A stretch of DNA of 64,000 nucleotides from Octopus sinensis (Eukaryota): NCBI RefSeq assembly GCF_006345805.1, contig NC_043010.1, forward strand, positions 33,976,001-34,040,000, read 5' to 3'. Below, in pieces: positions 1-64,000 of the stretch. The notes under the pieces were generated by a model. The model saw only the letters and a list, made by a program, of their open reading frames with translations, searched no databases and was not told the origin of the DNA. Every line of letters starts with the position of its first letter. Positions within the stretch are counted from its first letter, which is position 1. A program made the position numbers and the translations under genes.

Positions 1-62
1 GGGACTGAACCTGGAACCATGTGGTTGGTAAGCAAACTACTTACCACACAGCCACTCCTAAG
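1..62 (-). mobile_element. tRNA-derived SINE family A, head fragment (truncated by window edge)
   Basis: Reverse strand has A-box-like TGGCTGTGTGG and B-box-like GGTTCAGTCCC; nearly identical to the head of the copy at 7858-8342. Confidence 0.8.
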
Positions 63-74
63 CCTATAATTTCT

Positions 75-215
75 GACTTGAAAATCCACTAAGGTCAAAT
101 TTGTCTTTTATCCTTTTACGGGGGTCGATAAAATAAGTACCCATTGAGTACTGTGGTCAATATAATTGACTTTTCCCCCTCCCTCAGAATTGCTGGCCTA
201 GTGCCAAAATTTGAA
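75..215 (+). mobile_element. SINE family B, 3' fragment
   Basis: Matches the family B body (GGTCAA...TCCTTT..GGGGTCGATAAAATAAGTACC) seen at 5260-5478 and 6072-6290. Confidence 0.65.
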
Positions 216-1699
216 ATTATAATTATTACAAAATGTTAACAAAATTAAATAAAATAGTCTATATATGTTTTTAATGTCTACAATCACTCTAGCAGAATGT
301 AATATATTTTTAGCATAGTTCTAAAATAATTTTGGGGTTATATCCACTACAGAGAACTGAAGAAATGAAATTTCAATGTGTTTGGGTTTTGTTCAGCTTT
401 AGTACAATTAGAATCATGCTGGTTTATAAATCAATCAATATTCAGATTGTTTATGTACCAATCAATATTCCGAATATATAATGCTGGCCGTATAGATTTG
501 TGCAAGGAAGATTACATAACACAACATAGTCTGTATGAATTCATTTATTTTATGCAAGAATGCATTTCTAGACTGGCTCTACAGCTATAGTCAACAGCTT
601 TGACATAGTTGGGTCTGAACCTAAGTAAAAATTAATACTGTAGTTACTAGAACTGCATGTTATAACCACAAAATTACTTTAGGATAAGGCTAAGAATAAG
701 GCTAAAAATAATTTTTTTGTATAGCTTGATTAATTTTGTGTTATATAATAGCTATATATATCTATCTGTTTATGTATCAAGCGTCTCTTTCCTTCACTGT
801 ATCAAGATGCCATGCAACAAAGGATGGTACAAGACCTACCTATATTTCAGTACCCGTTTTTATTTCCATCCTTGTTACCTTACCTCTTTCTTTCATTACA
901 AAGCATACATATGATTGCATCAGATTTGCTTGTAGCGAATACATTTTACACTTATCCTCTCTGTCTGTCTGTCTGTCTGTCTGCCTCTCTCTCCCTCCCT
1001 CTCTCTCTCTCTTACAGGTCCATTCTTTACTGACATCCCTCATTCCCTCTTCCCACTGTATACCTGCATTATCATCTCTATCATGACCTCCCCCTCTATC
1101 TCCTCTCACCCCCACCTAGTTACTCTCTTTGTACCTTCATAATCTTGCACCCTTCATCCATCCATCTTTGGGCTTTGCACTCTCTTCTTTATTCTCCTCC
1201 TTTCTTTCTCTTGGTTTGCCTTGAGCAGATTAACGCATCATAGAGTAATGAGAACACTTTAATTTCTGGGGTACAAAGCAACCCCACTAGTGCTATGGTA
1301 ATATGTATCCAATATCCTGTTTAAAGCAGTTCATGATAGGAAGTGTTGAGATGTAGAAACCAGATCCAAAGCGGAAAAGAATGAGCAGGATATGAACCTC
1401 CATCCTGTCTAGAATAGAAATTCTGAATAAGAACTGACTTGGATAATATGTCAAGCTCACACCAGATGTATGGTGATAATGATGATGACCACACACACAC
1501 ACACATTTACATTTATACAAATATATAAATATAAACATAAACAGAGCCCACTGGGTCTTTGCATTTATAAACAAGTTTTAGCAAGCCATAAATGGAAGAT
1601 AATCAAATGCAATGTTATGGAGCATGCTTCAAATTTTAGCTTTCATATTTCTCTTTCGGATGTATCATCTGCATCAACATGGCACATTCCAAACTGACA

Positions 1700-1850
1700 C
1701 ATGAAATGAAATGGCATGCCATACTTGTCAACCATCCAACCACCAAACATAGCAACTCAAAGATCACCAGGTTTTTGAATGTGGCCCTGTCAGTCATGTT
1801 CAGGGTCAGGAAAGATCTAAAAGCTTCTAGAGGGGACACGTTATTTCATA
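1700..1850 (+). pseudogene. Possible degenerate Tc1/mariner-superfamily transposase N-terminal fragment
   Basis: Conceptual translation KHSNSKITRFLNVALSVMFRVRKDLKASRGD resembles a transposase N-terminal HTH; recognition only, no intact ORF. Confidence 0.35.
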
Positions 1851-1864
1851 ACTGAAGAAATATT

Positions 1865-2280
1865 GGTGCAAGGCCAACAATTTCAGAGGTAGGGGTAAGT
1901 TGATTATATTGATCCCTGTGCTCAACTGGTACTTATTTTATTGAGCCCCGCAAGGATGTAAGGTAAAGTTGACCTTGGTGGCTTTGAACTCAGAATGTAA
2001 AGACAGACAACATACCACTGTGCATTTTGCCTGGTGTGCTCACAATTCTTATTTCTTTATTGCCCACAAGGGGCTAAAAATAGAGGGGACAAACAAGCAC
2101 AGATAAAGGGATTAAGTCGATTACATTGACCCCAGTGCATAACTGGTACTTAATTTATCAACCTGAAAGGATGAAAGGCAAAGTTGACCTCGGCAGAATT
2201 TGAACTCAGAACGTAGTGGCAGACGAAATACCACTAAGCATTTCGCCCAGTGTGCTAACCATTCTGCCAGCTCGCCACCT
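1865..2280 (-). mobile_element. Two tandem SINE family B copies
   Basis: Minus strand GGCGAGCTGGCAGAATGGTTAGC ... GAGTTCAAATTC (A/B-box-like head) followed by the shared body AAGTACCAGTT; second degenerate copy at ~1865-2045. Confidence 0.8.
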
Positions 2281-2454
2281 TTACTTTGCTCACAATTCTG
2301 CCAGCTCACTGTGTTCTCAGGATGTTATCAGGACTGATGGATGAATTTAGTAGGTCCAGTTCTTCATCAGTGACAACCTTAGCAGAACAATGTGGGACTT
2401 TATCAAGCATCTCAATGTGGTGGAGTCTGCCATGAGATGTGTGGTGCCTGAGGG

Positions 2455-2878
2455 CAAGTGCAGTTGTGGCTGTGTGATAAGAAGTTTGCTTTGCTTCCTA
2501 ACCACATAATTCCAGGTTCAGCCCCACTGCATGGTGCCTTGGACAAATATCTTCTATAATAGCCCCAGTGAGTGCATGTGCATGTGTGTGTGTGCGTGCA
2601 AGTGAGTGCGTGCATATGTATGTGTCTGTTTCTTTGCCTTGACATCATGTGATGCTCATATATGAGTTTTACCATCATACAAGTGTTGCCCTTTATTTCC
2701 AATATTCTGGGGAAAGATGTTTGGTTATTAGCCAATATTATCTTACTGGGAAACACATGGGGCTTGGTGATAGTAAGGGCATCCAGCCATAAAAAATCCA
2801 CCTCAAAAAATTCTGTCTGACCAATACAAGCATGAAAAAGCATACATTAAAATGATGGTGATAATGATGATGATGATG
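2455..2878 (+). mobile_element. SINE with family A head and RTE-like 3' tail
   Basis: Head GTGGCTGTGTGATAAG..GGTTCAGCCCCACTGC, internal (TG)n, tail GGGCATCCAGCC..CAAGCATGAAAAAG..(TGA)n shared with 3590-3727. Confidence 0.65.
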
Positions 2879-3389
2879 GAGCGATTCTATAAGATGAGGG
2901 GAGGACAGTTCATGCCTAACAAGATCTTGGAGAACTTGCAATCATGTGAAAGTCATGTGTGGTATCTTGATTCTCCTGATTAGATTTGAACCTCTTCAAT
3001 TATTACTTCTGAGCCATTGTCAATGTGTGTGTGTGTGGCGGGGTCCTGGTCAGTAGATCTATGGTGCTATGGACTAGTCGGGAACTTTTGCAGTGGGCAT
3101 AAGGAAGGGTGTCATGGTTGGAAGCGGGTGGGTGGCATCTGACTTAGTAGTCCACTTCTTCTGTGGCTGCTTGAGGTTGAAGGTGGTTCAATAGCCAGTA
3201 TCTTTGAGGTATCTAGCTAAAAACATGTACCATTTTCCTTGGGGTGTTGTTTTTTCCATTTAGTGATTCATTTTTCTTTGTGTTTAGTATAGTTCTCAGT
3301 TACCTGAAACCACTGTATGCATGTACACACACACACACACATGCACACACACACATGCACGCACACACATGCACACACACATACATACT

Positions 3390-3727
3390 GGCGCCATGCA
3401 AAAAGTACCCATGCAAGTGCCATGTGAAAAGTACCGGTGCTGGTACCACGTAAAGGACCACCCTTGCCAGCACCATGTAAAAAGCCTCCGTGCTGGTGCC
3501 TCATAAAAAGCACCTGTACCTGCACCAAGTAAAAGAGCACCCATGCCGGCATCATGTAGAAAGCACCCAGTACACTCTGTAAAGTGGTTGGTGTTAAGAA
3601 GGGTATCCAGCTGTAGAAATCGTGCCAAAACAGATGAATGGAGCCTGGAGCAGCCCTCTGGCTTGCCAGCTTGTCAAACTGTCCAACCCATGCCAGCATG
3701 GAAAACAGACATTGAATGATGATGATG
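3390..3727 (+). mobile_element. Retroposon 3' end (RTE-type LINE/SINE tail) with ~21-bp degenerate tandem repeats
   Basis: Repeated GTGCCAyGTAAAAAGCACC-like units, then CCAACCCATGCCAGCATGGAAAACAGACATTGAA(TGA)n terminus found in many dispersed copies in the window. Confidence 0.6.
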
Positions 3728-4155
3728 CACACACACATACTCATCTACTATAATAATACTCTTGTGCTTTTCTCCATTACAATATTTGAATGAGAAAGGA
3801 AGGGGTGATAAATGAATAAGGAAGGAAGAGGTGATGGCAAAATGGTGGTGGGAGCATTTCAACTCTGTGAGTATATGTGTGTGTATGTAAAAGGGAGGTA
3901 CGTGAGTATGTGTGTGTGTGTGTATGTGCAATGGATGTGGGATGGTGAAAATCCAATGCTGAAAAATGTGAATATTTGTATGTGTGAACCAGCATTCTCT
4001 CAGTAACAAACAATCATTGATGTCATAGCTAAAAAGACAACCACTTGATAACATTGACAAGTGTATTAATTTGATTTACCATTCACATTTGTATATAAGA
4101 TACTACAATTAGCCATCACTTTTGATGGCACGGAGCCAGCTAGTATGTATATATA

Positions 4156-5040
4156 CATGGTCTGATCAATAAGTATCTGGACTGTTGCTATAGTAACAAA
4201 GCTAAAGCACTGAGAGTGAAGCCTCTTGGCACAGATTGACCTTGAACTCTGCTGTGTGTGTGTACTAAGTTTTAACATTCTAGCTTACTTCTGCTGTTTA
4301 CAGCAGTGCTTGGAAGGAAGGTGTGTAGCATGTGATTGTTGCATTGATCATGACAGAAAAAGTTGAGCAGAGAATCTGCATCAAATTTTATCAAAAACTT
4401 GGCGATACCTGCTCAGAGGCCTATGCAAAGTTTTCAAAAAGTTCTCATTGATCTCAATAACAATCAAGGAAATCTTGTGCAACTGAAACCCGGGTGTCTT
4501 TTTGGTCAGCTGGAAGCAGTTTTGGTATAAACTTGGCAGACACGCATCTCATACCCAAATCTTCAGTGATAATGGACGGTGGTGAATCATAACTAATCTG
4601 CACATCCTGTGATAACTCACTGATGGTGATTTGACAATTCTCCCTCAAAGCTGCATGCACGTCTGCGATATTTTTCACTGGTTGTGGGTCTCCCTGAACA
4701 TTCGTCAAAATCGACGTTTTTCAGCTATCTTGGAAATGTCTGAACCAGTCATACACTTGTGTGCAGTTCATACATTCATCTCCATACTCTTCTTGCAACT
4801 TTATGTAAGCCTCTGAGCAGGTATTGCCATGACAGCTTTGTCATGGTCAATGCAATGATCACATACTACACACCTTCCTTCCAAGCACTGCTGTAAAAAG
4901 CAGAAAAGAGCTAGAATGTTAAAACTTAGTGCACACACACACAGCAGAGTTCAAGGTCAATCTGTACCATGTGGCTTCACTCTGTGTGCTCTAACTTCGT
5001 TATTATGGCAACAGTCCTGATACTTATTGATCAGACCTCA
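4156..5040. mobile_element. Non-autonomous mariner derivative with long inverted arms (two 5' ends)
   Basis: TIRs (CAT/TGA)GGTCTGATCAATAAGTATC flanked by TA; inverted similarity extends ~200 bp inward and resumes after a gap; transposase start MTEKVEQRICIKF on + at 4350 and a longer N-terminal remnant (ITEDLGMRCVSAKFIPKLL) on -. Confidence 0.85.
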
Positions 5041-5259
5041 TATACACACACATACACATACACACATTATAGTGTTTATTCTTCTGTTTGTACTTTTCCC
5101 ACTGCTTTCACACTTTACCATCCAATATTTCAACTTTCATCCCCTTAAGCCCTTCTCCCTTCTCAGTATTATTTCTGTTGAGCCGTTTTTAACTACAGAT
5201 TTCCTCCTCTTCATTGCAAACCAGACCATTGGTCTCTTGTATTTGAGCACTTCTGCAAA

Positions 5260-5478
5260 AGGCGGTGAGCTGGCAGAAACTTTAGCACGTCAGGCAAAAT
5301 GCTTAGCAGTATTTCATCTGTCTTTACTTTCTGAGTTCAAATTCCACCAAGGTCAACTTTGCCTTTCATCCTTTCAGGGTCGATAAATTAAGTACCAGTT
5401 GCGTACTGGCATCAATCTAAGTGACTGCCCCCCCCGCCCCCAAAATGTCAGGCCTTGTGCCTAGAGTAGAAAAGAATA
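5260..5478 (+). mobile_element. SINE family B, near full length
   Basis: GGCGGTGAGCTGGCAGAAAC head, GAGTTCAAATTCC B-box-like motif, shared body and 3' end GGCCTTGTGCCT. Confidence 0.8.
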
Positions 5479-6071
5479 TTGTTGCATATGACTTCAATTC
5501 TATCTGAAATAAGAACCTCTTGACTAAGTTGTTTTCCTGTGGTCTTCATTTCTTAGAGCAAAAGTTTCTTGCAAACTGCTCAATTACAGCATGAGAGGTT
5601 AGGGCTCTCTTCCACTCTGGTCTATTCTAAGTTTATGTTACATCTGATACATTCTTTCTTTTATCTATTAATGACTTATTAGCTATCAGTTCTAATGACA
5701 GACACTCCAAGACAGATGAAACCATGCTTCATATTTCCTTAACCATTTGTGTAGAGGTATCATCCCCATGCAACTCAGAGATCTCAATTCATGCCAAGCA
5801 GACAACAACTCCCTGAAAAGAAGCGTTGACCATATCCCAACATCAGCAGTATTAAGTCCAATGGGAATTTACATTGGTAATGGAGATCCCTAAAGATTCA
5901 TGAGATCAGTGGCCTGGGAACAAAATTTGTTTAGGGAGTGCAAACTCAGGTCCAATTTTTTTTACAAATAAGGCTGATTTTTCTTCAATCTTAATATCAA
6001 AACAAACACAGGTATGATAATATCTATTATTATTATCATTATTATTGTTGTTGTTGTTGTTGTTGTTATTG

Positions 6072-6504
6072 AAGGCAGCGAGCTGGCAGAATCTCTAGCA
6101 TGCTGGGTGAAATGCTTAACAGTATTTCATCTGCCATTACATTCTGCATTCATATTTCATCGAGGTTGACCTTGCCTTTCATCCTTTCGGGATCGATAAA
6201 TTAAGTACCAGTGAAACACTGGGGTTGTTGCAATCGACTGCCCCCCCCTCTAAAATTTCAGGCCTTGTGCCTTTAATAGAAAGGATTATTATTATTATTT
6301 TTACAAGTTGGTGAGCTAGCAGAATTGTTAGCTCACCAGGTGAAAAGCTTAGTCTGCTACTACATTCTGAGTTCAAATTCCACCGAGGTCAACTTTGCCT
6401 TTCATCCTTTTGGGCTTGATTAAATAAGTACCAATTATGCACTGGGGTCAATGTAATCGATTTAATCCCTTCCTCCAAATTTGAGGCTTTATGCTTCCAG
6501 TATA

Positions 6505-6540
<36 letters not shown>

Positions 6541-6560
6541 TATTATTATTATTATTATCA
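6072..6560 (+). mobile_element. Two tandem SINE family B copies with (TAT)n/(TAA)n tails
   Basis: Heads at ~6072 and ~6308, each followed by the family B body and a trinucleotide tail. Confidence 0.8.
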
Positions 6561-6589
6561 TTATTATATATGGTAAAGTAATGCTTCAA

Positions 6590-7360
6590 ATCATACCAAA
6601 CATTTTTCTATGCTTGCACATTTTGGCAATAAAGTTTTCCAAGAGGATGTCCAAAGTGTTTTCATTGCACAAGTTTTATGTACATGAATTATAGTACAGT
6701 GTGTCAGATGGTGTTGCATCATTGTGTGCTGAACATACTTTTGCTTGATGCAATGGACACTGGTTGCAACATGATGTTCTCATCACAAAGGCTTATCCAT
6801 AGCACTTTCAGAAGAATGGTGCATTGCTATACAAAGTTCAATGCATCAGTGATTATGGCAACTGTAGATACAATTTCTTGGAGGACAAGGTCCAGAGAGT
6901 GGTTTCTGCATTGTACAAAATATGCCAGAAAACATGTCTTTTAATCTCTTTTGTATGTCTGAAATATTTCTGCTAATAGTACATGCCCAATCAAAGGCAA
7001 AAGCAACATAATTTTGAGTCCAGAAAAATGTTTAGGCAACAAAAATATCCAGAATAATCTTAGTCAGTGTCTCCAAAATGTCAGGAGGGTTATAAAAGCT
7101 GAGAAAATATTTGTGGACATTCTGGTTTTCAGAAACATAGCAAAACTTCTGATTCTTGTTCCATGTCAGAGCAACCTCATATAACATCAATAAACATGGA
7201 ATCTTCAACATTTTTTTCTTATCTCATGCTGGATGTTATGAGCATATGCCTCTAGGATTTCATTTTGTATGGCATCAGATAGGAAATTAACTCGTAGTTT
7301 AAGCTGCTGACTTATTTCTGCAGCATATTATTCTGCAACTTCTTTTTGGGGATTTACAAA
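6590..7360 (-). pseudogene. Degenerate hAT-superfamily transposase fragment
   Basis: Minus-strand translation FLAYFVQCRNHSLDLVLQEIVSTVAIITDALNFV* carries the hAT CxxH...L.LVL motif; upstream FAFDWACTIS resembles the catalytic (Y/F)DGA..MS motif; stops and frameshifts; limits approximate. Confidence 0.6.
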
Positions 7361-7774
7361 GTTTGCTGTGACATGTGTTAACTATCTCTTCAAAGATGGA
7401 ACTAGTAACTTCCTTTTTTTTTACTAAGTATATTCCTCAATCCATCAACAATGGAACTGTGAACTGCTGTTATCTCTCACTAAGGATTTTCTTAATTCTC
7501 TTATCTTGAAGGTGCTAACCACTATTATCTTTCACTAAGTATGTTCTTTAATTCTTTGATAAACTGGTAATTACTAATATCATTTATTAAAGATATTCCT
7601 TAATTCTTTTTATCCAGAGAAAAGTTGGTTTACATGGAAGTCTTTGCTCAGTGATATACGATCTATATGTTCAGCTGTTCTAGAAACAACAACAAGAAAC
7701 TTCACAAATTATTTTTTTAATCCCTTATTTACTATAACTACTCTGTTTATTTGTTCATTTCTCTTTCTAATATA

Positions 7775-8071
7775 TCAAGTCATCCCATAAGTAATGTCCA
7801 AATTTTGGGTAAGAAAAAAAAGTGATCTAATTTTACATTTTATTTAAATGAAGTCCTCTTTTACTTGTTTCAGTCATTTGACTGCGGCCATGCTGGAGCA
7901 CCGCCTTTAGTCAAGCAAATCGACCCCGGGACTTATTCTTTGTAAGCCCAGTACTTATTCTATCGGTCCCTTTTGCTGAACTGCTAAGTGACGGGGATGT
8001 AAACACACCAGCATCGGTTGTCAAGCAATGCTAGGGAGACAAACACAGACACACATACATATATATATATG

Positions 8072-8132
<61 letters not shown>

Positions 8133-9518
8133 ATATATATATAATATATATATATATATATGTATATACATATATACGACAGGCTTCTTTCAGTTTCCGT
8201 CTACCAAATCCACTCACAAGGCATTGGTCGGCCCAGGGCTATAGCAGAAGACACTTGCCCAAGATGCCACGCAGTGGGACTGAACCGGGAACCATGTGGT
8301 TGGTAAGCAAGCTACTTACCACACAGCCACTCCTGCGCCTATGTCCTGTATATAATTCCCATCATTATTGATGACTTCCTTCCATCTACTCATCAGTTTT
8401 TAAATTCTATTGGTGAGAAACTTTTCTGGTTTTGATGAGAAGAAGGAAGAGAGGTCAGTTTTAACCACTTTGGAGATTTTGAGTACTAATCCATCTAAAT
8501 GATTTTCTAAGCATTGAAACGAATAGTAATCAGAATGAGTGAGGTCCAGTTGATATGATGTGTGAGGGATTTTTCCCAGCCAAGTTCCATGATGTTTTCT
8601 GATGTACTTTTTGCAGTGTAAAGCCTTGCATTATCATGATGAAACACCACTTCCTTACGATTCATCAAAGCAGTCCTTTTTTAAAATCAAAGCATCATCC
8701 AAACACTCTAATTGTTGGAAATAAGTTTGAACAGTAATTATTTTTTTTAGTTGGTGGATCACTCCGATGCAATCTCACCAAACAGAAAGAACATTTTTTG
8801 TTTGGATGCCCCTTTTGGGTTGTGGTTTAACGTGTTCCCCATTGCCTACATCACTTAACATTTACAAAAAAAAGTCCATTTTTCATTACCTGTCACTAAT
8901 CTGTTCAAAAACGGTGAGATACATTCAAAAGAGTGAAGAGACGAGCAAATGTTCACGTGTGATTTTCGGATGGCATCTGTCAAATCATGGGACCCATTTT
9001 CCAAGTTTGGTTACCTTTCCAAGCTGTAGAAGATGGCGGTGAATAGTTGAATGGCTTGAATTGAGCTTGCTTGACAATTCTTTAACTGACACAGCATTAT
9101 CCTTTTCAATCTCTGACAAATGAAGCTAATGATAAAATTAAACAGGGTGTCCTGTTTGTGACCTCTCTCTTCAGCTGAAATCACCATTTATGAACTTTGC
9201 AAACAATCTTCTGCAACTTCAAGCACTCTTACTCACAAACAGAATGGATATTTTGAGTTGCTTCTGCTGCACTGTTTCCCTTTTTGAACTCACAAAGCAT
9301 GACTGTGCCTTAAATACTCCTTCGATACACCCATCTTTGAGGGGTTAATGTTAGTAATTATTTCAGTAAGATTATTTTGTAAAAAGAAGTTATATTAAGT
9401 TAAAGATTTTAAAATTCATATGAGTCTCAATTAATACCATTTGACCTTTTAGAATACTGTAAAATTTGATAGAAATTACATATATGATATTTCAGACATT
9501 ATTTATGGTATGGCCTGA
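7775..9518 (-). mobile_element. Full-length degenerate mariner element, interrupted by a SINE
   Basis: Imperfect 24-bp TIRs TCAAGTCATCCCATAAGTAATGTC / TCAGGCCATACCATAAATAATGTC (reverse complement); minus-strand motifs KLGKWVPHDL, RLVTGNE, FHHDNAR, ELGWE; ATG at 9334; ~1.26 kb once the SINE is removed. Confidence 0.85.
7858..8342 (-). mobile_element. Full-length SINE family A with internal (TA)n, inserted in the mariner
   Basis: tRNA-like head at 8342 to ~8275, internal (TA)n ~8055-8175, tail ending AAATGACTGAAACAAGTAAAAG; GTCCT on both flanks (7853-7857, 8343-8347) is a possible TSD. Confidence 0.85.
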
Positions 9519-9570
9519 TGTATCTACTAGCTCAATGACGAACCACTTATAGCCATCTTTGATAGGAAAC

Positions 9571-9610
9571 ATTAATGACACCTTTGTTTCATTAATGACA
9601 CCTTTGTTTC
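9571..9610. repeat. Perfect 20-bp tandem duplication
   Basis: ATTAATGACACCTTTGTTTC x2. Confidence 0.95.
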
Positions 9611-9626
9611 AGCTGCTGTTGAAACT

Positions 9627-10757
9627 ATATACACACACACATATATATACATGTACACACACATACACATATACATACATATATACACATACACACATAC
9701 ATATATATATATATATACACATATACATATATATATGTATATATATGTATATGTATATGTGTATAATATATATATATATGTATGTGTGTAGGTGTGTATA
9801 TATGTAGGTATATGTGTATGTGTGTGTACATGTATATATATGTGTGTGTGTATATATATATATGTTTATATGTGAGTATGTAGAGATATAAGTATATGCA
9901 TGTATATGTGTGTGTGTGTTATAATATAATCTTATATATATATGTATGTATATATATGTGTATTGGGTTTTGGTGTTTATCTGTATATATATATATATGT
10001 GTGTATGTGTATGTGTATATATGTGTGTGTGTGTATATATATATATATGTATATTGTATGTGTATGTGTGTGTGTGTATATATGTGTATATTATATATAT
10101 ATATATATGTATGTATGTGTATGTGTATGTGTGTGTATGTGTGCATGTATGTGTATGTGTATATGTGTATATATATGTATGTATATGTATATATGTGTAT
10201 GTGTGTGTATATATATATGTATATATGAGTGCGCGTGTGTGTATGTATGCATATATGTATGTATGCATGTATATGTGTATGTATATATGTGTGGAAGTGT
10301 GTGCATATATGTATATGTAAGTATGTGCGCGTGTATGAGTATGTATGTATGCTTGCACACGTGTATATATATGTGTGCGTGTGTATATATATGGATGCGC
10401 GTGCGTGCGTGCACGTGTATGGGTACGCATGTGTATATGTGTATGTGCGTGTATGTGTATGTATGCATATATGTATGTATGCATGTATATGTGTATGTAT
10501 ATATGTGTGTAAGTGTGTGCATATATGTATATGTAAGTATGTGTGCGTGTATGAGTATGTATGTATGCTTGCACACGTGTGTATATATGTGTGTGTGTAT
10601 ACATATGGATGCATGTGCGTGTGGGCACGTGTATGGGTACGCATGTAATATGTGTATGTGCGTGTATGCGTATACGGTATGTATGTATGTATGTGTGGGC
10701 GTATATTTGTATATGTATGTGTGAGTGTGTATATATATATATATATTATATATATAT

Positions 10758-10800
<43 letters not shown>

Positions 10801-11185
10801 ATATATATAATATTATATAGATGGGGGTGTGTGTATGCGTATAAGTGCATGTAAGTATGGATGTATGTATGTATGTTTACGTATGTATGTGTTTGTGTGT
10901 ATATGTATGTAGGTGTGTGTATGTATGTGTGTATATATGTATATGTATATATATATGTGTGTGTATATATGTTTGTGTATGTATATATATGTGTATGTAT
11001 GTGTGTGTATTATATATGGGTGTGTGTGTATGTATGTATGTATATATGTATATATTGTGTATATATATATATTATGTATGTATATGTATATATATATATA
11101 TGTACATGTATGGTGGGTATATATATATATATATATATAGGTATGTATCTGTATGTAGGAGTATATATATGTGTGTGTGTGTGTA

Positions 11186-11235
<50 letters not shown>

Positions 11236-11265
11236 TATGTATATTTATTGGTGTATATATATAGA
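9627..11265. repeat. Compound (TA)/(TG)/(CA) microsatellite field with internal inverted and ~218-bp direct duplications
   Basis: Almost pure purine-pyrimidine alternation; inverted copy 9627-9855; direct units ~10231-10432 and ~10447-10646. Confidence 0.9.
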
Positions 11266-11439
11266 CTAGCCTCCTAAAGTGTAGATGAATCTGTAGGTAC
11301 GAGTACGTATGTGTATATACGTGAACGTATGTAGATGTTTGTATGTATGGATATAACGCGTGCGTACGTGTATGTGTATGAGTGTACGAATGGGTGTATG
11401 TACGTGCTAATGAGTGTGCGTGCGGGAACGAGTACTTGC

Positions 11440-11491
11440 CTTCTAGTAGACAGACAATTTGGACATGCTGCCATCGCCAGGATCCTTAGCT
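11440..11491 (-). other. Candidate 52-nt exon of an unidentified minus-strand transcript
   Basis: Pyrimidine tract + TAG acceptor, GCGATGG start context (MAACPNCLSTR), AAG|GCAAGT GC-type donor; no partner exon confirmed. Confidence 0.3.
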
Positions 11492-11565
11492 CTAGCGATC
11501 AAAGATAACAAAAGTAATAAATGAAGATAATAAAATTAAAATTAGGGAATGGGCCTGTATTGGAT

Positions 11566-11616
<51 letters not shown>

Positions 11617-11732
11617 ATATATATATGTATATATATGTATGTGTATGTGTGTATGTGTAGGTATGTATAGGCACACATGTGTACGTATGTGTGTGTGTAT
11701 GTATATGTGTTTATGTATGTATGTGCACACAT

Positions 11733-11769
<37 letters not shown>

Positions 11770-11944
11770 ATTTTTTATTTTTTATTTTTTTATTTATCTA
11801 TTCTTTCACCTAACTTACCACTGACTCCTTGACCACTCCCCCAAGTATGATATTTTGCGCTATGCCTACCCCCAAAAAAGTCCCCCACCACCACTCCTTT
11901 AAACCTGCCTAAATGTATAAATGCTAATACAATTCTTGTTAAAT

Positions 11945-11995
11945 AGCTTCCTGAAGATTTCTCTTGAATGAAACAGTACTAGTCCTGTAGAAGCT
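11945..11995 (+). ncRNA. Type I hammerhead ribozyme motif (possibly degenerate)
   Basis: AGCUUC-CUGAAGA-U-UUC(UCUU)GAA-U-GAAA-CAG(UACUAGUC)CUG-UA-GAAGCU: helix I 6 bp, both core boxes, helix II 3 bp, helix III, GUA cleavage triplet. Confidence 0.75.
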
Positions 11996-12006
11996 CCTTC
12001 TATATA

Positions 12007-12045
<39 letters not shown>

Positions 12046-12705
12046 CACACACACCACACATTAATCAATGAAATTCCAACTTGGTCTGATTTTTATGTTT
12101 TATTATTTGCAGGTATACTTTCAGATTGAGGTGGACAGTGGGAGTGGGGGGAGTGATTGTTTACTACTTGGAGTATTAGTGGTGGTAATGGTAGCAGTAT
12201 TTGAATAGGATGACAATAATGATAATGGACCTCTTGTGTCATTCTGAGAAGAATTTGAGTGGCCTGACTGTGGAGAAGAGCTAGGGACTGTTTTGTTTAA
12301 AGGGTCATTAATTGTTCTAGTATTGACTTCCAGTGCTCATCTTGTTGTTGTTACTACTGTTTAATTGTGATAAGGGTAGTAGCAGTAGAACATAATGAAA
12401 ATGATGATCATAGGTCACTTGTAGTATTCCAAGGAAATAAGGAAGTGAATATCCAAACTGTGAAGGACTCTTGATTGTGGAGTTTAACAGTTCATCAATT
12501 GTGCTGGTATTGAGGAGTGGCCATGGTTATTGTTTATATATATATATATATATATATATATGTAAATGTAAAAAAATACAAACTGGGACAAGAACGTGAA
12601 ACATTTAGAAGACGATACAAAAAACACGGACGGGACATTCGAAGCCTCCAATCTTCAGTCAAGAACCGGATCATCTTCGCAATTTCGGCTGATTAATCTT
12701 GATAA

Positions 12706-12751
<46 letters not shown>

Positions 12752-13179
12752 TATAAAGTTTGATTTAGTGTGCTAAATTGAATTTTTTCTCTGTTGGCTT
12801 GGAATTATTATATTCCCTAACTATTAATAATAATAATAATAATAATAATGATATATATATATAGTCTTAGTTTGAGGATGTAGTGTCCTCTTTAGGGATT
12901 ATAAAATCTAGAGATCAACTGGTGTTATCAATGATATATTGGGAGAATTCTCTCAATATGTAGGGATAAACAGTCTAATTTACATTTATTACAATAAGAA
13001 AATATTGTGGATACTTATTTTATTTGTATCACAATTTGAATATAGCAAACAGTTTAATACAAATAAAATTCAAATGAGCAGACATTAACATAAAATAAAA
13101 TAAGCTTAAGAAGCGCCTACACATTTCAATCTGGTCACTATGTAAACGGTGCTTCGGAATATTTGAACCATGTTAAGAG

Positions 13180-13475
13180 TTTTAGATGTAAAAAATATAA
13201 CAACAAAGTGTCCAGATCACTTCAGGGCTGCCTCATTTAAAAGGCTAATGCTTACATGTTTTTCACAGGAATTCAAGTTAGTGGTAAAGAACTTTCTAAA
13301 TAAGATGGATGAGGACTACATATTCATATGTCGAGTATCTATGTAATAGATCTTATGTAGAAAGTTCTTTACCACTAACTTGAATTTCTGCGAAAAATAT
13401 GTAAGCATTAGCCTTTTGAATGGGGCAGCCCTGAAGAGATTGGATACCTTGCTGTTATATTTTTTACATCTAAAA
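13180..13475. repeat. Long inverted repeat (~127-bp arms, 43-nt spacer)
   Basis: Left arm 13180-13306 is the reverse complement of 13350-13475 with ~10 substitutions and one 1-nt indel. Confidence 0.95.
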
Positions 13476-13496
13476 ATATATATATATATATATATT

Positions 13497-14030
13497 AGGT
13501 GACTAAGTCAGTAGCGGGGTGGATGTTCTGAGAGTGTAGCTGCAAGAATAAGAACAGTCTGGGCAAAGTTCAGAGAGCTCCTACCTTTTCTAGTAACAAA
13601 GGCCTCTCGCTCAGAGTGAAAGGTAGACTGTATGAGACATGTGTGTGAATAGCCGTCCTACATGCAGTGAAGCATAGGCTGTGACCGCTGAGGACATGTG
13701 TAAGCTTGCAAGAAACAAAGCTAGTATGCTCCACAAAATGTGTAATGTCAGTGTGCATACACGACAGAGTGTAAGTGCCCTGAAAGAAAAGTTAGACATA
13801 AGAAGCATCAGATGTAGTGTGCAAGAGAGATGACTGTGCTGGTATGGTTATGTGTTACATATGGATGAGGACAGCAGTGTGAAAAAGTGTTCCTGGAGGG
13901 AACCTGTGGAAGAGGTAGACCCAGGAAGACCTGGGATGTGATGGTGAAGCATGACCTTTGAATGTTGGGCTTCAAGGAGGCAATGACAAGCAACTGAGCC
14001 CTTTGGAGATATGCTGTGCTTGAGAAGATC
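13497..14030 (+). mobile_element. RTE-clade LINE, degenerate C-terminal ORF fragment
   Basis: Translations ARIRTVWAKFRELLPFL, LCWYGYVLHMDED and EGTCGRGRPRKTW match the post-RT C-terminus of RTE elements; multiple stops and frameshifts. Confidence 0.8.
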
Positions 14031-15587
14031 CTTACTGTTTAAATCAGGTTTGTGTTCTCCCAGTCAACAGCCTTATCATTACTGGTACTTTAAACTCTTC
14101 GGTTGTATATTTGTGTGAATAAAATCGTTTTTCTTTGGAATAGAAAAAAGTCTATCTTTATTTCTACTTTTGCTGGTGTCTCAAATTTAGGTTAAATCAG
14201 TGTTTCTCAAAGGGGAGGCCTGTGGGACGGTTGGACAAGTTGTTTTGAGAAAATTTGGTTTAAATGTTCAACAACTCAGCACCATCTATTGGACGGGGGG
14301 TGGGGGGTGTTTTGCTTGTACTTATATAGAATCTCTATATAACTGCCTATTACAGATGGAATATTTTACTAAACCAGAGTTGACTTTTCACGAAACAATA
14401 ACAAAATTATGCATACTGTTCCTTTTTGAGATAAACATCTTTCAGTTTCAGTCTTTAACTTACCTATTCTGCTCAGATTAATCTTTTTTTCTCTAATGGT
14501 GAAGTTTGAATTTACATAGAATCCGTTTTCCTCATCTAGACATTAACATTAAAGACTTCCAGTTATTCTGGTTCAGTCTTACTTCCACATTCCTCCTAGA
14601 TTCACCTATTATTTCTTGTACTCTCTGATATCCTAAACCCCACAACTCTTTTCTTGCATTGAGGATATCTATTTCATGTTACTTCCTCTCTGAAATCCTT
14701 ATTCTTCATGACTTCATTGTAGACAAACCTTTTGACTATCTCTTGCATGAACTTTGTACATTTATTAAACTATTTGATAAAGCATATCTATGTCTTCTTG
14801 GCCATTTATAACTACATACCGTATCTGTTTTTACACTAGTCAATATAAAATATATTGTAAATGCAACTGCCGATGGTGGTAGAAACTATGGAGTACTTAA
14901 GCAAACATATTACAATAATTTGGTTTCTTCTCTTGTTTCTGACATTGAATCCAAGCAAATTCATTTTACTTTTATTACCACCCTGACTTTAATGAAGAAA
15001 TCAAAATCAATGTAACAAATATTCAAGAGTATGAGGTGAAGGCTATAAGCTAGTGCAAGGAGCAGATGGCACTGTATTGTCTATGTAAAAGATAGTAAAC
15101 TCTGAACAGTTCAATCCACCTAGCTGGATAGTTTTCTATATAGCGTATGTGGTTAACAGTCAAGTACAAACAACACTGCAAGCAGATACCATAGTGTGGT
15201 ATAATTTTCTGTCCAGCGTCTGGGGCCAATGCATTCAACTACCTTTTTGAACGAAATTAGCACAAGACGGTGTAATTCACTGCTGTAAACAGCTGCAACA
15301 TGAATTGTTAAACGCTGCAGAATTTATAATTCTACAGCGTTTATGCCATTCCACTAATTGAACGCTATTCGAAATATTAAAAATTTATTCTATCCTCGAC
15401 ACCTCAGATATTGCTTCTTGTTAAGAAATTACTAGCCTCCTCAAATCGTAATGATGTTTATGTTTATAAGTGGTTATAATTTATCTATTCATTCATTTAT
15501 CTAAAGTAACGTGCGCATAAAAATGTGAAGTAAAAAAATATAATTCTTCGTTGCCCGCCATGAGGACAATAAAGCCGGATGGTTTAG

Positions 15588-15628
15588 TGCGCATGCGTGG
15601 ATGTAGAATTCTTGACGGCGCCATTGTT
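15588..15628 (+). promoter_or_regulatory. SRSF10 proximal promoter motifs: NRF1-like and YY1-like
   Basis: TGCGCATGCG at 15588-15597 and GGCGCCATTGTT at 15617-15628, 35-75 nt upstream of the ATG in a locally CpG-retaining region. Confidence 0.55.
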
Positions 15629-15662
15629 AGTTCATACCACGGCTTTGGCTTTTACGGGGAAA

Positions 15663-15727
15663 ATGTCGCGCTACTCTCGGCCTCCAAACACTTCCCTCTA
15701 TGTACGAAATGTTCCCGAAGGAACGAG
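15663..15727 (+). CDS. SRSF10: SR splicing factor SRSF10/12-like, coding exon 1
   Basis: MSRYSRPPNTSLYVRNVPEGT(R), matching the SRSF10 N-terminus (MSRYLRPPNTSLFVRNV); GAG|GTGAGT donor, phase 2. Confidence 0.95.
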
Positions 15728-18700
15728 GTGAGTTCGTTTATATCTGAGGTTAAAACTTGAAGGTTCATATACGGTTCTTACAGGAGAATGAATTAAGACA
15801 CCGAAGAGAGTGAATGAAAGAGGAAGGCTACAGCGACGAATGTCTTAATATTTTTCTCATGTAGCCGGTATTTTTGTTTCAGAATCCCTCTTTTTCTGAC
15901 GAGAATATGAAGAAGTTGTGATCTATTCATTTATCACTTATTATGTTGTCTGTCTCATGGTATATGCTTTCTTCCTTCTAGGGGTTTTGTTTCTTCCAAA
16001 ACAAAATGTTTTTCTGACGGGGTTGACTTCCCGCTCTAATTTATGCGCTTCACTTTATCATGTCGACATTACTTATCTTTCCGTTTAATATTATCGGTGG
16101 AGATTTTTTCAATGGAGTGGGGGTGTTGGGTGGAAATTTAATACTAAACACTAGCCGCACGACGATATTTTGGCTATGGAAATTAAAGAGAAAGAAGCAA
16201 ATTTTAAAGTTTTTGTTTTTATATTAGATACGATGTTTATATGTGTGCGTGTGTATATATAATATAAAATGTGTTTGTGTAGGGATGAAATGTGCGCGTG
16301 TAAGTATATATATTTCCTTATAGGCTTTCTTTCGTTTTCACCCGCATAAACTGCGTGTATATATATTTAAAATGTGTGCGTGTATATATATTTAAAATGT
16401 GTGCGTGTATATTTATATATAAAGTTTTTTTTTCATGTTGGTTCGATGACGCAGTTTTCAATTTATATTGTTAAAATGCGAGCCAAGTAACTAAAGGTTA
16501 ACACGTGTGAATAATTTAATTGCTTGAACAATATAAATTTATTTTATGGGCATCTAGGAATTTCTCCCTCCCCCCACCATGTTGATAATTGTGGTGGTGG
16601 TGGTTAATGATGAAGTTGGAGTCACGAAACGGCGAATGGTTGTTTTGTTTGTTTTTCAGAATGGATTTTCTTTTTAAAACAAAAACATTCATTCTGCTCA
16701 TATGATTAATTTTAACAATTACTTCGCCACATCTATTGTCTTTGTGATTTGGTTTTAAATGAATTCAACGAATTCTTCGGTAACCACATTTTCAATTAGT
16801 TAAAAATTTAAAAAAAAAAAAAATGGGAAAGATTATTTTGGAGAAAATAACCAACATTGTCCGTTTTTTCATTAAGCTGGTTTTCTTAAACTGATAGGTT
16901 TTAATTTGAATATGAACATTTAAGAAAGAAAAAAAGACGAGAGGTTTTTACATCACAAACGTGGTCTCAGATTTTCTGTTGAAAGGGTTAATGGAGTCGT
17001 TTTAATACATTTTCTGACCATATTTGTAATAGAGAATAATTAACTACCTCAGCTTTTTCAAAGTAAGAATTTCGAAAGATTTATTGAACTAACGTTGCAT
17101 TCATTAGCTATTTAGCTGTTTTTTTTTTTTATGCATAATTTTCAAAACACTTATAAAAAAAAAAAAATAGATGTTATATTTTATTGAAGTAGTAGTTTTC
17201 TCTTAGAAGCAGCAGCGGTGGCCTCGGGCAGGTCTGATATGGAAATGGTTTTGAATAATCGACGAACGTTTTAGTTTATGAAAGCAGCGTTAAATAGATA
17301 TTACGATTTTTATAAAATAAACGCACATATCGAAGTGCAATATTGTTGCTTAGTGGCGAAATAATTTAGGAAACCAAAAAAAAAAAAAAAAAAAAAAATC
17401 GATTTGCGTAAATTCAAACACTGAAGGCGATCTAAATGTCGTTACAAGATGGTAGTGGGGGTAGGCGCTTCTCATTTATTGGGGGTGGGGGTTATAGAAA
17501 TTTATCAGGCGTAATATTTTCAGTGTCTGCTGTTCATAAATTGCTGGAACTATTGTTTTTTTTCTTCTTTTAACCTGAATTCATTTGGCAAATTCATTTT
17601 AAATTACATTAAAACAGAAAAAAAAAATGCTTGTACTTCCTGGTTTTAATATGGAACGCTAAATTTAACGACAATTGCGTGTGTTTGCGTGTCTGTATGT
17701 ATATAAAATTAATATGGTTAATATTACTATTCTGAATCAATAAGTAATTATGCCTCATGTCTGAATATTCGACTCTGACACTTTATTACACGTTGCTACT
17801 ACTTTCCACCCCTCGTTCCGTTTCAGTTCCATGTTGCATACTCCACCATCGCAAGTCTTGAGTGGGAAAGCTGGCATTTCTTACCCTTTTTAAATTCCCC
17901 CCTGTAAATGAGTGTGAAAATATGTGGTATCTATGTATGTAGGTTACGCTTCAGGATGGCTTTGGCTATGAGGGCAAAAGCAAAAAAGAATGTGTGTGAA
18001 CGTGTATACGAAACTTAGGTAACGATGGGTGTAAAATATATAATGATCCATGCAAGCATGGAAAAGTGAACATTAAAACTATGAAGATATGGCGAAGAAC
18101 AAAAAGTATCCGAAGTTTATTACTAAACTGGTGTTTTCAAGTACTTAAAATTTGTTGCCGGAAGGAACGCACTTTGCGAGAATCTGAATCATTAGCTTCA
18201 AACGTATGAGTGAACCACCACACTTTTTCTCGGAGTTCAACACCCGCTATCGAAAATTTACTCGGATTCTGTATACATGTAACCCTCCAATACAGCCCAA
18301 ATTAGGGTAATAAATATACCAACCAGACTGAGTTTTTGTTTTCTGAAAGACTCTGATTTGAGGGTGATTTTTTTAGCTAATTTTCCTATCAAGCCGAGCT
18401 ATCACTTAGTCTTATTACCTAGTAGTGGTGATTGTAAATGCGCACACGCACACATACTATTAATGTTTAATATACGGACAAAAAATCTGAGCAGACTCGA
18501 TTTCTCTTCTCATGAAGAAGCCCTTAGTAGAACTGGTGTTAGTGTAGTATACCTTTTAAATATAGGTGATGTAGGTAACTGATCCCCAAAATAAAACAAG
18601 CATTTATTCGACGCACACTGAACGTTTCGAAATAACTCTGGGAAGATACCTTTTCAAGCAAAAAAAAAAAAAAAAAAAGACGAGGTGACAAAAATGTGGC

Positions 18701-21700
18701 TGGAAGTTGGCTAAGCACCAAAATTCACCACTTACGTGTGGATGTTTTTTTTTCTTAAATTTATTATTGGTATCATTTCCAAGGATTCTTAGTATTAAAT
18801 GCGAATGTTAACTGTTATCACTGGGTATGGGAAGGTTAAAATTCCTTTTTTGGGACCATTCATTCAACCAAGATATTTTTTTAAAAATACAAATTCAACA
18901 CTTTTTTTATAAAATTCTTCATTTTCAAATCCCAAAGTTTGCATTCATATAATTATTTCCTTTTAATGGCTCTGAATTTAACTATCCAAACTGTAATCTT
19001 AAAAAGTAGTAAATATCAGAATAGCCTCTGTCCATTTTGTTTTCTCCCTCACTTTTCTTGCCCGCCCTACTTCGCTTGCCTTTATTTCACTTCCTCCTTC
19101 CACCGTTTCTTTGCTTGTGACTTGTCCTAACTTGTCTCATGAAGGCTTAACACCAGCGAGGAAATAGCCATACTACTACTACTACTGCTATAGTATGTAT
19201 ATCTGGTTGTCATGAACATGAGGAACACAGGGTCATTTACTGCCGTACATGCTTTAGAATTCTGGTAACTTTTTCTAGTAAGGTTATTGATATTCAATTC
19301 TAGAAAAATGGAGCAGTCCACAATCTCTGAGTAGATTGTTATGAGAGAATCTACCTTGTTGGTCTGTGTGCACACATGCACACGCTGATACAGACATGAC
19401 TGGTTTAGTTTTTTGCAACTGCAGGGGTTTGGATGATTCTTTTTGCGTGGTGCCTTGGACAAGTCTATAGCCATGGAAGTCTGTATGCGTGCATGTGCAT
19501 AAAATACGATCAACAGCCCGGCAGTTTGGTGTGTGAAGAACTTTTTTTTTTATCTTGGAACAAGTAAGGGTTGGTGACAGGAAGGATATTCACTCTTGAA
19601 GTATATGGAAAAAGTGAACATTAGAAGTAGATGCTAACTTTAAACAAATCCAGGCAGTTAAAAAGGATGTTTTCGTTTTTAAAACTCAATTCACTTTAGG
19701 AAATGTGAAAATTACAAAAAAAAAAAAAAAATTTAGCTGTATTTCTTAAAAGATTTCATGTTTTAGGTTTTAGTCATTATCTACATGGCTTTAATGTCTC
19801 TTTGTGCTGTTGGCATTGGCTGACAAATTGCAGTGCCTTCGTAATTTGCCACAGAAGGCTTCTGGAGGTCAGAGAAATAGCCAATCCAGGTTGTACAAAT
19901 AAATCCAAAGACCTAGTAATTTAGCTACATACCAACAACAAAAATAATGGCTTATGAATTTCTTTTCTACAAATTTTGTAGAAGTGGGCAAACAGTATAG
20001 GATGTTAATAATTCAAGAGTATTGATGCTATTAATGAATTGGTTGCAGAAAAAAATTGTTTATCCTCAATTTAGCTCTGGATCCAACTGATCAAAGGCAT
20101 CTTGGCTATGACCACCCTGTTTTTTTTTTTTTTTAGGACAATATTATTCAATAGTGTGGTGCTAGAGAGGTTTTACTGCTTTTATAGCACCTGCTAAGGA
20201 TAGTAAGAACTGCTTTATTGGTGGAGGATAAAATTATTTAAATTAAATTTGAATGTGGAGATAACAAAATGTTATGTATAGATTGTCCTGTAAAATTCTT
20301 ATTTAATATTGCGGATCCATGCTGTTGGTGGAACCATAAAAATAATACATCCTTTGTATTTAATTTTGTATGGGTGGTATTTTCAGATATATAACATTGG
20401 ATATGTTGCAAGACAAATGTACTGATTTGTTGTAATGCCACTTATGTAACCCAGATATTAACATTAAAATGTTAATACTTTTAACATGCTGCACACTCAC
20501 TGCAAATTTGAAATTACTTTTAAACTGAGTTGATTGCAAAACTAAGCTCTTGACAGTGTATAACTGCCTTGTCCAAAAAAACTCAGCTGTTGAAAGTTGG
20601 CAAGTAATCAAGTAACCTGTTGAAGAGAAACTGCTAAATCTGTCTTCAAGGCACTCAAAATAAGCCAAATAAACTGTTGAAAAATTCTAGAACCTAAACT
20701 TAAACAAGACTGAAAAATAATTCTTTTTCTTAACCAGATCATGGTTTCATGGTGCTGTGCAAATTAATATTATATTTTAGATGTTAATTCTAACTGTTAC
20801 TGTTTGGTAGACATGAATTTTACACAGTAATATATAAATTTTCCATAAGTGTACAAAAGGGCCTGCTTGTGCCCCCACCTTATTTTTATACATAAAAATG
20901 TGTATATCTATATGAAAAATATTTTCTGAAACAGTTTGCAAGGTATGAGAATTTGAAATTGGTAACCATTACGAAATATATCCGCCATGAACTAAGTGTG
21001 CACAGAAAGTCCTTGTGTAACTCTGCAAATGCATGGAACAAGCATCCCAGGTTTTTTAGATTTGATATAAATTTTACTTTAGCATTTACTTTTCAATTAA
21101 TGGTTAAGAATTGATTTGACCAGATGGCAGCAGCTTGCTAATTAGATATATCAGGAACTTGGTCCTGTCAGAAGTATATTGACATTAACATCATGTTTTT
21201 TATGTAGCAAATCAGAGAATTACTAAGAAGCATTTTCTCTACTCTATTTTTTAGTCATGATAGGTTTATGTAGGAGTTTTGGTTGCCCTCAGGTTGTAGA
21301 AACCCAACAGGTTGCAGGACATTGACAGTTTTATGTTAATAATTATTGCCATACATCACTTGCAGTGATGTATGTTTACTAATCTAATTCAATATTGAAA
21401 TTTGTTCAATATAACTGTCTGGGATTGTAACAACCAAATTTAGAGCAGTCCACATAGATGATAGGTACTGCTGTGTGCTACATAGAGTTAATAACCTTCC
21501 TACTTCAGATGTCAAGTATCCAAGGTGATTGAGAAAAGATTAACATCTGGTAGATTCTGTAATTCAACTATGATATTGCTCTCCAGGTATTATCTAGCAG
21601 TTCATTTATCTGGGCTCCACATTTACCATTAATTAACAGAAAGCTAAATTATATTAGTCACAAATCATTGGCTAACTTTGTAAAATAGTATTGTTTATCT

Positions 21701-24299
21701 TTCATGCAATGAAGATTGCTTCTGTTTATGAACCCGTACTTTATATGATAGCAAAAACAAAGATGTTTACAGCATCAGTGTGGGGGGAAAAAATGCTTAC
21801 TTAGCATCTGTGCTAAAGAATATGTGTGGCAGGAAATGATGTGAAAAGATTCCTTCAGACTATTCCTTCAACACAGCAGGCTTGGTTGGCCCAGATTTGA
21901 AGAATGAAGAATAGTAAACTTCTAGAACTGAGAATAAATATAACTATACTAACAACAGAACGCTAAGCTAGGCATAGCAAAAAATTGTAGCAAGATATAG
22001 TATTGGACTACTGGTTTGAAATGTGTATCTTAGAAGGCCAGATGGTGTGGTCAAAAGTAACCTTCATAATCATGTGACTCCAGATTCTAAGCCAGTGTAC
22101 CAATTTGGGCAAATGTTTTCTTGCATAGCATTGGATTGACTAAAGCTTGTGATTGAGATTTGACAAGCAGGCTGTGTGTGTGTGTGATTTAGGGTTCCTG
22201 CTCTAGCACTGAAGACGGGTGGAAAAAATGCATGGAACAATTTACCATGAAATTCCTATCATTGTTTTAACACCAATTTTTCGTCTTTGATTCGAGCAAA
22301 GGGTTATTGAAGCAAATTTTTTGACTAGTTGCTTTTGTTGCTAGTACACATGCACCTATGAGTGATTGTCTTGCCATAGTTTGCAAAACTGCATATATGA
22401 CATCACTATATAAACATTGCCATTGTTTACATGTCATGTAAATATGCCTGGTTGTCTGCACACTGCATGAAGAATGTCACTGTATATGTCTGTTTACGTC
22501 TGCTGCAAAGAGATGTCTATTTGAAATGAATCCTTGTTCAAAAGAACAAAGGAAGTAATTGCTTACTTGGAAATAAGTGAGTTAACAATGGAAAGGACAT
22601 CTATTTGTGGAAAAATTGCCTAAAAGGCCTCCATGATACCAACAGGAAAGTCCTACAGTTTCTGTCTACTAACTGCATTTGTGAGGTGTTGTTTGGCTTG
22701 GGCCTTCAGCAGAAGACGCTTCAAGTGCTGTGTAGTGGAGAGTAAACTGGAAACCATTTAGTTGAGAAGTAAACTTCTTACATGCTTGCTTCAATAATTA
22801 TGCATATACCTGTGTGGGCACACGTTTTAGTGAAGGTACATTGTATCACTCTGCAAGAAGCGTTGTTTGGAAGGATATTCTGTTGTAAAGTGTTTCAGAA
22901 AAACCTCCCAGCCCATGCCAGCATGGAAAATTAAACATAAAATGCTACTGATGCCCTTTTTTTGTCACTTTCAACATACAGAACACAGCTTCTTTCTGTA
23001 TACAAACACATACATAAGATATATGTTTATAATTAAAATAATCTTTCATGTTTTTTTTCTGCAGACTTCTGATGTCTCGTCCTCTTTTTTTCTTCTCAAA
23101 TTGGTACTGTTGAAATAAGTTTCAATAGCCAATGATTGTGACTTTGTGTCTATGAAATCAAGGCAACAATCGTACATTCTGCCAAACTAGGCCCCTCGTT
23201 CATTCACCACTGAGCTCATCCCAAACTAACTGGTTTCATTTTCTCTCCATATTGTTGCCAAATGTATTATTTACTACAGACAGCTACTCTCAACCTTCCC
23301 TACTGACTTCAAAATGTTTTGTTTCAAGGGTTCTGTTGTGTATATAAATACATTGTTTTTCTTAGACTGAATGTTTGAAAATTGGTAAAATACAAAAACA
23401 GTAATTGACATAAAATTTCAGCTTATCTATGTACATATATACACAAGTATATTAATGTATTTGTATACATATACATGCTCACATACACGTGTATATGTGC
23501 CTTGCCATGGGCTCTCAATAACTGATGTAGTTGTCACGAAAGCATGTCTTCTGCATTAGTAGACCTGGTGGTGCCTATCCTTTAGGTTTGATTGCAGTGA
23601 ATCTTTTCCAGAAAGAGATGGGCAGAAAGAAAAAACAAGCCCTGTATAAGACAGATGCTTTGTTTATTGATTCTTCAAAATATAGAGAAAAAGAGAGTAT
23701 ATGTGAGATAGGGTAGTGTGCATGCATAGCAAAAATGTGTGAGGGACAGGAAGTACAACTTGGAGTATATGAAGTGTAGTAGAACGTTTCATGCTCCTGC
23801 AATTCCTAATTTTACCGTATTGTCCAGATATTGGGTTAGCACTTTTTAGCCATGGCTTGTGAGTGAAATTAAGGAGTTGGAAGCTGTGGAATCCCATTAG
23901 ATGGACTGTACTTGTAATTCAAAGGGCCATCCTTGCTACATAGTGTCCCATTGAGTCTGATGGTTGCATTAACATATGCGTGTTTGAAGTATAGTCAATC
24001 ATTTACACTTAGAATTCAATCAGCTGGCTGTTCTATTGATTAAACAATTAGAATGTGCTTTATTAAATCCAACAGATCCATTTATTTTACTGTTTATGAG
24101 AGAGAAAATTGTGTATATATTTAATCATGGAGCTGTGAGAAAGGTGTTCCTTAAATATATGAAAAACAATCTCCCAAAAAGATTAGTTTACTGTAAGGAG
24201 ATACAATGAACAGAGTAATCTATACAGGTTTTCTTGGTTCATTGTTTATATGCAACAATTAGATGGCATCCTAATCATTTTATGTCTGCTCTTTGTAGA

Positions 24300-24690
24300 T
24301 GCAGGCATAGTTGTGTGGTTAAGTTCACTTCCTAACTGGTTTCGGATTTAAACCCATTGCCTGGGCACTTTAGGGCAGGTGTATTTTATTATATCTCTGG
24401 ACAACTAAAATCTTATCTCTAGAGGGAATCTGAAAGCAACTCAGCTTATGTGTGTGGGTATATTCTCCTTGTCTTGACATCATGCAGTGTTAGTATATGT
24501 GTCATTATATAAGCAGGGTTGTTTCCAATTCTCTTTAAAAAAAAAAAGCATGTTCTGACTAGAGGGAAATATTAGTTTGTCTGGAAACAGGTAAGGTGTT
24601 GGTAGCAGAAGGGCATTTGACCACTGAAAATCTACCTCTACAAACTCCATCTGACTCATGCGAGTATGGAATAGTGGACTTTAAAATGAT
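24300..24690 (+). mobile_element. Degenerate SINE (family A head, RTE-like tail) in SRSF10 intron 1
   Basis: GCAGGCATAGTTGTGTGGTTAAG head and tail CATGCGAGTATGGAATAGTGGACTTTAAAATGATGA, as in 2455-2878. Confidence 0.55.
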
Positions 24691-24887
24691 GAGGAAAAAT
24701 CTGGATAAAGAACTGATTTTTTTTTTGTTCAGTCTCTTAATAACCTCCATTGATTGGAAAATCCTTGAAAATATATTCTCTCTAAATCATAATTTTTGCA
24801 TTGGAACAAATAATGCGGTAAGGTTTCTGAATAGTCTGAACAAAAACCTAAAGGTGATTCTCTATGACCCGTTCACGAGAAAGTAGT

Positions 24888-25099
24888 TTAACCTTTTAGT
24901 GTTCGTATTACTCTGATAAATGTATGCCTTTTTATTCACTCTGGTTTGAATTGTGCATTTTATAACTGAGATTTTGATGATGTGATTGTTTACTTTTAGA
25001 ATGATATTGTTGGGTAGGTGTGAGAGGCCAAATCTAGCTGGTTTGAGCATAAAACAGAAAATTTGGGCTGGATGGCCTGTTCAAATGCTAAAGAGTTAA
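24888..25099. mobile_element. TTAA-flanked MITE (piggyBac-like termini)
   Basis: TTAA-CCTTTTAG ... GCTAAAGAG-TTAA; body shared with copies at 35377-36502, 38920-39139 and 62143-62583. Confidence 0.75.
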
Positions 25100-26151
25100 A
25101 AGAGATGTGGCTTGTTTGAGGCTAACAGTTTTTGCTAATCTTCCTCAGTAGCTGAAACATTTTATGTTGATTAGATCTGGCTGAGATAATGGAGGAATAA
25201 AGTTTGATATTTCCTCTTGTTCTTCCACTTTTGACTTATGCTTCTGTTGGATTTGTTACACATTTTGATTATCTATATTTGTGTTTACTCTTCTGCTAAG
25301 TCATGTGCTTCCCCGTTTCCCTTGCTGCTTATATATGGCTTTGTATCCAGTGAATGATCTTTGTAGAATACTTTCAATTTTTTAAAAACCAAAACTCTTT
25401 CTTGACAGAAAAAGTTTTAGGGTTAACAAACTAACAATAAATAGAAAAGCTTTTTCTCCCACAGTAATTTTTGAGCAGAATCTAAACTAGCATTCCACAT
25501 AACTCTGATTTGAATATTGTAAAATTGTAATGTAATCTGTAGCTCATATTTGTATTGTTAAAGGTCCAAGTAGCCTCCATACCCTATCCCCATTGCTTGA
25601 ATTTAACATAGCTGCATAACTGATTGTTAAAACAGTTTGTTGTGTTCTTGTTGCCTCCTTTTTTTTTAAAAAAAAAAGGTAAAAAAAAAGGATTTTAAAT
25701 AGTCCTTTCAGTTGAGGTAGCTAAATATACTACCTTCTGTTTAAACTGAGTAGTTAGTAATTTAAATTTCTTAGATTCTTCTCTTAAGGAAGTGGGAGTT
25801 AGCTCTTTTTCACAAAAAATAGCTATCATGGATGTAGATCTTTACTGCATAGTTTTTACTATTTGTTTACAAAGTTTTTGATAACTTAAAATAGTACTTG
25901 TATTTCCTTGTAACCAGTGGCATACAACACTTGAGTATTTGTGCTACACTGGTAGATCTGTGATATTACTTGAAGTGTGCTGTTGTAGAATAGGTAGGTT
26001 TAATCAAGCTATATATGTATGTATGTGTATATATATATATACACACACACACACATACATACATATATATCTGTCCAAATCTGTAATGACAGCCTTAAAC
26101 CTCTATTTATACAAGAGGTTAGAGTCGGGCCCTGTATGATATCCTTGTTGA

Positions 26152-28739
<2,588 letters not shown>

Positions 28740-28843
28740 ATTTGAAGACCCTAGAGATGCTGATGATGCATTGTACCACCTTGATGCCAGTAACTTTTAT
28801 GGGAAGAACCTACAGATAGAATTTGCAAGAGGAGACAGAAAAA
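28740..28843 (+). CDS. SRSF10: SRSF10-like coding exon 3 (RRM second half)
   Basis: FEDPRDADDALYHLDASNFYGKNLQIEFARGDRK; AC acceptor; A|GTAAGT donor. Confidence 0.95.
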
Positions 28844-29419
28844 GTAAGTATGACTTATTTCATTGTTTTCTGATATGCAATATTATATTTAACTATATTA
28901 TTTTTAGCCCAGGTCATTCCTGATCCAATGGACCTATGGTCAACTTGCTTCATCGTTTTCTAAGCTGCAAGCTGATATGCGATGTTATATTTACCTGTAG
29001 TTTTAGCCCAGGTCAGTCCTGATTCAATGGGCCTCTGGTCAAAGTTGTGATCAGCTCTTTTTTCGGACTGTGTATGCAGGACTACATTGTGAATGTGGCT
29101 TTTCATGCCTTTGCCTTTTTGTTAAACTGTAGGATGTGGTTTGGTTGCTATTTCTAACAAATCAGTCAACCAAAAAAACTCCATTTGTCTGACTGTTGTC
29201 TTGGACAAGGCACATAAAGCTATATAAATTCCAATTCTTTTCTCCAATGATACAAGCTCTGGTGTATTGGCTGTGACAAATTGTGCAATTGGTAATGCTT
29301 ATAACATGTTCTTGCATCACTGCTATGAATGGTGGTTACTGTGGGATTGCTAGTATGTAAGAGTTGTTGCAGTTGTATAACTGAAACTGGATGTAAATTT
29401 TTTTTTTTTTTAACTTTAG

Positions 29420-29552
29420 CACCATCACAAATGAGAAACAAAGAAAAAATGAGACGCAGTTCATTATCACCATATCGTAGTCGTTACTATGATGATTATT
29501 ATGACAGACGAGGCAGCAGACGAGGTTACAGATCAAGAAGTAGGAGTCCAAG
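29420..29552 (+). CDS. SRSF10: SRSF10-like coding exon 4
   Basis: TPSQMRNKEKMRRSSLSPYRSRYYDDYYDRRGSRRGYRSRSRSP; the KTPxQM motif is typical of SRSF10; TAG / GTAAGT boundaries. Confidence 0.95.
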
Positions 29553-29719
29553 GTAAGTGAACTTAAAATGATAAAAAATGCCAACTATGGGAGGGAGAGG
29601 GTATATTTTTGTCAGGACTGCTGTGCGGTATGTGAGGTTGAGGAAGTGTTTGAAACTTTTAATTGGAATTTGTGTGTGTGTGGGCCATTCTCTAATCTAC
29701 CCTTAATTTCTTCTTACAG

Positions 29720-29761
29720 ATCTCGTTCAAGGAGCCCTAATGGTGGCAGCACTAGGAAAAG
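29720..29761 (+). CDS. SRSF10: SRSF10-like coding exon 5 (42 nt, RS)
   Basis: RSRSRSPNGGSTRK; CAG / GTAGGT boundaries, phase 2-2. Confidence 0.9.
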
Positions 29762-30253
29762 GTAGGTATTGTAAGAATTTACTTATGAAGCAAAATGACT
29801 GAAGTTAACAAATTGTTTACTGATCTCATTGTCAACAGTTTAGATTATTACTCATGTCATGGTTTCTGTGCAAGCCGTTTCATAAATAATGATGATGATA
29901 ATAATCTGCTCCTACTTAGGATTCATAATCTTGGTCATATGAATAAACTATCCTAGCATGGAAAATGTAAAATAGTAAAAAGATGGTAATCAGTTTCTTT
30001 TTCAACGAGGGATTGGTGGTGGTGATAATGGTGTAAAGTTATTTGCTTATCAAAAAACTGACAGCTAGAGTTGAAGCTACTTCTGTGTATGAGATATGGG
30101 TTCTTCAAAGTAACTTTCTATTTCATGCAAGATTTGAATGAATAAATATATTTTTATGTATTGGCTGGTGAATTATCTTAATGTAGTTGGTGATAATGCT
30201 TCTCACTTCTAAATTTACTGAATTATTCTGCTTAAAATATTTTGTTTTTGTAG

Positions 30254-30289
30254 TCGACGTAGTCGAAGCAGATCTCCACGCAGACATAG
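30254..30289 (+). CDS. SRSF10: SRSF10-like coding exon 6 (36 nt, RS)
   Basis: SRRSRSRSPRRH; TAG / GTAGGT boundaries, phase 2-2. Confidence 0.9.
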
Positions 30290-31142
30290 GTAGGTTGTAA
30301 TTTTATTCCTTTGGTCCTTTAGACCACTGTAATAAATGCATTACTGTAATTAGCTCCTACCACTTTTGGGGTTGTGGTCAACCTATTCTCTTAGGTCATT
30401 TGGTTATCTCTAGGGAAGAAACCAGCTAAGTATATGACAAACATGTAATTTTAACCCTTTAATTACTCTATTTTTAGCCAAAAATACTGTTCCTCTTTGA
30501 ATTAAGCTACATAATTAAGCTAATTAATATTAAAATAATGGTTTAAATATGTAAAAGAAAAAAATCTGAAATTTTCAGCCTCGAAATTATCAAGTAGGAT
30601 CTAAAATATGGAGTTATTTAAAATTTTGTTTAAATATCATCGTTATTAACCAATATTAGAATAACGGTAAAACCGTTCAGTTGAATTTGATTTCTGTTCC
30701 TCTTTTTTCCTTTTAAATTTTTTGTAATTACAAGGTACACTTGAATTGGAATAGCAGTAAATAGTAAATGGGTTTTGATTTATGAGAACGATTAATTGGG
30801 TCTATATTATTTTGAATATTTTAATTGCTGTATTTGAAAATCAACTTTGGTCACTTTATTGAATTTAGAGTTTATTAATTTAAAGCATTCAACGCTGTAA
30901 TAGTGAAGGCTAGATTGGTTAGAATACGGAAAACAATTGACAACCTAAAATTTTTGTAAAAATATTGCTCAGTGTACAATAAAGTAAGATTTATGGTTGA
31001 TGGTTTGATTTAAATATGAATAGGAAAATGTGAATGTCCTCAGGTACCCTAGCAATAGGTGGGTTGGTAAATCTAACAGTAGTAAAAGTTTACCATTTAA
31101 AACAAAGCTTTCTGATTGCTCTCATTGTTTCCTTTATTGTAG

Positions 31143-31247
31143 GTCTTACAGTCGTTCTCGCAGCAGATCAAGGTCTTATGATCGCAGAAGAAGCAGCCCA
31201 TCTCCACGTAGGTCTGTATCTGGCGACCAGAAGGACCACACACTCAG
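31143..31247 (+). CDS. SRSF10: SRSF10-like coding exon 7 (RS)
   Basis: RSYSRSRSRSRSYDRRRSSPSPRRSVSGDQKDHTL; TAG / GTACTA boundaries; an in-phase alternative donor exists at 31212. Confidence 0.85.
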
Positions 31248-31360
31248 GTACTAACATAAACTGATCACAAATTCTTTCGTTGTGTGTCATGACAGTTCAT
31301 TGAAAGTTTCCTTTCTTTGTGCATTTAAGATTTAACTACTGTATCTTTTTCTCTTTCCAG

Positions 31361-31451
31361 GTCTCGGTCATACAGCAGGTCTTCGTCCCAGTCAGGGGGT
31401 AAAGATGGCTCTGGACAGGATGACCAGAAGGCAGATAGCCCTCAAGACTAG
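31361..31451 (+). CDS. SRSF10: SRSF10-like terminal coding exon 8
   Basis: RSRSYSRSSSQSGGKDGSGQDDQKADSPQD*; strong CTCTTTCCAG acceptor; total CDS 681 nt = 226 aa + stop. Confidence 0.9.
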
Positions 31452-31552
31452 TGTATTATATATATTTTTTCATAGGTTCATGTATTTTTAATTTCTTCTA
31501 GACTGTCTGTCTCATGCTGTAAATTACACAATCCCCCTCCATGTTTCATTGA

Positions 31553-31558
31553 AATAAA
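31553..31558 (+). terminator. Candidate polyadenylation signal of SRSF10-like gene
   Basis: AATAAA ~100 nt after the stop, followed by ATTAAA and T-rich sequence; a second AATAAA at 31643-31648. Confidence 0.6.
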
Positions 31559-32681
31559 ACTTTTATTAAAATTAAAACTTGTGAGACTCTTTTACAACTT
31601 CTAATTTTGCTTTTATAGTTTGCTTGGCTACAGCCATTTCAAAATAAAAATATTCATGTAATGAATGATTGGTCTAACACCAATATATGAATTCAATCCC
31701 ATGAGCCTCCTTCACCTGAATTAGCAATCTCCTTACTATCATAATATAGGTACAATTAATGGGGTACCTGGGACTATGATAAATTCTAAAGTAACTGAAT
31801 TTGTTTGTACATCTAAATATGTCATTGAAGCACTGCCAAGCACCTTCATCTCATCTATCATACTCCATTAGCATTTTAATCTTTTCTATAGACTTGCATG
31901 AATGAGAAACAATTCAGAGGCAGGTTTTCTACAAAACAGATGCCCTTCTCGTTGCTAACACATCATTTGTTTTCAAGGTAATACTTCCCCTAAGGCCAGA
32001 CATGTTTTTCATGAAAGATTGGAAATTTGTAACTGCTTATTGGAAGACAGTTACAACAGGTTTCTTTCAGCTTCTGTCCACCAAAACTATGTGCTTGGTA
32101 AGCCAACTTCTTAACCCCACAGCCATGCCTGTACCTAAATACCATATCTTACACCACCCCTCTCTCTGAGGGAATGAGAACCATTTTTTGGCAGCCAGTG
32201 GTTTACCTACTGCCACCATTCATCTCTCCCTATATAACATGAGTATGTTGGCTTGTTAGTTGTGTTCCACTAAAAATATTCTCCACATGATCATTTAGCA
32301 GGCTTGAAATAGCATCCACAAATCAAACTGTCTGAAAAAAGGTCACAACTAATATTGTGCTAAAGATATATTGAGAATGAAAAAAAATTTGTATTAGGGA
32401 TGTATTTATAGACAATGAAGAACCCAACATTGCAAAATGAGAAAGGATGGTCACATGGACACCTTTTACAAATCTGATCATGGTTGATCTAGAGGCAAAT
32501 AGCCAACAGTTTTCCTTAAATTACAGCCATTTGATATTAGTAAAGCAAAAGATATGGTCAATGTAGTCATATATAAAATTACAGTGTCAGCAATTATAAT
32601 AGTACCATGTGAGTAAATCATAATATAATTTATGGCAAAAACCTTAATTTCATCCAGTTCATATTTTGTTTTGATTACCCT

Positions 32682-33008
32682 GTGGAGGTGCAATGGCCCA
32701 GTGGTTAGGGCAGCAGACATGCGGTTTCGATTCCCAGACCAGACATGTTTATTGAGCGAAAACACGTGAGGCTCTGGCGAACCCTGCTGTATGCTTTCAC
32801 CACAATTTTCTCACTCTTTCTTCCTGTTTCCGTTGTACCTGTATTTCAAAGGGCCAGTCTTGTCATGCTATATCTCCCTGAGAATACGTTAAGGGTACAT
32901 GAGTCTGTGGAGTGCTCAGCCACTTGCATGTTAATTACATGAGCAGGCTGTTCAGTTGATTGGATCAACTGGAACCCTCGTCATTGTAACCGATGGAGTG
33001 CCACGACA
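32682..33008 (+). mobile_element. tRNA-derived SINE family D with target-site duplication
   Basis: A-box TGGCCCAGTGG, B-box GTTTCGATTCC; 11-bp TSD TTGATTACCCT at 32671-32681 and 33009-33019. Confidence 0.85.
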
Positions 33009-33574
33009 TTGATTACCCTACAATATTAAATGAAAGGTCAAATGAGTTTCATGTCAAGTAGGGTCCAGTCTAAATTCTGGAAATTGCTTTCACTGCTGAA
33101 TGTTAAAGTGGAGACTAGAAGGAAGGCTGGTCTGAAGATGCTGCTTCCCATAGGTAAGATGGACAAAACACTGTCTAGATTGGTGTTACAGAAGACCTGT
33201 CTGCTTCTGGAAGAACTTACCTTGACATGAGGTTAGTGTTTTAGAAAGCATGGATGTATATTTGTTCCTCACCTTCTACGACCACTTACAGAATGGCAGT
33301 GTCTTTAGAAGCTGTTATGTTAGGCTTAAGTTGTGAAATATAAAACTATTAGTGCAACAGTGGATGCATCACTATCCCTGACTTGTTGCTTTACTAGTCA
33401 TAGACTTTTACCTGTCCCTCTACTACTTGGACGGTCTACACTGACTTCCTTGTCCTTCTCTGGCTCGCATATAAAAGGCTGCATTGGGCCTGCCATATTC
33501 AATACACTAGCTTCATGTATCACCCAACACATTGTTCCTTCTCGAGCCATGCCTGGCTCATAAAGGCCATGTTT

Positions 33575-33755
33575 TCTGGTTTCCTTGGTGTATAGGATGG
33601 GACGCCGGTTCATGCAGGAAGAAAGAGTGAGGGGAAAGTTGAGGCGAAAGAATCAGCAGATGTTCGCCATTACCTCGCTCATAAACACACATTGCCTGGT
33701 CTGAGATTTGAACCCACGAGTCAACTGCTCTAACTACTAGGCCATGTGCCTCCAC
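33575..33755 (-). mobile_element. SINE family D, partial copy
   Basis: Minus strand GTGGAGGCACATGGCCTAGTAGTTAGAGCAG..GGTTCAAATCTCAGACCAG resembles the head at 32682. Confidence 0.6.
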
Positions 33756-34884
33756 ATCACACAACACATACTCTTACCTTAATCTCTACCTGTCCATATA
33801 CCTCCTGAGTGTCCTTCAATTATTTCTATTCCCCCTACAGTCGTGTCTATTCTGTTACTCTATGCTTTACGCCTGCTCCTATTCTTCAATTACAGGGGTC
33901 ATGAAAAATAGTACTCCGTATATATTTGAAAACTGGTTGCATTAGGAAGGGTATCTAATTGCAGACATTAGTGCACAGTGCAGTTCTCTGATTTATTGGA
34001 TGCTGTCAAATGTAACAACCATTGCCAGTATGGAAGATGGATGTTAAAATTGGTGATAACTTAGAAATTGAAACGTCGTTACATTTAATGCATTTTTTTC
34101 ATTTGCTGCAAATTAAAATCATTCATAATTACCATTATAAAACCTGAAGTTTATTTTTCACAGAAAAGGAAAACTTTGTTTTTACCTAGTGGACTTGCAT
34201 AACTTTTTTTTAAGCACTATGTCCAGAATGTAGGACATAGGTGATGTCCTGCCACAATTCTCTCTTTACTTTGTCATAATTCCACCTCCTGATGTTTAAT
34301 GCTTCTTTTCCAACCAGTTTGCCAAGCTTGACAACCATATCACCCTTCTGCTTCTTTTCCCTTCAATCTTTTCAAATATATATATACAGGGTGCTGCTTA
34401 TCACTAAATTCTCCTGGCCACCTTACCTCATCTAACGACCAAGATATCTCAGTTGTTTGGCCCTTATCTCAACAAACCAATTGCCTATTTACTACAGCCT
34501 GGGTCATCTTCATTAGACACTTTGGCCATGTTACTCTCAGTATTTTCCTTAAGAACCACAATTCACAGCTCTTCAAGAACCTCAGGTAGATTGAACTGCT
34601 GTGTCTGTCTGCATTATATCACTACTAGTCTAGGATTGAGATAGATGTTGGTCTTTTGATTTAAATGTGATATTTCTTGAGTTGGTGACCAAAGAAGGGA
34701 TTTAAAATATTTAATAACTGACTGGGCTAGCTTTTTTGGTTAAAGGTTTGTCACCTTAGGGTTCTAAATTTGATCATATCCTCAGTATCAGTGCAAAACT
34801 GTCCCACTAATACAGAACCCCTAAAACCTGGGCAGTGAAAGATTATCAAATATGTTAATGCATTGAAACTTGGTTGCAGTATAC

Positions 34885-35238
34885 TTTTACTTGTTTGCCA
34901 TTTGACTGACCATGCTGGAGTACCGCCTTTAGTTGAACAAATCGACCCCAGTTCTTATTCTTTGTAAGCCTAATACTTATTCTATTGGTCTCCTTTGTCG
35001 AACTGCTAAGTTTCGGGGATGTGAACACATCAACATCAGTTATCAAACAGTGGTGGAGAGACACACACACAAACATATATGACGGGCTTCTTTCAGTTTC
35101 TGTCTTCAAAATCCACTCATGGCTTAGGCCAGCCCTAGGTTTTAGAAGACACTGGCCTAAGGTGCCATGCAGTGGGACTGAAACTGGAACCATGTGGTTG
35201 GAAAGCAAGTTTTTTATCACACAGTCACACCTGCACCT
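34885..35238 (-). mobile_element. SINE family A, full length
   Basis: Colinear with 7858-8342, with a short internal (CA)/(TA) tract. Confidence 0.85.
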
Positions 35239-35487
35239 GATTTTTTTTCCTAACTATTTCTGAGTAGCCATGATTTAGTATTTCTAAATGTTACAAATCT
35301 GCAATATTCCAATATTTGGTAATTGCTTGATATTTTCAATAAAACCAATAGTTCTGAAATTCCCACTTAGGGCTGCTTAACTCTTCAGCACTCAGATTAC
35401 TCTGTCAAATCTAATGCATCACAATTGTTTTGAATTGATCATGCATATCTCAGCTTCACAATTTTGATGATGTGGCTTTTCTATTCT

Positions 35488-36400
35488 TTCTTTTACTTCT
35501 TTCAGTCATTTGACTGGCCATGCTGGAGCACCACCTTCAGTCGAACAAATCGACCCTAGGACTTATTCTTTGTAAACCTAGTATTGTTTCTATCAATCTT
35601 TTTGCGGACGTAAACATACCAACATCGGTTGTCAAGTGATGGTGGTTGGGACAAACAAACACACAAATATATATATATACACAGGCATACTTTGGCTTAA
35701 GTCATTCTCGATTATACGTCGGCTTTCAAAAATAATATATGGAAAATTAGAAATCAAATTAGGTTGTTTTATTCAACTTTATGTCTGTCCGCCACAAACA
35801 TTGGAATCATAAAAGCACATAAAGCCATATTACTGTCAGAATAAAAGCATATAAAATCATATTAATATGCATAGTAAAGTAGTATAGTTTAGTGAACAAA
35901 ATCATGAAATCACCAAATTGTATGTATGTTGGTAAATTTAATATTTTTTTTTTTTTTACTGTTGCGAAATAATAATTATTGAATTTGTTTTTTAAGCTTA
36001 AAAAATGCTTTTATTTTACCATGTCTTATTGCAAACCACATTCATATATAAAGCATCTGCAATGTACGGTAAAAACCACCAAATTGTATTCGTAAATTTA
36101 GATTACTTTTTTTTACTGTATTTTTAGCTTAAAATAGGTTTTTATTAACCATAAAGTACAGAACTGGAAATGGTTATCAGTTTAGCCTAGAGACAAGTTA
36201 ATTTGACTTGTCGTGTCTCCAGGAACCAATTAACAACATAGGGTGAAGTATGCCTGTATATATATATATACAACGGGCTTCTTTCAGTTTCCATCTACCA
36301 AATCCACTCACAAGGACACTTGTGCAAGGTGCCACGCAGTGGGACTGAACCCAGAACCATGTGGTTGGTAAGCAAGCTACTTACCACACAGCAATGCCTG
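35488..36400 (-). mobile_element. SINE family A split at its internal (TA)n by a pogo/Tigger-like MITE
   Basis: Tail part ~35488-35680 and head part ~36257-36400 are colinear with 7858-8342. Confidence 0.8.
35682..36256. mobile_element. pogo/Tigger-like non-autonomous element
   Basis: TIRs CAGGCATACTT.. / ..AAGTATGCCTG inserted in a TA run; AT-rich interior with an internal degenerate duplication; no ORF. Confidence 0.7.
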
Positions 36401-36665
36401 TTTTTCAAAAGATATTGTAGAGCAGGTCTGAGAGGCCAGATCTGGTTGATTTGAACATAAAACAGGTAGAATATTCGGCTGGTTTAAATGCAAAAGGGTT
36501 AACACTAGTTCTTACATCAACAATTGACAATTTCACATTTCTCTGAATCGGCCATAAATTGTATTAATTTGTCCTTTTGTTTCTTAATTGTTGAAGAACT
36601 TGTTATTTCACGTACAATGATGTTTCTTCTTCCTCTTTTAATGTCCACTTTTTCATGGGTCTGAT

Positions 36666-38094
36666 CAGTGGTTCCCAACCGATTTTTGGCCCATGCCCTA
36701 TCGAATCATTTTTAAAATCCTGATGCCCCCATGTGATATTTAACTTTTGTTATTCAAAATTTGTTTAATGTTAAAAAAAAAAAATAGTGTAATGGACGTA
36801 AGGAAAATGTGTAGGAAACGAATATAAAAAAAATGCGCAGAAATCAACAGGGAGTTTTCCCCTCATAACTTTCAGGAAAATGTTTTTTTTTAATGAAATT
36901 TTATATAAATACCTTTCAACCAGCATAGATTACGATTATAAAGAAATTTGTGGGAAAACCTTCACCGAGGAGTGAGGAGAAGACTTTACAAGATCCAAGC
37001 TTTTCGCCCATAACTTGGTGACAGTTTATCGTGGATAGCAGCTATAAATCCAAATTTTAAATATTCCTCTGAATATTGACGAACATTTTTTACTTGCACT
37101 ATTCATTTTATGTATTTTTGAATCAGCATAACAACAGATTTCTTCGCCCCTGATTTTGGATGATCATAGCTTTCAGAAAAATGGATATTTTAAATGAAAT
37201 TCTCTATGAATATGAGTTATATCATGTACATTCCGAATATATACATTTTTTTTTTTTAGGTGGGAAATTTCGGAAATTTCACTTCAATTCGTTTCAACTT
37301 TCAAGAAATCGATACTTTTTAAATGAAATTCTCTACAAATATACCTCGGACTATGTGGATTCTGAGGACATAGGAATTTTGGGGGAAAACAATTAGGGGC
37401 TATTTTTGACAGTTGTTCTCCACTTGCGCGTGTTTCTGAAAAAGTCGCCCATATTTGTTTCATTTTCTCCGTTTTGTGCGTTTGTGCATCCATAGATTTC
37501 TGCCCCCCCTCCCAAATATGTAATTAAAAAGTCCAAACAGGGAATTATTCTATTCAATATCATGTTTTACACTTCTATACTTAACTGTGCATGTATATTC
37601 CTTATTTTTGCTTCTGTCATTCTATTAGAAACGTTTACCTGGGAATACAGTGAAAAAAAAATCGTATGCAACAGATAAGTCGTCTTAAAATATTTCTGTG
37701 TACCAGACCATTAGCTTCAAAAGGAAAAGATCCGCTGTTGTTTTTAGCATAACGAGTTTTCCGGTGAGGGCTTTATTGTCTGTTTGTTGCTTCAGAAGAA
37801 ATCTACGGATGCACAAATGCACAAAACGAAACAAATATGGACGACTAAATCGAAGGAAATAACATTTCTTCTTCTTTAGTGACATCAGATTTATGAATAG
37901 GATGAAAACGACCTGTTGTCTCTAAACTGTCAAAAATTTGATGAAATTTTTTTCAATAACTCATTCTCGATTTGCCCCCCTTTCTCTTTATTGGTATGCT
38001 AAACATTGTGTACAGCATAACCCCTATACATGCCTCATCAAAATATTACCATGCCCCCACTGGTGGGGTATACGCCCCACGTTGGGAATCACGG
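36666..38094. mobile_element. hAT-type non-autonomous element (~1.43 kb)
   Basis: TIRs CAGTGGTTCCCAAC / GTTGGGAATCACGG; imperfect 8-bp TSD GGTCTGAT / GGCCAGAT; internal degenerate repeats (AATGAAATTyTmTAy). Confidence 0.7.
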
Positions 38095-38234
38095 GGCCAG
38101 ATGGAATTTATCGAGGCACATTTATCACAACTGGAAGCTCTTCCTATCACCAACTTCCCAATTTCCAAGTAAGGTAACAGTTCCCTATGACTAGATGTTT
38201 GTCACAGAAGACTGGATATGAACAATGCTACAGG

Positions 38235-38645
38235 CATTATGGCAGTTCTTTAGTTGAATAAACCGACCCCAGGCTTAGCTTTCTTTTAAAGCCTGATACT
38301 TACTTCATTGGTCCTTTTTGCTGAACTGCTAAGCCACAGGGATATAAACACACCAACACCTGTTCTCAAACACATACATAATATATACACAGTAGGCTTC
38401 TTTCGGTTTCCATTACCAAATCCACTTACAAGGCTTTGGTCGACCCAAAGCTATAGTAGAAGACACCCAAGGTGCCACACAGTGGGGCTGAACTCAGAAC
38501 CATGTGGTTGGGAAGTAAACTTCTTACTACACAACCACCTCTGTGCCTTTACGATAGGTTTCTTTCAGTTTCCACACAGTGGGACTGAACTCGAGTCTAC
38601 ATGGATGGGAAGCAAGCTTCTTAAACCACACAGCCACATCTGCAC
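38235..38645 (-). mobile_element. SINE family A copy plus a duplicated head fragment
   Basis: Colinear with family A; second short head at ~38550-38645. Confidence 0.7.
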
Positions 38646-38919
38646 CTCAGGCTTACAATGTTAGAATTACCTGCTTTCTTTTCACACTTTCTCTTAACTG
38701 GTTACTCTTGTTAACATTGGAAAACCTTTTTACTAACAAGTGTGCAAAATATAAATAAAGTTTGAGATGAAATAGATGCTGGTCACTAGGAATGACAGCG
38801 TTTAGCAGGGAACAAATCTGACCATTAGGTTTACTGGATTAACAGAGCTTGACTGTATTAACTCTTTTGATACTAATCTGTCTTAGACAACACCTAGTTC
38901 TACCATGCCAACATCCTGC

Positions 38920-39330
38920 TCAACCCTTCAGCATTCAGATTATTTTGTCCAGTGTCAAACTTTTTTTTATTCAGTTTTGAATTAATCATGCATTATCTTG
39001 AACCATTGAGATTTTGATGATGTGGTTGCTTATTTTTAGAATGACTGTAGGTTGGGCATGAGAGGTCAGATATGGCCAGTTTGAACATAAAACAAAGAAT
39101 ATTTGGGCAGATATGGCTGTTTTAATGCTAAAGGGTTAAAGTAATGCTTATTTATTCACGCTGTTTTGAATTTAATCATGTCTTATCTCATAGCTTTGAG
39201 ATTTCAATGATGTGATTGTTTAATTTTAGAATGATATTGTAGGATAGTTGTGAGAAGCTGGATCTGGCCAATTTGAACACAATACAGAATATTTGGACCA
39301 CACAGGGCCAGTTTAAATGCTAAAGGATAA
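38920..39330. mobile_element. TTAA-MITE, one full copy plus a tandem partial copy
   Basis: CCCTTCAGCATTC..AATGCTAAAGGG-TTAA (38920-39139), then the same body repeated to AATGCTAAAGG at ~39326. Confidence 0.75.
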
Positions 39331-39765
39331 GCAAGTTTAATAATGATCCTGTTATTTTACTAAATTCTTCATTATTTTAAAAATTGAAACAAAGGCCATG
39401 TATTTCAAAAAGAATAACAGTAATAAAAAAGTTAATTTTATCAAGGCATCAAACTGGTGCCAGTACTTTGCTGTATTAATTCCTGTAACTTTATCTTGAG
39501 TTCAACTGTCATTCATCATTTCAAATTTGATAAAATACCAGCCAAGCATTGGATTTGATAAATTTCTATTTAAATCGTTTTTGTAATTTAAAAAGTCTTG
39601 CCTTCTCAGTGTTACCCTCATTCAAATTGATAAGTATGTCAGATAACATGTACCTGAGAAATTTTTGGTTATTTTCATGTTAATATAAGGAGCTGATAAA
39701 AAAAAAATGGATGTTTATTGAGACCACCACAGAATTCACTGTCACTGCTTGTTTTGATTCTAGAG

Positions 39766-39934
39766 CAGTGCTCTAAAACCATTTTTTCACTTGCAGTACA
39801 CTTATTATTCTTTTCAAAATTTGGCAGCACACCTGAACTAAAAATATAACTAAAAGTATAGGAGAAAAAAATTATATTCAGGTTACACTGCGACACACCA
39901 GTATATGTCGTAGCATATCAGTTGCAGAGCATTG
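39766..39934. mobile_element. hAT/Charlie-like MITE
   Basis: TIRs CAGTGCTCT / AGAGCATTG; 8-bp TSD TTCTAGAG / TTCTTGAG matching the NTCTAGAN target preference. Confidence 0.75.
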
Positions 39935-40353
39935 TTCTTGAGCAAAGCTGAAATAAATTTTTCTGAAGAAAGACAACTTGACATATACAAACAGGTACAT
40001 CTCACCATCATCAGCTTTTGAATGTCCACTTTTCCTTGCTTGCATGGGTCTGCTGGATGCCTTTTGTTGTCAACCCTTACCCATTTCCAAGCAAAGTAAT
40101 ATCTCCTTTTTGTTTGGCATGTTCTTGAAGAATATTGGAAATAAATAACATGCCTGTGTGATAGTGATGCCCATTTACAACTATAATATGATGTCAAGGT
40201 AAAGAGGTACACACACACATATATATATTAAATATTACCTTACTTGGAAATAGGTGAGGAATGGAAACAGAGCATCTAGCTGTAGGAAATCCACTGCAAC
40301 AAATTCTATCCAACACATGCCATCATGAAGAAGTGGACATATATATATATACA

Positions 40354-41581
40354 CACAGGTTGGACAAAATAATGGAAACACATAGCACCATAATTTTGAA
40401 ATATCTATAAAACCATCAAAACCCCGTTTATTTTTATGTTTTTTGATTTATTATTAGTGTTGCTTAATATGTTTTGTTAAAATTGCTGTTGCGTTTCAAA
40501 TATCATCAGAGAAAGGTAATTAAAATGACAGATCTATTGGACTTTCAAAGAGGTCAAATTGTTGGTGCTCATATGGCAGGCGTTAGCATAGCGAAAACAG
40601 CCAAAATGTTTGGTGTATCAAGAAGTACCGTCTCGAAAGTAATGACAGCCTTTGAGAAAGAGGGAAAAACCTCTGCGTCGAAACAAAACTCTGGAAGAAA
40701 ACCAAAACTTTCAGATAGGGACCATCGGACTCTTATGCAAATTGTTAGAAAGGATCACAAAAGTACAGATCCCAAAATTACTGTAGAGCTTCATGACCAC
40801 CTTGAGAACCTAGTTTCCACAAAAACTGTTGGCTGGGAGCTGCACAAAGCCGAATATCATGGGAGGGCTGCAATCAGAAAACCACTACTTCCAAAAACAA
40901 ACATTGCAAAGCATTTAGAGTGGAGTAAAAACCTACAGAATCGGTCCCTAGAGCAGTGGAAGAATGTTATTTTCTCGGACAAGTCATCCTTTACCTTATT
41001 TCTGACCACCAGCTGAATATAAGTGTGGAGACAGCCAAAAGAAGCATTTGACCTAGACTGCCTTCTTCCACTGTTAAACATGGAGGAGGATCTGTTATGA
41101 TCTGGGCTGGGGGGGGGGGGGGGTTATATCTTGGAAATCTGCCAGCCTAATGGTTTCCCTTCATGGCAGAATTAATAGTCAAGACTAAGTATTTTATCTG
41201 ACCAAATTCATCCTATGGTTGTGGAACAGTTTCTGGAGGGAAACACAATCATTCATGATGATAATGCACCAATTCACACAGCTAAAGTTGTTACTGAATG
41301 GCATGAGGAACATTCTAGTGAAGTCAAATATCTTATCTGGCCACCACAGTCCCCAGATTAAAATATTATTGAACATTTATGGTGCCCACCATCATTATTA
41401 CAAGTACCGGAGACTGTTTTAGCTGAAGAATGGATAAAAATTCCATTGGAAACAATTCTAACTTTGTACGAGTCTACACCTTGTAGGGTTCAAGCTGTAA
41501 TTACTGCCAAAGGCGGTCCCACCCCGTATTAAAATAAATTTGTTTGAAATTTTAAAGTGTTTCCATTATTTTGTCTAATCC

Positions 41582-41584
<3 letters not shown>
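40354..41584 (+). mobile_element. Tc1-family DNA transposon, full length, inactivated
   Basis: ~28-bp TIRs containing GACAAAATAATGGAAACAC, set in TA-rich microsatellite flanks; encloses a transposase pseudogene. Confidence 0.92.
40525..41532 (+). pseudogene. Tc1 transposase pseudogene
   Basis: MTDLLDFQRGQIVG..SGRKPKLS..WKNVIFSDKS, stop at 41014-41016, frameshifts and a poly-G run near 41109, then HDDNAPIH, WPPQSPD*NIIEH and KGGPTPY*. Confidence 0.9.
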
Positions 41585-41622
<38 letters not shown>

Positions 41623-41817
41623 CACACACACTTTTTATCAATACCGAAAAAAGTCTTCACAAACTATTACTCAGAGTTTTATGCATCATTTGTCAAAAAG
41701 TTAGTGAAGATATTTTTTTAGGCTTTAATAAAAAGTGTATTACTCTATCTTTGGTATTTGAGTACTATTTTCTTCCTTCTTGTTTTACCTTTATGTGTTT
41801 ACATGTGTATGTGTGCA

Positions 41818-41861
<44 letters not shown>

Positions 41862-41865
<4 letters not shown>

Positions 41866-42020
41866 GATGGACTTCCAGTTTCTGTTTACCAAATCCACTC
41901 AGAAGGCTTTGGTCTGCCTGGGGCTATAGTAGAAGGCACTTTCCCAAGGTGCAATGCAGTGGAACTGAACCAGGAACCATGTGGCCAGGAAGCAAGCTTC
42001 TTAACACACAGCTATGCCTG
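41862..42020 (-). mobile_element. SINE family A head half followed by (TA)n
   Basis: Colinear with the family A head. Confidence 0.75.
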
Positions 42021-45000
42021 CGTCTTTGTGTATATATGTACCAAAAGATATTAAAAACAGCCAAGAGCCATGATTATTATAAGTATTTTTTTTTGTTGGT
42101 GCTAGTGAGTAACTTAGTTTCAAAATGTTGGATGGTGGAGATGATGTCCCACAGCTGTTAGAATAGTGAAACTACATAGAACACAAAGGCAGTTTGGTTA
42201 TTTCACATCTGAAAATAAGGTGGAATTAATCAAAACAATTCCAAGAATGTTCAACCACAATCTTTATTGATGAGAGGAGGATAGAAAGAGAGAGAGAGAA
42301 AAATGATTATAGACATGAGATGTTTGACAATAAACAAATGTGGACTACTTTAAAGACTGGTTGGTTGTGACAAAAAGTCACCAAGAATGAAGGATGTAAT
42401 GGGGAGGAGGTGGAGTGGGAGTGATCGGCTTTGTATCACATGACTAACTTCAGCGTTAGTCACAGCAAGGAGGTTATTTGTTTATCCCTCTCAGAACTGA
42501 CTTGGATGAAGGAGATGGAACCATTGTCAGGAATTTCAATAGAATGGATTTGTTCCCAAGTAATATGTATATATATATGTTTAACAAAAAAAAAAAAAAA
42601 AAAATTCTTGTGTTGATTTTAAAGTGTTGGCAAGAACTTGTGAACTCCATGATAGTTCTTTTTTATCTTCTTTTTTTCATTTAATTGTTCCCCACCCAGT
42701 TCTTTAAATAAAGACCTCCTCCTCCCCAATGTTGCTTCTGCTTCATGGAAGTAGAAGACTTGAAACAACTGAGCAAATCTTCAGGACACATTTATCTGGC
42801 TGTTCCGTCAGTGACTCAAAATGGGAAGAGAAAGAAAGATAGAGATAGACAGAGAGATAGGATTCGATGAAAGATAATAATAATAATGATAATATATATT
42901 TATTTATATATACATATTTATTTATTATATGAATTAGGCAACATCATTCCTGGCATTGAACAAAGAGTTTGGTCATGTTTATACCAAGCAGAAGGCTAAG
43001 CTTCGTTTATGATACATAATGAATGGGGGGAGGGGGCCATCCACGCACAAAGTGAACTTAATTCTCAGAGTAAAACATCTAAAAACCTGTAATGTTACAG
43101 TAATAAATAAGGTAATAATTGTTGTTCACTAGAAATTAAAGTAAATTAATTGTAAAGTTTCATGAATCTTCTATGAGGATAGAAAAGGTAAAAATATTCA
43201 ACTTAAACTATGAATAAAATATATGAATTTATTTACAGCACTGATGAGATGAATATTTTTCTTAAAGAAAACCAAACTGGCTTAAACCAGAAAGATTCGG
43301 AGAGTAATTTACATATATATATATCCAACTCCAGAGTTGATGTAAAATAATTTTGAGTTTAAATCTCTTAAGTGACCATCTATAGATAAGACAATCCATA
43401 AAATATGATTTGGAACTTGTGTCATACTGTCTATGTGTTCTCTGGTTAAGACTGTATATTATCCATTATATTGATAACCATCTAATTATATAGACAGATG
43501 AAATAAAAAAAAAATCCTTTTAATGGCTATATATAGCATAATCTGAATATACATGCAGTTCTTAGTTGGGCTCGGCTAACCAACTGATGCTGGATTAAAT
43601 TACGCTTCCTTTCTGATGATCTGGTGTTATAACGTATTTATGCAATTGTCTTTGTAATAATTACCACATGGTATACTAGCACATGCTAGTGAAACACATG
43701 TAAACATTATGTAATTTATGATGTTTATAACATTAAAAAAAAATATTAAACCAAATCTCCACTTTTATTCTGCTCGTGTATGTATTATTTAGAACCGGTA
43801 TTTATATGGTCACGAAGAATTGACCAATACACACTATGTGAATGATGAATAATTATGTAAATTATGGGCTGGACTGCAGAATTGATAGAACAGATATAGG
43901 TATTACATTATATTTGGAGATTAAATCCTGCTCATGTTTATTTTGTTTATCAACCTTCTGTGGTCACTAAAAAAATTAGCACTAAGAAGATGTTGATGTA
44001 ATCAACTACATCTCAGAAGATAGTGCCTCAGGATGGTTATAGTCGAATGACAGAAGCCAGTGGAAAGGGAGAAAGCGTTAATTTTGTTATTGTTCTAAAA
44101 AGGCATGCTATAATTAATACCTCTGATTCACATACAAGCTTCCCTATACAACTTGTGAAATTTATTGACAATTAAATCTATGAAAACTTTTGAAAGAGCA
44201 GGCTTCAATAGTTCAAGTGTAAAAGCAAATACTTGATAGCTTTTAAAATTTTTTTCTTTGAAGTGAGTCAAGCTATATTCGACGGATCTTTTTTTTTTTT
44301 TTTTATAGATTTCTAAAGGAAGAGGAAAGAGGTGAGGATTAATTGTTGCCATGGTGGTGATATTTGAACATGTGATGGGACTAGGAAGTAGGAATAGACA
44401 GCACCGCCAAAATCTTTTTTTACAGAATTTCTCAATCAGTCGAACAACAAAATGAAGATAAGTCAAAATAAAATAAAATAAAATAAATAAGAGAAATGAA
44501 CACAAAATATCATTAATTCCCAGGTTTTTTTCCATTTTCTTTTTTTTGTTTTTTTATATATAGACATTTATATAATTTCAAATTTTTCTTCTTCCTTTCA
44601 ACATTATTTGCAAGAGATCACTCTCTCTTTTTCAATTTTCGTTTTCTCTTAATATTACAAAATACAAATAAATAATATTTTTGTTGTTTGTTTGTTGTGT
44701 TTTCTTTTTTTGAAATAAATGTAGTTGTTGAATGGCTGAAGAGAACAGATAGATGCTTCACAGAGAAGGAGGAGTAAGGGAGAAGAGAAGTGTGGGACAC
44801 CTCGACAATAGAAACCAGCAATACAGACAAAATAGTGTACAAGAAATGGTCAGAGTAGATGGGGACGGGTGGGTAGGGGGAATGAAGAGAGTAACATACA
44901 ACTTGGGAGGTCAATGTCTATGGAGAGAAAGAATAGCAAATGAGAACCCTTCTGTTTTGAGTTAGATTTATAAGAGAGGTAGGTAGGTGGTGAGAAGAAT

Positions 45001-46774
45001 ATATAAGAGAGAGCAAAAGGTGGGAAGGAAATGAAGCTAACAAGAACATTTCATTTGAGTGGGTAGATAGAAACACATGCATACACACACACACATATAT
45101 TTTTATATGTATACACATATCTATGTGATATTTTTATATGCACATATTCACACTTTTCACTTTTATCAGTCATTGAAAAAAAAACTTTGATATATAAATG
45201 CACACATACGCACATTCCTTTTATTCATATTAATCATTTGACTATAGCCATGCTGGGGCACAAATACATACATGTGTGTGTGTGTGAGTGTGTACCTGTG
45301 TGTGTGTGTGTGTGTGTGTGTGCGTGCGCGCGCGTTTGACAAACACACAAATGGCCTGATCCAAGTTGTTACACACTAATGTCGTGATACTGACTATGGA
45401 GTGTAATTGCTATTGCTAATGAAGTTTTCATTGGTTGAATAATACTATATAAAATTATATGCACATAATCTTCATTTCAGAAATATGAGTCAATTACATT
45501 GCAGCACTGAATTTTCGTCATCAAGGTCAAATCTGCAAGGAGATACTGGTGCCTACTTGGTTGCACAATATTGGTCAGACGAAGCAACATTTCTTTTGGA
45601 TGGAGTTATCAATCAGTTTATGTTGCAGATAATAATTGCCATCAAACTTCAATGAAAAGTGTGGCAAATCCTGGACTGAGTATTTTCTTGGGGCTGTAAT
45701 AAACCAATCATTATATCCAGATTTCAAGAGCTAACCTCTGGTCTGTTCTTATTTCATTGCTCTGTTATGACTTAATATATTTATTGCGTAACAACTATGA
45801 CAGACCATAAGTATATAAATACACACACACACGTGTGTGCATGTGTTTATATATATATATGTATGTAATATATAACATATATACACAACATATGTATATA
45901 CACACACAAACACACACATTATACATATGGAGAAAGAGAGAGAGAGAAAACAGAGAAGGTACTAAGTACAAAACTTACATGATCTGTGGAGCTGAAGAGA
46001 ACGACAAATTTTTTTTTCTTCAGGTTTGTGAACAACAATGACAGCAAACCACACACAGCTTATAAATAACAGCAACTAACATAAACTATTGCCTTTCTTT
46101 CTTTTTTTTTTAAAATCAAATTCATTAATTAATGAAGAGAAATAATGTATATATATATATATATATATATGATTTAAAATTAAACCAAACTAATCTTATA
46201 TACAGAAGAAAAAGAAAAGTTCTGTAAGGATTCTACACTTAAGAAGGGAGGAGAGAGAAAGAGTGAGAGAAAGAAAAAGACTTTGATCTCCAAGAACTTA
46301 TTTTATCTTCCATCTGAGGTCAATAAAATAAGTAATAGTTTTTCTTTTTTCCTAGCTTCAAGATGGTTGTATGAGCAGAAGCATTCCAGCCTTGACTATC
46401 CCATCTTTTCTTTTTAGGCATAGTGTATCCCAGACTAAAGGGTGTGATTAGAGGGAGGTCTAGCTACTATGTCTAGCAAGCAGAGCAACCTTGTGTAGGC
46501 TCCAGCATTGGCTCATTATAAAGTACAAGATGGTAAAACTTGTGCCAGGAATTTATATAAATTAAATTGACTGACTAGAATCTTTCTAGAAGGTGGTGCC
46601 CCAGCATGGCCACAGTTGAATGACTGATACCTCAGTGAAAAGAAGAAGAGAAGAATGGGAGTGCTTTGTTGACTACATGCAAGAATATTAGTGGAGAATG
46701 AATCGATCAAGTTTATAACAGAACAACAGAAGGACCGACCATCCCCTCCAAGACAGACAGGGATGAAGAGACAT

Positions 46775-46827
<53 letters not shown>

Positions 46828-48145
46828 AGACATGGTTGAGGAGAGAGAAACTGTGTGAGAAAAAGAGAGAGAGAGTAGATGACAACAAAATTGGAATATA
46901 AGTTTTAAAAAACAAACAAATAAAAATAAAAAAAACAAAAACAAAAAAAAACTAAGGCAGGGGAGATTGTGGTGGTAGGGATTACTTTAAGGATAGAGTG
47001 AGCCATACATGCACCCACTAGGGTGTGAGGGGGGGATGAAGATGAATGAAGTAAAAATTGATAAACTTTATATAATAAATAGACGCTATATTATATATTT
47101 GTGCATGTGTGAATTTACATATATAGATATGTATATAGATATATACATTATGTAAGATATATGCAGACGTACACACACATATATATAAAAGCGGCTATAA
47201 TTACTATTATAATTTATAAGAGCCGAACTATCAAACGGGCTTTTGTTTAAAAATCTTTCTCTCTCCATCACCCGTCCCTTCTCTTCTCCCTCTTTCTCTT
47301 TTCCATCTCATTCTGTCATTGTTGTTGTTGATGTTATTATTATTGTTGTTTGCTGTTGTCATTATTATTGCAGTTGTTTTTCTTTTTGTATTTATGTTTC
47401 TAATTTTTTTTTTTTAAATACTTATTTTTCTCTTTGGAAATTATTACTGCAAGAATTATCTTTATATCGAATTTCATTTTTTTTTTTCCTTTTCTTTTTC
47501 TTTCTCTTCAAATCAACAGAAAAAGAGAGAGAGACTGTAGTGGCAGCTTTTATACAAAGTGACCAATAGGAAAAATAGTAATAATAATAGTAGTAGTAGT
47601 AGTAGTAGCAGTGATGGTCGTGTTGGTGATGATAAAATAGTGGTGGTAGTAGTAGTTAATAGTAATATAGTAGTAGTAGTGGTAGTAAACATATTTGCCG
47701 ACACTGAGGCACCAACACTCACATTTGTCCAGGAAAATATAATGTTGCCAATGACAATATGGAATTGTGTGTGTGTGTGTGTGGGCGTGTTTATGTATTT
47801 TTGTGTACATGTATGTGTGTATGTATGTATATACATATATATATATATTATATATATATGTACGTTTGTGTGTGTGTGAATGACGACGACGATGATGATG
47901 ATGTCGGAGGAGGAGGAGGAGGATGAGAAGTAGGAAGAGGAGGAGGAGCAAGCAGCCAAACCATCTGACACTCATTGTCACATACGCTGCACATCAGTTT
48001 TTGTATTGTATTATGTATATATATATTATATATATATATATATTATAATGTTCATGTCTCTGTGTGTGTATGTATACGTCCAAGTGTATGTGTATGTCTA
48101 TTATCTCGTTTGTCTGTATGTGTGTGTGTGTCTGTCTGTCTGATG

Positions 48146-48373
48146 TTAGTCAGTCTTCTCCTCTGTTTGATTGGCAGGGTTTGGAGGAGGCTTTTTATCC
48201 TGAGCCCATGGGCTCTGCTGCAATGGCGCTGGAGAAGTCTGAAATTTGGACTCTTGCTCTTCCTCTGTACCATTTGGTTCATATTGAGTGTTCTCTAAAC
48301 GAGTGATGAGACGTTCATCTTCATCCCCAAACTCCCCACCCATCAGGGTTGGTTCACCGACAACCATAACATC
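48146..48373 (-). CDS. LDB: LIM domain-binding protein (LDB1/LDB2/Chip), terminal exon encoding the LID
   Basis: DVMVVGEPTLMGGEFGDEDERLITRLENTQY is the conserved LIM-interaction domain; TTTTCAG acceptor; TAA stop. Confidence 0.97.
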   Translation of the reverse strand, partial: DVMVVGEPTLMGGEFGDEDERLITRLENTQYEPNGTEEEQESKFQTSPAPLQQSPWAQDKKPPPNPANQTEEKTD

Positions 48374-49812
48374 CTGAAAAGAGAACAAGACAGAGCATTA
48401 GACAAACGGAAATGGTGTAGCTGGGGGAAAGGTAGAGTGGGTGACCACAGCTCTGTCTGAGCATTGCTGCCTTCGGCTAGCAAGTGTCGGCAACTTGCAA
48501 CAGCGACACCTAGCAACAGCTTTTGAATGCGTATATATGAATGTGTGTGTGTGCGTGTGTGTATATATATAGATATATTTATGTATACATACACACACAT
48601 ATGTTGAGAGAGAGGGAGGGAGAGTTGGGGGTGAGGAAGAGACATTCATACATGGTGCGCATATATAAACATAGAGGCGCGCACACACACACACAAGGGG
48701 GTTCGTTGAATTGAAAGGGGGTGATTTGATTTTAACTATAAGCTTGCTTAAACAATCCCCTCTAATGCTCTCTCCAAAGAAAAAGAAAATAAAAAATAAT
48801 AATAATAATAATAAAAATAAAAAAAGGACAGATAGATGGATGGAGTGATAGCGAGACAGATAGATAGACACAAGAGCCAATGTAAATAGCTCAAGCCAGG
48901 AATCAGTTTGAAAGTTGAAAAATATTCAACCCATTGAGAAGAATTGGAAGTTGGGTGGGGGTTTGCGAAGGTTGCGTGAGTAGGGAAAAAAAAAAAGAAA
49001 AAAAAAAAAGATTTTAGACATGAGGGATGTCTTTGATATATCTTTTGTACAGCAGAAATCTTTTCTATTTAGTATTTTTAAACGAAACTTTCGATAAGGA
49101 AAGAGAATTTTCCCCTACTTTTCTGTGTCGAAGAATATGAATTTAGGCAAAAAAAAAAAAAAAAAAAAAAAGTCAGCAGAAATTAGTCTAGATGAACCAT
49201 TTATAAAAGTCTCCTTTCTGCCAAATAAAAATACGTTGTTTCTGCAACAGGATTTATAAAAATAATGGTAAAGTGAAAAATAAAAGACAATATTAATCGA
49301 GGTTTGTTTTCCAATTTTTTTTTTTTTGCTCTATGAAATACTAAAATGAAAATAAAAAAGAGACAAAAATTAAATAAAACTATACATAAAATTTCATGAT
49401 GATGATGATGATAATGATGATGATGATGATAATGAGAATGATGATATAGCAGCAGTTGAATGAAAAATATTGGTGTTTTCTTTTCTTGTTTTTCTTTGTT
49501 TTCTTTTAAGAATCTATATTTAAATTCTTCCTTATACTATAAACAGAATAGTTTGCATCAGGTAGTAGTAATATTAACCATTATTATAATATATTTTTTT
49601 TTTTTTTTACAAGCAATGGACAGATGATGTGTAGAAGAAGCTTTCTTAACTTTAGTGAATGGTTGTTTTTTTCTTTCTTTAAATTTAGCTTTTTTTTGTC
49701 ATATATAGTCAGTAAATGTTTTTGGTGTTGTAGTTGAAGCCAAGCAACTGAGAGCTGGGCATGTTTTTTTCTTAATGGTGTGAGTGTTTCAACCGAATTT
49801 CTGAGTACCTAC

Positions 49813-49973
49813 CCCCGGTGCTGTTGATGCAATGTTAAATCCTTGCGGACCCGGTGATCTCTTCTGTTTTCCTGATGGTGGCACTGCATCCCGGGAGTTT
49901 ACGTTTCCCGACGTCGAATTATTTCCAGCCGAGGACTTCCGTTTTCGTCTTTTACTCGGAGGTCTTGCCGTAT
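49813..49973 (-). CDS. LDB: LDB penultimate coding exon (NLS-containing)
   Basis: DTARPPSKRRKRKSSAGNNSTSGNVNSRDAVPPSGKQKRSPGPQGFNIASTAPG; KRRKRK NLS as in LDB1; phases 1 and 0 fit both neighbours; GGG|GTAGGT donor. Confidence 0.93.
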
Positions 49974-50284
49974 CTGTAACTGAAGAAATTGAAACAACAA
50001 AATCTTCTCACGATTTCAGGGGGAGGGGGCATTAACACGGGGATGAAGGTGGTGCTATGAGAATCAATATATTTTAGTTTAAGCCAACAAGCAACCCTCT
50101 ATGCAGTTGTTTAACCAACTAGAAATAGCAGCTAAAACCCTTCCCAAAACCATACCCCACAGTGTTAAAGATGAGCACTTAGATAATTTAATCTGAGATA
50201 CCCCTGATATACCTCTGTTTCCAAGTTTTAATTAAGTAGGGTTGATCTGGGACTTAAAAACAATGTGTCCTAGATATATAAAGA

Positions 50285-50330
50285 ACTACATCTTAAACTC
50301 TACAACATACTACATCTTAAACTCTACAAC
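50285..50330. repeat. 24-bp-period tandem duplication
   Basis: ACTACATCTTAAACTCTACAAC twice, separated by AT. Confidence 0.9.
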
Positions 50331-52847
50331 AGCTAATGTTGGCAGCTATAGGGGATGAGATGCCCACCAAGGACACAAAACAGAGGCTATCGAGAATATA
50401 ATTAATTCCATTTAACTCATACAATATATGGGTAGTGGTAATACAGTTAACACAAGCAAATGCAAGGAAGGAGGGAAGGGGGGACTGTCCTATACTCTAA
50501 CTAAATGAATAAAGAACAATTACACAGAATAGCAACACACTGCATGTGGGTGTGTGAAAATATGCTACTTATTTAAAAATGCATATGACTATCAGAAAAA
50601 TGATTTTTTTTTGATAGAGGGGAGGAGGAGGGAATGGGCTTTGTGAAAAGTTCACTGATACGAGGGTATATTTAAATATTCTCATTTTAAAGAAAGTTAA
50701 CAAATCTAGAATGCATGTGATTTCAATGATGAACCTTAAAGAGCAGTAGCAAAACTATAATGGAATTTATAATTATCAAAGAGAGGAGAAGAAAAAAATT
50801 TTCAAAACAAGAAAAATTCTAGCCATATTCTTTTATGAAGAAAGCAATGAAGACAGTAATAGCAGTCAATTACATTAATGTGGTAGGTTACTAGATAAAG
50901 TCTGCACAGTTGTCTGTGTGTGTATGTGTGTGTGAGAAAGACAGTCAACCGGATAATTTTATAAAGAAATAACTTAAAATAAGAAGGAAGGGAAATAATT
51001 TAGAAAACCTTGTTTAAAAAAGCAGCGAAAAAAGAACAAACAAAAACCAATGAAAAAAGTTCAGTTAAGAATGACACCAGACCATGAGATATCATGTAAA
51101 ATGTCTTTATAAACAAGGATCAAACTAGGATAGAGAAATAAGTTAGCTTGAAGTGTTTTGTGACCATATTTGTATTGAAATAAACTGTCTGTGTGTTTCA
51201 GATTCCTTAAATATAACAAAAAATTTGGACATATTTAATAAAATGAAAGAGTGTTGTCCAAATATGGGAAAAACATCAAAGCAGAAGAGTCAATGTGGAT
51301 CAGAAGAACTTGAAATGACTTTCTTGATAAACATTGATGATTTTAATTCAACTGAGACTATTCCCAAAATTGAGAAGCGTATGAACATAGCTAATTCTAA
51401 GAAAGAAAAGGAAAACAAACATTATAGATGCCAGCAGCTGATGAAGGACAATGCATATTCAACTCCAGTTGAATATTGGTTATCTCAAGATTTTACACAA
51501 ATTGTGTGTGTGTGTGTGTGTGTAGCATGTAAATCAAAGGGACTGTTCATATGATGGTTTGACTAGGTAAAAACAGAAACTAGTTTTCTGTCTATATTGT
51601 GTCACCTACTATATTCTCTCAAAAACAAAGGTAAGCTTCATTGGACAACGTATAACCCTAGATGCATTATGGCCTGGAAAAAAAAAAAGACAATGGTTAT
51701 AGCTGGAATGCCTTTGATCATAAGCCTGGATCAGGAGTGACCTGGGGCTAAACTACAACTTAAAGAGAAAGTGACACAGGTTATTAAATATATGAACGGC
51801 AGAGGACAGCAAATAATTACATACACACATTTTATCCATAAAATTTGTTTTAAAACCAAATGTTAATGTTTGATTTTTTTCTGTACTTTGCAGAAGTCCT
51901 TTTACAGAGGGAACATTAAAAGGGACATTTTATGAATGACATTGTGGCTATGAAAGACAGCATCCTCAAATAATAATTATACCAGTCCAAGAAGAAGCAA
52001 ATTAAAGAGAATGAAACAAACAAACAAACCAATCCATAATCTGAGTCTGTTGATTCAGTGTTTTAAGTTATTGGTGAAAAGTGAAGAACAAAAGAAACAA
52101 AAGCAGAAATAATTGAGCAATCAACCAAAAAACTCAAGGGAGAAATCAGAACACACACACACAGACACTCACAAATTCCCCAAAACTAATAAGAATTCAT
52201 TATCCAGTACATGTTCTACATTAACGGTTTTCCTTTTTTTTCTTTTGTTCTAAAGTTTTATTTTCGTCTTTACAAAGATAAAGGTATGATTTTAGAGGTA
52301 TATCCTGTAGTTAAATCTAAACTATGTGAAATTAACATATTTTTTTTGTTTATACAATTGGCCCATAAATCAAAACAGTAGCTGCTTTAACAATTACGGA
52401 ACTTACAGAATCACAACCAGTAAACTTCAACTGATAATGAAAGGTAGGTGAGTAGATGGTACACAAATAATAATAAAAAAATTTCTTTTAAAAATCATTT
52501 CCAGACATTTCAGATTTTTTTAATGCCTCATCTTGTCTTAATAAACAGAATGAAAACTGTAGGAAAAGTAGGAGCAGCAGCAGCAGCAGAAGTTATAATA
52601 ATAATATTAATAATAATCATAATAATAATAGTAATAACAACAATAATAGCAAACATGCAGCAACAACCTCAATCAATGGATAAATGAGCTCATTCACAAC
52701 GAAACCACTCAAGTGGAACACCAAAACTTCTCGCAAAACTAACTAGAATTTTTCTGCATATTGGACTAAAAAAAAAAAAACAAAACCTTAGCAGACTGAG
52801 GAGAAAAAAAACAAAAAATAAACAAACACAAGTCTTTCACTAAGATA

Positions 52848-52879
<32 letters not shown>

Positions 52880-52922
52880 TAGATAGATATGAAAAAGTTG
52901 AAAAATAAAAAAATCAATTAAC

Positions 52923-52994
52923 CTTTTCTTTTCGAAGGTGAGGTATCAAGTCTTGGTGAATTTCCAAAGGGTGAAATACGTTCCAGTAAATTAT
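52923..52994 (-). CDS. Candidate 72-nt cassette exon of LDB
   Basis: TTCTTTACATCTTTAG acceptor, AAG|GTTAAT donor, phase 1-1, open frame DNLLERISPFGNSPRLDTSPSKRK. Confidence 0.55.
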
Positions 52995-54121
52995 CTAAAG
53001 ATGTAAAGAAATAAAGCAGCAGTTCTTAAAGTGTATATGTGGAGTAAAGAGCAAGTTTATTTCCAATTAACAGAGACTATAGAGATAGAAGCACGAGGTC
53101 AAAGGTCAAACACTGACTTACTTACAAAAAGGAAAAAAGATCGAATACCAAGTTCTCTTACAGAACAATATTAGTAATAATAATAATAATGAAATTAAAT
53201 AGATTTACAAAAAGCATGCTGTCTGTGTTTGTAGTCTGTGGCTTTATTTACTAGTGTGTTTATATGTATGTGTGCATATGTGTATGTATATTATATATGC
53301 ATAGATATATAATACATATACATCATATATATATATAAATATATATACATATAACTAAGCATATATATAAATATATATATATGTAACAGACACATAAAAG
53401 GTAAACAATAAAATACTGAGGAAATCATTTAGTTGAAATCTAATCACAAATAATGTCGATGTTCAATGAAGTGGTGGTAGAGGGGAAAGAGCAGGGATTT
53501 GTGGTGATCAGGATTATCCATGGAGGCAGCAGAAAAGTAAGTTAATCTGTTGTCAACATGTTTCACAAAGGTTTCAATGGAGTGTGGAGTTAGTGATGGT
53601 AGCAGCAGTGACAATAGCAGCAATATGTTAAATGGTCCAATGTTAAGGATATGACAATGTTAGGACATGTGGAAACACTGTAATAAGGTGGAAGTTTTGG
53701 TTGATTAAAAGAAATACAGTCTGTAAGAAACTTGGTTACTGCATCAAGTTCAATAGTTGACCAGCATGGTGTTGTGCCTAGTTTCCTGGCTAACCAATAA
53801 TTTAACCAGCTACTTAACTGACCAACAAGTTGTATAGTAATCTAGTATTGATTTAAAAAAAAATATTTATGCAGATAGCATCTCTGAGTAATTAATTCAA
53901 TGACGTTCTTTACAAGTTTTGTAAAAACACTAGTTGTTCATGATGTATCATTCAGGAGCTGATGAGAAATTCAGAAACCACCAAACCACAATAGTAATCC
54001 TAATGTAATTGTCTCCCTTGGACAATATGGCCCATTTTGAAAACTACCTTTGAACCTTGACCATTGCTGTTTGTAGATCTTAATGACTAACATCTTAGAA
54101 ACTTGAGCACGTACCAAACTG

Positions 54122-54437
54122 TAGTGGTTCTCAAATTGTATGCCATAGCACACAGCAAAGAATATCTAAGTGCACCATGGAATTTAAAAAAAACCCACAA
54201 ATTTAAGGCTCTAAAAAAATCTTCAAGTGTCCTGAAGAACATATTATTCATAACTTTGTAGTATACAAATATAATTAAATAAAATGTAAGCAATAGTTTT
54301 CTTTACTTCTTTACATATATTTTAAAACTTTAGAACGTTCTATTTTTTTCTTTTAACTTTCCTTACAAAGTGTACCAATAATTTTTTTTTTATTTGCTCT
54401 CTAGTATGCCACGAAGTCAAAAAATTGAGAACCACTG
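54122..54437. mobile_element. hAT-type MITE in LDB intron
   Basis: TIRs TAGTGGTTCTCAA / TTGAGAACCACTG; TSD not clean. Confidence 0.65.
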
Positions 54438-57383
54438 TTCAAAACTGATGACAGTAGAAATATCTTCGTCAGGAGACTTATCTCCAACCACATCTAAAAT
54501 AGAACCCATTCTTTGCCATTTAATATTTTACCATATTCAAATGTTTTAATGATTTTCCTTACATAGCCCTGATATTTCCAACCTCAACCTTCCTTTCAAA
54601 TGAATACCGGCTTATTCAGTAGGTCATACTGACCACTGGTCAATGAATATTTTCTTGGGTTCCTTCAAGGCACACTAACATGATATCGAATTTATACAAT
54701 TAAAGTTGATATAATAGAAAGAGACAAGATAGACAGACAGATGGAAAGCAACTGCAAAATTGTTTTACTACACATATACAGACCAACTGAGAACGACAAA
54801 CAACTTAATAAGGCTCGAACCTATAGTAGATTACAGAAATACAGAAACTTGTTCAAAAACATCACAAACAATCCACATGATTACACTGAAGAAGCTGGAA
54901 GTGACAGGGGAGAAGGGAGAAGTTCATTGTAATTTAATTGTGATAATTAAGACAACAGTTACAAAATCTCCAATATGGGTTATATTTAGCACCAAACGAA
55001 TGGAAACGAGGAGAAACAGAAAATATTAAGGCGGGAAAACAAAGATAAGAGAAAGAAATTAACCATAATTTTGGTTTGTTTTAAATAAAACAATAGGTAC
55101 AGACATGGTTGTGAGGCTAAGAAGGATTAGGGGTACAAGCACATCAGGTAGAACCATGTGCAATTGCCTTCTGCTACAGCCTCAAGTTGACCAATACTTT
55201 GCAAGTGGACTTTGATGGACAGAAATTGTGAAGAAGCCTGTGTGTGTTTGTGCTTGCGTGTGTGTGTGTGTATGTACATGTGCTTATGCTTAACCAATTG
55301 AAAAACTGGTGTTGTTCATGCTGTGTCTCTTTATGTCCAGTAATGAAGCAACTGCGCAAATAGAGATCAATAAAACCAGTACCAGATTAAAAGGTTGAAA
55401 CAACTGACAGAAACCCTGAAGATATTGCCCCAGCGTCACCGTAGTCCAGTGACTGAAACCACAAATACTGAATAGCTGAGAAATATGAAAGCTTCCCAAA
55501 CAAAAATTCTTAAGATTAGCCAATACAACATCGACATTCTCGTGTTGAACAAGGACACTGGACTTCCATCAACTGAAACAGATATACCACCTCTAGCAAC
55601 TAATTTAGTCTGTGCCACTTATCGTTCAGTAACTAACATCACTCTGCAAAATATAAAAGAAAATTCAAAAAGCATTACCAATTGTGGAAATGTCTGCTTA
55701 CGCTCAACTTTGAGAGGAGGCCAGTGAAAGAGCTGTGCAACTTTAATCAAGTGCAGGAAGTGAGAGAAAATATGTTTGCCCTATTATGTTTGAGAACCTT
55801 CTCCCAAAACAGAACAAATAAAATACGAAATGACTAAGTTTTCATTAATAAGATTAATTATTCTGCTCTCCCATACCAACACATACACTGTTAGTTCTTA
55901 CCTAGTCTAACTTTATCAAAAAGCTACAAGTTGCTTCATGTTTTAACTTAATTAAATCATTCTGCTACTTTATTCCTAATTTCTGTCTTATCTAAATCTC
56001 CTGTTACTTACAGAATTACAAATTTTCATAGGTATGTCAAGAGAGTGTGACCAAACCGGAGGACTGCTGCCAAAGGTTTTTGTTGAATTAATTGATTCAA
56101 GTATTTATTTTACCAAACCCCAAAATACTGAAATGCAAGGCTTTGAACTCAGCGTGAAAAGATACTAAAATTTTGTCTGCAGATCTACTAATTTTTCTTA
56201 TCAATCACCAAACTAATATTATTTTACAATATTTCAAGCACAGTGTGCAATCACAGGAACCAGTTTTTATAACACCAAAACTCCCAGCATTAATGAAACA
56301 GAAAATAAATGGGAGGAGGCTATTAGTGTGCCACAAAGAGGAAACAAAATCTAATGACACAGATATCTTTACATAGATAACATCCAAGATGGCAAGAACA
56401 CTTTATGATATAGTCTACAGATAAATTCATACAAGTGATAATAATAATAAAACTAGTTAACTCTGTAATTCTGCAATTGTGATAATACATACAGTATCAA
56501 GTAGTGCAAGAGAAGACAAAATCAAAGGTGTTATACATATTTATGAGTGTTGGAACTTAGCATAAGTTGTAGTAAGAGTTTGATCTATTCTCTACTCTTC
56601 CTAGTTGTTCAATGCTGATATAAATAAAATTTCAAAGAATTATTACCATCACTTTTTTCTGAAGTAATAAAATGGCCATAAGCTCAGTGTTCCCCAAACA
56701 CCCTAACCAAACATTTTTAACAGCATGAATTACTGAGCTGATTGATTCTGTTATTCTAATATTCTGCGTAACTTCCAGCTTCACACAGCTATATACCAAG
56801 CACTTATATCCTTGAAGTATGAAGCTTAGAATAAAAGTCACTGGCAAACTTATGGTCCAGTGAAATCTAAAAACGAGGAGAGGAAGGGGAAAATCTTTTA
56901 AATTAAGGAGTCATTCAATGGGAAACTGTTGGGCTAAACATTAAAAATTGCTGGCACCTGTAATTTGACACGTCCTGCTACTAATTGCAAACAATATTTC
57001 TATTTACCTACCAATTTATCTCATTCCCTATATATATATAGGAAGAGATATTGGACAAGTTTTGGATATTAGCTTAGAAACATGTATTTGTATCAGTGAG
57101 AATAAGCCAGGGACAAGAATGGTATAAAAAAACAAAAACCCAACTTGCAAAAATATTTCAGTTTTTTCCTACATTATTGTCGGCAGTTTTCCCACCTTCC
57201 ATATTAATGTAGGACAATTTCCCCTCCTTTCCACTGTTGTCCCAAATTTGTGCACTTGTGGGCATGGTTTAACAAGATTTGAACCTGTCATTTGCCAGGT
57301 AAACCAGGAATAAAATATAATAGTTGTCATAAGGTTAGAACTTATAATCAAGGAGCCTCAATAAAAGTACATTAGTACTTTAC

Positions 57384-57425
57384 CTACCTTCACAACATTG
57401 TTTTTACTCCATAAAAGAACATTAG
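57384..57425 (-). CDS. Candidate 42-nt cassette exon of LDB
   Basis: GCCTTATCCTCACAG acceptor, TAG|GTAAAG donor, phase 1-1, open frame ANVLLWSKNNVVKV. Confidence 0.3.
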
Positions 57426-60400
57426 CTGTGAGGATAAGGCAGTATGAAGTAGAAATAATAAAAAATAATGAAAAATCCTAAATAGTTTATCCAGCTAAAA
57501 TTTTTATATTCAGATAGAGGGCATTCTTTTTTTTTTTTCCTTTCTTCATTACAAAAACATGAACATGGAACAAAAATAAATCAACAAAATAGCAGACAAA
57601 ATATTGAGATAAAAATAGAAGATATGCAAAAACAAAAAAAGCAAACAAGATAGCAAGACATTTAATAAATATAAAATTAATGAGAAGCATGACAAGTTAA
57701 GTCAGAAATACTACCTTGCAGACAGAGTAAGAAGAAAAACCATTCAGCCATGGGTTGCTATGATGTGGACAAACATAAGAGATTCAAGATTGATAGACGA
57801 CATACATACATGCATGTGTGAGAGTGCACACACAAACACACACTATAGTTTAGGCTGAGAGGAAATAGAAGCAAGATGAAGGACTCATGAAAAATTTGAA
57901 TCAAAAGAAAATTTAGCAAGTCAATGAAGACAACAACTGGTGGTCTGCATCAGCTAGAATTGATATGTCAAAAGGTAAATGAAAGAGTTACATTAGTTTG
58001 CCACGTGGCAAAGTATGAACAATTAATGCCTAAAAATCAAGCTTTTCCCAATATTCTCTGATGAAGAATTCCATTTGAAACATTAGATAGTTATTCTCCA
58101 CATGGAACTGATAAAACCTTTTTGATATACCTTTTGGTAGAAAAAAACAAAAAGCAGCCAAATATTACAATAATTAAACACCAGTCAAACTAATTAAGCG
58201 ATAACCTACTTTAGTGATTTAATTTAAGAAATAATCAAAGGAATGGCCAAGCTAATTGTAATTATGTAGGAAGAGAATAAGCAGAAACAGTACAATCGAT
58301 AGAATTATTATGGAATTTCAGTTAATCTGATAAGAATGAAAGATATACTGCTTGTACTTGTATGGTTGACTGCATGTTATAGCAAGGAACTACTTCCTAA
58401 ACTGATAGCTAAACCAAGGGTAGTTGTGGTATGCATGCTCTGTTTAATTAGTGTTATCAAATTGAGAGAATAAGGAGTATGGAAGAGACTGGGGAAAAAA
58501 AACAAAAAAAAACACACACACACACACACACAAAAAAAAACCGTCTATCACAGCTGAACTTGATGCAAAAGCGATATCCCAGTGTTAATGTCACATTTGC
58601 TGAGTTGAAGCAAAATAATGAAAATGTTTCGGTATCAATGTACAAAGGCCAATCCAACATATAAAAAAATGAGTGGAAGATTTGAGCTAGTGTGAAAAGC
58701 TAACAAGGGAACCAATGCACAGTTGCTTGACCTACAAGTAACAAAAGCCAAATCTTCCTCAAATTACATTCTACTATATTAAAAAAAAACCCAAAAAGAA
58801 ACAAAATATTTTGGATACTATAGCCTTAAGTATATGTACAGTGGCTGGATTCCTCACAAACAAAAATCTACCATGGATGGAACATCTTTACTCGAGGTTG
58901 ACTCAGGACTAGATAACCACACTATGTGGAGAAGGCAGAAGGAAGATGCTATGGGAAACGTTTGTATAGAGGTGTTAGAAGAGCAAGCTAATCTATCTGA
59001 ACAAAAGGAGGGGAAAAAACAAACTAACAAAAAGAAAACCCCATTTATGATTATTAAACAAAATGGCCAGAAGTTAAAATTCTGACTACATGATAGGCAT
59101 GACAGATTCTGTGAGCCCTTAAGGCAAGGCACATAACTCTGCTGATTGTTGTTGGCTTTGAGCCTGCATTATAAAAGATTATACAAGTTAATGATGCTGC
59201 AACAGTACCAAAAATCCATGTTCTGTGAAGAAACTGAAGACTAATAATGATTGTATGATTATTCTGAGTTCAAATCTAACCAAAACTGGCTTTTTTTTTA
59301 CATCCTTACAAGGGTGATAAAACAAGTATCAGTTGACAGAATATGTACTGCAGGGTGTTCAATATAAACCATCTAACCCTAGAAAGCAGTGCCTTAAACA
59401 CGACCATGTATGAATGAATGAACCAATACAAGAATCTATAGTGAATTTCAAAGTTTTCCTGCATTCTAATATTTACATCAATCCTTAAAACACATATGAA
59501 ACTTTTTTATTAACCAAATTTCATTTGTTGCTTATCTAAGCTTAATGATGCCAGCTTATAAACTGTGTACAATGTATAAATGTAGAGATTTTCAGTTGCC
59601 ATAATTCCAAACCTCACATGTAGAAGATAGAAGAGGATGACACAATGAAAGAGAACCAGAGAGACACAGATATTGCTGGTTATACCAAACAATACCACCA
59701 CCTATTTATTAACCAATCTCATCACTGGTACTGGCTTCCAGCCAAAAAAACTGCAAGAAAGTCATACTCCAAATAGACGCCAGTATAAGTAGCTTTCATT
59801 GAGACTGCAACTTCAAATAACTGTTAGATAGGAGGGTTTCATATAAAAGACATTTTTTCTTTTTAAAAGGAATTCAACTTAGTACCTACAATGAATCCTA
59901 GCACTTTATTACTAAAAGTTAAAAAATATTAGAGAGGACCATTTACACAGAATTCAGATTACATGAATCCATACAGACAGTCATACCATCACAGAGACAG
60001 ACTCTATTTTGGTAAATATAATAGCATTGTCTTTTTTTTTAAACATGTATAATAGCTTAGGTTACATTTATTTAACTATAATACACTTAACATTTTCAGG
60101 TGGAAAAAGATTTAAGAACAATTGGTAACAAAAGAAATAAGTAGACTCATGGGAGATAGATAGACAGATTAAAGAGACAGAAAGAAAGAAGGAAAATAAA
60201 TACAAACCTTATCATTAAGATAGACTAAAAAAAAATCTCAAAGAAAATGACATTTTCTCTAAAATAAGAGACAGACTTGCATTACATTATAAAGTACAAA
60301 CACGAATATTGCAACAAATCCAATTTGTATCTAAATGACAGCATCCACTCACACATAATTCCATTTGCATCCATAGTAAAAGTTTGATGTATATTGTTAA

Positions 60401-61955
60401 TTGAAGAAAAATTTTCAAGTTAGATAAAGAATTTTGAGTGAAGTACCACATTTAACTCATCTTTTTTTGGTTCCCCCACCTCTCAATGTTTAGAGGTGTG
60501 TATTTGCTTACAAAATCTTAATCCTATTTAAGCAGTTATTTTTACAGCTGGACATCTCTTATATAGCACTAACTATTTGATAATGAAATTAGAAGTGAAG
60601 CCTGTTTTGTCAGTCAGTCGAACTGAAGCAAGTCGAGTTATGTACCTTGCCCAAAGGCACAAGACAAAAATGGCTAGAAATTGTTTGTCTAGTATTTTAA
60701 AATCACAGCTATTGTTAACCTCCCCATTAAAATTGTTGTTGTGTTCTTCAAATGAAATAGAAATGACCCATTCCTAACGTAGTGTTCTGCTCAAGACAAG
60801 AATAGGATGAGAAACACTAGATAGTAAATAGGAACAGACATATAGAGTAATTAATAACCAGTAGATATCAGCTTGATATGCTTGTATTTAATAAACACAA
60901 ATGCCACTAAAAGAAATTAGTGTTTTCTCAAAGAAAACTGAAGTAAAGAGTTGACATGCAAAACTTTTTGAAATAAACTTTTCTTTTAAAACATAATTTC
61001 ACTGCAGAAAGCGGAAGCACAGAACCGCTATTAAGTAAGAGGGTGGGGTTATGACTTGATGAAGGAGAAGTAACGAAGCTAGTAGTAGTGGTGGTGGGGA
61101 ATGGGTGAAATACAACCTCACAAGGGATGAGGAGTAATGTGGGACATGGCCTGGGATGCATAACATAACGCAGGAGAAATAATGATATTACAACCAACTC
61201 CATTGTGAGTAGACAATTAACACACAAACTTATTAGGGGAGAATAAATGGAAGCACAATCTCAGTACCTGGCATGAGAAACATTGCAACATTAAAGCAGA
61301 ACCTCCTGTGAAGGTAGAGCATTTGGGGGCGCAGAGGGTGAAAGAAACCTTAGTGACATGCCCACACCCTTGTAGACAGGAAGAGAGATCTTCCAATTTA
61401 GTTGAGGGAGAGATTTCACTCAAGTAGATGAGAAATAAGGAAACAGACAGAAAGTGCTGCTGTTGGAAAGGTGGTTGTGGCTGATCTTACGACAAAGAAA
61501 TATTTCAATTTTCAATAGTTAATATTTTTTTAAAGGTTTGGATATAAATTTTTAATAATATTTTTTTTGTGTGTCTTCCTCCTATTTTGTTATAAATGAC
61601 AGCTGCTATTGTCTACATTGCCAACTCATTTCTGTAGAATAGGTAGAAAAATATACTGTATATATGTGTATGTGTGTGTGTATACTGACACCAACACATA
61701 TACATATACACGAAATACACAAAAATTCAAATAAATATAAAAAAGAAAGAAAAAAGAACAAACACAAAAACCACGTTAATGAAAACTTTAGAAATACTTA
61801 TGCTTAAGACGAAGAGATAACAATAAAATGGAAGAGAATGTGCATTGCCATTAGTATTCGCAGTCCTGTACACAGCAGCTGGGGCAGTGTTGGCCTGCTA
61901 TACTTACGATGATGGTTGTGGTGAAAAGAAACAAAAGTTGGTATCTTGCCTTTAC

Positions 61956-62079
61956 CTGGGGGCGCCACCATCCTCTGCCACTTCTGGAACAGTGTCGTCT
62001 TCAGGCAGTCGCGTGGATTCAGTCCGTAGGCTTTGTGACGGGACATCAACTCCTGCATTGGTTCAAGAATCACACACAG
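61956..62079 (-). CDS. LDB: LDB coding exon (LCCD region); upstream exons lie beyond the window
   Basis: LCVILEPMQELMSRHKAYGLNPRDCLKTTLFQKWQRMVAPP, nearly identical to LDB1; TTTTACAG acceptor, CAG|GTAAAG donor. Confidence 0.97.
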
Positions 62080-62142
62080 CTGTAAAAAGAAAAAGATGGA
62101 AACTATGCAAAGTTATGTATGCAATGACCAAATGCTACAGAA

Positions 62143-62583
62143 TTAACCCGTTAGCATTTAAACTGGCCAGATCTGGCCTATCACACCTACCCTACAACGT
62201 CATAAAAAAAATTAACAGTTGCCTCATCAAAATCTCATAGCTACAAGATACTTTTTTACTTGTTTCAGTCCTTTGACTGCGGCCATGCTGGAGCACCGCC
62301 TTTAGTTGAACAAATCAACCCCAGGACTTTGGGGGAACAAACACAGACACACAACGGGCTTCTTCCAGTTTCCATCTACCAAATCCACTCACAAGGCTTT
62401 GGTCGGCTGAGGCAATTAGAAGACACTTGCCCAAGGAATCATGCAGTGGGACTGAACCCGGAACCATGTGGTTGGTAAGCAAGCTACTTACAACACAGTT
62501 ACTCCTGCACATGATTAATTCAAATCAATGTGAATAAAAAAAGCATTACTTTTGATAGAACAATGTGAATGCTAAAGGGTTAA
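62143..62583. mobile_element. TTAA-MITE interrupted by a family A SINE (~62253-62510, minus strand)
   Basis: TTAA-CCCGTTAGCATT ... AATGCTAAAGGG-TTAA termini; SINE body in between. Confidence 0.8.
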
Positions 62584-62899
62584 CTGAATTAACTGAAAGA
62601 GTAAGAGCAACACCTATGATTGCTAGAATGTTGAGGGGAAAGAGAGGAAGAAACCATTACTTGTGGGTTTATCTTCAGGAACCTTAATATTTGTAATGTA
62701 GTGGATTCTGATATAGTTGTTTCGATGGACTTCTGCAGTTTCCATTAACTAAATTTTATTCATAAGGCTGAGATCAACCCAAAGCTATGGTAGTAGACAG
62801 CTCACAAAGCACAGTACAGTGGGATCAAAAAAATTTACTACAATACTTTGCCATTGTTGTAGGGGTCCCCTTTCCACAAGTTATCTGGCGACTATGAAG

Positions 62900-63630
62900 C
62901 AACAAATATTGTTTCTAATTTTGAAGGGAGGGAGTTAGTTGATAACACCAACCCTAGTATTTGTCTGGTACTTTATTTTATTGACTCTAAAAGGAGAAAC
63001 AACAATGCTGACCTAGGCAGGATTTGAACTCAGAACAAGGACAAATATATCAAGTTAGTTTTTCTTTTTTGATGCTTAAACAGTTTTGCTAGGGGTGAGA
63101 TCATCAATACCATTACCTCCACCTCCTGCTTCAATGGTACTTTATTTTATTGACCACCCAGGAAGATAAAAGGCAAAGTTGAGCTCAGCAGTAATAGATC
63201 TCAGAATGTAGTGTTGAAACAGCATTTTGTTCGATGCTCTAATGACTGCTAGCTCACTGCCTAATAATAATAATAATAATAATAATGATTTTAAATGTTG
63301 GCACAAGGCCAGCTATTTTGGGGGAGTGGGTAAGTCAATTCCATTGGCTCCAGTGCTCAACTGGTACTTATTTTATTGGCCCCGAAGGGATGAAAAGCAG
63401 TTGGCCTCAGCGGAGTTTGAACTCAGAACGTAAAGACAGACGAAATGCTGCTAAGCATTTTCCCTGGCATGCTAATGATTCTGCCACCCTGCTGCCTGAA
63501 TCTTTTTTACTATAAGAACAAGGCTTAAAATTTTCGGGGAAGGGGCTAGTTGATTACATTAACTCCACCCCACTCTACTGGTACTTATTTCATCAACCCC
63601 AAAAGGATGGAAGGCAAAGTTGATCTAGTG

Positions 63631-63664
<34 letters not shown>

Positions 63665-63665
63665 T
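62900..63665 (-). mobile_element. Cluster of about four SINE family B copies/fragments with (TAA)n spacers
   Basis: Repeated CTGGTACTT(t)ATTTTATTG..AAAGG..AAGGCAAAGTTGA..TTTGAACTCAGAA blocks. Confidence 0.75.
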
Positions 63666-64000
63666 TATCAGCATCAGTGATTTGAATTCAAAAGTTCAGA
63701 GGTCAATGAGTACTAGTGAGCTAATACTCAATCACTAACACTTCCATTGTATGAAAGAAATTAATTAAGACAGTGAGTTTACTTATAGTTGCTCAGTAGC
63801 ATCACACAATTCCCTCACACTCAGTAGTGCCTTTAAATTGGGGACAGTGACTGACAAATTGTGTGCTGGAAGTCTTGTTGGATCAGAGCTGATCTAGGAA
63901 AAACAGCACCATACACATATATTGTTGATAATATATGTAGTAGATTATTGGGTTCCCCCGCAGTACCTTGGGCAAATGTGTTCCCCTATAATCTCAGGTT

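What the first reader, a model, noticed from the sequence alone, without database searches (positions are those of the whole stretch)
11945..11995. Hammerhead ribozyme motif in a Penelope/retrozyme-like terminal module
Seen: complete type I topology. Helix I is AGCUUC/GAAGCU, followed by CUGAAGA, helix II UUC/GAA with a UCUU loop, GAAA, helix III ACAG/CUGU and a GUA triplet (predicted cut after 11989). Loop 3 contains the palindrome ACUAGU; TATAAA lies at 11916-11921 and AATAAA at 12006-12011. Established: small type I hammerheads, often with palindromic loop 3 that allows dimeric folding, occur in Penelope-like element repeats and retrozymes of metazoans. Caveat: the pair closing helix II is U-U rather than the usual G-C, so this copy may be weak or dead. 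Inference: a footprint of a self-cleaving retroelement family, 3.7 kb upstream of SRSF10.
Basis: partly seen in the sequence, partly recalled or inferred. Interest (0 to 1): 0.8.

Follow-up and report, generated by a model that had tools for sequence, protein, structure and literature searches.

The report
Penelope retrotransposon led by a hammerhead
This is the end of one of thousands of near-identical copies of a Penelope-like jumping gene; its hammerhead ribozyme likely forms the first 51 letters of the element's capped RNA, which would explain why about 40% of copies begin exactly there.

Summary
The type I hammerhead is there as described. It marks the 3' repeat of a 5'-truncated copy (9627-12012) of a young Hydra-clade Penelope-like retrotransposon. 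The genome holds 3,548 exact ends, and ORF-bearing copies carry the ribozyme at both ends and encode a telomerase-like RT plus a GIY-YIG-type nuclease. The U•U pair is not decay: it is unchanged in 173-183 family instances and is the commonest closure in published Hydra hammerheads (14 of 25). Features beyond the published clade: a 3-kb microsatellite-like 3' UTR; 1,489 of 3,762 matches begin at the ribozyme's first base, 29 nt after TATAAA, often with an extra G (likely the cap); head-to-head insertions pair one tailed with one untailed end (27 of 27 loci); and two 248- and 422-nt retrozyme-like arrays are deletion derivatives of the family. Cleavage was not tested, and junctions show no excess at the predicted cut. 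Closeness to the SRSF10-like gene is expected by chance.

The parts
9627..9716 (-). short fold-back arm at the 5' truncation: inverted copy of 9766-9856 of the element's own 3' UTR
   Evidence: inverted repeat I25, 92%; sequences compared
9704..11790 (+). distal part of the element's microsatellite-like (TA/TG-rich) 3' UTR, carried with the element
   Evidence: aligns at 89-92.5% over about 2.3 kb to L031, L036, L043, L058; 95% to L003; about 61% of 9627-12040 lies in dinucleotide runs; no ORF remnant in the window by tblastn
11790..11944 (+). pseudo-LTR part upstream of the inferred start site (promoter region)
   Evidence: repeated at both ends of L068, L070, L073, L074, L076
11916..11921 (+). 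TATAAA, 29 nt upstream of 11945; likely TATA box (inferred)
   Evidence: nearly invariant; CATAAA at the same spacing in diverged subfamily copy L250
11945..11945 (+). inferred transcription start (+1), also the first base of hammerhead helix I
   Evidence: 1,489 of 3,762 matches have a non-native base before it; extra G in 11 of 15 direct (TA)n junctions; 29 of 100 arms end within 44-49 nt upstream of the cut, 0 at 50-89
11945..11995 (+). type I hammerhead: 6-bp helix I, U•U plus 3-bp helix II, 4-bp helix III with 8-nt partly palindromic loop; predicted cut after 11989
   Evidence: recurrent family variants only at N7, loop 2 and loop 3
11986..12004 (+). predicted competing 8-bp hairpin covering the cut site and the 3' strand of helix I
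   Evidence: helix I pair probability falls from 0.72-1.0 (51 nt) to 0.02 (+1..+141 of tailed copy L001)
12006..12012 (+). AATAAA and the untailed 3' end (+68), one of the family's two 3' ends; the other (+141) includes a 74-nt tail absent here
12013..12040 (.). (TA)n target microsatellite
   Evidence: all 30 loci run into TA-rich or (TA)n sequence at the element end

Best explanation
The motif lies in the 3' pseudo-LTR of a 5'-truncated, ORF-less copy of a young Hydra-clade Penelope-like retrotransposon, and it is likely the first 51 nt of the element's capped mRNA and a likely functional but normally held-off ribozyme. Shown: family structure (pLTR-hammerhead-tail-ORF-3-kb UTR-pLTR-hammerhead), (TA)n targeting, two 3' ends (+68, +141), the 5' wall at +1 with a frequent extra G, and selection-like conservation of core and stems. 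Inferred: TATAAA drives Pol II from 11945. The RT-endonuclease cuts both strands of (TA)n and primes two cDNAs on uncleaved RNA, one from +141 and one from +68. Priming in the 5' leader runs off at the cap and gives 70-210-bp mini-insertions, often two hammerheads head to head. Priming in the 3' repeat gives long copies such as this one, which spread microsatellite-like DNA. Predicted: a downstream hairpin keeps the monomer mostly off, and cleavage occurs as a dimer or with protein help in tandem transcripts, releasing unit circles that would be copied into retrozyme-like arrays.
For: Family and linkage. Hydra motifs RWR, DKT, CxCx5C, CxxC-E-N-CxH (against section 11 of PMC8557442); RT closest to telomerase. 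Selection: 5 of 5 genuine recurrent hammerhead variants fall in the 13 free positions of 45 (p about 0.001). Start site. G never occurs at -1 in 108 instances that extend upstream, and at most 3 of 36 internal junctions show an extra G. An extra G marks the cap in full-length L1 insertions (PMC11702581 passage). Twin priming: 25 of 25 simple two-strand loci, plus 2 compound loci, carry one tailed and one untailed end. This matches two RT start sites, extension of both strands and use of uncleaved RNA shown in vitro for the anole element (PMC11167929 parts 1-2). Arrays: L230, L231.
Against: No cleavage, cap or transcript was observed; no listed run is on record as RNA and only contigs could be laid. 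48 of the first 100 '+1' rows are perfect palindromes pivoting on AGCT, which microhomology alone could favour. A sister Hydra family shows no extra G at its ribozyme edge, and two others lack a TATA at -29. The active fold has a probability of only 0.024 as a monomer. No unbroken full-length ORF was seen in 20 copies or among the best hits. About 14 of the roughly 38 non-array tail-to-ORF loci extend more than 100 nt upstream of +1, which a simple capped linear template does not give.
Confidence: 0.72

Rival explanations
1. Same element, but the wall at 11945 is not a transcription start. RT stalls after unwinding helix I, the self-complementary AGCT end lets two cDNAs anneal, and the extra G comes from terminal transferase activity.
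For: 24 perfect AGCT palindromes in the first 100 rows; some G's could be templated by the inverted arm (CAGG|AGCT); no cap-like G in the sister family.
Against: 11 direct (TA)n junctions have a single G that neither target nor element supplies. Other palindromes (CTAG in loop 3, TTTAAA at -46) are rarely used as pivots. TATAAA sits at -29 before a T|A initiator. No arm ends 50-89 nt upstream of the cut.
Confidence: 0.17
2. The ribozyme cleaves efficiently in vivo, and ligated unit-length circles are the main RT template (model of Cervera and de la Pena), which yields the partial tandems.
For: Seamless 248- and 422-nt arrays; many ORF-bearing copies extend past +1; rare variants are sometimes shared by all arms of a locus (L070, L146); a few junctions lie at the cut (L066, L078, L085, L087).
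Against: Junctions are not enriched at the cut: 11 arms at 11988-90 among 18 loci against 7 at the control TA 11980-81 among 36 loci. A circle has no cap or +1 end, yet 40% of matches start there.
Confidence: 0.08
3. One reading: a lone retrozyme-like or decayed hammerhead with a mutated helix II, possibly acting on the neighbouring SR-protein gene.
For: U•U closure, weak predicted fold, no Rfam match; same strand as the gene, 3.7 kb upstream.
Against: 211 bp are 100% identical at 7 other loci; U•U is fixed in the family and typical of the clade; the copy is continuous with the autonomous element's 3' UTR; 3,548 ends make such proximity common.
Confidence: 0.03

Closest known systems
Hydra clade of Penelope-like elements, incl. 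Hydra-1_Obim (Craig et al. 2021, PMC8557442)
   Same: C-terminal endonuclease, RW[K/R], DKT, CxCx5C linker, CxxC and CxH around E and N, (TA)n target, canonical hammerhead, often with U•U closure; helix III ACAG/CUGU-A as in Penelope-1_NV, Penelope-1_SK and Hydra-1_aMil.
   Different: Unit 5.4-5.8 kb against 1.1-3.0 kb listed; 3.0-3.3-kb 3' UTR with about 60% (TA/TG)n; 8-nt loop 3 against 1-3 nt; 74-nt tail against 30-40 bp described for PLEs. Protein and hammerhead differ from Hydra-1_Obim by eye, so it is another family.
Poseidon element PAc of Anolis (Frangieh et al. 2024, PMC11167929)
   Same: Two RT start sites that define the optional tail, both strands extended, AT-rich target, hammerhead not needed for insertion.
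   Different: In PAc the starts lie 111-118 nt inside the ORF and the ribozyme overlaps the AUG. Here both ends (+68, +141) and the ribozyme lie upstream of the AUG (+184), and genomic copies show one start per strand.
Metazoan non-LTR retrozymes (Cervera and de la Pena 2020, PMC7229834; Li et al. 2026, bioRxiv 10.64898/2026.07.22.740005)
   Same: Tandem 150-450-nt units with a type I hammerhead; derivation from PLE pLTRs proposed. Arrays L230 (248 nt) and L231 (422 nt) fit this.
   Different: The window copy is not a tandem monomer. The arrays are direct deletion derivatives of a living autonomous family, head to head, with that family's tailed or untailed ends (L230 and L231 each have one of each).
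LINE-1 full-length and twin-primed insertions (PMC11702581)
   Same: Extra G at full-length 5' junctions; inverted insertions from priming on both strands.
   Different: L1 primes at poly(A) on one RNA. Here both primers start at fixed internal sites, and the 'full-length' 5' end is reached after only 68-141 nt.

Membership tests
Type I hammerhead ribozyme | CUGANGA/GAAA/UH core with three helices, open at helix I | tested here: met
Type I hammerhead ribozyme | G10.1-C11.1 pair closing helix II | tested here: not met
   U•U in window and family; U•U in 14 of 25 Hydra families and in a cleaving axolotl hammerhead, so it is an accepted natural variant
Type I hammerhead ribozyme | conservation or covariation across copies | tested here: inconclusive
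   core and stems free of recurrent change, loops and N7 vary; no compensatory pairs within the family; different stems around the same core in sister families and in L266
Type I hammerhead ribozyme | match to an Rfam hammerhead model | tested here: not met
Type I hammerhead ribozyme | self-cleavage | not testable with these tools
   needs an in vitro assay
Penelope-like elements (EN+) | single ORF with telomerase-like RT | tested here: met
   model of L059 ORF, pLDDT 91.8; best Foldseek hit TERT 3du5 (E 2.9e-9); VIA-align top three are telomerases (Z 15.1-16.6); no relevant Pfam hit
Penelope-like elements (EN+) | C-terminal GIY-YIG endonuclease | tested here: inconclusive
   invariant Y30, Y45, G47, E115, N128; best fold hit T4 EndoII, prob 0.95 but E 0.055; EndoII as a GIY-YIG enzyme is recalled; aligns by eye with Hydra EN rows
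Penelope-like elements (EN+) | pseudo-LTRs with hammerhead, partial tandems, inverted 5' copies, optional tail | tested here: met
Hydra clade | RWK and DKT motifs; CxCx5C linker; CxxC and CxH flanking E and N | tested here: met
   RIRWRS, PSDKTK, CNCPDKTTC, CDLCISE..LLN..CMH; RWK appears as RWR
Hydra clade | (TA)n insertion preference | tested here: met
Hydra clade | generally short (<3 kb); descriptive, not diagnostic | tested here: not met
   5.4-5.8 kb between hammerheads in L058, L074, L076; older subfamily copy L250 has a 545-nt UTR
Hydra clade | placement in an RT phylogeny with named references | not tested
   published reference proteins were compared by eye only
Non-LTR retrozyme | short tandem non-coding monomers each with a type I hammerhead | tested here: not met
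   window copy is a single 2.4-kb truncated PLE end; met by family arrays L230 and L231
Non-LTR retrozyme | expressed circular RNA | not testable with these tools
   only contigs available

The most novel reading that the evidence does not exclude
The pseudo-LTR works like a true LTR. RT starts inside the 5' leader (+68 and +141, one per target strand) and makes a strong-stop cDNA that ends at the cap on the ribozyme's first base. This cDNA either integrates as a two-hammerhead mini-palindrome or transfers to the 3' repeat and continues, which would build the partial tandems typical of Penelope elements. Deletion derivatives then become hammerhead-cut circles, so this family shows retrozymes being born, while its 3-kb UTR seeds microsatellite DNA across the genome.
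Probability: 0.3. Interest if true: 0.85.

Novelty: new variant of a known kind. Interest (0 to 1): 0.6.

Why it matters
How Penelope-like elements make their tails, inverted ends and tandems, and what their hammerheads do, is still open (PMC8557442 passages; PMC11167929). This family is young and has thousands of copies, so its junctions record the reaction in vivo: a fixed 5' end on the ribozyme's first base, a strict one-tailed/one-untailed rule, and arrays traceable to the parent element. Each gives a cheap, exact test (5' RACE at one base, cleavage of three short RNAs, RT-PCR for 248-nt circles). It also offers a source for the solo and head-to-head hammerhead pairs reported in animal genomes (PMC4209133) and for part of this genome's TA/TG-rich DNA. 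The motif in the window is itself ordinary: one of thousands.

Tried and rejected
Rfam: no hammerhead. Folding z-score: uninformative. Pfam and PDB sequence searches of the ORF, homologs and sister families: no relevant hit. Cleavage footprint: 25 matches with a non-A base before the cut were mostly point changes or helix I fold-backs, with about 5 clean ends; the TA-junction test showed no excess over the control, so it was rejected. Replication of the cap-like G in the 727-aa sister family: not seen in the first 100 of 268 rows. Neptune clade, my first guess: rejected on RT and EN motifs. DNA-transposon terminal inverted repeats, suggested by the inverted pairs: rejected because the arms are 5'-truncated retrocopies with unequal ends. 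Arm-length chaining was unreliable in microsatellite DNA and is not used. The marker-haplotype table was offset by one base and is not used, so strand transfer between subfamilies was not tested. Luense et al. on dimeric PLE hammerheads is not held and was seen only through a review. Earlier findings of this scan: none.

Full report
1. Observation. A hammerhead descriptor finds one site in the window, and no equally strict site in 150 shuffles. Folding energy alone does not single it out (z -0.26), and Rfam does not detect it.

2. It is a repeat end. The 211 bp around it gave 2,065 first-look candidates in the 2.72-Gb genome G000. The 40 scored were near-identical, 8 of them identical including the window itself. 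The 23 nt after the predicted cut occur exactly 3,548 times. Upstream, the window aligns at 89-92.5% over about 2.3 kb to other loci, so the TA/TG-rich DNA travels with the element. The window copy runs from 9627 to 12012, has a short fold-back at its 5' end, no ORF remnant, and ends in (TA)n.

3. The parent element. Among 20 loci chosen for the RT start, L074, L068, L070 and L073 show pLTR, hammerhead, 74-nt tail, ORF, long UTR, pLTR, hammerhead; L058 and L076 show the same on the other strand. Ribozyme-to-ribozyme length is 5.4-5.8 kb in L058, L074 and L076. Stop-to-ribozyme is 3.0-3.3 kb in 5 copies, 57-61% in (TA/TG)n runs, but 545 nt in the diverged copy L250. The tail-to-ORF junction occurs 55 times. 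The ORF is about 710 aa by overlap of copies; none of the copies read had it unbroken. Its model is closest to telomerase RT. The C-terminal domain is weakly closest to T4 EndoII and keeps Y, YxG, E and N. Motifs match the Hydra clade as defined in PMC8557442 section 11 (alignment). By eye it is not Hydra-1_Obim. 839 homologs were found among 8,000 scored candidates, and at least four sister families lie in this genome; three of them show hammerhead-like motifs next to the ORF.

4. The U•U pair. In 209 instances from 127 loci, U10.1 and U11.1 show no substitution (173 and 183 covered). Recurrent changes (3 or more) fall at N7, three loop-2 sites and one loop-3 site. Two further columns (C3, U4; 4 cases each) are inversion junctions and were set aside. 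Five of five in 13 free positions of 45 has p about 0.001. Part of the sample was selected on the 3' 23-mer, so that strand was excluded. There are no compensatory stem changes. In File S2 of PMC8557442, U•U closes helix II in 14 of 25 Hydra families, G-C in 7 (my count). An axolotl hammerhead with this mismatch cleaved 22% as monomer and better as dimer. An unrelated 476-nt array in L266 also has it. Predicted: the active fold is rare (0.024), an 8-bp hairpin at 11986-12004 competes, and the helix III region dimerises at -15.2 (this subfamily) or -12.8 kcal/mol.

5. A wall at the ribozyme's first base. I fetched the loci of the first 100 exact matches on contig C1, a sample taken by position (69 loci). 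29 arms end 44-49 nt upstream of the cut (17 at exactly 11945), none at 50-89, 53 at 90 or more, and 18 inside the ribozyme. In 31 of 69 loci every matched arm is that short. Genome-wide, 1,489 of 3,762 matches have a non-native base before 11945. In the first 100 rows: G 37, C 8, A 55, of which 48 form perfect AGCT palindromes. Among 48 loci in the first 100 of 329 rows joining (TA)n near this site, 11 read (TA)n-G-AGCTTCC, 4 lack the G, and 3 extend further upstream (my count). At internal sites at most 3 of 36 loci show an extra G. G is never native at -1 (0 of 108). TATAAA lies at -29. An extra G marks the cap in full-length L1 insertions. I infer a capped transcript starting at 11945. One contig of another organism joins +62 back to +1 with a G between (table 5c), and L179 shows repeated short G-led restarts. 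Against: the palindrome bias, and no such G in a sister family.

6. Two ends, one per strand. 3' ends fall at +68 or +141, also in runs of other organisms. All 25 simple two-strand loci have one of each, and the 2 compound loci agree. This is the in vivo pattern expected from the two RT start sites and two-strand extension shown for the anole element.

7. No cleavage footprint. Direct junctions near the cut (18 loci; 11 arms at 11988-90, where TA microhomology blurs the site) are not more frequent than in the control window (36 loci; 7 at the control TA) and far fewer than at +1. RT therefore mostly copies uncleaved RNA, as reported in vitro.

8. Retrozyme-like arrays. L230 holds a 248-nt unit (-33 to +218), seven copies facing five; L231 holds a 422-nt unit (-132 to +292). 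Both are deletion derivatives that keep TATA, ribozyme and tail. Seamless repeats fit rolling-circle copying of a cleaved and ligated RNA, or repeated end-to-start jumps; the DNA cannot separate these. About 14 of the roughly 38 non-array tail-to-ORF loci extend more than 100 nt upstream of +1 and 8 end at +2 to +14 (my count), which also needs read-through, circles or jumps.

9. Mechanism. Shown: sections 2-4 (anatomy, conservation) and the junction counts in 5-8. Inferred: Pol II start at +1, cap copying, paired priming. Predicted: hairpin hold-off, dimeric or protein-assisted cleavage, circles. The strand-transfer reading is the bold case (0.3).

10. Literature seen. PMC4209133: parts 1-2 of 4. 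PMC8557442: abstract, passages, section 11, and from the supplement the File S1 Hydra sheet, File S2 and cut alignment rows. PMC11167929: parts 1-2 of 4. bioRxiv 2026.07.22.740005: part 1 and passages; supplement not seen. PMC3846280, PMC7229834, PMC11702581, PMC13282606, PMC6765202: passages. Nine searches listed no paper describing this family, a cap-derived G in Penelope elements, or a start site at the ribozyme's first base. Subscription papers, Repbase or Dfam entries and the repeat library of PMC13282606 were not seen and may hold the family. Promoters in pLTRs, tails, inverted copies, hammerheads in Hydra elements and a PLE origin of retrozymes are all already published.

11. Verdict. 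Observation confirmed, interpretation supported and refined. The window motif is one ordinary end of a known kind of element. The family is a new variant whose junctions make an open mechanistic question testable. Interest 0.6.

Noticed in passing
window 15663-15727, 26230-26400, 29440-31400 (+): SR-protein gene (SRSF10/12-like by recall): first exon, RRM exon with RGFAY, and RS-rich exons.
   Followed up: partly
window 8430-9290 (-): Broken mariner-like transposase fragments (VTGNEKW, FHHDNAR, DYYSF-type motifs; family assignment recalled).
   Followed up: no
window 12561-12712 (-): 152-bp repeat between (TA)n runs with a CUGAAGA...GAAU near-core; 76-86% matches in L016, L093, L100, L185, L198, L277. 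Possibly the end of another microsatellite-targeting element.
   Followed up: partly
window 7856-8344, 34878-36409, 38466-38647, 41872-42029, 62251-62516: Dispersed SINE-like repeat families D12-D15, D19, D20.
   Followed up: no
window 4146-5050; 2162-2282 with 5258-5378 and 6072-6191: Inverted repeats of 103-121 nt at 79-91%; possibly MITE-like.
   Followed up: no
L266:1590-4780 (G000:C3 near 152.80 Mb): Unrelated 476-nt retrozyme-like array, head to head (3 + 4 hammerheads), with a U•U type I hammerhead, inserted in the (TA)n at the end of a 717-aa Hydra family copy; parent element not found.
   Followed up: partly
L278, L267, L269, L273: Four sister Hydra families with long open ORFs (727, 717, 842, 899 aa). 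Hammerhead variants: A•A closure with 2-bp helix II; CCGAAGA core; long helix II; none found for the 899-aa family.
   Followed up: partly
L066 (G000:C2 near 87.79 Mb): Tandem deletion variant of about 2.1 kb whose unit joins the endonuclease region to the base after the predicted cut, with 2-nt microhomology.
   Followed up: partly
L037:1002-3823: Long CR1-like LINE ORF (636 + 267 aa; family recalled) next to an inverted copy of this element.
   Followed up: no
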